Assembly (NCBI RefSeq): GCF_006345805.1
Contig: NC_043010.1
Span: 19,654,001-19,718,000 of the forward strand
Direction of reading: 5' to 3'
Length of the DNA: 64,000 nucleotides
Origin: Octopus sinensis
Lineage: Eukaryota
Positions 1-64,000 of this stretch are shown here, piece by piece. How positions within the stretch are numbered: the stretch's first letter is position 1; each line of letters opens with the position of its first letter. Below the pieces are notes generated by a model. That model searched no databases. It was not told the origin of the DNA and saw nothing but the letters and a program-made list of their open reading frames with translations. A program made the position numbers and the translations under genes.

Positions 1-19
1 ATAACACATAATTATAATA

Positions 20-244
20 ATAATAATCCTTTCTCCTACAGGCACAAGGCCTGAAATTTTGCGGGAGGGAATAAGTTGATTACATCAATCCCTAGTACTC
101 AACTGGTACTTATTTAATCGACCCCAAAAGGATGAAAGACAAAAAGTCAACCTCAGTGGAATTTGAACTCAGAATGTACCAGCAGACAAAATACTGCTAA
201 GCATTTCACCCAGTGTGCTAACGAGTCTGTCACCTCACCGCCTT
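20..244 (-). mobile_element. SINE family B (central GTCGACTTTGCCTTTCATCC motif, Meta-domain-like; ATT tail)
   Basis: Reverse complement of the copies at 9085, 26678 and 31043. Confidence 0.75.
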
Positions 245-1271
245 AATAATAATAAGTTCTTTATTTAGCACTAAGGGTTCACAAACAACATTGGAGATGG
301 TACAAGACAATACAGTGGGTGGGTTACATAACTAGAAGCTTGTAAAGGATAATGCTGGAGAATGTTTTCTTGGTTTCCATTTATGGAATTAATGCCAATT
401 AGCATGAGATGTCCACATTGTATATGGACAACACTGGGAAGGAATCAAGAATGGTATGATCTGTGTAGAAGTGAATGTTGCAGTGGGTGGGTTGTTTACG
501 TATTAGAGAAAGAGCGGCAAGGGAGAAAATAACCTTGGGGTACTCCAGAGTATGAGTCAACATACCACAATGGTATGATCTTGGATAGGAAGTAACCTGT
601 CCAAAAAATGTGAAATGGATGAGGGCTGCAGCTGGGCAGTTTTGCCAGGAGACATTAATGGCTACAACAGCATTTAGCAGTAATACCTGTGAATGAACAG
701 GACTCTGATTCAGAGAAAAATGCTATTTTTCTTCATTAAACACCACACTACAGCTTTTCAGCAAAGGACATATTGCATTTTGAACTTTGAATATCAGAAA
801 AATTTGTCATGAAGGTCTTTGGTTTTTGCTTCCGCTGCTTAACTTCCACTGCAAGTTCAGTCATATTCGTGACTTGACTTACAATCAAAAGCATTCCAGC
901 TGTGACTGTGTCTTATCTTTCCTTTCAGACACCATAGTTTACCTAGGACTGCATTATCTTATGCATCTTTCCTATTCCTTTAAATGGTGTGTATGATATG
1001 AGAGAGATTTGGTTGCTATTTCTAGGACAAACACCTACACTGCAGCTTCCTCGTTATTGCCATTAGAAGTAAATAATCTTATCAGGAACACTGAAACACA
1101 ACGGCCCTCAAATAATGTGTCATAAATATTAAGCGTTTGTCCTTGACCACATCAGTCAACCCTCACTTTGTCAAATTGGACAATATGTTAGTAATTCATT
1201 CAATTGTTGACGCTATTACCCGTTGTTTGGAATGATTCTCTGATTTTCTTCATGTTCCTCTCCTCTTTCAG

Positions 1272-1345
1272 GTACTGATGCTGGCAAAGAAGTTTCTCAG
1301 GTGAAAACGGAGCAATTAGGTGCAGGCAAGGAGGCGAAGGGGTTG
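1272..1345 (+). CDS. Internal coding exon (TDAGKEVSQVKTEQLGAGKEAKGL), probably an upstream part of the RIMBP-like gene
   Basis: Pyrimidine tract + CAG acceptor at 1271 and GTAAGT donor at 1346. 74 nt, ending in phase 0, which matches the next exon at 3880. Confidence 0.65.
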
Positions 1346-1410
1346 GTAAGTCATTAATCTTTAGTACCTTTCAATAATAATAATAATAATAATAACGATA
1401 ATCATTATTG

Positions 1411-1665
1411 TCATCATTGTTTAACGTCTGCTTTCCATGCTGGCATGGGTTGGACGGTTCAACTGCGGCCTGGGAAGCCAGGGGACTGCACCAGGCCCCA
1501 GTCTGATCTGGCAGTGTTTCTACAACTGGATGCCCTTCCTAACGCCAACCACTCCGTGAGTGTAGTGGGTGCTTTTTACATGCCACCAGCACAAGAGCCA
1601 GAGAAAGCTGGAAACGACCACAATTGGTTGGTATTTTTTATGTGCCACTGGCACAGAAGCCAGTC
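1411..1665 (-). mobile_element. RTE LINE 3' tail fragment
   Basis: Reverse complement of GTGGTTGGCGTTAGGAAGGGCATCCAG...CCAGCATGGA...(GAT)n, the tail of the RTE copies at 11100, 44500 and 51340. Confidence 0.7.
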
Positions 1666-1877
1666 AAGGCAGCACTGTAAATGTAAAAACAGATGTGGAA
1701 ATAGAATCTTTTGGATTAATTCTTGTTGCAAACATTGAATCAAAATGTGAGACATTGCTATGCTGGACATAACGAGAAGTCACCTGTTCAGTTACAAGTG
1801 TATGATTTGAACGATGCAAGAAAGTTTTAGAGACTGAGAAAATAAATTTTTTTTTAATTCTAAAACAAATAACTTAT

Positions 1878-2238
1878 AGGTGCAAGAGTGGCTATGTGGT
1901 AGGTAGTTTGCTTACCAACCATGTGGGTCCAGGTTCAGTCCCACTGCATGGCACCTTGGGCAAGTGTCTTCTACTATAGCCTCGGGCTAACCAAAGCCTT
2001 GTGAGTGGATTTGGTAGACAGAAACTGAAAGAAGTCCGTCGTATGTGTTTGAGTTTGTTCCCCCAACATCACTTGACAATCGATGCTGGTGTGTTTACAT
2101 CCCCATAACTTAGCAGTTTGGCAAAAGAGACCAATAGGCTTACAAAGAACAAGTCCTGGGATCGATTTACTCGATTAAAGGCGATGCTCCAGCATGGCCT
2201 CAGTCAAATGACTGAAACAAATAAAAGAATAAAGAATA
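1878..2238 (+). mobile_element. tRNA-derived SINE family A
   Basis: A-box TGGCTATGTGG, B-box GGTTCAGTCCC, body GGCACCTTGGGCAAGTGTCTTCTACTATAGCC, tail TGACTGAAAC; other copies at 23640, 26041 and 53970. Confidence 0.8.
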
Positions 2239-2242
2239 TATT

Positions 2243-2416
2243 TTAACCCTTCCGTTACTATATTTATTTTGAGATGCTCTGTGTTTCTTTCAATTACTTT
2301 AAATATAACAAAGAATTTAGTAAAATAACTTAGTTATCATCATGTTAGGTTTTTGGTGGAAGATTTGGTGGAAGAGCCAGAAGCACTTTCAGCCAGGTAG
2401 ATATCAAATGGGTTAA
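2243..2416. mobile_element. piggyBac-like MITE (TTAA-CCC...GGG-TTAA), internally deleted
   Basis: TTAA flanks and CCCT/GGG termini; inverted homolog of 52023-52245. Confidence 0.7.
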
Positions 2417-3546
2417 TGTAATTCCCATGTACAGTTTAGTGTGGTGTCCTGCCAAATAGTAGATACCTAATTGTAACACTATGAGAAAACTTTTTGCTTT
2501 TCAATCCGAAGTTAATTTTTATAACCTTTTACAGTTTGTACATCCATGTTTGGTATGTGTGAATAAAAGAATATTCTAATGTGTGAATAAAAGAATATTC
2601 TAGTTGTTCATCCAAATGGAATTTCCTATTCTATGGATTCTAATGAATTTGTGCAGGTTGTTCAGCAGAAATAGAACTCTCATAACAGGAGATTCCATCA
2701 TATCTCTCTCTCTCAGATATATATACTAGCAGCTAAACCCAGTTTCACTCGGTCTGTTTTGATGATGTGGCTGTGATCGTTTTTGGTTAGGCATAATCCA
2801 TAACAGCATTTCTCAACCTTATCATTTCGGTAATCGTATAAAATTTTTACAATAGTTGATTTATGGAAAAGATTGTGTTAAATTTTTGAAATGCAAATAT
2901 GTGAATGAAAATTAAGTTCAGGCCACTACATGGTAGCTAGACCTGGTAGAAATAGCAGCCAAATCTCCCTCAAAACACCCTACTGTCTTAATCCAACAAT
3001 TCTACCTGTAATGTCGTTTGAACGAGAAACTGTAACTAAAGATGAAGATTATTAACCCCAGAAAGAGGTGAAAGTAGGATACCAAACCCTTACCAACTCC
3101 CAGCAAGGTGATATTTGAAATTGGAACATATAGACACACGGCTAAATACTGCCAGGCAGCATTTTGTCTTCCATTTTAACTGTTTCTGCCAATCCAACAC
3201 CCTCAGAGATTTAATTTTACTTATGTCTTATAAAATCCTCTGAGTATCTACTCTCCATCGACTTGTATCTGGCGCAATGCAACAACACTGGGCCTTCTGT
3301 TTATGGATATACTCCATCCCATGCAGTGCCATGCAATTTCTGACTACCAAATGCCACTCCCAAGTCAGCACTTAGGTAAAAAATTTTTTTTAAATCTTGA
3401 CCAAAGTACTGCAGTCAAATCGCATCTGGAACCATGTCATAGGGAACCAAAATCGTTAACGATTCGGTCCCTTTCCCCACCTACCCCCTCCACACACACA
3501 CACATGGTTTGATATTACAAACAAAAGAGGAAGTTATGAGTACATG

Positions 3547-3722
3547 CACTAGTGTAGTTAGAGGGGGGCAGTAGAAGTGGTTCCCCCCCTTGGGCGGAAT
3601 TTTTAAAGGGGTGACACATTTGGGTCTGTTGTAGGCAATATATGTTTTTTTTGTGTGGTCCGGGGTGGGGGCAGCAGACAGAAGGGCCACCCCAGGCAGC
3701 ACGTACTCTAGCTACGCTAGTG
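3547..3722. mobile_element. hAT-like MITE
   Basis: TIRs CACTAGTGTAGTTAGAG / CTCTAGCTACGCTAGTG; imperfect 8-bp TSD AGTACATG/AGTATATA. Confidence 0.55.
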
Positions 3723-3879
3723 AGTATATATGTTGTGTCTAGTTGATGAATTGTGAAAGCCAAGGCCAGGTATATCTGAAAAGGTATACATCTAAATTCA
3801 AGCTGGATAAACTCTCTCTCTCTCTCTCTCACACACACACATGTCTAACCTCTTTTTTTTTTTGTTCTTTTTATTCTAG

Positions 3880-4485
3880 TGTTCAAAAACTCCCTGTCTA
3901 TTCAACAAAGCATCTAAATCTGATCGAAAGAAAGTAATTAAAGAGCTAATTAATAGTCTCTCGTCGGAAGACTTGGTGGTGGTGGCCCAGATCCTTAAAC
4001 AACGATTGGATAAAGGAAAGGTGAAGAAGAGGGCACCGAAAGACCAATTGAATCCTTCAATGAGCAATGAACAAAAGGAATTTGAAGAAATCGAAGTAGA
4101 TATGTGGCTGTCTTCTGAAGATGAAGATGGAAATAAACAGCCAAGTACTGAGGTGGAACAGGTGCAGGCCGGCACCGATTCCGTTTCAAATGCTGCTGCT
4201 GCTGCACTGCCATGCACGGCATCAAATACAGCAACAGCAGCAGATGAAACCAAAACAAGCACAGAAGATGATGAATGGAAGCCACCTTTGCCGAAAACCC
4301 CTCCTCCCGACCAGCCACCGACGCTCCTTGAAGAACCTGAGGTAATTTTCGTTGACAATAATGACGTCACTGACAAACATTTAATTGAAGCCGAGTCAAC
4401 TCTACCCTCGGCAGCGGCGGCAACCGTTAGCCAACAGCAACACATGCCACAAACAGCCAACACAAATGACCAATCAAAACAACAG
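3880..4485 (+). CDS. Large coding exon (202 codons, acidic/Pro/Ala-rich); splices at 4485 or reads through to a TGA at 4534-4536
   Basis: Long T tract + TAG acceptor at 3879; in frame with ORF 3973-4536. The CAG|GTTGGT donor is phase 0, compatible with exon 18734. Confidence 0.75.
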
Positions 4486-4893
4486 GTTGGTACCCCCCAA
4501 CTCAGTGATGTTATCCCCTCCCTCGTCTCTACTTGACCTCTGACACCATCAGCATGTCTAGTGGGCTTTTTTTTCTGTTGGCCATTTCCATTTATCTACA
4601 CCCTCGTTTTTGGACTCAGCTGCCATTAGTTTGTTTTATACATACATGTCTGCATGTTTGAGTGTCTGTGTGTGTGTGTGTGTATATATATACACACACA
4701 CACACACGGACCACCATAGACTGTGGGTGAAGCATGTTGCTTTGGTTCATTTTGTTTGTTTTTTTTTTTTAATTTATTCTATGAACAAAAACATCTTTTT
4801 ATAAAAAAAAAGTTATAAAAGCATCCACTCACACTCACTAACCATGTATACACAAGCACACATGCACATATACACACACACACACACACACAC

Positions 4894-5056
4894 GGTTCTT
4901 GTAGTTACTTCTGTATAATGGTTTCAGCAGATTATTTGTCATTGAGACAAAAGTCTTCTGAATATTCTGGATTCCCGAATAGAACAGCATTCAAACCGTG
5001 AATACAGGCAGTGTGTGTGTACATACATACATACACACACACACACACATATATAT

Positions 5057-5092
<36 letters not shown>

Positions 5093-5216
5093 TTCTTGTA
5101 GTTACTTCTGTATAATGGTTTCAGCAGATTATTTGTCATTGAGACAAAAGTCTTCTGAATATTCTGGATTCCCGAATAGAACAGCATTCAAACCGTGAAT
5201 ACAGGCAGTGTGTGTG

Positions 5217-5248
<32 letters not shown>

Positions 5249-5255
5249 TATATAT

Positions 5256-5292
<37 letters not shown>
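4894..5292. repeat. Two-copy tandem duplication, 197-bp period, bounded by (CA)n
   Basis: Identical unique segment starts at 4894 and at 5091. Confidence 0.9.
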
Positions 5293-5293
<1 letters not shown>

Positions 5294-7099
5294 CATTGTA
5301 GAAGACTCGTTCCAAGGGCATACTGAGTGCTTATGTTTCTACGTGAAAATAAAAGCTGCATTTAACGATATTGTTTACACTGTGTGTGTGTGTGTGTGAT
5401 AAAACAGATGCCCAGATATTTTTCTTTTTAATATAAAATTATAATTTTTTTTTTATATAAGTTAGTTAAATAAGTTCTAAATTGTCCCCCTTCCTCTCTC
5501 TTCTCTGCGTGTAAATATGGTCAGATAATGTTTGGAGTGTGAATGTTGGTGGATTAAACCGGTCAATAGAGACTGGACTGGACTGTTGGTAAAACAAATT
5601 TATGAAATGATGAAGGGGTCTATGTAAGTAGAACAGGACATAACTGTGTATAAGGGAGAGAAAGATCAATCAGTGAATGGCAGGCAAAAACTCTCTCTTA
5701 ATTGCTCTTTCTATCACCCTTACTCTTTCTTCTCTTTATCTCTCACTTCGGTCCTCTTCTATTTCCCTGCAGAGACACTTTTATCATTTAATATAAATTG
5801 TTTTTAGACAATCTAAAGTTGTTTTGAGAAATCAACTGAAAACTGAAACACCTCAGTCAGTAATGGGTGAATGCTTTGTTATAAATGTGTTATAAATGTG
5901 TTATAAATGAACACCATCTAATGAATGAATAATGGTTTGTGTCATGAGTACATCTACATGTTTGTATTTCAAATTCCTGTCAGGGTCCACAATGCCCTGT
6001 TATGTCTTTTGGGGGTCAATAAATACCAGTCATAATCTAGGAAGAAGAGAGCTTCAATCAAAACAATTATTTATACACAAAAAAAATGTTTTTTTTTTCT
6101 AGTCAAAATCCTATCTAATCAAATCAATATTTTAAATGTAATCAGATGAAGGGAAATTGCTTTTCAAAAGAATTTTCCCATTTTTTTGTTTGTATTTTCT
6201 TATTACAGACTTTTGTTTTGCATTGTTTTTGTTTTTTGTTGTTGTTAGGCATTTTTTTTTTTTTTGCTTTATATTTTTGCTATTTTGGTCTGATGGAATT
6301 ACTCTTTTATGACTAAAACTGGAAATAAAATCTTTGGAGAGGTATTGACACACATGCAAACACACACATATACCAGTGATTAACTGGGATTAGTTCAGTC
6401 AACTCGACTGTTCCCTGTAAATAAATATGTTTTCTGTGCCTTAATCTATGGTGGGTAGTAGCGATGGTGTTTGATATGGTAATATAATGACCACGGTTCA
6501 AGTCAGTATTTGTCTGTATAACTGGGACTGAAACACAAAACAAAATGTTTTTGTAACAAAGAAAGTTGAAATTTTTTTAATTTTTGTTTTGTTGTTGAAC
6601 AATACCTGTTTTTTTGGTGTTATATTTTAGTTGATTTAGTGTGTGTTTTATAGGTATATAAATGTATATATATATATATATGTATTTAGTTATGTGTGTA
6701 TCCACATATACATGTGCGTTGTAGGAATGGTCAAGAAGTACCCTTTGGAACAATGTGGAGAAATCATAATTAAGATTATTATTAAAATAACAAAACTGTG
6801 ATATCATTAAAACTGACAATATACCTTGACCCAAGAAACAAATTTTTTTTAAATATCTTAAAATTTCAACTTAATTTTCCAGAAATATGAATAAAAATGA
6901 TTACAATTTACTTTTTATTGCTTTATGAAAGATTCATGTTAACCATTCAAAACCACACAGAAGACTTTAACATTTATTGTTTGGTGTCAAAATTTTCATC
7001 ACACCAACTGCAACCTGGTCACTGACATGATTCCATTGTGTCTGTGTGAAGTTAATAATCATTGTGTGTATTAATGGATGGCTGATATGTGTGTCTTCC

Positions 7100-9080
7100 A
7101 TCCTATAACTGATTTAGTTTCCACACATGGATCCGAATCAAGTTAGTGGCTAGACAAGGACACCTCTAAAATTTTATTTCTCCTCTCATCCCAAATACAA
7201 ATTGCTGTGAAAGTCTATTTCAATCCACCTTCACCATTTCCAGCATCTCAGTTCAGTTTTATAACTTGGAAATTTAAATTCTATCTCTCAGCTTTCCTTA
7301 TCTCAACATCCTCCACCTCTTCATACTTTACATAAGAGATGAGAGTAGACAAAAAAAATTGATTTGGACTACATCGTGGGTAGAGGTATTTTCAAGTACC
7401 AGTGATATACTGGGGGCTGGTTTGGGTTTTTTTTTTTCCTTTTGTTTACATCTTGCATATCTACAGTTTGCTCTCTCACGCATACACACACATACATATA
7501 ATTCTCAGCCAACAAATGCCACACAGTGGAATACAGTATTTTGTCCAATGCCACCCATTGATGGATTCCATATGATTTAGTTACAAAATAAACTTTTTCC
7601 CTTCCTTTACGTTTGTGCTTCTGCTTGTTTGTGCTGTTGTTACCATTTCTTGCTTTTCTTTTGTGTTGCATTTCTTCAATCTTTATCTGTTGGGAAAATG
7701 TTTCCTCTTGTACAGCTCTCAGCACTTCTCCTCCTCCTCATTTCTACCAGCTTACCTTTGCTAAACAACAACAACCAACTGTACAGTAAAAGCACTCTCA
7801 TTCCATCAAACATTGGTAGCGATAAAGGCAGCTTCTAGAACTTTCTGGAAAATTCTTGTATTAGCATTAGTCATTTCCAATACTGACATTTCACTTTTGT
7901 TTCCTTTGTGCCTTTACCTATTGCTATGAGTATACTAATAGAAACTGCAGATTGCTGTCAGTCTATGATATGTGGCATCAACCAGATGTAGAGGTTAACA
8001 GAGCTGCCTGTTTATGCTGACAGATGGACATTAGCTCTGATTTTCTGTTTAAGTTAGATCTTGGGCTGTACAGTATATGTCTCCACCAAATAGATATTGT
8101 ATCATTCTGTATTCCTGAAAGGTGCTGCTACATGATTTTCATGAAGGTTAGAATGTCCCCTATTTTGTCTCTGTACCATATTTTCTTGGAGAACAATGTT
8201 TGAAGAAGCCAGAGTGTTGGTACAAATTTTTAAAGATATTCTTCATTTGGTTGATCTACGTCTTTTTTTTTTTTTCCTGTCTGTCTGGCGTTAGAGCAGT
8301 CAATGAGAATCATTTTCTTCAAGCAGGATTTATCTAAGAGAGAATGACAAGTATTGGAATTGATTCAGTCAACAGTTCCTCTCTCTTCAAATATGCGACC
8401 ATTTTTTTTTTTTTATAATTATGTCTGGGGTCGCTTATCTTAATGGTACAAAGCACTCAGCAATAATTTGAGAGGTGCAGAGTTTGATTCTTTGTAGCAG
8501 CTTGCTGGCCACTTTTCTCAAGGCAGTGCTCCAGCATGACCACACTTTAATGACTGAAACAAGTAAAAATTAAAAAGATAATTCCATGTAGTTTTGGAAT
8601 GTTAGGAGACTGAAATAGTTTCTTCCTGTTTAGAAATATTTGGTTTATTAGAGAAAGGAACTGGTTTACCATACATGTCCTGTCATTCATATTGAATGGT
8701 TATTTAATTTCGTCCCATGTTGTTCCTTCTATTTTTGTTGGGTGTTTGGCTGTTATTTACTTCTTTGTATCATATACGCCAATGCCAGCTTGTAATGCCC
8801 TGCTCCTATGGTAAATACTGCTTTGTTTGAGCATAATTTCCAGTTCAACGATTCGATGCCCTAATTTCCTGTCTTCATCAGTGAATTACAATTTGTAATT
8901 GTCATTCTCAAATCATGTTTTATATTTTATTTATTCAATACTTCCAGCTAGATTGCCAACATTCTTTGCAGTATTGCAATTGTTTCTAATAGTTTTTGGA
9001 GGCAATTCCCTTTTAATTTCTCTTCTAGTTAACCATTTATTGCATCTATCACATGGTATTACATCTACTCCCTGTTTTAG
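7100..9080 (-). mobile_element. Highly decayed L1/Tx1-like LINE remnant
   Basis: The minus strand gives QYLFGGDIYC (APE GGDFNC-like, 8064-8099) and LCK.RGG-like motifs; many stops. Confidence 0.35.
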
Positions 9081-9084
9081 TTAA

Positions 9085-9272
9085 CGGTATTTCATCTGTT
9101 GCTATGTTCTGAGTTCAAATTCCGCCGAGGTCGACTTTGCCTTTTATCCTTTTCGGGTCGATTAAATAAGTACCAGTTATGCACTGGGGTCAATATAATC
9201 GACTTAATCTGTTTGTCTGTCCTTGTTTGTCCTCTCTGTGTTTAGCCCCTTGTGGGTAGTAAAGAAATAGGT
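9085..9272 (+). mobile_element. SINE family B, 5'-truncated
   Basis: GTTCTGAGTTCAAATTCCGCCGAGGTCGACTTTGCC...AAGTACCAG. Confidence 0.75.
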
Positions 9273-10204
9273 TTATCTATCAACATCCATTTGTGTAGCT
9301 TCATGACAATGAAACACGGGTGTTTGATGTGAAAACTTTTAATTATTTTGATTTGCCGAGGGGTTTCTGCAAAGGACCACCTGTGGTTTGAACTAGTTCC
9401 ATCAGTGAACAGAACCACCTGTGTGTGCGTGTCTGGTTAGTACTGGTTTCCATCTGTGTGCCATACCTCTCCCTCAATACTAATTACACTTCTAAACTCC
9501 AATTCTCTTATACAATCTGTTACGTTAACCTCTCTACCTTTTCCTCTCTTCTGCTTTATGTCCTGAAACCACTTCCATGTTTGTTCGTTACTGTTATTGT
9601 TGGTGTCATTCACTAATAGTGGATTGTTTTGTTTAAACCCTATTAAGTCTGGCTAAACCTGTTATAAACACGTCTTTGTAACCTGTGCTGCTTATTGCAT
9701 GTAGTTAGAAGAAGCTGTTCCAAACATTTATATGCTTCCAACGTGTCAATATATTTCCACGTGTCTTATTATTAGTTCTTGTGCTGTGTCATGTCTTTAC
9801 ATAATCTGTTGCCTACCATTCTGTCCAGTACCAACTAACAAGTGTTCTCTGTCTTACTGCTTATAGCACAAACTGTGGAATCTTTGTTTTTTGTTTTGTT
9901 TTGGTTTTTATTTTTGCCTTTTTTTCTTTGGTTTGCTGACCATTGATATTTTATTTATTTTTTACTGCATTTTTGCAAACCCATTAAGGGGTTGTGGTTG
10001 TGAACTCATCACAGATTTTTTTGTGTTGTTATTATTAATATTATTAATATTATTATTATCATTATTATTATTATTATTATTAAGTATTTTTATTTATGTA
10101 TATATTTTGACATACTGAATCATGTCTCCTAGTTATTGGTAAACATTGTTTTTTTTTTGTTATTGATTTTTATTCTTTTCATAGTTTGCTTTTTTTCCCT
10201 CTTG

Positions 10205-10237
<33 letters not shown>

Positions 10238-10372
10238 ATGTGTGTGTGTATGTATGTAAGGATCAATAAGTCATGTTATTCATATGTATATATTTTATTA
10301 TCATTATTCATATTTATATATAATCATTACATCATGCTTTTTCTCTCTGAATGCCCCTCTCTGCCCCCCTCT

Positions 10373-10406
<34 letters not shown>

Positions 10407-10529
10407 ATATATATATATTGTGTGTGTGTTATACTGTATATATGGTTATATACGAGTCTGAGTGTGTGTGTGCAGCTGATTTTGTAAATCTATGTGTGGG
10501 AAATGTGAAATATATGTAATATACATAAT

Positions 10530-11125
10530 GCGGAAGCGAGATCGTGTTAGACTGATGAGAACAACAGGTAGAACAGCCAGAGGTTGATGGAGGAAAGAGG
10601 AGGTGGTGATCCTCCGTGAGGCCCAAAGTTTGAAGCATGATCTTTGAACTTTGGGCCTCACAGAGTCAATGACTAGTGAGCGAGGCCTTTAACAATATGC
10701 TGTGCTTCAGAAGATCCATCAAGCCAAATGAAATTCTAGTTTGTGGCTGATGCTGGTGTCACGTAACTGGCACCTGTGCCAGTGGCATGTGAAAAGAATC
10801 TTTTGAGTTTGGGCCTTACTGAGGTGGCAGAGCTCCTTTCAAGTGTTGAGCCCACTGGCATTATATTGTGCCTGAGAAGAAAACCCATCAAGCCGAGCAA
10901 AATCACAGTTGTGGCAGATACCAGTGTCATGCTAATGGTATTCCGTGCTGGTGGCACATAAGAGCACCCATAACACTCTCAGAGTGGTTGGTGTTAGGAA
11001 GGATATCCAGCCATAGAAAATTATGCCAAATCAGACTGGGGGACTTGGTGCAGCCTTTCAGCTTGCCAACCCTGGTCAAACTGTCCAACCCATACCAGCA
11101 TGGACAACGGACACTAAATGATGAA
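10530..11125 (+). mobile_element. RTE LINE 3' end and tail
   Basis: Homologous to 44000-44510 (GTGAAGCATGATCTTTGAAC, CCCATCAAGCC repeats, GAT tail). Confidence 0.7.
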
Positions 11126-11465
11126 TGTAAATTATGTATATACATATCTACACAAATGTGTTGATGTGGTGTGCATATATAAATGCAGGTTAAGATATTT
11201 GTATATTTTGTTGTGTCTACTCATAAGACAAGAAAGAATGAATGTTGTGAGTGTGTGTGAGCGCATATACACACACATACACATGCATATATACACATAA
11301 AAATATCCGGAATTTCTCATGTTCTAGTTGTACACAATTTTCTAAACCGAAGACATTTGATTCCATTATTTCCCTCTCTCTCCCCCCCCCCTCTCTTTGA
11401 AACAAACTAAAATAATCATTCTTTTCCTCTGAAATAAAGTCATTAACCAAATATACAGGTGGTAT

Positions 11466-11494
<29 letters not shown>

Positions 11495-11497
<3 letters not shown>

Positions 11498-12650
11498 ATT
11501 CTACCAAGTTCAACTTTTCTTTTCATCCTTTCGGAGTCAATAAGTACCAGTTGCGTACTGGGGACAATATAATCAACTAGCCCCTTCCCCACAAATTTCA
11601 GGCCCTGTGCCTCTAGTAGAAAGAATTGTTGTTGTTGTTATTAAGGTGACAAGCTTGCAAAGCCTTTTAGCATGTTGGTCGAAAATGCTTAGTGACCTTT
11701 CTTCCTGCTCTTTACACCTGAGTTCAAATCCCGCTCAGGTCAATATGCCTTTCATCTTTTTCAGGGTTGATAGAATTGAGTGTGTAGCACCAATATTATC
11801 GACTTGTCCCACTCCACTCAAATGGGTTGGCTATGTACCTAAATGAGAATGTATCGTTGTTGTTAATAAGATGTTGGAAACAAAATGCCTTGTGGTATTT
11901 GTTCCAGTTGTTCTGAGTTAAAAATCCCTCTGAGCTCAGCTTCAGTTTCCCTCCTTTGGCGACCAATAAAGCACTTGTCCATTTCTGGGGTCGGTGTCTA
12001 ACTCCCTCCCCTTAAAATTACTTGGCTTGTGTCTGAAGTTAGAACCACTGATCTTATTATTATTCTGGCCAAATGGTTAGCATGCCGGACAAAATGCCTG
12101 GCAGCATTTCATCCATCTTTATGTTCTGAGTTCAAATTCTGCTGAGGTCGATTTTACCTTTCATCTATTTGGGAGTTGATAAAACAAGTACCAGTCATAT
12201 ACTGGGGTCAATGTAATTGACTTATCCCTGCTGTTGAAATTGCTGGCCTTGTGGTGAGCTGGAAAAATGCTTAGCAGTATTTTTTGTAGCTCTTTGCATT
12301 CTGAGCTCAAATTCCACCAAAGACAGCTTTACCTTCCATCTTTCGGGGGCTGGTAAAATAAGTATGAAGAATTTGGGGGAGTTATGTAATTGACTTTTGC
12401 TCCCCTCCAAAATTCTGGTCTTTTGCCAAGATTAAAAGGGATCTGTTGAAGGTTGCAAGCTGGCAGAATCATTAGCATGTCAGGCAAAGTATTTAACATT
12501 ATTTCCTCCAGCTTTACGTTCCGAGTTCAAATTCTGTCTGAGTTGACTTTGCCTTTCATACTTTCGGGGGTCGATAAAGTAAGTACCACTCAGCTACCCC
12601 CTCCCACAAAAATCCAGGCCTCGTGCCTATAGTAGAAAAGATTATTATTA
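11495..12650 (+). mobile_element. Tandem cluster of about six SINE family B copies
   Basis: Repeated GAGTTCAAATTC...TTTGCCTTTCATC...AAGTACCAG units separated by ATT/GTT tails. Confidence 0.75.
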
Positions 12651-13008
12651 TTACCTCTGCCTTAGTGAAGGCAGAGGTATTGTTTTCAGTCATGTTTGTT
12701 TGTCTGTGGACAAGATATCTCAAGAACTGCTGGATGATTTAGATGAAACTTTCAGGGGTGTTTGGCCTCGTAACTGGCATGGGCTGATTAGATTTTGGGA
12801 TCAATCCAGTACCAGACAAGGATTCTGGATTATTTTTCCTGTTTTTTTACTTAATTTTTGAGAACGGTCAAGTTCATTTTTAGTATTCTCATTAGTGAGA
12901 GCAGTTGAGTTTATTTCAGATATTCTCATTTTAAAAATCATCTCTTGCTAATCGTTGAGAGGACATTGGTGTTGCCTTGGCAGAGGTTTGCACTCTCTGA
13001 GTGCTCTT
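12651..13008 (+). mobile_element. Non-autonomous Helentron (HINE/DINE-1-like)
   Basis: 5' subTIR ACCTCTGCC with an adjacent inverted copy GGCAGAGGT, a GTTT/GTCT microsatellite, 3' subTIR GGCAGAGGT and terminal hairpin GCACTC-TCT-GAGTGC; inserted in (ATT)n. Confidence 0.7.
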
Positions 13009-13346
13009 ATTATTATTATTATTATTAGGCAGAAGATTGACAGAATTGTTAGAGCTTTGTAAATAGCATTTTGCAACATTTTTTGGGCTCAGTATATTCT
13101 CATTTCATATCTTGTCAAAATTAAGCACCAGCCAAATGCTTCAAGCAACTTGCCCTCTCCCTACAAAATTTGAGGGTTAAAAAATAATTTATGTTTATAT
13201 AAGAAATATATATTGATTTTTAAGACAGGCACAAGGCCTTAAAAATTAACTAAGGTGTCATTAGTTTTAAGACCTTGATGTACTTTAGCAGGTTGAGCAA
13301 CTTTTATTGGTTTTTGTGTGATGTTTTCAATAAAAATAGAGAAATT

Positions 13347-13640
13347 AGTGGTTAAGGTATTTGGCTGATGGTGGTAAGGTCATGGGTTCAATTCCTGGTA
13401 CGGCATTGTGTCCTTCAGCAAGACACTTGATTTCATGTTGCTTCAGTCCACTCAGCTGCCAAAAGATGAATTTTACTTGTAATTCCATGGGCCAGCCTTA
13501 TCACATTCTATACCACACCGAATTACATTAAAGGTACACGTGTCTGTGGAGCGCTCAGCCACTTGCGTGTTAATTCCACAAGCTGGATGTTCTGCTGATT
13601 GGATCAATTGGAACACTCATCGTAACTGATGGAGAGCCAG
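13347..13640 (+). mobile_element. tRNA-derived SINE family C
   Basis: B-box GGTTCAATTCC and TGTGTCCTTCAGCAAGACAC core; inverted homolog at 29668-29989. Confidence 0.7.
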
Positions 13641-13964
13641 TATAAGAACAGCACGAACACCACAGCACAGTAATTCTATTCATCGATGTTGGATACAATA
13701 GGATGTGAAGCTGGGATCTTGAAAGAAAATAGGGAATCCCTTTACTGCTCCCCACCACACAACTCCAGTCATAATTAGCTGTTTTATATAGCTTATTGTA
13801 ATATATTTGGTGACGGTGACAGATTGATGAAGGACAGGGTATTTCCTTACCCCTGCCACAGGCATAAACTAGCAGCTGCATGTAGATTATTCTGATATTT
13901 GGTTAAGAAACAATGAGGAGGACACCAAACTGAATGTATTCAATTTTGTCTCTCTGTTCTAACT

Positions 13965-14160
13965 TTAACCATTTAGCTTTCAGATTTCTCTGATTTGTTT
14001 ACAATGTTTTAAAGGAATCGGGCATTAACTTGTAGCTTTGAGGTTCCAAGGATGTGGTTGTTTATTTTTAGAATGACATTATAGGGTATGTGTGAGAGGC
14101 TGGATCTAGCCAGTTAGATCATAAAACAGAATATGTGGGCCATACATGGTTGATTAAATC
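13965..14160. mobile_element. TTAA MITE family 2, degenerate
   Basis: Similar to 15995-16219 and 57513-57738. Confidence 0.55.
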
Positions 14161-14489
14161 ATTCCAGTAAAGTTGTTGAATTGTTTAGTCCAAGACATAG
14201 ATCAAGCACTGACTTATGTTAAAAAACATCCCAACCCAGCCATGGCCATCTCATCTAATTATTGAATCTGTTGGACTCTATCATTTAACAGATTGATTTG
14301 AGGTGGTGGTGTTTATTTGCTGCTATTTCTAGCAGGTCAATCAACCACATAAAGGCTTTTTTGTTGTCTTGGAAACAAGAAGCAATGAAGAATTCTCCCA
14401 TGTTAATAGAAATAAACACAAATCAAGGACTGCCTTCCTTATTCCCCCCACCCATCCACCCTCTGTTGCTGAGGAGCAGGGTGGAGAAG

Positions 14490-14900
14490 TGGATTGGCAG
14501 GATCAAGTGTCAGGCAAAATACCTTGTGGTATTTATTCCAGCTCTTATTTTTGGAGTTAAAATTCCACTGAGATCAACTTTGCCTTTCATCTTTCCGAGA
14601 TAAAGTACCAGTCATGAACTGGGGTTGATATGATTAATTGTTCCTTTCCCTTAAAATATCTAACCTTGTGCTTATGTTCCAAGTTATTAGGGTTGATGGT
14701 AGAATTGATAGTGCTAGGCAAAAAGTTTTGAGGTCTTTAGTTACGTTCTGAGTTCAAATTCTGTTGCAGTCAGCTTTTCTTTCATCTTTCAAGGGTTAAG
14801 ATAATGTATCACTTAAGTACTGGTGGAGGTCAATAAATCAGTTAAACCCCTTCCCCTCAAAAAACACAATTTGTGCCTATCTTAGAAATCATTATTAGGG
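14490..14900 (+). mobile_element. Two degenerate SINE family B copies
   Basis: TCAACTTTGCCTTTCATC...AAGTACCAG motifs. Confidence 0.6.
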
Positions 14901-15994
14901 TGGAATGTAGATAAAACGGGGAGCTTCAGCTATAATAGGTGTATTTGAATTGGTAGAAAATGTCTTGAGGGTGGCAGACAAATTACACCCTTTGGAAAGA
15001 AAAATCATTCTTTGAGCAAATTTTTTTTAAAAATGACAAATAGAAAAAATATGACAACGAAGCAATTAGTTATTCTCTCAAGTCCAGACAATCATAATTC
15101 ATCTGAAAATGCAATTTTGCTCAATATAAGGAAAAGTAACAACACCACATGTGCATATGCTTGTCAAATAAAGAAAATAACAAAAATGACAACAGTTACA
15201 TTTCCACACATGCTGTCATTAACCTATAAAATTTTAAACATGACTCACTTAGCCAAAACAAAAATCCACTTGGCAGAGCTGTGTAACCAACAAAGTGCTT
15301 CTTTACCAGTGACTTTCATACAAGAGAGTAGTCAAAGGAAATTACCTAACTCTGCACCACCCAAACTAGAGTAGGTTTCCTGATGCCCTCAAAGAACAAT
15401 TAGACTTAGTTTTGGCCATTTGTGGGGAGATATTGGTGCCACAGTACTTGAATTGGTGAAATATGAGGATCGGAGTGAAGGATATTTGCAATGAACCTGA
15501 CCCTTGTCACCCTCATGGCACAGTTCAGGTAGGAGATAGGAACCAAATAAACACAAGAACAAGATGTCTTAATGACACCAGAAGACCCCATATGGGGAAT
15601 TGATTCCTATCATGAAGGAACTGCAATAAAACTAATACAGAAGGCTAAGATGCTATACATGTAGCAGTAAGGGTTGTTTCAGTTGGATGAACTTCAGAAG
15701 AAAAGGGGGAGCTGTGAGCAACATTGCAATGATTGGAAGAATTACCTCATCGTTGCTCCTAAAATTGGATCAAGGATCCTTACTAGCTAGTTATATCCAA
15801 TCATGTTGGTGACAAAGAGGAGAAGATAAGCAAGGAAGAGAAATGGCAATCTTAACACCACAAAAAAGATGGAAAAGAACCATAAAAGAAAAGAATTGGC
15901 ACGAAAGGGAAGGGAGCAGAATGTCTAAAATGAAATCCATCACCACCATCTTTGTTTTTATGCTTTTTCATAAAGTTATCAAAGTGCTGATGGA

Positions 15995-16219
15995 TTAACT
16001 CTTTAGCATTTCAATTACTCTGTCAAATGTAAGGCTTATTATGATCCCATTATTTTGGATTAATCATGCATTATTATGTAGCTTCAAGATTTTGATGATG
16101 CAACTATTTTTATAATGACAATGTAGGGTAGGTATAAGAGGCTGGATGTTGACAGTTTAAACATAAAACAGGTAGGATATTTGGGCCGTCTATGGTCAGT
16201 TGAGATGCTAAAGGATTAA
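15995..16219. mobile_element. TTAA MITE family 2 (piggyBac-like)
   Basis: Termini TTAACTCTTTAGCAT ... ATGCTAAAGGATTAA. Confidence 0.7.
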
Positions 16220-16919
16220 ATGAGTGACATGAACAGTTAGAAACAGATGAAATGTAGACTTGTGGTTGGGTAGGCTCTGATTATGTGGAATATGTGACAG
16301 CCAGATCATTCAAGAGAAATACCTTTCCTAGCAATATAAACCTGTGTATAAATTACAATGAGTATTTGGTCCTTTTCTTGTCCACTCAAAATGTCCATAA
16401 ATAGTTTTTAGGACAAGAGTTTTTCAGTAGCTGGGTGATGTGCAAAGGGTTGTGAGCATATCTGCTCTGACTCAGGCAGCTGGGTGCTTTCTTTAAATTA
16501 TATCATGTAATTATATCCATTTATTTAATTTGTGTAATTTCAAAGAAAGAAAAGAAAAAAAAAATTCTTTTACTTGTTTCAGACATTGGACAGCTGCCAA
16601 ACTGGGGCACCACCTTGAAGTATCAGATTGATTAAATCAACTGCAGGTTTTTGAAAACCTGGTACTCCTGTAAACGATAAGGTACAGGGACATAACCAAA
16701 CAAGTACGAGATTGGGAGGTAAACACAGGCAAAAATACACACACATTCATGTGTGTGTTTGCACCCAGTTTACACTCTGTAAAGTGGTTGGCATTAGGAA
16801 AGGCATCAAACTGTAGAAACCATGCCAAAATAGATGACTGGGGCTCCTGTCAAACTGCCCAACTCATGCCAGCATGGGAAACTTAAGTGGTGATGATGAT
16901 ATAGCGTGTCTTTGGAGCG

Positions 16920-17868
16920 TCAACTGAGACATGCTGTTTGCAGATGATTGTGGGTTTGGTAACATACTTGGTGGAGCAACCGCAGCACTTCATGGAGAGT
17001 CTCTCAGCAGCCTGTCAAGATTTCAGCTTGACCGTCAATCTGAAGAATAGAAAAGTGCTGCACCAAGATGTTGAAAGCCTCTCTTAATATCATCAACAAC
17101 TGGGAAGGGGAGATAATCCACAAATGCCCATCCCTTGGCTCTGCCATCAGATAACCTCTCTCTTGCGGCTGAGGTGAACAGACATGTTGGATGAACAGCT
17201 TCAACACAAGCTAAACTGACAAGGAGTGTCTTGGAGAATAGTGAACTAACAATGCAATCCAAGGTTGCAATCTATGGAACTTGCATCATCTTCATATTTC
17301 ATTATGGAGGAGAAACTTTGAGCATCTCCTCTCGACAAGAGGGTGCCTTAATGCTTTCCTTATATACAGTTTGAGACAGATTTTGGACATCAAATAGACA
17401 GTGCCACCAACAAGGAGGCTCTAGCTGGGCCATATACACGTCAGTTGGGAGGGTGCCCAAACACCTGCTGCATGGAGAACTGGCCTCTGACCAGAGAATG
17501 CCAGGGTGATTTCATCTTTGTTTCAAAGATGTCTAAAAGAAAGACATGAAGTCTCTTTAAAAAGACTTAGAAAAGTGGGAAGACAATGCTAATGCTTACT
17601 TACTCTCACAGGAGACTGGAACTGGATGAAGGTTTAAAAAGATGAGAAGAGAGACTGAGGTTTGTTGATATAGAAAATCAAAACCAACAGAAACAACAAC
17701 ACCAGGGGACAAAACTAGTGGACAAAACCTTCCAGTGCAGTTGCTGTAGCTTGGACTGTCATTCACATGTTGGTCTCTACAACCACAGCAGATATTGCTT
17801 TGTCTAAAAGACCGAAGCAAGACTTCCCATGGCCAAATCAATGGTTTTGCAAGACCAACAGATGCCTT
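16920..17868 (+). mobile_element. Decayed BovB-like RTE LINE 3' half
   Basis: Translates to DMLFADDC...MESLSAACQDFSLTVNLK (RT domains 5-6) and C-terminal QCSCCSLDCHSHVGLYNHSRYC zinc finger; frameshifted. Confidence 0.75.
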
Positions 17869-18014
17869 CATACATATATCTGTATGTATGTAGACAAAAA
17901 GGTGAAAGCTAGTAGGGCTCATCCAGGATTAGGTTAAGAGTGACTATACTGTATATGTATCTATATAAATCTATATATACATGTCAAGTCTAATTGTGTT
18001 TATGTGCATGTGCA

Positions 18015-18055
<41 letters not shown>

Positions 18056-18372
18056 CATTATGAGTTAGAGGTTGTGCAACTGTCTAAGGGATAAATGTAT
18101 CCTTCTCATTAAAAAAACATACACGAAGAACCTAAAAGGACACAAAAATGTTAACCTAAAGACTTGAACTTTTCCTTTTTCTCCTTTCTATATTCCTCGA
18201 TAAACTCTAAATCATTCTGACAATGTTTGTTAAATGGAATGAGATAAATGCAAAATTACTTTGAAATAACAAACTGAAACAGCTGTAAATGTTCTTGAAC
18301 TACAATTAAACTATGACCTTTTAATACCAATGATCAATTGTTAATTGTTGCTCCATTACTTTTTCTTATCTG

Positions 18373-18413
<41 letters not shown>

Positions 18414-18489
18414 CGTGACAGGTTTCTGAACAGTTTGTTTATTGAATTCACTCACATTGACTGACCTGAGACTCAACAAAATAGATCAT

Positions 18490-18705
18490 CAGTCAAGCAC
18501 TTGGGTCAATGTAATTGACTTATCCCCTTCCCCACAATTTCTAGCCTGAGTTCCAATTCTGCTGAGGTCAGTTTCACTTTACATTGTTTTGGCGGTCGAT
18601 GAAATAAATACCAGTTGACCACTGGGATTGATGTAATCAACCAGTCACCGCTCTTCCCCCGCCCAAATTTCAGACCTTGTGCATATAGTAGAAAGGATTA
18701 TTATT
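18490..18705 (+). mobile_element. SINE family B directly upstream of a splice acceptor
   Basis: Family B core and GTAGAAAGGATTATTATT tail. Confidence 0.65.
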
Positions 18706-18733
18706 ATTTGCCTTTTTTTCACTATTTTCCCAG

Positions 18734-18832
18734 GTAAATATATTGACCAAGGCGCTGAATGACAAGAACAAATATATAACAATGCTGGAAGCTTCTATTG
18801 AAAGACTTGGCCAAATGTTGTCCCAACCACAG
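18734..18832 (+). CDS. RIMBP2-like: Exon, coiled coil ([33 protein letters not shown])
   Basis: ttttcccag acceptor and CAG|gtaagt donor; 99 nt, phase 0/0; heptad pattern. Confidence 0.8.
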
Positions 18833-19586
18833 GTAAGTACGTCAGTCAGCTCCTTTCACTAGGGATGGGCATGTCAGTGAATTTGGCTAACAAGAAATGA
18901 CGGAAGTGGATTGATGAACATTGAGCCAAGATTTGTAGCTTTGACTCAATGCTGCTCTAACAAGCAGGGCTCTAACATCAGTAAGGAGGGGGCACTGTGC
19001 ATTGAAGCCCTCAAGGGTAAGGCTCTGAAATGATGCACCATCTCTACTGGTGAGTTCTTAAGCCTACTTGTGTCTGCTATTTGGAGCTTTTCAACTGGTA
19101 GCACTTGCATCTGCAAATTCTTTGCAAATAAACTGTCTTTGATTACCATAAATACTAAGGTCTTTCTTCTTATTATTATTATTATTATTATTCTCCGTCT
19201 TCTTCTCCTCCTCCTTCCTCTTCCTCTTCTTCTATCAAATCTGACTTCTGTCTGTCTCTGCCCCAGGGTTCCAACCCCGATGCAGGTGTAAGAGAGGAAG
19301 CCATTAAGAAGCTGGAGAGTCAGTTGAAGAGTCTTCAGCAAGAATTGAGGCAACACCATGTGGAAGGTCAACAAAGTCTGACCAGTTTGCGGACACAGCT
19401 TCAGGGTAATACAGACATCACAAACACACAGAAGGTAAGAGATTGAAACTTTGACTTATCCCAGTCTTTTCTCCCCATAACTCCATGCAGAATATCCTCC
19501 TGAAACCATGGTTTCCTTTTTCCCAGGCAACTAATCTTTAACAGTTATGTATATGCATACCCTAAGTAAATGATTATATAATGACC

Positions 19587-19620
<34 letters not shown>

Positions 19621-19947
19621 ATATACATATATATATTATATATATCACCGTGACCGACCAGGCTATCAGATGTTGTTACACATCGCTGGTCACAATGCAC
19701 TTCGCATTGTTTTAGCCTTCAAATGATGCCACCCTGCTGGCTAAGTGAGCAGGCCAACAGAAGAAAGAGTGAGAGAAAGTTGTGGCGAAAGAGTGCAGCA
19801 GGGATCGCCACCACCCCCTGCCGGAGCCTCGTGGAGCTTTGGGGGTTTCTGCTCAATAAACACTCACATCACCCAGTCTGGGAATAGAAACCGCGATCCT
19901 ACGACCACGAGTCTGCTGCCTTAACCACTGGGCCATTGCGCCTCCAC

Positions 19948-20029
<82 letters not shown>

Positions 20030-20365
20030 TATATAAAAACAAACTTTGAGGCACTGAGTGAATTATATTTTACAGAAAATAGAGGAAACATTGAATGCAG
20101 AATAGCTGTAAAAACAGCTTAGAAGACAGGAAAACTGACCAGCAAGCTGCTATGGAGAATCGAACCTTGTACCTCTCAAATTCTGGCTGAGCTCTTTGTA
20201 CTATAAAACTGAGCAACACCTTACAACAGATACTGAAGTTTGAAATGTACAGTGTTTGATTCTCTGTAGCAGCTACAGGCCACTTGTTTCTGTCTTCTAA
20301 GGGTATTTATTTACCCAACCTTCTAAGCTGTTCTTACAGCTATTCTGCATTTGAGATTTCCAGTA

Positions 20366-20398
<33 letters not shown>

Positions 20399-21840
20399 CG
20401 TGTGTGTAACATATGGTATAATTATAAACAGAGCAAATTTGAACTATTTCTCCGCAGATTGAAAAATATGATGACCAACCTTAATCAATTTTTGAACCTG
20501 ATTGAGTTCTCATCAGAGGCGTCTAAATCATTCTGACAGTCTCCATATATATATATTTATATGTGTGTGTGTGTGTGTGTTTGTCCATGCATACATCCAC
20601 CGCAGTACAAACTGAAAATTATGTGCACTACCACCACACACCCACATATACATAAACACATAGATATTTATTTATAGATCCATACTCATACAAAAATAAT
20701 ATATATACACCTGTATACACATATTATAACTTACAAAATATCAGCGAGTGAAAGTATCAATGCTATGTCTTTTACAGAGGCAGAGTTTCCCGCAGTGCCA
20801 TCCACAAAAGCCAACACCTCTGGCACACTCCTACAGTACGACAGATCTCTCCCGGATCAGCTTCTCAGCATCTGACGTAGAGAACTTGTTGAAAATGCCT
20901 TACCCAGTCCGTGCCTGGCCAAGCTGTAGCCACCTCGCTCCGCAGACGTTCTCACGCACCGTCCGCAGGCGAAGTGACACATTCGACCCAAAACTTCTTC
21001 CTGCAGGACAACAGCAGCAGCAGCAACAGCAACATCAGCTGTTACTGCAGAGTAACCATGGTAACATTCCTGTTTCAACCTTACCTGGTTGGTCACCTGA
21101 TAAAACTTCTCTACATCATCTTCAACAACAGCAACCAAAATCCCAGATGCTAGCCCCTAATTCTATATTTGTGGCAGCTTCAGATTACAGTCCAGAGTTA
21201 TTTTCAGCTAGTGGCCACCTCCACCTTGAGATACCACTCAAGGAAGGTGATGTCATTATTAAAAAAGGTCAGTTGTTCATTAATTTACTCTTGTGTCTTT
21301 CACTGGGAGGCAGGGCACAGCTTAAATGATATTTTGTTTGTTTTCAATAGTTCCATTGAGGGGTTGCGTTTGATGTTGATGCAGAATGAAAATGTATTTC
21401 CAGAGCTGTGTGTAGAAGTCTCTATCAACACTCAGAAACAATTAACAAACTTTATTTACTGCACGAAGGGGTTTCTGTGTTGGTCTTTGACAAAATCTGT
21501 CAGCAAAACAATCTATACACAGGGAGAGACATACTCCTGGAATTTATGACAATTTCACTGGTTTATCAATCTGTGGTTGGCCCATCACAACTGAGAAATA
21601 ATTGCTCTCTGTTCGTGGCAACAAAATTGGCTCTTTTAATTGGGCAAATTTTGTCAAGGAATAGCGGATAAGCCATCCATACCTGGATAAAACTCACTCA
21701 ACAAGAACTCCCTTCTTGAATGGACCATGATATCACAAAACTCAATTTAAAAAGGATTTAGATAATCCTATCAGGTGATGCTATTAAGTTAGACATGGCC
21801 TGGACCAGTCTTTTGTTGGAACATATCTAAGTTTGTATAT

Positions 21841-21891
<51 letters not shown>

Positions 21892-24448
21892 GTGTGTGTT
21901 GATGTTTGTTTTAATGTTCAGTTATAATAAAAACAATTTTACATTAATCTGAAGGGCCGCTCTATTCTTTTGTAGAGTACAAATATATTGTTCTTAAGCA
22001 AGAATATTATTAACAGTGATTTCAAATTTTACCCAGTTAAGCCAAGCATACATACATTCATACATGTATGTGTATGTGTGTGTAATATATATACATCTAA
22101 TGTAGGATAAACATTTTTTTTTCGAAAAAAAAAATTTTATCAATGGCCAGCATATTAAAAAATACCTTTAAAGGTTAAATTTATAAATAACTTATAAAAT
22201 AAGGGCAAAAGAAAAATTCTAATGCCAAATATGCCGAAAATAGACAAAATTGTCAATAACCATTATCATATATATATACGTGTATATAATTTTCTATTGT
22301 GCAGGACCTGTTGGTGCTAACGGTTATTGTGAAGCTTTAGTGAAAGGTAAAGTTGGCTTGGTACCATATAAATACCTACACCCAGTCAAACTTGAAACGA
22401 TGACAGCAGAGGAACAGAGAGCTCTACATTTACAGGTAAGTCTCACTCAAATAAAACCACAAACACTCCACTCCATCTCTTCTAAGTCTATCTTGGTCGT
22501 GTCTACAGCCTTATGAGATGATACTCCTATAACAAACACTGTGTGAGTTGAGTTTAGGTGTTTAGACAACGGGTGATCCTTCGATTACATCTTAGTGGAC
22601 CGGACAGTAAGTACCAGGGTGGGGATGGGGGGGGGATGGAGGGGGGGATGGAGGGGTGGGCGGGATTAGCAGCAGAAAGATCTGTTAAAAGTGTAGAGAA
22701 AGATTTTTGCATGCAGCTTTTCAGAGAAAGGTGATTTAAACTAAGGTTCTGAAACAATGGGCTGATGGAAGTGGCTGTTTTCAACACCAGCTTCCAACAC
22801 CACCACAGCCACAACCACCAACCATTACACCACACCACAGTCACCATGACAACTACTACAACAACCCACCCACCATCACCTAACAATCACTGAAGTGTAA
22901 CACATCTTTGAATCGACAATCGTATCACAATCACTTAGTTCTCACTTCATAGTCTGATAAGATTTACCTTAATTTCGCTTTAATTTCTCAGGACTTTCAG
23001 TCAACAGAGATGCCTTCGGCATGATGAGAGACCATTTGCCCAACAGTTACTTCAAATAAGTACTCAAATCTCATACGATGGTCAACCAATGTCATATGGC
23101 TGTCACATGACAGTCAGCCAACAGTCAACGAAACATCACACATGTCACCCAACCTTTATACATCTGTCACTCAAATGTCACCCATCTGTCACTCGACAGT
23201 CATTCAGATAACCTTCAACTGTCCTACTACAGTCTCCTAACAATTGCCCAACTATTTCATATTCACAGTCAATAGTTTCCCAAACAACCACCGAAATGTC
23301 ACATAGGTGTCAACTAGCTGCTGTGCCCCTCTGACCCAACAACCACAAACCCCGACATCGCCCTCACTTGATGTTTTAATATTCATGTTTGTCCATTTAC
23401 TGATTCCATGATTGAATGCCTTCTTTTTTGTATTTCCAGTTCCGTGGTGACACAACAGAAACAAATACAGAACACATAAGACCACCCTCAGAAGTGGCAT
23501 CTTATTTTCAAAAAGCCCACCTAAGTGAGTTCTGTTTTGCTCTCTTTCAACCAGTAATTGCATTCTGATGCACTATTGTGCATGATATTGCTCCTTCACT
23601 GCACAGCAATGCACTATGACACAAAATAATGCATCATGGAAAAGCATGGCTGTGTGGTAAGAAGCTTGCTTCCCAACCACAGGGTTTTGGGTTCAGTCCC
23701 ACTGTGTGTCACCTTGAGCAAGTGTCTTCTATTATAGCCTCGAGCCAACTGAAGCCCTGTGAGTGATATATATGGCCTTCTACAATGGCCTTGGGCTGAC
23801 CAAAGCCTTGTGATTGGATTTGGTAGATGGAAACTGAAAGAAGCCCATTTAATATATGTATATGGAGCCTGGTGCAGCTGCTGGCTTTCCAGACCTCAGT
23901 CAAATCGCCCAACCCATGCCAGCATGGAAAACGATGATGACATTAAACAATGATGATGTGTGTGTGTGTGTGTGTCTCCGTTTGTCTTCCACAACTTGGC
24001 AGTTCAGCAAAAGAAACCGAATAAGTACCAGGGATTGATTTATTTGACTAAAATCTCTTCAAGGCAGTGCCCCAGCAGCATGGCCACAGTCTGAAGACTG
24101 AAACAAGTAAAAGATGCAAAAAATAAAATATGCATCCCTCCCTGTGGTTTATATTAATGTTTTTTTGTTTTTACTACTGTTTTTGTTTACAGCATCCATT
24201 CCAAACCTAACTGGTAACCAATATCTCCCGCCCGAACACGGCAGATGGAACAACAGTGTCAGTAGTACTCCGCCACATACTGCTGTTTCCGCTGCTACCA
24301 CCACATCCCCAACTTCACAGTTTGTGAAGAGACACAGTGGTGGCGGCGGCGGCGGTGGACATATCTCGCACACTCCTATTAAAGGTGAGTACCATTTGCA
24401 AGGAGAGTGGCATGCCTTGATTATTACAGCTGGCTATCTTTCACACAT

Positions 24449-24533
<85 letters not shown>

Positions 24534-24908
24534 ATATATATGTATATATGTATATATGTATATATGTGTATATATTGTATATATGTAATATATATGTATA
24601 TATGTATATATATGTATATATGTATATATATATATATATTGTGTGTATATATGTATATATATATATATATATGTGTATTATAATGTGTATATATATGTAT
24701 ATGTGTATAATATGTGTATATATATGTATATATGTATATATATGTATATATAATGTATATATATGTATATATTATATATATATGTATATATATATTATAT
24801 ATATATTGTATATATATATATATATATGTATATATTATGTATATATATATGTATATATTATATATATATGTATATAATATGATATATATATATATATGTA
24901 TATATATA

Positions 24909-24962
<54 letters not shown>

Positions 24963-25932
24963 GTATATATATATGTATATATATATTATATATATATATA
25001 TGTATTATATATATATATAATATGTATATATATATATATAAATCATTAGGTACATATATCAATAAGAATATTATGTACTGAATTTATATTGAGTGCTCCA
25101 TTGTATCAAAGTATTAATACTATTAAAGTATTTATATATTTAATACGAGTGATATATACATATATAAGATGCTTAAATAATTAATTCAAAACTTTTAAAC
25201 TATCAAATTTATTTTATACATTATATTATATTTTTATATTTATTTATATATATTTTTAATACAATAAGGTCTTTCACACGGGTATATCTTTATGATGAGT
25301 TTGGATATTAATTTCCTTATATTAATAATAATAATATATTATTAAAATATATATATATATATTATATATATATATATATATATTTATCTATCTATCTAAC
25401 CCTCTCTCTATCTTTCTTTTTCTCTTTGTCACTCTCTCTCTTTCTCTCTCCTCTTCTTCTCACTCTCTTTCCCTTATCTTTCTCCTCTTCTTTTCTGTCT
25501 CTCCTCTGTCTCTCCTTTCTTTCTGCCTCTCTCTCCTCTCTCACTCCCTCTCTCTTCCTCCCTCTCCTATTCCACGTGTTTGAATATGATATTTCCACAG
25601 AAAATGGAAGAAAGGATCATTCTGCTTTCCTGTATTCTACAGCTGAAAGTCATGTAGCCACCTTTCACTTCTCTCTCTCTCTCTCTCCTTCTCATTGCAC
25701 ACCCAGGATTGCCTGAAGCACCGTCCACCTTCCGTCTCGAAAGAATAGTTGGAGATAACAGTGTTCTTCTAAGTTGGCTCCCACCAATGATGGATGAGCT
25801 TGACCAGAATAATGGTATGCAGCTAATTGGCTACCGGGTAAGTGGATGCTGGTGTTAAATATCTATCTATGGGTGTGTGTTGACAGATAAACATACATAC
25901 ACTAAATAATGCTATTGTCTGTTGTTGAGCTT

Positions 25933-25968
<36 letters not shown>

Positions 25969-25969
25969 T

Positions 25970-26045
<76 letters not shown>

Positions 26046-26205
26046 GAATGGTTATGTGGTAAGTAGCTTGCTTACCAACCACATTGTTCCAGGTTCAGTC
26101 CCACTGCATGGTACCTTGGGCAAGTGTCTTCTACTAGTGTCTTCTTCAGGCTGACCAAAGCCTTGTGAGTGGATTTGGTAGACTGGAGCTTGAAGAAGCC
26201 CATCG

Positions 26206-26252
<47 letters not shown>

Positions 26253-26915
26253 ATGTTTGTCCCCCCCCATATACACCCACACATCGCTTGACAACTGATG
26301 CTGCTGTGTTTATATCCCTGTAACTTAGTGGTTCGGCAAAAGAGACCAATAGAATAAGTGCTAGGCTTACAAAGAATGAGTCCTGGGGTCGATTTGTTCG
26401 ACTAAAGACAGTGCTCCAGCATGGCCGCAGTCAAATGACTGAAACCGGTAAAAGAGTATATATATATATGTGTGTGTAATATTTTGGACTAATGAGTATA
26501 AATTAATTAGTGTGCTGATGTGTTGAGTAAAGCACTGTCACAGTTTGGGGCTACCTGGTGTCATTTCATGTATATTTCCTTTGGATCTAATCCATATGCA
26601 CAGACTCATTAGTAACCATTGCTCCAAATAACCAACCATTATTATTATTGTCATTATTATTATGATATATATATATAAAGGTGGCAAGCTGGCAGAATCG
26701 TTAGCACACTGGTCAAAATGCTTAACAGTATTTCATCTGCTGCTCTGTTCTGAGTTCAAATCTTGCCAAGGTCAACTTTGCCTTTCTTCCTTTCAGGGTT
26801 CATAGATTAAGTACCAGTGAAATAGCTGCCCTTGTGGCAAAATTTGAAATCATTATTATTATTATTATTATTTTATTATTTTATATTTATATATATATAT
26901 ATAATATATATATAT

Positions 26916-26967
<52 letters not shown>

Positions 26968-27183
26968 TATATATATATAAAGTTAATCCAAACATGAAAA
27001 CACTAAGAGAAAACACAACAACGCGAGGACGTGGAACAAGTATAGTATTATTGGACGCTCAGGAAGGAAGGGAAGAAGGAGGATTTACCTTTTCGAGCGG
27101 AGCTCTTCGTCAGAAACATAGGAAAAGGAAGATCCATTGAAGGGAAGACGGAGGAAAAAAAATCGCTAATGGTACACACGCGG

Positions 27184-27255
<72 letters not shown>

Positions 27256-27469
27256 TATATATATCCCTCTCTCTCTTTCGGAGAGGCACTGAGCAGCTAT
27301 ACGCACACATACACACATGGCAGTAACTTCCATCTACCGAATTCAATCACAAAGCTCCGGTCGGCTCGGGGCTATAGTGGAAGACACCTACCCAAAGTGC
27401 CACACAGTGGGACTGAACCCGAAACCATGTAGCTAGGAAGCAAGCTCCCTAACCACACAGCCGTGCCCG

Positions 27470-27519
<50 letters not shown>

Positions 27520-30500
27520 GAGTCTGAGAAACTCCAGCTGGAAGGATAAGACAAGGGAGATAAATATTGCACTTACTACATGCTACTGTGGGGTGGTCTG
27601 CTAGAAATAACAGCTGAGTCTTCTTCATACTCTATTCTCTCCTTAAAAAGGAAGAACACATTGGATGACATAGCCCTTGATATACAAAGCTGTGGGGATG
27701 GTCATGGATGGAATGCCTTTGATCCTAGATTTACGGGATCAATGCTGATATGTTCTGTTCATATACAACATTTTTTTAGGGAGGAGGTTATGATATAATT
27801 GTTAGTTTTAAGCCATTAATCAACCATCATTAAGCAGACATGTGATTGGAAATATTCCAATCATGAGCATCCCATCTTTTTCGGGAGATTCGACTGCTAT
27901 TTCTAGCATCTAACATAGAGACTCTCTCGTTGGCTCACATCTTGGTTGTTTGTTGTTTAGCCCCAGGTCAGTACTCTTTGAGCAGACCTATGAAGTTGTC
28001 TACAATTTGTTACTGATGCAGTATTTCTAGGACTACCTTATCTCATGTGTCCTTCATGTTTTTGACAACAGTGTTATTTGAGAGAGATTTGGCTGCTATT
28101 GTTAGCAGTTCAAGTAATTACTTACATGCTTCCTCATTGGCTTGCATCTTGATTAATATTTTAGATGAGAATTCATCTCTTCAAGAACCATAAATTAAAT
28201 TAATTGAAGCAAATGACAAACATAAATCAAAACATCTTCCTTTGTATTTAACTCTTTAGCATTTAAACCGGCCCAGACATCCTTTTTATTTTATGCTCTC
28301 ACATCTGTTCTACTGTGTCATTCTGAAAATAAGCAATCACATCATCAAAATAAAGTATAATTAATTCAAAATGATGTGAATAAATAAGGATTACATTTGA
28401 GAGAAAAATCTGAATGCTGAAGGGTTAAAATACCTTTTCACTGTTTATTTGTTTGTTAATCTCTCCAGATATTCCTGAATGGTCGGCTGTGCCAACAACC
28501 GGGAAGTGCACACCTTGCTAAAGCTGTGGTGGAGAACCTAGATCTGTCTCGTCCACAGTACTTTGCCATCCAGTCTGTTGCTGCCAATGGTCAGATGTCA
28601 CCCTCAGCAGAGGTTGTCTTTGAAGGTTTGGAGCGATGGCTCGATGACGGCGATAAAAGCACTGAGTCGGACACAGATCTTTCAGAGATCCTTCCTAGTC
28701 CCCTTGGTAATTCAGGACCACAGAGAACGGTAAGTTCTAGTTTTTGTTCTGTTGTTTTAATTATGTTATTATGTTAGCGGAGAGGGGTGCAGATGGTAAC
28801 TTGCTGCCCCAAACATCATATAAATTGACCCCCCTTTATTTTGTATTTAAGTCATTTTGTATTGAGATTTATTTCTGCCTTTCATCAAGAAAATGACAAG
28901 GGTATGGGTTGTGATATTCATTCCTTGCTGAATGGCATTTACAAGTGTAGCCCAGTGGTTAAGAGGTTTGCTTCCCAATCATGAGATCTTTGGTTCAATC
29001 TCACTTAGTAACATCTCAGAGTAATGTCTTTTTAGCTTTTGGCCAGCGTAAACCTTTTCAGAGAAATTAAGTAGATGGAAACTTTGTGGAAGCCCTTACT
29101 GTGTCACCTAATTTTGTGTGAGAATTATATTAAGAATTGACATGTCTGTGGAATATTCAGCTCTGTCTACACCTTAATTTAATAAGTCAATTGATCATCA
29201 TTAAAACTCACAGGTAAATCTCATTAAGAGGGAAAGTGGTAGAGTTACAGACTTGTTAGAACCTGGCTGCAAGAGAATTCACCTGGTGCTTCCTATCTTA
29301 TTACTGGAAATGTGAGGTATAATTTATGGCAACATGTTTTTGCCACCACTGTAAGGTAAAGTCTTAATTATCACTATGGTGGGAGGTTTTAGCCATTACT
29401 GATGTAGTTTTGACCATCACTACAATGTACAGTTTCAGCTATCACTGTGAGGTGTAGTGTTACATGAATAAATGTATTTTTCTTATCTCTGAGCTGCTGG
29501 TTTTGATTCTTATTACAATCTCATCAGGGATCACTAACCCACTTCATTTGTTCATCAAGAAACTTATTACTTATTATTATTATGTATTAGGACTTCACTA
29601 AAGTGGATAGTCCAATTTGCATGACAGCAGTTTGACTTACCGACATGAGTAATTAATTATCATCAAGAACTCCGTCAGTTATGATGACAAGTGTTTCTGT
29701 TTATCTAATCAATAGAGCAACCTGCCCATGAAATTAAGGTGCAAGTGGCTTAGTACTCCACAGACACGTGTACCCTTAATGTAGTTCTCAAGGAAATTCA
29801 GCATGACATAGAATGTGACAAGGTTGGCCCCTTTTGAAATTCAGGTACAGCTCATTTTTATTAGGTGAGGGACTGAAGCAACATGAAATAAAATGTCTTG
29901 CTCAAGGACACAACATGCCACCAGGAATTGAACTCATGACCTCATGATTATGAATCGAGTACCCTGACCACTAAGCCACATGTCTTCACCAATTGTCATC
30001 TATCATCATCACTCATACAATACTTACAGTGCAATCCACCCAAACACCCTGAATGTCAGTAAGTGCAGTTGTACTTTTAATTTCAGTTTGTTGCAATCTA
30101 TGACTACAACCCATCAGTGCAGTCTCCACATGACTACGCAGAATCTGAATTACGGTTTAATGCAGGTGACCTTATCACAGTCTTTGGGAACCAGAGGTCA
30201 GATGGATTTTTCTGGGCTGAGGTAACTAGAAATTATTATCTTACCTCTTTGCCTTCATGTCTGAGTGTGTGTGTAAGTGTGTATTGTAAATAAATATATA
30301 TTATATGTATGTAAATATATATATATATGTATTTACCTACAATTATGTATAAGTATCTCTTTGTGTGTGTGTACAAACATGTACACATATGGGCATGTAC
30401 TTCATCAAAAATTCTCTATCTTTCAGTTAAATGGTAACCAAGGGCTTGTCCCTGCAAGTTTTGTGGAAGAAGTTCCAACGAAAGGTTCTCGGTCAAAACC

Positions 30501-31803
30501 AGTAAGTTTCACAATCCACTTTTTAAGATTGTTTTTCTTGCCTCTCCGTCCACTACAGCAGCAGCCCCTGACCGTTTATCACATCATGGTGGGCGGAGCA
30601 TGATTCACACAGCAAAACACTATAAAGTACATGATTTATAATTTAATTATTACAGACATAATACAGGATATATTACATATGTGATGCACATATAATGCAG
30701 AAACACCCTGCAGACGGTGAGGGTCAAGAAAATAAAACTAAAATTTTTAAATTTATTCTTTTTGTGTAGTCTGGTGCCAAATGGTCCATACCCAGTTAAC
30801 TGGAAACCCTTTCACTTTAGGATCTATTGTTCCTTCTATCATCCATTCTACAACCTGTTGTTCTGTTCACTGTCTATTTACCTTTCATTCCTTCAAATTT
30901 GATGAATGACACAGCAGACTGACTTACCAGAATTCTGCTGGACTATACTAAATGTTAACTTCTTACGACCTTGTTCCAATGCCAAAAGACATCATCTTCA
31001 CCATTTCTCTTTATTGTTTATTGTTATTAGTATCATTATTACTAAGGCGGCAAGCTGGCAGAAACGTTTGCACGCCGGGCGAAATGCTTTGTGGTATTTC
31101 GTCTGCCGCTTTGTTCTACGTTCAAATTCCACCAAGGTCGACTTTGCCTTTCATCCTTTCAGGGTCAATTAAATAAGTACCAGTTACACACTGGGGTCGA
31201 TATAATCGACTTAATCCGTTTGTCTGTCCTTGTTTGTCCTCTCTGTCTTTAGTCCCTTGTGGGTAGAAAAAAAATAGGTATTTCTTCAATTGCTACGTTC
31301 TGAGTTCAAATTCTGCCAAGGTCAACTTTGCCTTTCATCCTTTTGGGGGTTGATAAATTAAGTACCAGTTGCATACTGGGTCAATCTAATCGACTGGCCC
31401 TCTCCCCACCCCCCAAATTCCAGGCCTTGTGCCTATAGTAGAAAGGATTATCATCATTACTACGAAGACGACAAGCTGGCAGAATCATTAGCATGCTGGA
31501 CGAAATGCTTAGCGGTATTTCTCTCTCATCGCTACATTCTGAATTCAAATTCCGCCGAGGTACACTTTGCCTTTTAATCTCTCTGAGATCAATAAAATAT
31601 AAAACGCCTGTCAAGTGCTGGGAGTCGGTGATATTTATTAGTGGCCCCTCCCCTCAAAATTATAGCTTTAGCCCTCTGTCAGAAACCGTTGTTGTTGTTG
31701 TTATTATTATTGTTGTTGTCATTTTGCTTTTCAGGTGAGTCGCCAGAACAGCAACGCCTCCCAGAAATCCCTACAGAACACAGTTGGTCGAACAAGTAGG
31801 TGA
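18734..31803 (+). CDS. RIMBP2-like: RIM-binding protein family (RIMBP2/TSPOAP1-like) multi-exon gene, 3' part: join(18734-18832,19267-19434,20778-21267,22305-22435,23440-23524,24193-24384,25707-25837,28469-28729,30087-30221,30427-30501,31735-31803); coiled coil, SH3, FN3, SH3
   Basis: All introns are GT-AG and the phases match (0,0,1,0,1,1,0,0,0,0), giving a 1836-nt open frame. The second SH3 ([61 protein letters not shown]) has the RIM-BP-type long RT loop with SP and DGF...ELNG..GLVP motifs. An FN3 lies between the two SH3s. Confidence 0.85.
19267..19434 (+). CDS. RIMBP2-like: Exon, coiled coil ([29 protein letters not shown]...)
   Basis: ctctgccccag acceptor and AAG|gtaaga donor; 168 nt, phase 0/0. 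Confidence 0.85.
19644..19947 (-). mobile_element. tRNA-derived SINE family D
   Basis: Reverse tRNA head GTGGAGGCGCAATGGCCCAGTGGTTAAGG; 3' part shared with 36369-36664 and 61184-61455. Confidence 0.75.
20473..20523 (-). ncRNA. Minimal type I hammerhead-ribozyme-like motif (decayed)
   Basis: CCU-CUGAUGA-GAAC(8-nt loop)GUUC-aAAA-AUuGAU-UA-AGG; both defects are CpG-type transitions. Confidence 0.55.
20778..21267 (+). CDS. RIMBP2-like: Exon, S/Q-rich linker with polyQ and the N-terminal half of SH3-1
   Basis: ttttacag acceptor and G|gtcagt donor; lies within ORF 20748-21329; ends [34 protein letters not shown]. Confidence 0.85.
22305..22435 (+). CDS. RIMBP2-like: Exon, C-terminal half of SH3-1 ([28 protein letters not shown]...)
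   Basis: tgcag acceptor and CAG|gtaagt donor; phase 1 to 0; GLVP motif. Confidence 0.88.
23440..23524 (+). CDS. RIMBP2-like: Exon, linker ([28 protein letters not shown])
   Basis: tttttgtatttccag acceptor and A|gtgagt donor; phase 0 to 1, needed to bridge the flanking exons. Confidence 0.75.
23640..24115 (+). mobile_element. SINE family A composite with an RTE-tail insert
   Basis: A/B boxes, duplicated AAGCCTTGTGA segment, CCCATGCCAGCATGG...GATGAT insert. Confidence 0.7.
24193..24384 (+). CDS. RIMBP2-like: Exon, S/T/G-rich linker
   Basis: ttttgtttacag acceptor and AAG|gtgagt donor; phase 1/1. Confidence 0.8.
24449..25040. repeat. (CT)n plus a long compound (TA)n/(TATG)n microsatellite
   Basis: Direct inspection. 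Confidence 0.95.
25707..25837 (+). CDS. RIMBP2-like: Exon, N-terminal half of FN3 ([43 protein letters not shown])
   Basis: cccag acceptor and CGG|gtaagt donor; FN3 P..P, SW.PP and GY motifs. Confidence 0.88.
26041..26457 (+). mobile_element. SINE family A, full length
   Basis: Colinear with 1878-2238. Confidence 0.8.
26678..26852 (+). mobile_element. SINE family B
   Basis: AAGGTGGCAAGCTGGCAGAATCGTTAGCAC head plus core. Confidence 0.75.
26980..27186 (-). mobile_element. Short element within (TA)n carrying a hammerhead-like motif (possibly Penelope pLTR-derived)
   Basis: Minus strand CUGACGA-A-GAGC-UCC-GCUC-GAAA at 27081-27119; flanked by TA repeats. Confidence 0.5.
27318..27470 (-). mobile_element. 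SINE family A, 5' part
   Basis: Reverse A/B boxes (GGGACTGAACCC, CCACACAGCC). Confidence 0.75.
28248..28428. mobile_element. TTAA MITE family 2, opposite orientation
   Basis: TTAACTCTTTAGCATT ... AATGCTGAAGGGTTAA. Confidence 0.7.
28469..28729 (+). CDS. RIMBP2-like: Exon, C-terminal half of FN3 plus acidic linker
   Basis: ctctccag acceptor and ACG|gtaagt donor; IFLNG...[27 protein letters not shown]; 261 nt, phase 0/0. Confidence 0.88.
29668..29989 (-). mobile_element. SINE family C
   Basis: Inverted homolog of 13347-13640. Confidence 0.7.
30087..30221 (+). CDS. RIMBP2-like: Exon, N-terminal part of SH3-2
   Basis: tttcag acceptor and GAG|gtaact donor; FVAIYDYNP...SP...[14 protein letters not shown]...DGFFWAE. 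Confidence 0.92.
30427..30501 (+). CDS. RIMBP2-like: Exon, C-terminal part of SH3-2 ([25 protein letters not shown])
   Basis: tttcag acceptor and CCA|gtaagt donor; GLVP motif. Confidence 0.92.
31043..31690 (+). mobile_element. Three tandem SINE family B copies
   Basis: Three family B cores; young-looking first copy. Confidence 0.8.
31735..31803 (+). CDS. RIMBP2-like: Probable terminal coding exon ([22 protein letters not shown])
   Basis: ttttgcttttcag acceptor, phase 0; TGA at 31801-31803. Confidence 0.65.
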   Translation: MSRQNSNASQKSLQNTVGRTSR

Positions 31804-32396
31804 TGTGATGTGTGGCTTACCACACCTGTCTTAATGAGGTGGTGGGGGAAAAGGGTGGATGGGTGGGTGGAAATAAATAAGCAATAATAATAATAGTAAT
31901 AATAATAGTAATAATAATAGTAATTAATGTTAGTGCCAAATCTGTGTAAGATACATCTCATATATATAATAGTATATTTATTATATCCATATGTTTATAT
32001 ATATATATATATAATAGTATATAATATATATATATGTATTATATATATTATATATTTATATATAATATATATATATGTATTATATATTTATATATAATAT
32101 ATATATATATGTATTATATATATTATATATTTATATATAATATATATTATATGTTTATGTTTCTATATATATATATACATATTAGAGTTTGTTCCAGAAA
32201 ACCCCACTTTGTGTTAATTGACTGCTGCATCTGATGGTTGATCACAATGGCTGTGGGGAGGGGTGGGTGGGATGGAGAAGGAATCTGGAGGTGGGGGGGG
32301 ACTGGTGGTGAGAGCTCGATGTTCTCTCCTTCACAGCCCTCACTTTATGTTAATCTCTCTGTTACTTCATAACTGGCTATTATTGTGTCTAGCTAG

Positions 32397-32443
<47 letters not shown>

Positions 32444-33586
32444 ACTTGTATTATTAAGTATTTGTCACAATACAATGAATGCCATGCGTTTGTGAAAGAC
32501 TTTGCTTAGCGCCACAAATGCCATCCATGGACTTTGGTTATGATTCCTGCCACTTGTCACATTTGTATTTCATATCATGGAAAACTGGAGTTAAGGACAA
32601 ATTTCTATTCTAATAATAAAGTTTAACCAAATTACTAAAATACTTCTGTGTGTACTTAAATTATTAAACTGGACATTTATTGCTCATAAACGTGTGTGTG
32701 TGTGTAAAACTAAATTCCTGTAAATGGATTGGATGGGGGGGGGGGGCTCTTAGGTCTTCTGCCATTTGCAGAATATGTTCTGTACAGTTTGTTGCTAATG
32801 CCATAAACTCTTTTAATAACTTTTATTACAACAACAAATGCAGTAAATTTTATTGTTGAAAATTTTGAAATGGAAAATTAAAAAAAAAAAAAATACAATT
32901 TTCTTAAAAGTATTTCAAGAAAATTCTGTTTTATAGAATTTACCAATATTTGTAGAATTTTCATAAACCTGTAAAGTTTACTAACATTTGCAAAGTTTCT
33001 GTTTATTTCTGGATTTTTAAATCCATTTCATATAGTTGACATAATTTTGTAGTATTTATGCATTGGCAGGTATATGAAATATATATATACACAATCTCTG
33101 ATATTTAATCAATGACTAGACCATGGTTTGTGTGTAGTATGAAGGATCACCTGGCTAGAGAGCTGGGTAGGATCTCGATCGAATATTGATCATTTCTACA
33201 TATTTTAGATAGTAGATGGTGAATTTGGATGTAATTGATGTGCGTGTGAGTGTGTGTGGGTACATGCGTAGTTCCATATGTATGTACGCACACACTCAAT
33301 GCAGCGGGTGTGGAGGTTATCTTACTAAGCAGTTATAACTATTTCATTTACATGGTTGCCCTCTGCATTGCTGATACATACACACACACATATATATATA
33401 TACACACACACACATACATATTTACATATATGTATGTATGTATGTTTGTGTATATATATATATATATATATATTTGGCATGACAAATTATGCCATGAGAT
33501 GATATGTATTGGTATGGTGTATAATACCACCTTATTTAATATGTATAGCTTTACAGGAATAATTCTAATATCCGGTGTACCCATAA

Positions 33587-33634
<48 letters not shown>

Positions 33635-34447
33635 TGCATCCCCCCACACACACAAATATATGCAGAAATATATCCATATAATCTAATAATCATTGTTCAA
33701 AGACAACATTTTATAAAAAAATGTTTAATCCTTAAAAAATAAACCATGCAAATACAGTATACAATATATATATTTATGTGTATATGTATATATATATATA
33801 TATATGCATGTATATATATTTATATGTATATATATATATTTATATGTATATATATATATAAACAACATATGTATATATATGTGTGTATATATAAACAACA
33901 TATATATATGTATATATATATATATAAATGATATATATATATATATAGATATATATGATATCATATACTGCTTATATTTTTATAAGTAAAACAATAAATT
34001 ATTCTCTAAAAAAAACAATAATCATAATATTAAATATCAAAAATATATATATAAAATAAAGCAAAAATATTTTTAAAAAGCACATGCATGAGGAAGAATG
34101 TTTCACATTGAAATGGTGGAAATGTTTTTTTTTTTTTTTGTGGATTTCATAGTTTTAAAGTTTCCTCTTATAAACTGATTGGGGAAACAAAAAAACTTAC
34201 AAAAATTAAACAAAAAAAATATATAAACATTTGCCTGAAATACTCTTTGTACAATAATAATAATAATAATAACGATGAGGATGATGATTATGATGATGAT
34301 ATGTTCACATTAATTCTAAAGAAGTATATCAACTTGGTAGTGTTGGTGTTTGTAGAGCAAAGATGTTTTGGGGGGTGAGGATGGGGGGGTGGGGTTGAGT
34401 AGAATAAAGTATATTGTCACCCAGGTGTGAAGTGCAAAGTTATATAC

Positions 34448-34500
<53 letters not shown>

Positions 34501-35227
34501 GCTTGGTGGCAATGATGACTAGGTATTATTGTTACCAAGTCCTCTCCACCCAGAGTCGACACTTCTCACCTGTAAGATAGATCTATCTCTAAGTGCCATC
34601 ACCTTGATGTGCCACTTATAGTCAGCAATGACTGAGGTACTGCAAACAATAAGTACTCTTGTACACCCACCCCCATCTACCCCCTACTATACTGCTGGGT
34701 TTTTTTTTTTTTTTTTTGTTTTGTTTGGTTTCCTTTTTTTTGCTTGGTTTTCTGTTGTATTTAACAGTTTTGCATTTAATTTGAAAATTACTGCTTGAAA
34801 TCATACACATATATACATACCATTACACTGCCATACACACATATCCACACCTTTATATACTGAAGCACACACACACACACACACACATATACATATATAT
34901 ATACACATATACATTATTACACTGCCACATACCCATATACATCCTCACTGTTATACATACAAACACTTTTGCTCCCAGCAACATACATTTGCATACTCAC
35001 ACATACTTACAAACTCTCCTGCATACACAAGGCAGAGATTCAACCGGAAGCTACCCAAATTCTTAACATTGGCATTGAGTTCTTAGAGATGCCATTTTGG
35101 ATTTACTTTCTTTTGGCTGATTTTTATTATCAAGGAAACCATCAACAAACATTATGATTCTTCGATGCCTTATCTACCTCTTACATATACTCTTTTGGTT
35201 TGTGTATATGGTCAACGTTCACCACAG

Positions 35228-35267
<40 letters not shown>

Positions 35268-36368
35268 GTGAGCATAGGTGGGGCAACTGGGCAGAATCTA
35301 ACAAGTATCAGCCTGCCGTCTTTACCTTCTCGGAATTTTTGACCTGTGGAAGGTAGAGCGGGATGCGAATACAAAAGAGGTGTATTGTGGAAGCCCGTCT
35401 GCAGCCATTGTTATGGAACACCTAGAAAACCGTGTTTGGTGTCGAAGAATGCCCCTTTACTTTTGGGTTAACATGTATTTAGCATTGCTTCCCATGTGGT
35501 GAGAGACTGCCTTGCTATGGTAAGGGAAGTCTCTCCTTTCTTGACAACCGTTGAGTTCCTTGGCAACTGGCGAGTCTCTCATAGTTTTGAATTTCTTGCC
35601 TATTGCCAAGTCTCTCAACTACAGTCAAGTCTCTCGGCAAATCTGAGTAAATGTCAGATGCATAAAAAAAAAAGAAAGAAAATTTTGAAATTCGTGACCA
35701 ACGATGCAGCTCTTACGTGATAACCCGAAGTCATTCTTCACATAGCACACACATATATTGAAACACACATACACCTGCATGTGATATCGCTGTTTTGTCT
35801 GTATGTCTGTATATGTAGTGACAACCACACTTACACACATGCTCATTTGGAAACAGAAGACGAATGAGAGAGAGAGAATGCTATGGGTGTATGTATGTGC
35901 CTGAGCCACTTCGCTGTTAACTACTGAAGCCTCACTGAGACCCGGTCATATCCTCTCTCACTGAGGGGTCACGTGTTGTCAGAGAATGCTCACGTCCAGC
36001 ACTTCAACAATTCCATCCTGATCGCAGACTAGAGGACGGATGCAATGGTAGAAGTCACTGCTCTTGTTGCCTCATCAAAATTCTCCAAATATGTCTTCCA
36101 ACTCACGGACACACAGACACACCCCTTTACACATACATACTTATACAGGTCTTTGACAGAAAGCAATAACAAAACCCAATGTTTGATTGTAAAACCTGCT
36201 GTGCCGTCCGTCCATCGTCCGAAACATGAACAGGTCTCAATTCAGTGTCCTGATCTCAAGGCCTCTGCATCAACACCACTCCTCTTACGTAATATACACT
36301 GTTAACTTCAGCCTTTAACTTTTTTTTATTCCATCTTTAGACATACATCCAAATATCCAAGGCAGCGT

Positions 36369-36664
36369 GTGAAGGCACGTGGCCTGGTGGTTAGGATGTT
36401 TCACCCATGATCGTAAGATCATGGCTTCAATTCCTAGACCAGGCGACGCGTTGTGTTCTTGAGCAAAACACTTCATTTCACGTTGCTCCAGTCCACTCAG
36501 CTGTAACTGGGTCACCCTGTGGCGGAATAGCCTTCCAATCAGGGGCAATGTTGACCTGCTCGCCTAGGCAGTGGGACGACATAATTCAAAAGCTAAAACA
36601 ATGCAAAGCGCATTGTGACCAGCGATGAATAACAACGTCTGATAGCCTGGTCGATACTGTGATA
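36369..36664 (+). mobile_element. SINE family D
   Basis: TGGCCTGGTGG A-box, TTCAATTCC B-box, AAACAATGCAAAGCGCATTGTGACCAGCGATG tail. Confidence 0.75.
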
Positions 36665-39600
36665 CCATGATTATATATATATACATCTATATATAGCTAC
36701 CAATAGTGTAAGGAACTCTGGGAAAACATTATATGCTCAGGTTGGAAGTGGTAAAAATGCTTTTGTATTTTGTTTTGCAAAATATCTTTCAGGAATTAAC
36801 CCCATTAATAGATTGTTTGTTATGGGTTTATATGTTAAGAACAGTTAAAAAGCCATGAGGGGTTTTATGACTTCAGTGCCTCGCTCTCTTTTCTGAGCTC
36901 AGTTGCCAGCCCTGGCACTGCTAGATAAAGCTGTGTTCTCAAATGATACCCACCCATAATACCATCACCACCCTCGCAGACCAATGAAATAATGTTTTAG
37001 CAGCGTTAATGGAGGTTAAACTATTATTTCTTTCCTTCTCTTTAGAAAAATGAAATTTCAATAAATGCAAAGGTTGTGTTCCTGAGAAATTAAGTAAATT
37101 TCTGTTTAAGAATTAATCAAAAATATTCTAATGACAGGAAAATCTTGTCAGCTCATTGTTGTATCTGAATTTCTGATCATGGTTTAGCAACTCATTACAT
37201 TTTCACAGTATCCAGTGACCATCCCACCGACTTGGTTGAACTTTACTACTACTACTACTACTGCTACTACTACTACTACACCACATTATATTGTTAGATG
37301 TCTTGTTAACTGTGGTTTGTGTGGTTGTTCTCTCATAAATCTCCTGGACCGCACATCAAAATACAATGAGAGGAAGCCCCTCACTGGCCACTGTTTCATG
37401 TTCTAACCAACATGATGTGAGTTGAGTCTTTGCTTCTGTAGACTGTTTCACTGGATACGCTGCCCTGTGTCAATTTGCCAGGGTAATTCACTTTCTGCAT
37501 CAAAGATGTGTGAATAGCTGTTAGAAAATGACTGAGACACCACCAAGAGGTTTACCAGTGTTTACTTCAAGACTAAAATTATTTCTTTTTTTTTTACCAT
37601 TCTTCCTGTCTTTTGATTCTTCTGGAGTTGAGAGGGACTCCACTGTTATTTACTGTGATCTGTCAAGTGATCCTCTTTCCTGGACCGCTCAACATCAAAT
37701 ATACAGGGGATCAAGCTTTACAGCCTGTAGTAGGTCACAGGGATTATAACTCTTCACTCCAAAAGCAAATTCAAGTTGTTGTTGTTGTTGTACTAAGCTA
37801 TGTAAAGTTGGATGGTGAAAATAAGTTCCTGGTATGTCAAGACAAGGAGTGGTTTTGACAGCCGGTTGCAGCTATTTCACCCCACTAACACAGCCGATGC
37901 CCACTTCATCATCACTTGTTCTCTAAATGCTCAACAAAGATATTAAGTTGGCTAGAGGTAGTAACTGTTCATACACCAATGGGTAATAACAGGGGAACTT
38001 TCTCAGTTACCTGGACCGACTTTTAACATCATATACTGGTTAAGTACTTCAGCTATTACTCACAAACATTTCATGTGTTCTTAAGCAAATCTTTTAATAT
38101 CTTTTTCCTGGGGCAATGTCATCAATTTTTGGAATACTTATTGCTTACCTACACAATGAAATAGTGACAGTTATTATATGATAAACAATATCTATATGCA
38201 CCTCTCGTTTAGTCTTACTTTCCCATGTTTAATTAAACATCCTTAATTGTAAACACTCTGGTTACAGATATAAATTACACTGGTTACATTTATCCACTTG
38301 TTATAAACTATACTGGTTTTAGGTATAAAATTATATTTAAAACACTAATTAAAAATATTACTGATTACCTTTTGTTTTTGTTTTGGTGGTTCAGTCTCGA
38401 ACTAGTTATAAATGCGATTATAAGCCACATCAGTGGTTACAATAATATTAGGTTTATATACCACTGGTTATAAACAAGTCAATATGTCTAGTTAAACAGC
38501 TAACCTGATAGAAATAAGATTCACATGTTAGGTAACTAGCAGAACCTGTAAAGGTTCTGGGTATCTTTTCTTTCATTAAATGAATTAGAAAAGATCATCT
38601 CTGATAAATAATAATAATAATATATATTTTAAATAATTAATATTTTATAATATTTACTTAAATACTCAATGACTGTTTTAGTTATAAATATCTCTATTAA
38701 GAATTTTCTAATCTTAATAATTAAGGAATCCTAAGAGTTAAGGAATTATAAAGTTTTTTTGCAAAGTCTTTAGGGTGAAAGATATTCAATCACTCAGGAA
38801 TTCATTTGAAGAAGACTTCCAGTCTTAATTTGAAAATACTTTCTGGTTTGTGGTGGTGCCAGGGTTTATCTCTGGATTTGCTTTGGTGAAATACTGAATC
38901 TATTCAAGGAACACTGCTATCGGTATTGAAGTGTTAATTTAGCCTGTATTTAGTTGTATGGTTTAAACAATGGACCTAACGATGGATTAGTCCTAACACA
39001 TTCATCGTGTTTGTTTGATCCAACTTTGGGTGGAACTGTTGTTATGTCAGTTGTAATATGACTCAGCATTTCTGCTGCAGCTTGGTCGTACAGTCAGTCA
39101 AGCTGAATGTTAACGTGTGAGCCATCTCAGCATGTATAGTTTAAAAATAGACATAGATCTTTGTTGATAGAAAATGGGGTTTTGTTCAGGGAGGCAGGGT
39201 ACAGAAATATTTCTGGGATATTCAGATCAGGGGTCAGAATCACAGAAGGAGACAGATGTATAAAACTTTCTTTTTTTTTTGTGAGAGGAGTGGTTAATCT
39301 TTACATTTTTCACCCACTGATGGATTGTTTTTGATATTTTGAAATAATTTTCATAATTTACAGACTTTTCTTCCTCATTTTTGATTTTAGGGGATCGAAG
39401 GGTCAGTAATCTCTTCATTTTTGTTTTATTTTTCGTTTTTTTTTTGTCTGTAAAAAAAAATTTTGTTTTATATTTTCAAACTTTCCACTCCAAGTTGACT
39501 TCTATTTTCATGTCTTTCATAACATATTCTGACCAAATTCATACCTAAACAATTGTGTGTGCATGTGCGAGAAAGACAGCATTTTCTATAAAATATAATT

Positions 39601-40570
39601 CTAAATTAAAACTACATTATATATATATATATATATATATGTAGTATTTATCACATCCACCAAACTCTCCTACTACTTATAATAATGTTTTCATACTAAC
39701 ACACCCTTTCTTGCACTCTTGAATATTACTAAATATACTATTTGTATATATATATATATATGTAGATAGGTAGATATATGTATACACACATTTCTACACC
39801 CATGGTTCAATATCCGTCAGAGAATATCACATTTCTTTCTTTCAAATCGTTATGTTTACATACATATATATAAATATATCTGTTAATATTGATTTACAAA
39901 AATGCCTCAAATGTGTGTGTATGTTATATATATATATATATTATATAACATATATGTACATATATGTATATACACATATGCACACGCACTCTGTCGTAGA
40001 TGTAGAAGTATAAAACGCGATTGAGTTCTTTTTCATTGAAACAACTTTATTGTTCACGTTATTTTCAGTCTACAAACATGGTAGCAACAAATTTGACTCT
40101 CCTTATTATTTAATATATATACACACACTATTCGTGCTGAATAAATATAACGTTATCTTACATTTGAAATATTCACCATATACAGTGTATAGACACTCAT
40201 TAACATACATGTATACATATGTGTGTATATATCATATATATGTATCTGTTGTGAGTGAAACGCTATAGTTGTATCATGTATGATATGAAGATAGTTCACA
40301 TAAAACTAAGATATCAAACTGTAATATTTACTTTTCAACGTCTGAGAAATATTAATGCATGTGGTTAGTAAAATGTAAATTTAAAATATAAACGTTAGTT
40401 GTTGTAGGTGTATTATGAAACACTAATTATACAGAAGTCAATACTTTTAAGGGGTGTTTTTTAATTCCCTTTGGAGTGAAAGAAGCACCTTTAACCAATA
40501 TTTCTCTTGTAAAGCACTCCAATTGCTGTGAGCAATCTATTGTTTGTGAGTCGTCATATCTAGAAAGCCA

Positions 40571-40614
<44 letters not shown>

Positions 40615-40909
40615 ATATATACACACACACCTATATAGCAATTAAAGTATTTCATATAATGTATGTGTAAAATCAATTTAGTGAGCTAATAAATGAATGT
40701 ATATTTGAGCAGTGACATCAAGGTTTCAATCCTGACTCATAATTCATTTAAATTGTGACAAAATATATTTTACTGTTATTTTATTAACACAAACCACACA
40801 AAAAGAATTCTGTTAGTGATTGATGTAATTAAGATTGTGGGGGTTTAACTTCATTTCACTACATTAATGGTAATCTGGAACAAACTATTAATCTTATTAT
40901 TATCATGGA

Positions 40910-41118
40910 CTAGGGCTTTGGGAAAAAATGCTCTGCAAGTATCTCTTCCAGTTCCTTGCATTCTGAGATCAAATCTTGTGGCAGGTGGTGTCAGTTGACT
41001 TCAACTTTCATCCTTCCAAGATCAATCAAATTAAGTACCAGTCATGTACTGGGGGATCCATCAAAACAAAGAAAAGGTTATGGCATTGTGTGCCTATATT
41101 TTAGAAAACTATTATTAT
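40910..41118 (+). mobile_element. Degenerate SINE family B
   Basis: ACTTTCATCC...TTAAGTACCAG core and ATT tail. Confidence 0.55.
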
Positions 41119-42561
41119 TGCTTTTTCCCCCGTCAGAACAACTGGAAACGACTTGGCCAACCTTTTGTTCGTCACTCATCCGTCCGTCCACCCGTCTCTT
41201 CTTCCACCTCAACAGGGTTTTAACCAACCAACAAGACATTGGCAGAAGTTTTGAAATTGAAGAAATAAAAAAGAAGAAATTTCAAAAAAAGAAACATCTA
41301 AATGTTTTAAAATGTAAACTAAAGTCCAGCGGAACTTAGTAGCTGAGTGTGAGATAGAGACTCTAGACAGACACTCATCCTACTGCTGCTGAGGCAGTAG
41401 ACTACTGCTTCCATATTGTTGTCATCACTGAAGCAGCAGAACTCTGCTGCTTCTATTTGGTACCATATGTTGCATCCACTGCATGTTTATATATACAAGT
41501 GCGTGTATATATATACATACATGTATATGCACATTTGTATATTTCTTGCATTACAATGCAACAAAATAAAAGAGAAAAAAACAAAAAAAAACAAGAACTC
41601 AATTGTGTAGAGAAGAAACTGTTTTGTTTGTTTTTATTTTATAATTATTTTTGTTTTGCTTTATTTTTTCTTTTGGTTTTCTTGTTGATGTTCGATTTCA
41701 GGTTCCACCCCCTTCACCACCTCCTTAGAACTCCCACGACTTTACATTTTTCATGGCAGCATCAGTATATCTGTTGCAGAAACAAATCATTACCAGTCAC
41801 CTTGGATTCACAGAATCAGTGGAGCAGTGAACAGAATGCCATGTGGTGTTTAGTTATCATGAGTTCAGATCCCACTATCGGCTGCTTTGATGCAAATTTG
41901 TGGTTCTCTGCTTGTTAGAAATCCTTATTTCAAAAGCCCTAAAATAACGACTTCCTGCAGTAGTGGTGGTCAGATGATGTGCCTCCGAATAGCATCTTGT
42001 AAGAATGTGAATTTCATAGAAATTAAATTTTGATCTATGCATATTTGGATAAAAGGCCACATTCTGGAATAGCCAAATAAAGAAGATCAATAATTGATCA
42101 GACAGTATCGGAACTGGATATTTCCTTGGTATTATTGATCAGCCCAAGCATTAACAATGTCTTATTTGTGTCTCTTCACTCTGAGAAAAGACAAGATTAC
42201 AAAACATTGAATTCCTTTCTTCGCATGGCCATTCTGCAGAATTCTCAAACTCTCCTCCTGTCAACAAATTCTTGCTAAAGAAGACAATTCCTACTTACCT
42301 GGGATTCCAAAGTTCACCATAAGTTTTGAAAGTAACAACAGTCCTAACGAATATTGGAAGACAAGTCAAGGAGCTATGAGCAAAATGCAAGGCTGGTACA
42401 ATTGTCGGGTACAATAAAACCAGCCCTACATCTTTCAGAGCAGTGGTCCCCAATTTTTTTCGCATCCCAAACTAATTCCATGCAAGACAATTTTTCCACA
42501 AACCAAAGGATCACGTACGTAACACACAATAAAGTGCATAAGATATAATTACATATATATC

Positions 42562-42768
42562 GGTTTTAAATTCTGGCACAAGGCAAGCAATTTTGGTGGG
42601 AGAGGTTAAGTCAATTACACTGACCCCAGTGTTCAACTGGTACTTACTTTATCAACCCCAAAAGGGTGAAAGGCAAAGTCGATCTCATTGGGATTTGAAC
42701 TCAAAACAGTTGAAATGCTGCTAAGCTTTTTACCCAGCATGCTAACAATTCTACCAGCTTACCACCTT
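42562..42768 (-). mobile_element. SINE family B
   Basis: Reverse core CTGGTACTT...GAAAGGCAAAGTCGA. Confidence 0.7.
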
Positions 42769-43634
42769 ATATCATATATTTTACATATAAAATGCAAAAA
42801 TATCCTGTAAACCACAACGGTCATTAAAATAGAAATGAAATTTTGAAAATTATTCTTTCTGTGCAGCCTGGTGGTTGGTAAGTCCGATGATAAGAGATTA
42901 AGCAGCAGTCTGTAAGAAGACGTGTCTTTTGATGACCCAATAAATAAGCAGTCACATCCCTTTATCTTCAAATCCTACTGACCTCATCATGCTTGTCCTT
43001 CAGGATGAATTAAGTACCAGTAATTCACTGAGTTTGATTCAACTGACTACATCTTTCCTCGATGTATGTTGCCATGAGGTGGAAGATGACACCTGTATTT
43101 AAAGTACCAGTCATATACTGGGGGACGGGGGTCGATGATATCAGCAACCCCACACACACCTTCCTAAAATTAATGGCCCTGTACCATAATTTGAAACTGT
43201 TATTCCTGTTGTTGTTGTTGTTGTTGTTGTTAGCATGTTAGACCGAGTTCTTTGTGGCATTTCTTCTGATGTTATGTTTTGAGTTCAGTTTCTGTTGAGG
43301 TCATCTTTACCTTTCATCCTTTCAGGGTTGATAAAATAAATACCAGTTAAATACTGGGGGTCGATGTAATCAACTAGCTCCCTCTCCTAACATTTCAGGC
43401 CTTGTGCTTTTAGTAGAAAGGATTATTGTTATTATTATGTCTGGCCAACAAGGAGAGGGATTCTGTGATGGTAAAAGAAGACACTTCCTCAGGTATCAAT
43501 CACTAACATCTATACAGCTTGATTCAACATCTTGGGGATCGATTTGAGAGGCGCAAAATATGTCATGATTGTATCCAAACATTTTGAGTTGAAGAAGCAG
43601 AACAGTAAAGCTTTTATATTCTGTAACTTCCGTT

Positions 43635-44510
43635 ATCTAAGTGACCAAGATAAGGTGGATGCTCTGAGAGCATAGCTGTGAAAATAAGATTAGGCTGGGC
43701 AAAGTTCAGAGAGCTCCTACCCCAGCTGGCAACAAAGGGCCTCTCTCTCAGAGTGAAAGGCAGATTGTATGATGCTTGTGTGCAAACAGCCATGCTACAT
43801 GGCAGTGAAACATGGGCTATGACAGCCAAGGACATGTGTAGGCTTGAAAGAAATGAAAACAGTATGCTTTGTGGGATGTATAATGTCAGTGTGCATGTTC
43901 AACAGTGTAAGCATCTTGAGAGGAAAGCTGGGCATAAGAGGCATCAGATGTGGTGTGCAAGAGAGACGACTGCACTGTTATGGTCATGTGATGCATATTG
44001 ATGAGGACAGCTGTGTAAAGAAGTGCCGATCTCTAACTGTGAAGGGAACATGTAGAGGTAGACCCAGGAAGAAGGTGGTGAAGCATGATCTTTGAACTTT
44101 CAACCTCACAGAGGCAATGACAAGTGACCGAGACCTTTGGTCATGTGCTGCTGTGTTTGAAAGGACCCATCAAGCCAAGTGCACCTATGCTACTGGCACA
44201 TAAAGAACACCTTTTGAGCGTTGGGCCTCACAGAGGCAATGACCGAGACCTTTGGCATTATGTCATGCTTGAGAAGAAGACCCATCAAGCCAAGCAAAAT
44301 CACAGTCATGGCAGATACCGGTGTCACACAAATTGGCACCTCTACTGGTGGCATGTAAAAGCACCCCCAATGTCATGCAATTGTAGTTGGCATTAGGAAG
44401 GACATCCAGCTTTAGAAAACCATGCCAAATCAGACTGGAGTCTGGTGCAGCCTTCCAGCATGCTAGTCCAGTCAAACCATCCAACCCATGTCAACATGGA
44501 CAACATGACT
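43635..44510 (+). mobile_element. RTE LINE 3' fragment (post-RT region and tail)
   Basis: IRLGWAKFRELLPQL...KGRLYDACVQTAMLHGSETW...RRLHCYGHV...RGRPRK. Confidence 0.9.
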
Positions 44511-44769
44511 GAGTACCTACGTCAGAAAATATAATCACTAACAAAATACAGTGGCTGATGTATGAATCCATTCCCCCATCACATCACAATACTAGAATTA
44601 TACTTATGATAGAACACATCATTAAGGATCTGCCCTTTGTAGACTTATTGATGTTGTCATAGATGGCATGGATTAACTGATTGGGAGAGCGACAGACAAA
44701 ATTCCATGTGGTATTTAGCTATGTCTGATTGACGTTGTGAATACAAGAGCTGAATCATCGTCACCATAT

Positions 44770-45187
44770 CTCTCTCATTAGCACTCTCTTTATTTTATCT
44801 TACTCTCTCACTCGGTCGTCTTTTTCTCCAACTGGAGTATCCATGTATCTACAGCAAGACACCTATGTCCGTCCCTCTACACCTTTAATCTCTCAACTGG
44901 CACAAAGCAACCCCACCAATACTACGCCCCAATTCTATTAGAGGGGGTGTTTTTACTTTTTTCTTTTTGACATACATGGTACTTGATGCCACATGTGGTG
45001 CTGGTATCACATACAAAGCACTGGAGCTGGTGCCACATAAATAGCACCTAGTCCATTCTATAAAGTGGTTGTCATTAGGAAGCTATATAAACCCTGCCAA
45101 AACAGACGATGGAGTCTGGTATGCTTCCTGGTCTTGTCAGCTCCTGTTAAACCATCCATGGAAAACGGACGTTGATGATGATGATGG
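44770..45187 (+). mobile_element. RTE 3' UTR fragment (CT-rich block and GAT tail)
   Basis: Similar to 50900-51357; ends CGGACGTTGATGATGATGATG. Confidence 0.6.
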
Positions 45188-45719
45188 AAATCAAGCAGCA
45201 GCAAAGAGCCTGGATGAGGGACTGACGTAACCAACTTATATCCCTAGAAATCTTTATTTTGAATAGATCATTTCTGAAATAATGACCCTCAATAGTTGCC
45301 AGTTGGATAATGTTCTTCCAGACTGTGTTGTAAGGGTGGGGAATTAATAGAAATTAGGTCTAATCTATGAATATTTGGCTAAAGACCACCCTTTGAAATA
45401 ACTGAGCAAAGGTCAATTATTGATCAACAAATATTGGAATTGGATATTTCCTTGGTGATATTGATCTTCAGTAAATTTCTGCATTTAACTAAATTTAGAA
45501 ATGATTTATCAATGAATTTCCTGCTGAGACATTCCACATGAAACCAATATTAGAGATTGTGTGGAACAAATTTGAGGAGAACAGCAGAAGAGGTTCTTGT
45601 TCACACGGATGTTCAGTAAGGTGTCAAGCAATGTTTCCAATTATAATCTGATAGTCACTAATTGATCAGGTCTATATATTGCAACAGAAATACAAGACAT
45701 TGAAACACGTAAGTTTCAC

Positions 45720-47020
45720 AATCATCATGATCATTTAACGTCTGCTTTCCATACTGGCATGGGTTGGATGGTTTGACTGAAAACAGGTAAGCCAGGGAGC
45801 TGCACCAAGTTCTGATCTGATTTGGCAAGATTTCTACAGCTGGATGCCAACCACTCCAAGAGTGTAGTGGGTGTTTTTTTACATGCTGCCAGCACGGGTA
45901 CCATTGGCCTGACACTGGCATCAGCCATGACCATGGTCTCACTTGGCTTGACAAGTCTACACAAGCACAGTATATCACCAAAGGTCTTGGTCCCCTGTCA
46001 CTGCCTCCATGAGGGCCAACACTTGAATGGAGCTTTATATGTGCCACTGACACAGGTGCCAGTCAGATGGCACTGGCATTGGCCATCACTATGATTTCAC
46101 TCAGCTCGACAGGTCATCACAAGCACAGCATATCACCCAACATTTGATGGGTTCTTTTAACAGGTGAGATACGCCTTGGCCATGACTATGATCTGACGAG
46201 GTTTGACAGGTCTTCTTAAGCACAACATATTACCAAAGATCTCGATCGCTTGTCATTGCCTCTGTAAGGCCCAGCATTTGAAGATCATGCTTCACCACTT
46301 CAACCCATGTCTTCCTGTGTCTACCTCCACAGGTTCCCTCCATCATTAGAGTGTGACACTTCTTCACACAGCTGTCCTCATCCATACGCATCACATGACC
46401 ATACCAGTGCAGCCATCACTCTTACACACCACATCTGGTGTCTCTTATGTCCAACTTTTCTCTCAGAACGTTTACACTCTGTTATGTATGCACACTGACA
46501 TTACACATCCAGCGGATCATACTAGCTTCATTTCTTTCAAGCCTACACATGTCCTCAGCAGCCACAGCCTATGTTCCACTGCTATGTAGCATGGCTGTTT
46601 GCACATAGACATCATACAATCTGCCTTTCACTGTGAGCAAGAGGCCCTTTGTTACCAGCAGAGGTAACTCTCTGAACTTCACATAGCCTATTCTTATTCA
46701 AGCAGCTATGCTCTTGGTGCATCCACCCCGCTACTGACTTGGTCACCAACGTAATGGAAGCTATCGACTATTTCTAGTTTTCCTCACTGGCATCTGATGG
46801 AATCTATTTTCTACACATTTTTAGTGTTATTTGTACTGAGCATCTTCCACACACAAAAGCTATTTTCCCTGTTAACCTTTCTCTGATATTGCTGCACCTC
46901 TCATGTGTCCATAGCTTATATTGTGTACATCTCATGGAGTTTCTACCTAAGCCTTTTCAACAGATCAAGCAGGGTCATCTACCTGAAGGGATTTGTTATT
47001 TGTCTGTTTTCCTATTTACA
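45720..47020 (-). mobile_element. RTE LINE 3' fragment including the PHD-like finger
   Basis: Minus strand PCLIC.KGLGRNSMRCTQYKLWTHERCS...FVCGRC, then the same C-terminus and tail as 43635-44510. Confidence 0.85.
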
Positions 47021-47029
47021 ATTACAGAA

Positions 47030-47694
47030 GTACTAACAAAATTACACGACAAAGTGATTACAGGAATGAAGAGACATGTTCCACAAGAGGGCAGCTATAA
47101 AACATTGAGAGGAAAAAACCTACAAAATGAAGTAATTTTGAATACAGGGGTAGAAAGACAGCACCAGAAATTAATAATGGGAATACAAGAGTACTAAGAC
47201 TGCTCCCTGAAGTTAGTAATTTGGAAAACATGAGCAGGGTATGTCTGTTCTAAAGGTTTATCAATTTGGAATACATGAATAGAAAGACTGCCCCACAAGA
47301 TTAGTCATTTAGAATGGACGAGTAATACAACTGTCCAACATGGCTGTTAATTTGGAAAGCAGGAGTAGTAAGACTGTTCCAAAAGTCAGTAATTTGGAAT
47401 AGAGCAGAGGTAAGGTTGCTCCACAAGGTTCCAAATGAGGTAAAAAAATGCAGTAAGACAGTTCCACAACTTTGATAATTTAGGGTAAAGGTTGGGGTAA
47501 GAATGTTCAACAAGACGAATGCAGGAGTAGCAAGAATGTTCAAGAGTAGTAACAAATGATTAGTAATTGGAATACAAGAAGATTAAAACTGATGAACAAT
47601 ATTAGCAATTTCAAATAGAAGAATAAAACTGATTAAGAAGATTAGTAATTTGGAATACAAGAAGAGTAAAACTGATCCACAAGGTTAGTAGTCT
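47030..47694 (+). repeat. Degenerate left arm of the 43-bp minisatellite
   Basis: Recurrent TTAGTAATTTGGAATACAAGAAGAGTAAAACTG units. Confidence 0.75.
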
Positions 47695-48706
47695 GTTTAT
47701 GACTTTGGTCCTAAGAAGGAGGTAGGAACAAGGCTGCTGGAATTCTGTGATGCACCATTAACTTCAGAAAACCAGCCAATCACCTAATCACTTAGCAGTC
47801 TGATGGGCACAAAAGCTAGATCGATTACCTCCTCACCAAGCAAGGAGATAGACAGATGCAAAATCTTTTCCAGGGGAAGATCATACACCCCAACATAGGC
47901 TGCTAGTCAGTGACTTCAGTATGAGGTCTTGAAAGACTTGGAGAAGTAAATCACACTGGAAATGAAGATTATGGAAGTTCAAAGACCCAGTAAACCATCA
48001 GAAATTTAGAGAAATTCTAATGGTAACTTCTGATGAAAGAGGAAGAGATAGGGACATATGGCTTAGAGAACTATCAGATGTTCCTGTGGGACCATCCACT
48101 GAGAACTGCTGAGCAAATCTGTGGCTGGTGAAAAGTCCCAGCGAGGCCAAGGGTATGATGGTGAGTCAAGTAGGTGGACAATGCCATAAAAGCAAAGAGA
48201 CAGACCTGGAAAAATGGTGGGAGCAGAGAATGATATCAGGTAGCCAGAAGGGAAGCTAGACGACAGGTTTACATTGCAAAAGGTAAGAGATTTGCCAATA
48301 TTTTACAGGATCAGGATCGGAGGCATAAGGTGGTCAGGATTGCAAAGTAGTGTGTCAGTGAGAATTGAGATGTGGGTGAGAAATGTGTGTGAATGGATAA
48401 TGGTATGCTTGCACTTTGTATCTCAGAGAAGAAAGATGCATGGAAGTGCCACTATGAAAGGTTACTAAATGTGGAAAAGGGGAGACTTTCAAATATTGAA
48501 CCAATTGAGTGACCAACCATCAGAGTTGATAGCAGTATAATAGATAAGGCAATTAAGGATATGAAGACAAGGAAAGCCCCAGGACCATCGGGTATCACTG
48601 GTGAAATGATAAAAATCTCCGGCAGTATGGGATACAGCCTAGTCACCCAGATAGTTAGTCAGGTTATTCAGGAAGGGGTCATCCTTAATGTGCATGTACT
48701 ATATAT

Positions 48707-48742
<36 letters not shown>

Positions 48743-51357
48743 CTATGTGCAGTAGTATTATACAAAGGTACAGGTATTATACAAAGGCTGCTACAAAGGT
48801 AAAGGTGATGCCTTAGATAGAAACCACTCCAGGGGTATCAAACTACTGGACCAGGTCATGAAAGTTACCAAGAGAGTTATAGCTTTCAACTGATTAGAAA
48901 TAGAATTAAACTAGATGAGATGCAGTTTGGTTTTGTACCTGGGAAGAGTACCACTGATGCCATCTTTCTAGTGAGGCAGTTTCAGGAAGAGTTTTTGGCC
49001 ATTGTACTTAGCTTTGTATTTAGCTTTCATTGAGCTGGAGAAAGCTTTCAACAGAGTCTCATGTTCTGTTATATGGTGGTCTCTAAGGAAGCTAGGTGTA
49101 GAGGAGTAGCTTGTTAGAGCTGTACAAGCCATTTACACAGGTGTTATCAGTAAGGTGAGAGGAGTCGGCCATGGATACAGTGATGAATTGAGCTTACAGG
49201 TAGGGGTTCACAAGGGCTCAGTTCTCAGTTCACTCCTATTCATTATAGTCCTTCAGGCCATAACAGAGGAATTCAAAACTGGATGCCCATGGGAACTATT
49301 ATACACTGATGACCTCACTCTTATTGCAGAATCTGTAATGGAATTGGAGAAGAAATTCTAGGTGTGGAAGCAAAATCCAGAATCAAAGGGCTTTAAAATT
49401 AACCAAGCTAAAACCAAAGTCGTTGTTAGCAAGAGAGCAGATAAGACTCCATTTCTGTCAAACAAATGGCACTTGCTCAATTCGTAGGAAAGGAAGTAAT
49501 TCCATTTGCTGCACCAAATGTGAGCTATGGACACACAAGAGATGCAGTGGAATCACAGGTAGATTAAGAGATAAAGTTGTCTTTGTATGTGGCAGATGTG
49601 AAGGAACAATAATCACTAAGAGCACATGGAGGAGATTATACTCTGTCAAATGCCCAGGAGGCTCTCTTCATGGAGTAGATAGTTTCTGTTGCCTAGGTGA
49701 CCAGATTAGCAATTATGATGGATGCTCTGAAAGTATTGTTTCTAGAATACAAACAGGCTGGAGAAAGTTGAGAGAGCTCCTACCTGTGTTGGTGACAAAA
49801 GGTAGATTGTATGATGCTTGAGTACAAATGTACTCCATGTCCTCTGAATGCAGCGGACATGCATAGACTGGAGAGGAATGAAAGCAGTTTGCTCCACTGG
49901 ATGTGCAGCATCAATGTGCATGAACGACAAAGCACAAATGTATTGAGAGAAAAGTTGAGCACAAGAGGATCAAATGCAGGAAAGAAGACTACGTTGATTT
50001 GGACATGTGGATGAAGACAGCTGTATAAAGAAGTGGTGGTCATTGGAAGTAGATGGCACTTGTGGAAGAGGGAGATCGAGGACGATGTGGGATGAAGTGG
50101 TGAGGACCAATCTCAGGATGTTGGGGCTCACGGAGGAAATGACAATGGACTGAGGTGTCTGGCAATATGAGGTTCTCGAGAATACCCACCCACATCAGTG
50201 AAACTGGGTTCTGGAAGCATTGTGTTCCACCCACACAAAACAATAAAATTTTCACACCCAAACAAACTCGACCCCCCCTCCTCTGCCAAGTTGTTTCTCT
50301 TCTTCATACACTTTGGTTATTTTCCACCCTTGAATCCAGTCTTCCCTACCCTGCTGCTCATTGGGTTTGTTGCATCCCCTCCCCCTCTGTACCCAGATTC
50401 TCACCAGTCACAGCATTCTTCACCCCCACTCACTACTCATTGGCAATATCCTACCAGTACCTACCACCATTCATTCCATTCTTCCTTATTCTACCATCCC
50501 ATCTATGCTCTGACCCCTGTTCCTTGTGAGTATACCTCAGCACTTACTGCCATCCTGCTCCTGCTGTCTCCTACTCTCTCTCTATTTCCCTTGCTCTTCT
50601 CCTCTAAAACAACAAATCTGTTTCTGTCCTCATTCTTGATCACTCTCTCTCTCACTCTCTCTCCCTCATCCTTTTGCTTTTACCTCTGGCTAAGTAACCA
50701 TGTCCCTCCTCTTCAGCAACACTCCTCTTTCTTGTTCACTCCTCCTGTCTCTGGAGGTAACCATGTCCCTCCTATTCAGCAGCACAACTGATTCTGCCCT
50801 CATTCTTGTTGACACTTGCTCTCTTCCCTTCCTCTCTCTCTCTCCTCCCCCTCTCTTCCCCTCCCTCTCTTCTCCTTCCTCTCTTCCTCTCCCACTCTTC
50901 CTCTCCCTCTCTACCTCTTTCTCACTGGGTAACCATGTAACTCTTCTGCAGCAAGAGATCTGTTTCTCTCTCTCTCTCTCTTTATCTCTCTAACCTTTCA
51001 TCATCTAAAACAAGATCACCTCCTCCAATGCCCCTCTCTCCTCTCAAAGATTCTCTGTCTTGCAAAGTCACTTGGTGCCCCCCCCCCACCTACCAGTGCA
51101 GGTGCCACTTAAAAAGCACCTAGTACACGCTGTAAAGTGGCTGGCATTTAGAAGGGCATCCAGCTGTAAAAAAGTATGCTGAAACTGACCTTGCCGGTGC
51201 AAGTGCGATGCAAAAGGAATGCAGCCCTTTCCATGGAGTGGTTAGAGTTAGAAAGAGCATTCAACTGTAAAAAAAGGGCCAAAACAGACATAGAAGCATG
51301 TGGCAGGCTCCTGCCTGGCCAGCATGGAAGTAGGACATTAAACAATGAGGATGATTA
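47695..51357 (+). mobile_element. 5'-truncated, decayed RTE LINE: end of APE, RT, PHD-like finger, C-terminus, CT-rich 3' UTR and tail
   Basis: RLLEFCD, IDYLL, QHRLLVSDF (APE); KAPGPSGI, YKGKGD, QFGFVPGKSTTDAIF, GVHKGSVLS.LLF, LLYTDDL (RT); multiple stops and frameshifts; TA insert near 48700. Confidence 0.92.
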
Positions 51358-53510
51358 AGAAGAGTAAAATTCATAAAATTATTATTATTATGGAATACAA
51401 GAATAGTAAAACCATTCCACAAGATTCCAGACTACAAGAGGAGAAGAAAAGAGGGAAAATATTGGTAATATGGGAGAGAAAAGAAATAAAACTCATCAAC
51501 AAGGTTAGTAATGTGGAATGCGAGAACATTGGAATGGATGAACGAAACAAAACTGGTAATCTGGAATACAACGCTAAAAAGAGATGGACAATGTAAGTAA
51601 TTTGGAATACAAGAAGAGTTGAACTGCTCCACACGATTATTAACCCGGAATACAAGATTAAAACAAACAATAAAAGTAATTCAGAAAAGAAGAAGATTAA
51701 GAAAGATGAAGAGTAAAACTGCTCCATAAGATTAATAATCTAGAATACGAGAAAATTCGAATGGGTGAATAGTAATTGGAATGAAAGAAGAAGAGGGAAA
51801 CTTCTTGAAAAGAAGGGTTCTTTGGAATACAAATATATTAAAATGAGAAATATAAGTACTTTGGAATACAAGAAGATTAAAGTGGATGAAGAATATAAGA
51901 TGGAATACAGGAAGTGTAACACTGATCCAAAAGATTAAAATTGAAGAACAATATAAGCAATTTAGAATTTAAAAAAAGGGTAAAACTGCTAAACAAGTAT
52001 AGGAATCTGGAATACAAGCAGATTAACCCTTTCGATACCAACCCAGCTGAAACCACCTCTGGCTCTGTAGTACAAATGTCTTGTTTACATAAGTTTTGAA
52101 TTAAAATCTTCCACCAAACCTTAGTCACAATTTATGTTCCTAACACCAGCTTTATGATAACAAAATCATTTTACTAAATTCTTTGTTACATTTAAAATAA
52201 TTGAAAGAAACACAGAGCATCTCAAAATAGTAACGGAAGGGTTAAAACAAATTGATATATAGTAATCTGGGATACAAGCAGATTAAAATGAATAAAAATA
52301 GAGGAATATGGAATAAAAGATGAAAATTTCTCGACAAGATAAGTAATCTAGATTGCAAGAATATTAAAAGAGGAAAAATATGGATAATTTGAATACAGTG
52401 AGAGAAACATGGCTCCACCAGATTAGAAATCTGGAATACATGAACACTAACACAGATGCAAAGTATTAGTACACAGGAACACTAAAACTGATCCACTGGA
52501 TTCGGGATCTGGAAAAGAAATGAGTGAACTTCATGGAGGTTAGTAATATGGAAGAAAAGGAAAAGGAGAACGAATAGACAAGGTTAGTTATATGGAATAC
52601 AGGAACAGAACAAGCGATGAACAAGTTTAGTAATCTGGAATACAAAAAGTGTAAAAATGATGAACAAGGTTAGTAATTAGGAATACAAGAAGAGTGTAAA
52701 TCGAGAACAAGTAATTAGGAATAAAAGAAGAGTGTAACTCGGGAAGAGGGTTAGTAATTAGGAATACAAGAAGAGTGTAACTCCGGAACAAGGTTAGTAA
52801 TTAGGCATACAAGAAGAGTGTAACTTGGGAGCAAGGTTAGTAATTAGGAATACAAGAAGAGTGTAACTTGGGAGCAAGGTTAGTAATTAGGAATACAAGA
52901 AGAGCGTAACTTGGGAGCAAGGTTAGTAATTAGGAATACAAGAAGAGTGTAACTTGGGAGCAAGGTTAGTAATTAGGAATACAAGAAGAGTGTAACTTGG
53001 GAGCAAGGTTAGTAATTAGGAATACAAGAAGAGTGTAACTTGGGAGCAAGGTTAGTAATTAGGAATACAAGAAGAGTGTAACTTGGGAGCAAGGTTAGTA
53101 ATTAGGAATACAAGAAGAGTGTAACTCGGGAACAAGGTTAGTAATTAGGAATACAAGAAGAGTGTAACTTGGGAGCAAGGTTAGTAATTAGGAATACAAG
53201 AAGAGTGTAACTCGGGAACAAGGTTAGTAATTAGGAATACAAGAAGAGTGTAACTCGGGAACAAGGTTAGTAATTAGGAATACAAGAAGAGTAAGGAATA
53301 AAGAAAATAGTAACAATGATGAAGGCGTTACTATTAGTAATCTGGAATGCAATCAGTGAATAACTGATTAACGAGGTTAGTATTCTGGATTAAAAGAAGA
53401 GCAAAACTGATGAAAATGTTTAGTTATCTGTAGTGCAAGAATTGTAAATGTTTTGAACAAGGTTTATAATCTGGAATAGAAGAAGAGTAAAACTGACAAA
53501 CATTTCTTGG
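51358..53510 (+). repeat. 43-bp minisatellite: homogeneous core 52748-53292 (about 12.5 copies) with degenerate flanks
   Basis: Unit AGGTTAGTAATTAGGAATACAAGAAGAGTGTAACTTGGGAGCA starting at 52791, 52834 ... 53221, 53264. Confidence 0.95.
52023..52245. mobile_element. piggyBac-like MITE inserted at a TTAA in the satellite
   Basis: TTAA-CCCTTTCG ... CGGAAGGG-TTAA; homolog at 2243-2416. Confidence 0.8.
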
Positions 53511-53969
53511 CATATTCTTGGGAATAAAGAAACCAATGCAGTTTATATTCCCAACATCTGTTTCGCACACAATGATTATTCTTGTTTTCCTTTCATGCAA
53601 CTTTTCTTGCTTTGTTGTTACTTTCATGTACTTTGACCCTGTGTTCGGAATCGGAGCCAAATACATTTGTCTTGCATTCTTCACAGCAACTGCTTCAATA
53701 TCGCATCATTGATATGCATAAAAAGACTAAAAGACCAGTGTGGTCGAATTTGGTTCTCAGTGTGGTTGGATAATCTTAAAACGTACCATGTTTTAGTCCT
53801 CCATGTGAGATGTGCCAAAGGTTCTTTTTAGACCAAACATTCTCAGTTCTACAACTTTGTGATCAAAGTTACAATAACTTTTCCCTGACCGTTATTCCTG
53901 AAGCTGAGGTCTAAAACTCATAATGCCACAGATAAAGTCCAAGAACAACTATTTCATAAACAGTACATA

Positions 53970-54630
53970 GATGTGGGTGTGACTGAGTGGCAAGAAGTCT
54001 GCTTCCCAATCACATGGTTCTGGGTTCAGTCCCACTGTGTGCAGCCGGAGAAAGTGTCTCCTACTATAATCTCAGGCCAACCAATAGCCTTGTGTGGTAG
54101 ATGGAAACTGAAAGAAGCCCATCTCGTCGTCATCATCATTTCACATCCTTGTTCCACACTGGCAGGATATGGATATATTTCACTTAGGCATTGTGGGATT
54201 GATAACCTGGTGTAGAATCCAATAAATGGATGCTTCTGAACAAAGTGTTGGACGAGAATGGAATGAAAAAAGGAAGACGACAAAGGAATGGAAAGTTTTA
54301 ACCATTTTCTTTTTCCTTTGTCATCTCATCTTCTTTGTGTGTGTGTGTGTGTGAGTGTGTGAGTGCATGTGTGTGAGTTGTGTGTGAGTGGTGTGTGCGC
54401 ATGCGTGTGTGTGTGTGTGTGAATATTGTCACCACCACTTGGCAGCTGGCTGGTGTTGCTGTGTTCACATGCCTGCAACCTAGCAGTTCAACAAAAGAAA
54501 GCAATAGAATAAATACCAGATTTGAAAAGAAATTAAACATTAGGATCAATTCATTCAACTAAAAGTCCTGCAAGGAATGCCCCAGCATGGCCACAATCTA
54601 ATGACTGAAACAAGTAAACAATTAAAGATG
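53970..54630 (+). mobile_element. Interrupted, degenerate SINE family A
   Basis: Head 53970-54128 and tail 54420-54630. Confidence 0.6.
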
Positions 54631-54849
54631 AGTTTCTGGTAACAAATCAAAACATCCAAAAGGGACATTATGAAAAGATTCCCATGTAACAGAATTTGGG
54701 ATCTCCTTGGGCAATATTTCAGACTTTGTCACAATCTCACTGTTTTACCTTTCATTTGAATTCAGTGATGAAAATCACTCACCTCACAGCCTACAAAACC
54801 ATATCCTACCTCGACATCATACAAGTTCTTTTTTTTTTCCTCCATAAAG

Positions 54850-55290
54850 AAGAGGATGGAACATGTGGAAGAGGGAGACCCAAGAAGACATGGGACAAAG
54901 TACTGAAGGATGACCTCTGGACGCTCAAACTTTCAGATGAGATGACAAAGGCCCAAAATACCTGGCACTTTGCTGTACTCAAGCAGACCTGTACTTCATA
55001 GCCGAAGTGTTAAGGCCACTCCCCGCCCCCTGGTGAAGAGGATTGGTCTGCAAGAGTCACGTGCCAGTGCCACGTAAATAACTCATGCTGGTACCACATA
55101 AAAGGCACTTGTGCCAGTGCTATGTAAAAGCATCCACTACACTCTTGGAGTGGTTGGTGTTAGGAAGGGCATCCAGCTATAGAAACCTTGCCAAATCAGA
55201 TTGGAGCCAAGTGTAGCTCTCAAGCTCGTCAGCTCTGGTCAAACCATCTGACCCATGCCAGAATGGAAAATGGATGATGATGATGATGAT
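54850..55290 (+). mobile_element. RTE LINE extreme 3' end and tail
   Basis: GTCGRGRPKKTWDKVLKDDL and (GAT)n tail. Confidence 0.8.
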
Positions 55291-55874
55291 AACTAGAATA
55301 ACACATCTTCAGTGCCTTCCATGAAACTGAAAACTTGAATATTGTTTTACTTGAGGTTCTGGTTGTTACAGAAAGTTCTTTTAGCTCAGTATCCTCTTTA
55401 AGATCAGCCTCTTCATTCATCTGAAGAACTTCATCCAAATACTTTTGCGTGAATAATCATTTTCACAGAATACAATTATACCAAGCCCCATTGGTATAAT
55501 TCATAAAGGTAACATTTGGTGGCCCGGACACCTTATTTGACCATCATTACAGACAAGTAGGGGACCATCTGTGCCCCAAATTAGCAGTGTCTTCATCTCA
55601 GCAGCAGAAAATCTGAGGACGTCTTGTTACAAACACACATCAGGGACTAAATGTGAAAAAAGCCATGAATATAGAAATGCCATAATTTTGGGAATGGTAA
55701 CAATGCCATGGTAGCTGATGCAATATGTCTTTCAAATCTGCAGATGTGGGTTTTGTTTTGGAGTTTAATTTAAATACGAAGGTCTTGGATGGGTAACTTG
55801 GGATCAGGAATGGTTTGTGGTTGACTTAGTAACATGGGACTAGCGGTGGTCATGGTTGGTAAGACAAGACAAAA

Positions 55875-57040
55875 AGGTGGGCTGAAAAACTGAAGGAGTG
55901 ATGCTAAAGCTGTGAAATCTTGCATGCATCTATTTCAGCTTTTCTTATTAATAACTGTATTGTTTCTTTCCAGGTAAACTGACAGCTGACTCTTCAAAAT
56001 AGACTTCAGAGGTAACTAGTAGCAACTTCTCTTGAAAATGGACAAAATTCAGCTTTGTGGGGTTAACAAATATCTGCAGAAAAAAAGGTTTAGCTCCCAA
56101 CATTCATGCTGACATGGTATTAGAGTATGACATTCCAACTTTATCAACAGTGCCAAAATGGACAGCTGAATCTAAGAGGGAAAAGGAAAGTTTTGAAGAC
56201 CACTCACAGTCTGGACATCCTGCAACTGCCACCAAGGAAAATATTGATCGTGTTCATCACATGATGATGGATGACAGGCGATTGACTATAAATCAAATAA
56301 CCAATGCTATTAGCTTATCCCGTGTGAAAGTTGAGACTATTCTGCACAATGAACTTGTTACGAAGGAAGTTTCTACTTGGTGGGTACACATCTTCCGACA
56401 CCTGACCAAAAGTGCAACAGGCTGATCACATCATGGGAAAACCTGACATTGTTTTAGGCAGATCCAGCTGGGTTCCTTAAATGTTTCCTAACCCAGGAGG
56501 GATGCTAGCTTCATCACTTTGAGCCAGAGACAATCCATGCAGTGGAAAAACCCCTCTCTCCATCTGCTCCCAAGAAGGCCAGCATCGTTTCATTTGCAGG
56601 GAAGGTGCTGGCCTCAGGGTTTTGGGATACAAAAGCATTGTGTTTATTGACTATTTTCAAAAGGGCCACACCATACACGGTGAGTACTGTTACCAACTTG
56701 CTGAGGCTGTTAGGAAAGGCTAACAAGACCAATTGCCCAGGAAAACTGATGAAAGGGGTCTTGTTCATCAGGACAGTGTTCCAGCATACAAATCCTTGGT
56801 TTCAATGGCTGCTGAGTCTTTGAAATGGTTGATCACCCTCCTTATTCTCTTGATTTATTCCCATCTGACTATTATTTGTTCCCCAATATGAAAAACGCTT
56901 GGCTGGGAATCCTTATCGCAGTGATGATGATGTCACATCTGCTGTTGATGGCTTATTTTGTCCCAACAAAATGCAAGTTTCTTCAACAATGGTATCCAAG
57001 CACCGGAACACCAATGGAAGAAGTGTGTGGGCTACAGGGG
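55875..57040 (+). mobile_element. Decayed mariner DNA transposon (transposase pseudogene from ATG 56038)
   Basis: EDHSQSGHP, DRRLT, WWV(P)HL, GKVLASGFWD, FHQDS, HPPYSLDLFPSDYYLFP motifs; frameshifts. Confidence 0.92.
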
Positions 57041-57512
57041 AGGGAGCGTATCTATGAACTTTTCAGCTAATCCTCATAGATGAGGTTGGGCGCTAGCAAC
57101 ACGGACTCAAGAAAGCTAATGGTTGGGTTAGTACTTTAGAATTACAGATGACCCTGGTTGGATTGGTAACCTGGAACCAGGGATGTTGTTGAAAAGATTA
57201 TCAAAAGAGTTAAAAAGCAAGACAATTCTATGGCAATAATTTTGTTTCCAAAGCCATACATTTAATGGCGTTTGTAGTTTTGGACATTTTCCTTTCAAAT
57301 ATACATCCATATCTCACCTGACTTTGTGTTGCATATTTAAGGGTACAGATGGATGAACTGGTCATAAATTTAAATCACTAACATTAACTAGGGAGATGAG
57401 TAACACTTTTGAACCATTAGTACAAAAAATTTAAGGTTAATGGATTGTATTTTCTGGTATACAAGTCAAATTCTTCAAACCAAAATTTACAGGTAAAACA
57501 AGGGAGGTTGCC

Positions 57513-57738
57513 TTACTCCTTTAGCATTCGGGTTTTTCTGTCAAATGTAATCCTTATTTATTCATATTGCTTTGAATTAATCATGTTATCTCAAAGCTTT
57601 GAGGTTTCAATGATGTGATTGTTTACTTTTAGAATGATATAGTAGGGTAGGCATGAGAAGCTGGATCTGGCCAGTTTCAACATGAAGCAAGTAAAATATT
57701 TACGCCAAAAATGGCCAGTTTAAATGCTAAAGAGTGAA
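57513..57738. mobile_element. TTAA MITE family 2
   Basis: Colinear with 15995-16219. Confidence 0.7.
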
Positions 57739-58633
57739 ACAGCAAAATGACTTTGAAGGACCAAATTTTGAGAAATGCAGCAGAATTTAGAAAGTGTGTT
57801 GTTTCAATATTTACACTACATGTTTATGTTATAAACCATGTCGACTTGTATGCCACAAAATACAGAATAAACAGAATTAGTTGTATTCATAAAAGTATTA
57901 CAAATCACCTGCAGCCACCTGTTAAAATGTCCAGTTGATAGCTTCTTCACAGCAGTTCCGTAGTCCATACTTCACCTTGGATAATCAGTAAATAAAAGGA
58001 AATGCAATAAAGACAGAGACACAGGAGTCTACACAACAACAACAACTACAAGACTTATTAGAAAAGGAATATGTGTTTATTATATCACCACATTCTGTCA
58101 ACATATTACATAACACTCTGTGGTTACACCTCACCATCCTGGGGAGGGACACATTGCCACACTGGAGGAGTAACATACATTACCACAGCAAGGGATGAGA
58201 TCTCATCAATGCATTCTGTATCACCTGTTACATTTACAGATAAATATTGTCATTAATGACCAAAATTTGGTGTCATTCAGACTCAACACTGGGTTCTGAG
58301 TTGTTTACTCTCTGTTATATTGTATGATATATAACCAATGTAATATAATATACTATAACACCTTAATAGTTGTGTGTGCGTGTGTATGTTAAAGTGTACA
58401 ATATTTTATATCCATTATGTTCAATTTTACCAGTCCCAATTGGTAAGATTGTCTACCATGGATATATAATACTGTACACTTTAATATACCCACTCTATTG
58501 ACAATATGGGTGAAGATTTTTTCTCACTACTGGATTTTTAGCTATATGTGTGTGTGTGTCTGATTGTATGATGACGGGAATATAAGAGGGACCTGTTTAT
58601 CTTGTCAATTTGCAGCAACTGCCTTTCTGGTCT

Positions 58634-58681
58634 CTGCTGCTGAAGAGGAGATAACCATGCTGAAATGCATGCATCCACCAG
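58634..58681 (+). ncRNA. Type I hammerhead-ribozyme-like motif with intact core
   Basis: CUGCUG-CUGAAGA-GG...CU-GAAA-UGCAUGCA-UC-CACCAG; stem I 5/6 paired, palindromic stem III. Confidence 0.55.
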
Positions 58682-59984
58682 TCAGGTTAGGGAATGCTGC
58701 AAGCTGACTCACTGTATTTAACACCTATTTGTCTATAGCAAGAAATTTTCTCCACCATCACAAAATACAGTGAATGGCTTTCTTGTGGGTTCAAATATGC
58801 CAGAAGCATATTTGAACTGATACCAAATGTGTGTACACACGCACGTGTGTGTACATCTACCAGACTTTAGAGCCTGGAACCATGTCGAAGATCTTCCTTT
58901 ATATGGTGGATGTTAGGTATTATAATTTGTTCTTGGTTGAGAACTTCTTTTGCAGTTGCCTCCCTAGAAAGAGGGTCTTAGTGGTTCTACATCAAAGACA
59001 AACCCAAACTACGCCTCATCTATGATCTCTTCTTGAATAACTTTGCTATAATTCTTTCTGCAACTTTCAGGTTATCAAGAAAGGATCGCGATGGGTGGAG
59101 GGAAAAATACCCCTAGTTAGAGGGAAGTCTCCCAACTAGCCCTCCTTTTAATTATATTCACAGCCATTTTTCATAAAGTGGTAAGTTTCCCTCCCTCTGA
59201 AGTGATTCTATTCAAATAGCTCTTTAAATGGGCTGGTCCACATATCATTCACACCAAGCTTATGGAAGGAGTTTACTCCAGTCAAAGAAGACTTCCGAAA
59301 TAGAGAACATATGACACTCCTTACTCTTCAGTCACTGCTTTTTGAGATGGACTCCTTCCTCATTGATGAGTAGTATCCTCCTCCTTCCTACTGCACTGCT
59401 ACCATGATGGCATCTGCTTTAGTTAACTAGCTACTTACATTATCACCTCTATCCAATACACTTGTCTCTCCATTCTTCCACTCGGGCCCAGCACCGACCA
59501 ATATCTCCCATTCTTCCTCTTTTGAACATTGTTTCTTTGTAGTTCTAACCCAGTCAGGTTTTTCCTCCGTATTAAATATCGAGTGACATTCACCATCCTA
59601 TGAGCACTTGTCAAGGCTACGGTTTCTAACCCTTCCTTAATAATCTTAAAATATTCCCCAGCAAAGAAGGAAGTTTGACTATTCATCAGAAATCATAGAG
59701 AAGTCAAAGGATCCATTCTTAATTTCAGGTTTTCAAGTGTAATGTAGTTGAAATCATCTGGTTCCATATTCCAACACCACTCCAGCTTTTATTAGGATTT
59801 CTTTGACCTCACTTAGAAGTCCTCACCCATTCTGCTCTGAAGACCAATTTCCCTGATTTCATTATCTTCATCATCAGAAACGATGAGGTTGAAATCCTTC
59901 AAACAAGTTGGTCGCTCTCCTTATCTTGGAAGTTTTCATTCCAACAAATGCTTTTCCAAAAAGAATGTGAAGCACAGAATTGGA

Positions 59985-60560
59985 TTAGCCCATTAAGTAT
60001 TTGAAAAACAGGGCAAAATAAGCTTTTAAGAACAAATATCTAAGCACTGCCACCCAAAAATTAAACTGATGGTTTACCAAGATGACATCATCTGAACCTC
60101 ATTATGTGGTTGCAAAACATGGACACTTTACTGGTGGGAAATCAAAAAACTGGAGTGTTTCCATCAACAGAAGCTCTGTGCCATCATCAACAACAAATAG
60201 GAGGATTACAAACACCAGCAGATGAAGCATAAAATCAACCCTGATTAAACACCAGCTACAATGATCAAGACTTGTGATTAAAACGTAACAAATGAGATTT
60301 CCCTCATTTAATTCTCTTGAATGGATTAATTATGAGGGAAAGGCCATGAGGATGACTCTTTCACTGTTACAAAGATCAGCAAAAAGAAAAATCAGACTTC
60401 AAAATGGCTGGAATTGAGATGAAAATGTGGGGAACTGAGGCCTAGAACTGTTCCAACTGGCAGCACTGCATCATCATTGGAACTGACCATGTTTTGAAGT
60501 CAGAAGAAAAAGAAAAGTTGAAAAATGTAAAGAAGACAAGACATCTTTCTGCCTTTTGAG
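59985..60560 (+). mobile_element. Decayed BovB-like RTE C-terminal fragment
   Basis: KLMVYQ...LCGCKTWTLYWWEIKKLECFHQQKLCAII resembles RTE LYGCETW...LEQFHQRCLR. Confidence 0.7.
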
Positions 60561-60690
60561 TTATCAACGCCAACATGGCGGACCCACTGAGATTGAAGTT
60601 CTTTTATACATACATATACACACATATTATATATACACACACATATATATAAATATATATATACACACACACACACATATATATATATAT

Positions 60691-60721
<31 letters not shown>

Positions 60722-60772
60722 CATATATACACACACATATATATACGGGTGTGTGTGATTGTGTATAGAAGA

Positions 60773-61100
60773 ATATATTAATAAAAGGAATTCCAACCTT
60801 GTCTGATTTTCACGTTTTATTTACAATCTTATAATGATATAATATAATATAATATAATAGAATAAAATGAAATAGTAGAATGTTAAATGTTCATTCTGAT
60901 TGAACTAGTACTTTCATGCATTAAATTCTGCAATCTTCTGAAGATTGCAGAATTTAATGCATGAAAGTACTAGTTCAATCAGAATGAACATTTAACATTC
61001 TACTATTTCATTTTATTCTATTATATTATATTGTATCATTATAAGATTGTAAATAAAACGTGAAAATCAAACAAGGTTGGAATTCCTTTTATTAATATAT
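60773..61100. repeat. Near-perfect ~330-bp palindrome (arms 166/161 bp, 1-nt spacer at 60939)
   Basis: Arms differ by two transitions and one 5-nt indel, all in the outer half. Confidence 0.97.
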
Positions 61101-61148
61101 ATATACATAAATATATACACACAAATATATATATATACACATATATAT

Positions 61149-61183
<35 letters not shown>

Positions 61184-61455
61184 GATACACATGGCCTAGT
61201 GGTAAAGGCATTGCACCCACGATCTAGTGATCGTGGGTTTGATTTCTGGATTGAGCAGTGTGTTGTGTTCTGTAGCGAAACACTTAATTTCATATTGCTA
61301 CAGTCCACTCAGCTGTAAACAGCTCACCCCCACAATGGATTAGTCTTCTGATCAGGGGCGAATGTTGGCCTGCTTGTCTTGCTAGTGGGGTGGCAGTATT
61401 CAAAAGCTAAAACGATGCAAAGCACACTGTGCCCAACAAGGGTCAATCACATGAT
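61184..61455 (+). mobile_element. SINE family D
   Basis: Colinear with 36369-36664. Confidence 0.7.
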
Positions 61456-61479
61456 CTACACACACACACGTTATTGGTT

Positions 61480-62040
61480 TGGTCTGAGGGAAAGTGTTGT
61501 GCCTATGGCCTCCAAGGCTTGGGTGATCAACTTCAACCTTGTTCCTGTTCAATATTTTGAAGTTGAAAGCTGCAAGAAAGTAATTCCCGTAGACGAACAT
61601 TCTGTGATGGAAGAGCTGAGCTGGGTAGAAGGGATTAAACAAAGCCAAAGAGGGTGGATATGGTGTAGGGAACTTAAGGAAAGTAAGCCAAAAGTCCCTG
61701 GGAGGGGTTGGCAAGAGACAATCAGCTCTGATAAAGCAGGGGCCACTATTTTAGCAATAGGAAAAAAAGCAGAAAGGAAGAGGAGATACAATATGTCTGC
61801 CTGAGGGTCAAAGGCTGAAGTTCATTGGCAAGCAATTTTCATATTCAAGGACATCTAAGGAAGAACTGTGTCTTGCTGGTGAGTGAGGAGGGTTCACCAT
61901 CCTTGTTCTAAATTCTGACACAGCTGCTAACTCCAAATTTGATAGGGCTTATGTTTTGACCCTACATTCAAGCCTCACTTCTGCCTGCTACGTCCACAAG
62001 GTTCCTAATGTAATATTGGTGACCATCAGAAAAGCTAAAG
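61480..62040 (-). mobile_element. Decayed L2/CR1-group LINE fragment
   Basis: PPRDFW...PPSL linker-like translation on the minus strand; no intact frame. Confidence 0.35.
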
Positions 62041-64000
62041 TATAATTCAATCTCATGGTCACACCCTACCCCAATATCAGTCATGTTAGCATGATTGATA
62101 CTGGGGTGTCAGTCATGTTAACATGATTAAAGTAAAACAAAAATACAATGTCACTCACATCCACATTAAGAGTAAACTACAAACTCATTCCTGTTCAAAT
62201 TAAGGGTACACTCCCATTACACCAGCCAATAAGGGAACCTCTATGTGGTTGAATGACTCTCTAGAAACAGCAGCAAAATATCCCTCAAATCACACATTCA
62301 GCACAAAAGTGAAAGGACACATTGGAGGACAGTATAGGTTTAAATGGGTCTGGAAAAGAAAAAAGGATAACATGGCCATGGTTAGAATGTCTTTGATCAC
62401 AGGTCAGCCTAATAGTGGTTGACCTAGGGTGAAACACCACCATTTCACTGCCATTCACATTGTTGTTGGTGGTGATGATGATGATGATGATGGTGATGAT
62501 AAAAAATACAACAGCAACAACATAAAAATAAAACTGAAGGTTCTGCTTTAATGGCTGCCTCACATAAAAAACAAAGTAAAAATATAAACAAAAAGAGGGG
62601 GAGGTAATGCAGTTTATACATACAGAGAGGGGGAAAGATAGAGAGAGAGTGTGTGTGTGTGCAGAAGTGTATATCGTTATGTGAATATACAGTCATCTAC
62701 ATAAATATATAAATGCATACAAACAGGAGTATCTATTAATTTATTTACTCATGATTCGAATGAGTTGCTACTCAGAGTTACTTGGTTTGATTGCAAACCC
62801 TTCGGACGACAGCAAAATGATATTTTGTTGTCATCCAACAGATTGCATCTGAGTGAGAAACTCAGAGTTGCAACAGCATGAATTACCAGTTTCATTGACA
62901 TCAAAACAAAATCCTTTAAAACATTTATTGAATATTCTTGCTTGTGAAACCAAAACTCTGCGTGTGTGGGTGTGCATGTGTGTGTGAGGGTGCATGTGTG
63001 TCTTGCTATTTAAAGAGGAATCTGTCCACCACTGAAACCACCATCAGAATGTCCGTTCCCTACATTCGCACTTTGTGGATGGGGAGTGGAGAAAGAAGCA
63101 GTGTAGGTCCCACTGCAGTGATATGTAAATATACAGGACATTACCTCCTCAATGTCAGACAAAAGGTGAAAGGTTAAGAGCAAAGAGGGCTCTCCCTGTG
63201 TTTGAGAAAAACTGACAGATCAGCAAGCGGGTATGTCCATACACACACACACACACACAGAAATAAAATGACTGTGTACCTAGCTGTAAGCATATCCTTT
63301 GACTGGTTCCTAACATGGCACTGTGGCCATGCTGGGGCATTGTCTTTTAAGGTTCATTTCATTACATTGACTCCATTATTTCTTTCATTGTGCTTTGGGG
63401 AATGATGACGGTAAAGTGGAGCTAAGATTGAAATCAGAACACTCGTTATTAATTCTGTCGCACACCTTGCTGCTTCTGCTGTCAACCTACCATAAATATA
63501 CGGCAGGTTACAGTTTGTAAATAAAAGGTAGTACCCAATACATGACACAGTACTTATATATATATATGTATATATTAACATACAGAGACACACTTATGGT
63601 GAAGATAGAAAGCCAATCCAGCCATGGAGACTATAGGTGGTGAAACCCACAAAAACAAAACATGGTTGAATGTAGGAGAATGTAATGAGAACATAAGGAG
63701 CTTCGTTGCTCAGAAAGTTCATCATAGTTTGGATAGAGAAGAAATATGCTGGGAACATCTCAAGATGGAGAGTTCCTTGAAACACAGAGAAAGGGAATCT
63801 TCAGATTCGTATGGCCCTTGGTAAAAGCTGGGTCTGAATTTCAGAGAAATGTTAAATGCATGGAGATAGACTTTCAGTTTGACCAAAACCCCATCCACAG
63901 ATGTGAGTGTCCTGACTCTGAAGGAGGATGTAATAAGTTTGTCCAAACACAGGATAAAATTTAAAGACCAAATTTAATTTCTAAGCAACTCAGCCCCTGG

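What the first reader, a model, noticed from the sequence alone, without database searches (positions are those of the whole stretch)
60773..61100. ~330-bp palindrome whose axis sits on a hammerhead-like catalytic core
Seen: near-perfect arms with a 1-nt spacer. Across the centre the + strand reads CUGAAGA(60938-44)-U-UGCA-loop-UGCA-U-GAAA(60963-66)-GUAC-UA, with a palindromic stem III (AGUACU). The spacer T is the U of CUGA, so only the + strand has the core; the - strand reads CAGAAGA. The stem I 5' strand is missing, replaced by the fold-back. The two arm substitutions give one G-U and one A-C pair in RNA. Established: Penelope-like elements carry minimal hammerheads in pLTRs and form inverted pLTR arrangements. 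Inference: a fold-back made by template switching at the ribozyme, able to yield a long hairpin RNA (endo-siRNA or ADAR substrate) or a cruciform.
Basis: partly seen in the sequence, partly recalled or inferred. Interest (0 to 1): 0.72.

Follow-up and report, generated by a model that had tools for sequence, protein, structure and literature searches.

The report
Head-to-head Penelope stub cut in hammerhead
This mirror-image DNA is two short back-to-back end pieces of a common Penelope-type jumping gene, likely both copied from one RNA during a single insertion; that they meet inside the ribozyme motif is likely chance, and the ribozyme is predicted to be dead here.

Summary
The palindrome is real: arms 60773-60938 and 60940-61100, spacer T60939, 2 substitutions plus a 5-nt indel. 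It is two 5'-truncated pseudo-LTR ends of an abundant Penelope-like element (RT + CX4CxxC + GIY-YIG; 552 exact 3'-end matches) joined head to head in a TA/CA microsatellite. Parent copies carry a complete minimal hammerhead (stem I TGAAC/GTTCA); here stem I is lost and the hairpin outcompetes the fold. The left arm carries a 27-nt tail (60746-60772) that the right lacks; across the family 52 of 56 head-to-head pairs are tail/no-tail (48% expected), and arms share subfamily alleles. This fits priming of both target strands at two sites on one RNA, not fold-back at the ribozyme. The axis on CUGA is unique in the genome; no exact-match axis lies at the cleavage site, while 29 exact axes lie at a putative transcription start 44 nt upstream. 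Inverted pLTR plus one-sided tail is a published Penelope trait, and this scan has noted the same architecture many times on other DNA, including this genome. Ordinary locus; the family statistics are a modest, testable clue to Penelope integration.

The parts
60746..60772 (-). 27-nt AC-rich 'tail' of the Penelope element, present on the left arm only (distal 3' end, +163..+188 with C of CUGA = 0)
   Evidence: aligns to the 3' end of natural copy L065 and of 24 of 59 single copies
60773..60938 (-). left arm: 5'-truncated pLTR end, element positions +2..+162, antisense on + strand; hammerhead core broken (CAGAAGA)
60939..60939 (+). 1-nt spacer T = U4 of CUGA, belongs to the right arm; C60938 is shared by both arms (1-bp overlap)
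60938..61100 (+). right arm: 5'-truncated pLTR end, element positions 0..+162, without tail
60938..60977 (+). remnant minimal type I hammerhead: CUGAAGA, stem II UGCA/UGCA, GAAA, palindromic GUAC, UA, predicted cut after 60972, stem I 3' strand GUUCA; stem I 5' strand absent
60604..60745 (.). left (TA)n/(CA)n microsatellite target flank
61101..61185 (.). right (TA)n/(CA)n microsatellite target flank; a target duplication cannot be read in this low-complexity DNA

Best explanation
The palindrome is a head-to-head pair of 5'-truncated Penelope pLTR ends, one with and one without the tail, likely made in one insertion by twin target-primed reverse transcription on a single RNA. Shown: parentage, arm extents, one-sided tail, shared haplotype of the arms, microsatellite target. 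Inferred: the GIY-YIG endonuclease cut both strands of a (TA)n tract; one cut end primed at the distal site (+188), the other at the proximal site (+162); the enzyme, which has no RNase H domain (recalled), displaced one cDNA while making the other; both cDNAs ended at +1/+2, likely at a broken RNA 5' end, and were joined through a 1-bp C:G overlap; host repair filled the second strands. The ribozyme likely played no part, and this copy is predicted inactive because stem I is missing and the palindrome hairpin wins.
For: 52 of 56 pairs with two canonical 3' ends are tail/no-tail, 2 tail/tail, 2 no-tail/no-tail; 48% expected from 24 of 59 tailed single copies, p about 1e-12 (one pair reclassified by eye from NN to NT). 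Fold-back of tailless primary cDNAs would give many no-tail/no-tail pairs; 2 seen. In 15 of 51 discordant pairs neither arm contains the other, and one has exactly the tail (+160..+188) inverted against a tailless arm, the classic twin-priming junction. Arms of 43 pairs disagree at 10 comparisons over 6 subfamily sites against 76 by permutation (minimum 51 of 5000); a 23-nt haplotype occurs only in the two focal arms of 152. 109 private one-arm differences against 4 private shared ones argue against much gene conversion. In vitro, anole Poseidon cuts and extends both strands and starts at two adjacent sites that bound the tail, and needs no ribozyme cleavage (PMC11167929).
Against: At this locus alone the tailless arm lies within the tailed arm except for 1-2 nt, so fold-back is not excluded here. 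Unequal 5' ends could also come from later central deletions. Shared alleles cannot tell one RNA from two RNAs of one source locus; 2 of 43 pairs differ at two subfamily sites. The 2 no-tail/no-tail pairs mirror 9-17 nt of flank, so DNA-level copying does occur in a minority. The in vitro paper saw no difference in start site between strands, whereas the genomic pairs imply the two strands use different sites. The overlap at this junction is only 1 bp. 25 of the 56 pairs were fetched by an axis pattern or a similarity search; in the chromosome-order sample the split was 29 of 31 before the one reclassification.
Confidence: 0.7

Rival explanations
1. Self-priming or fold-back: one strand folded back and was copied into a hairpin, and endonuclease resolution left a tail on one end (the published reading; the first reader's version puts the switch at the ribozyme).
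For: Proposed in PMC3846280 (self-priming on an antisense template) and PMC8557442 (tail from EN-mediated resolution). 25 of 51 discordant pairs have 5' ends within 5 nt. 2 pairs mirror flank DNA and 1 tail/tail pair shares a private allele.
Against: A 1-nt loop with 1 bp is a poor primer; 26 of 51 pairs have 5' ends more than 5 nt apart, up to about 1000 nt; the ribozyme-specific version fails because the axis is unique and none lies at the cleavage site.
Confidence: 0.13
2. The insertion was twin-primed like the common type centred at -44, and later lost about 45 bp of each arm by a symmetric central deletion of the unstable palindrome.
For: 29 exact palindromes share the -44 axis; some carry internal deletions (L034, L055).
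Against: Needs symmetry to within 1-2 nt; only 2 of 56 pairs are symmetric off the hotspot, and the other one (+125/+126) has 3 inserted bases; arms here are young (2 substitutions, 1 indel).
Confidence: 0.1
3. Two separate RNAs from the same source locus were each copied from one cut end and joined.
For: 2 of 43 pairs differ at two subfamily sites.
Against: Does not by itself explain the strict tail/no-tail pairing or the coincidence of both 5' ends here.
Confidence: 0.05
4. Sequencing or assembly fold-back artefact.
For: No long reads seen; the junction contigs in X1 are inferred, and X6 has none.
Against: The arms differ in the tail, an indel and 2 substitutions in a family-typical way; unique flanks are different and present in 4 runs.
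Confidence: 0.02

Closest known systems
Inverted 5'-truncated pLTR plus one-sided 30-40 bp tail of endonuclease-positive Penelope-like elements (PMC3846280, passages read; PMC8557442, passages read)
   Same: Head-to-head pLTR copies, palindromic junction, tail on one end, (TA)n target, TATA/Inr-like motifs in the pLTR; locus L065 shows the full inverted-pLTR + pLTR-ORF-pLTR form.
   Different: Here both halves are stubs with no ORF, the tail is 26-27 nt, and the junction falls in the hammerhead core. The papers invoke self-priming or EN resolution; the counts here favour twin priming.
Poseidon_Ac (PAc) of Anolis carolinensis in vitro (PMC11167929, parts 1-2 of 4 read)
   Same: Both strands cut and extended, two start sites bounding an AC-rich tail downstream of the hammerhead, AT-rich target, ribozyme cleavage not needed.
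   Different: PAc is Penelope/Poseidon clade; this family has the CX4CxxC linker. PAc showed no strand difference in start site, while these pairs are tail/no-tail in 52 of 56.
Minimal type I hammerheads of metazoan PLEs (PMC4209133, passages read)
   Same: 5-bp helix I, unpaired base 5' of helix II, palindromic helix III, predicted dimer (cofold of the parent stretch pairs the GUAC region between two copies, -18.6 kcal/mol).
   Different: Helix II is 4 bp starting U-A rather than the usual G10.1-C11.1; this copy lacks helix I.
L1 twin priming (recalled, no paper read)
   Same: Inversion made by priming the second target strand on the same RNA, with microhomology at the junction.
   Different: In L1 the inverted piece is a different part of the RNA; here both pieces cover the same part, which needs strand displacement.

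Membership tests
EN+ Penelope-like element (parent family) | single ORF with RT and C-terminal GIY-YIG | tested here: met
   L065 pieces: RVT_1 E 4e-4 (below Pfam cut-off) and GIY-YIG E 6.7e-6 (above cut-off); YLDD and YVGQT seen in L065/L067 translations. Copies examined are frameshifted.
EN+ Penelope-like element (parent family) | pLTRs in partial tandem, inverted 5' copy, optional tail | tested here: met
   L065: inverted -202..+162, pLTR -257..+189, ORF, pLTR
EN+ Penelope-like element (parent family) | target-site duplication at this locus | tested here: inconclusive
   only low-complexity 15-nt matches in TA/CA flanks
Neptune/Nematis clades | CX2-5CxxC linker before GIY-YIG and CCHH motif | tested here: met
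   C-NDSR-C-GT-C, then CPNC and two later histidines in L067/L065; definition from PMC8557442
Neptune/Nematis clades | RT phylogeny separating Neptune from Nematis | not tested
   no reference set fetched
Minimal type I hammerhead (parent copies) | conserved core, helix I, helix II, palindromic helix III | tested here: met
   101 of 153 copies have the exact core; 132 of 153 have 5 of 5 helix I pairs. No covariation: copies are near identical. No Rfam hammerhead hit at E<=10 in 58000-64000.
Minimal type I hammerhead (this locus) | helix I and foldable core | tested here: not met
   5' strand absent; stem II pair probability 5e-20 against 0.9995 for the palindrome hairpin
Minimal type I hammerhead | self-cleavage | not testable with these tools
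   needs an assay
endo-siRNA or ADAR hairpin locus | read-through transcript, small RNAs or A-to-I sites | not testable with these tools
   only contigs, none on record as RNA

The most novel reading that the evidence does not exclude
Penelope elements insert as an asymmetric dimer in which each subunit is committed to one of the two start sites on a single RNA, both cDNAs run off the same RNA 5' end and are joined end to end; junction positions therefore map RNA 5' ends (start site at about -46/-44 in most copies, a break in the CUGA turn in this one). This would replace the self-priming model for Penelope inverted repeats.
Probability: 0.45. Interest if true: 0.55.

Novelty: new member of a known kind. 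Interest (0 to 1): 0.27.

Why it matters
How Penelope elements make their inverted repeats and tail is stated as open in PMC8557442. The near-strict tail/no-tail rule gives a direct prediction for the existing in vitro system. The locus itself is one stub among hundreds and shows no special link to the ribozyme; its only possible effect is as a 160-bp hairpin if transcribed, which is untested.

Tried and rejected
Rfam scan gave only sub-threshold microRNA matches from the hairpin shape. Second hit to the axis pattern (L031) is an unrelated 26-bp-arm palindrome. Ribozyme-cleavage templates: 0 exact head-to-head junctions around the cut site; 3 of 45 5' ends within 5 nt of it, 2.5 expected. Cap-copying as the cause of the -44 hotspot: among 48 TA-flanked 5' ends the base before ACAGTC was T 24, C 13, G 8, A 3 (my count); inconclusive. 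Which arm owns the spacer at the hotspot: 10 tailed, 9 tailless, no bias. Expression: no RNA holder on record; two RNA-guess runs gave no junction contig; no evidence either way. Host gene context: no Pfam family for 6 of 7 window ORFs tried, one weak PHD hit; whether the site is intronic is unknown. Literature: four searches found no paper joining Penelope with twin priming except one review on human elements (listing only); subscription papers and bioRxiv supplements were not visible. The retrozyme preprint 10.64898/2026.07.22.740005 has no passage on palindromes or tails (term search only). Rows dropped before the 56-pair count: of 76 inverted junctions, 16 lacked two canonical 3' ends, 2 were near-identical duplicates and 2 were second junctions of duplicated units; 6 single rows from 5 loci were left out as partners of pairs.

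Full report
Observation. The + strand has arms 60773-60938 and 60940-61100 around T60939. A gapped alignment gives two substitutions (G61033, A61070, both on the right arm) and one 5-nt indel. The left arm runs on for 27 nt (60746-60772) in element sequence that the right arm lacks. Both sides are TA/CA microsatellite.

Parent. One arm finds 1255 candidates in the own genome, 40 scored, 46 matches at 92-100%; a 26-nt 3'-end pattern has 552 exact matches. Long copies carry RT and GIY-YIG frames with a CX4CxxC linker, so this is an endonuclease-positive Penelope-like element of Neptune/Nematis type; the clade was not resolved by a tree. L065 shows the textbook form: inverted 5' copy, pLTR with tail, ORF, pLTR. 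Upstream of CTGAAGA the parents read ATGAAC, which pairs with GTTCA after the predicted cut: 132 of 153 copies have five of five helix I pairs and 101 the exact core. This fits the minimal dimeric hammerhead of PMC4209133 (passages). In the palindrome the 5' strand is gone and stem II has a pairing probability of 5e-20, so this copy is predicted dead.

How common is the arrangement. Of 81 loci anchored on the first 100 listed matches in chromosome order, 33 have a head-to-head pair with two 3' ends and 42 have some inversion (three are near-identical duplicates, loci with two ends are somewhat easier to sample, and some flanks were only 1.5 kb). The palindrome is therefore a usual product of this family. 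PMC8557442 and PMC3846280 describe the inverted 5' copy and the one-sided tail (passages).

Is the axis tied to the ribozyme. No. The exact axis pattern has two hits, and the second is unrelated DNA. A gapped pattern for any junction within about 30 nt around the core finds only this locus; the same for the cleavage site finds none. Both are exact-match searches and so lower bounds. In contrast 29 loci share an exact axis GAC-W-GTC at -44, 43 of 97 AT-preceded 5' ends at that place are inverted junctions (my count), and many single copies also start at -47..-43. TATTTA stands at -76 in 42 of 51 copies that reach it, with CCAAT at -165 and ATTGG at -128; reading -46/-44 as the Pol II start is an inference from spacing. 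Between -41 and +155, 5' ends are spread: 5 of 45 near the core, two of them this locus, 2.5 expected.

Mechanism. With numbering from C of CUGA, 3' ends fall at +162 (no tail) or +188 (tail). Single copies: 24 tailed, 35 not. Pairs: 52 tail/no-tail, 2 and 2. If a first cDNA folded back, tailless first cDNAs would give many no-tail/no-tail pairs. In 15 of 51 discordant pairs neither arm contains the other, in 11 the tailless arm is the shorter, in 25 they end within 5 nt; later deletions could explain some. Off-hotspot junctions show overlap in 12, inserted bases in 15 and blunt joins in 2 of 29. Arms share subfamily alleles far above chance (10 against 76 discordant comparisons) but have diverged separately since (3.1% within pairs, 4.4% between). 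The simplest account is that both ends of a cut TA tract prime on one RNA, one at each start site, as the anole element can do in vitro (PMC11167929), and that the two cDNA 3' ends are then joined. For this locus both ends stop at +1/+2 with a shared C, which suggests run-off from an RNA broken there; a later symmetric deletion or a true fold-back cannot be excluded for a single locus. Against a single rule: two pairs mirror flank DNA, and two differ at two subfamily sites.

Reads. Only short-read contigs were available. Four DNA-type runs hold both unique flanks. In X1, depth steps at 100% identity imply contigs that cross the axis; they are not listed individually and X1 may be the source sample; X6 shows none. 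An artefact is unlikely because the arms differ in the family-typical way.

Earlier notes. After forming this reading I looked up earlier findings: 342 hold the search words in at least 40 genomes and 235 fit in this genome; several reach the same twin-priming reading on other families. They are unchecked notes and no support; one gave the lead to PMC3846280. None matched this sequence. Notes call the genome an octopus; I did not test that.

Verdict. A real but ordinary Penelope insertion stub. Interest lies only in the family statistics.

Noticed in passing
G000 family copies, e.g. L039, L041, L052: A subfamily with CCGAAGA in place of CUGAAGA (27 of 153 copies, both arms in 9 pairs) has transposed repeatedly, so an intact core seems not to be needed for mobility.
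   Followed up: partly
L143 (G000:C3:13159935-13160275): Exactly the tail (+160..+188) is inverted against a tailless arm starting at -121: a non-overlapping twin-priming junction.
   Followed up: yes
L008/L009 (G000:C5:16759178-16759673): A short-tail-arm plus long-arm unit is itself mirrored across a TA tract, giving a four-piece palindrome.
   Followed up: partly
L046 and L060: The two no-tail/no-tail palindromes mirror 17 and 9 nt of non-microsatellite flank, suggesting DNA-level fold-back or conversion.
   Followed up: partly
L104, L105, L106 (C1:159.88-160.03 Mb); L142; L109: The same inverted insertion occurs three times within 150 kb, and two other loci hold tandem duplicates: local segmental duplication.
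   Followed up: no
L031 (G000:C7:6713523): An unrelated palindrome with 26-bp arms shares the central 21-mer of the focal axis.
   Followed up: partly
window 61192-61440: High-copy repeat with a tRNA-like start, likely a SINE, just right of the palindrome (very high summed depth at 61250-61435).
   Followed up: no
window 58380-58493: Older inverted repeat, 53-nt arms, 81% complementary, 8-nt spacer.
   Followed up: no
G000, 5' ends at -46: C precedes ACAGTC in 18 of 97 AT-preceded 5' junctions although the parent has T; unexplained.
   Followed up: partly
window 49339-49818: Frame with a weak PHD-finger match (E 3e-4, below cut-off), probably a LINE fragment.
   Followed up: no
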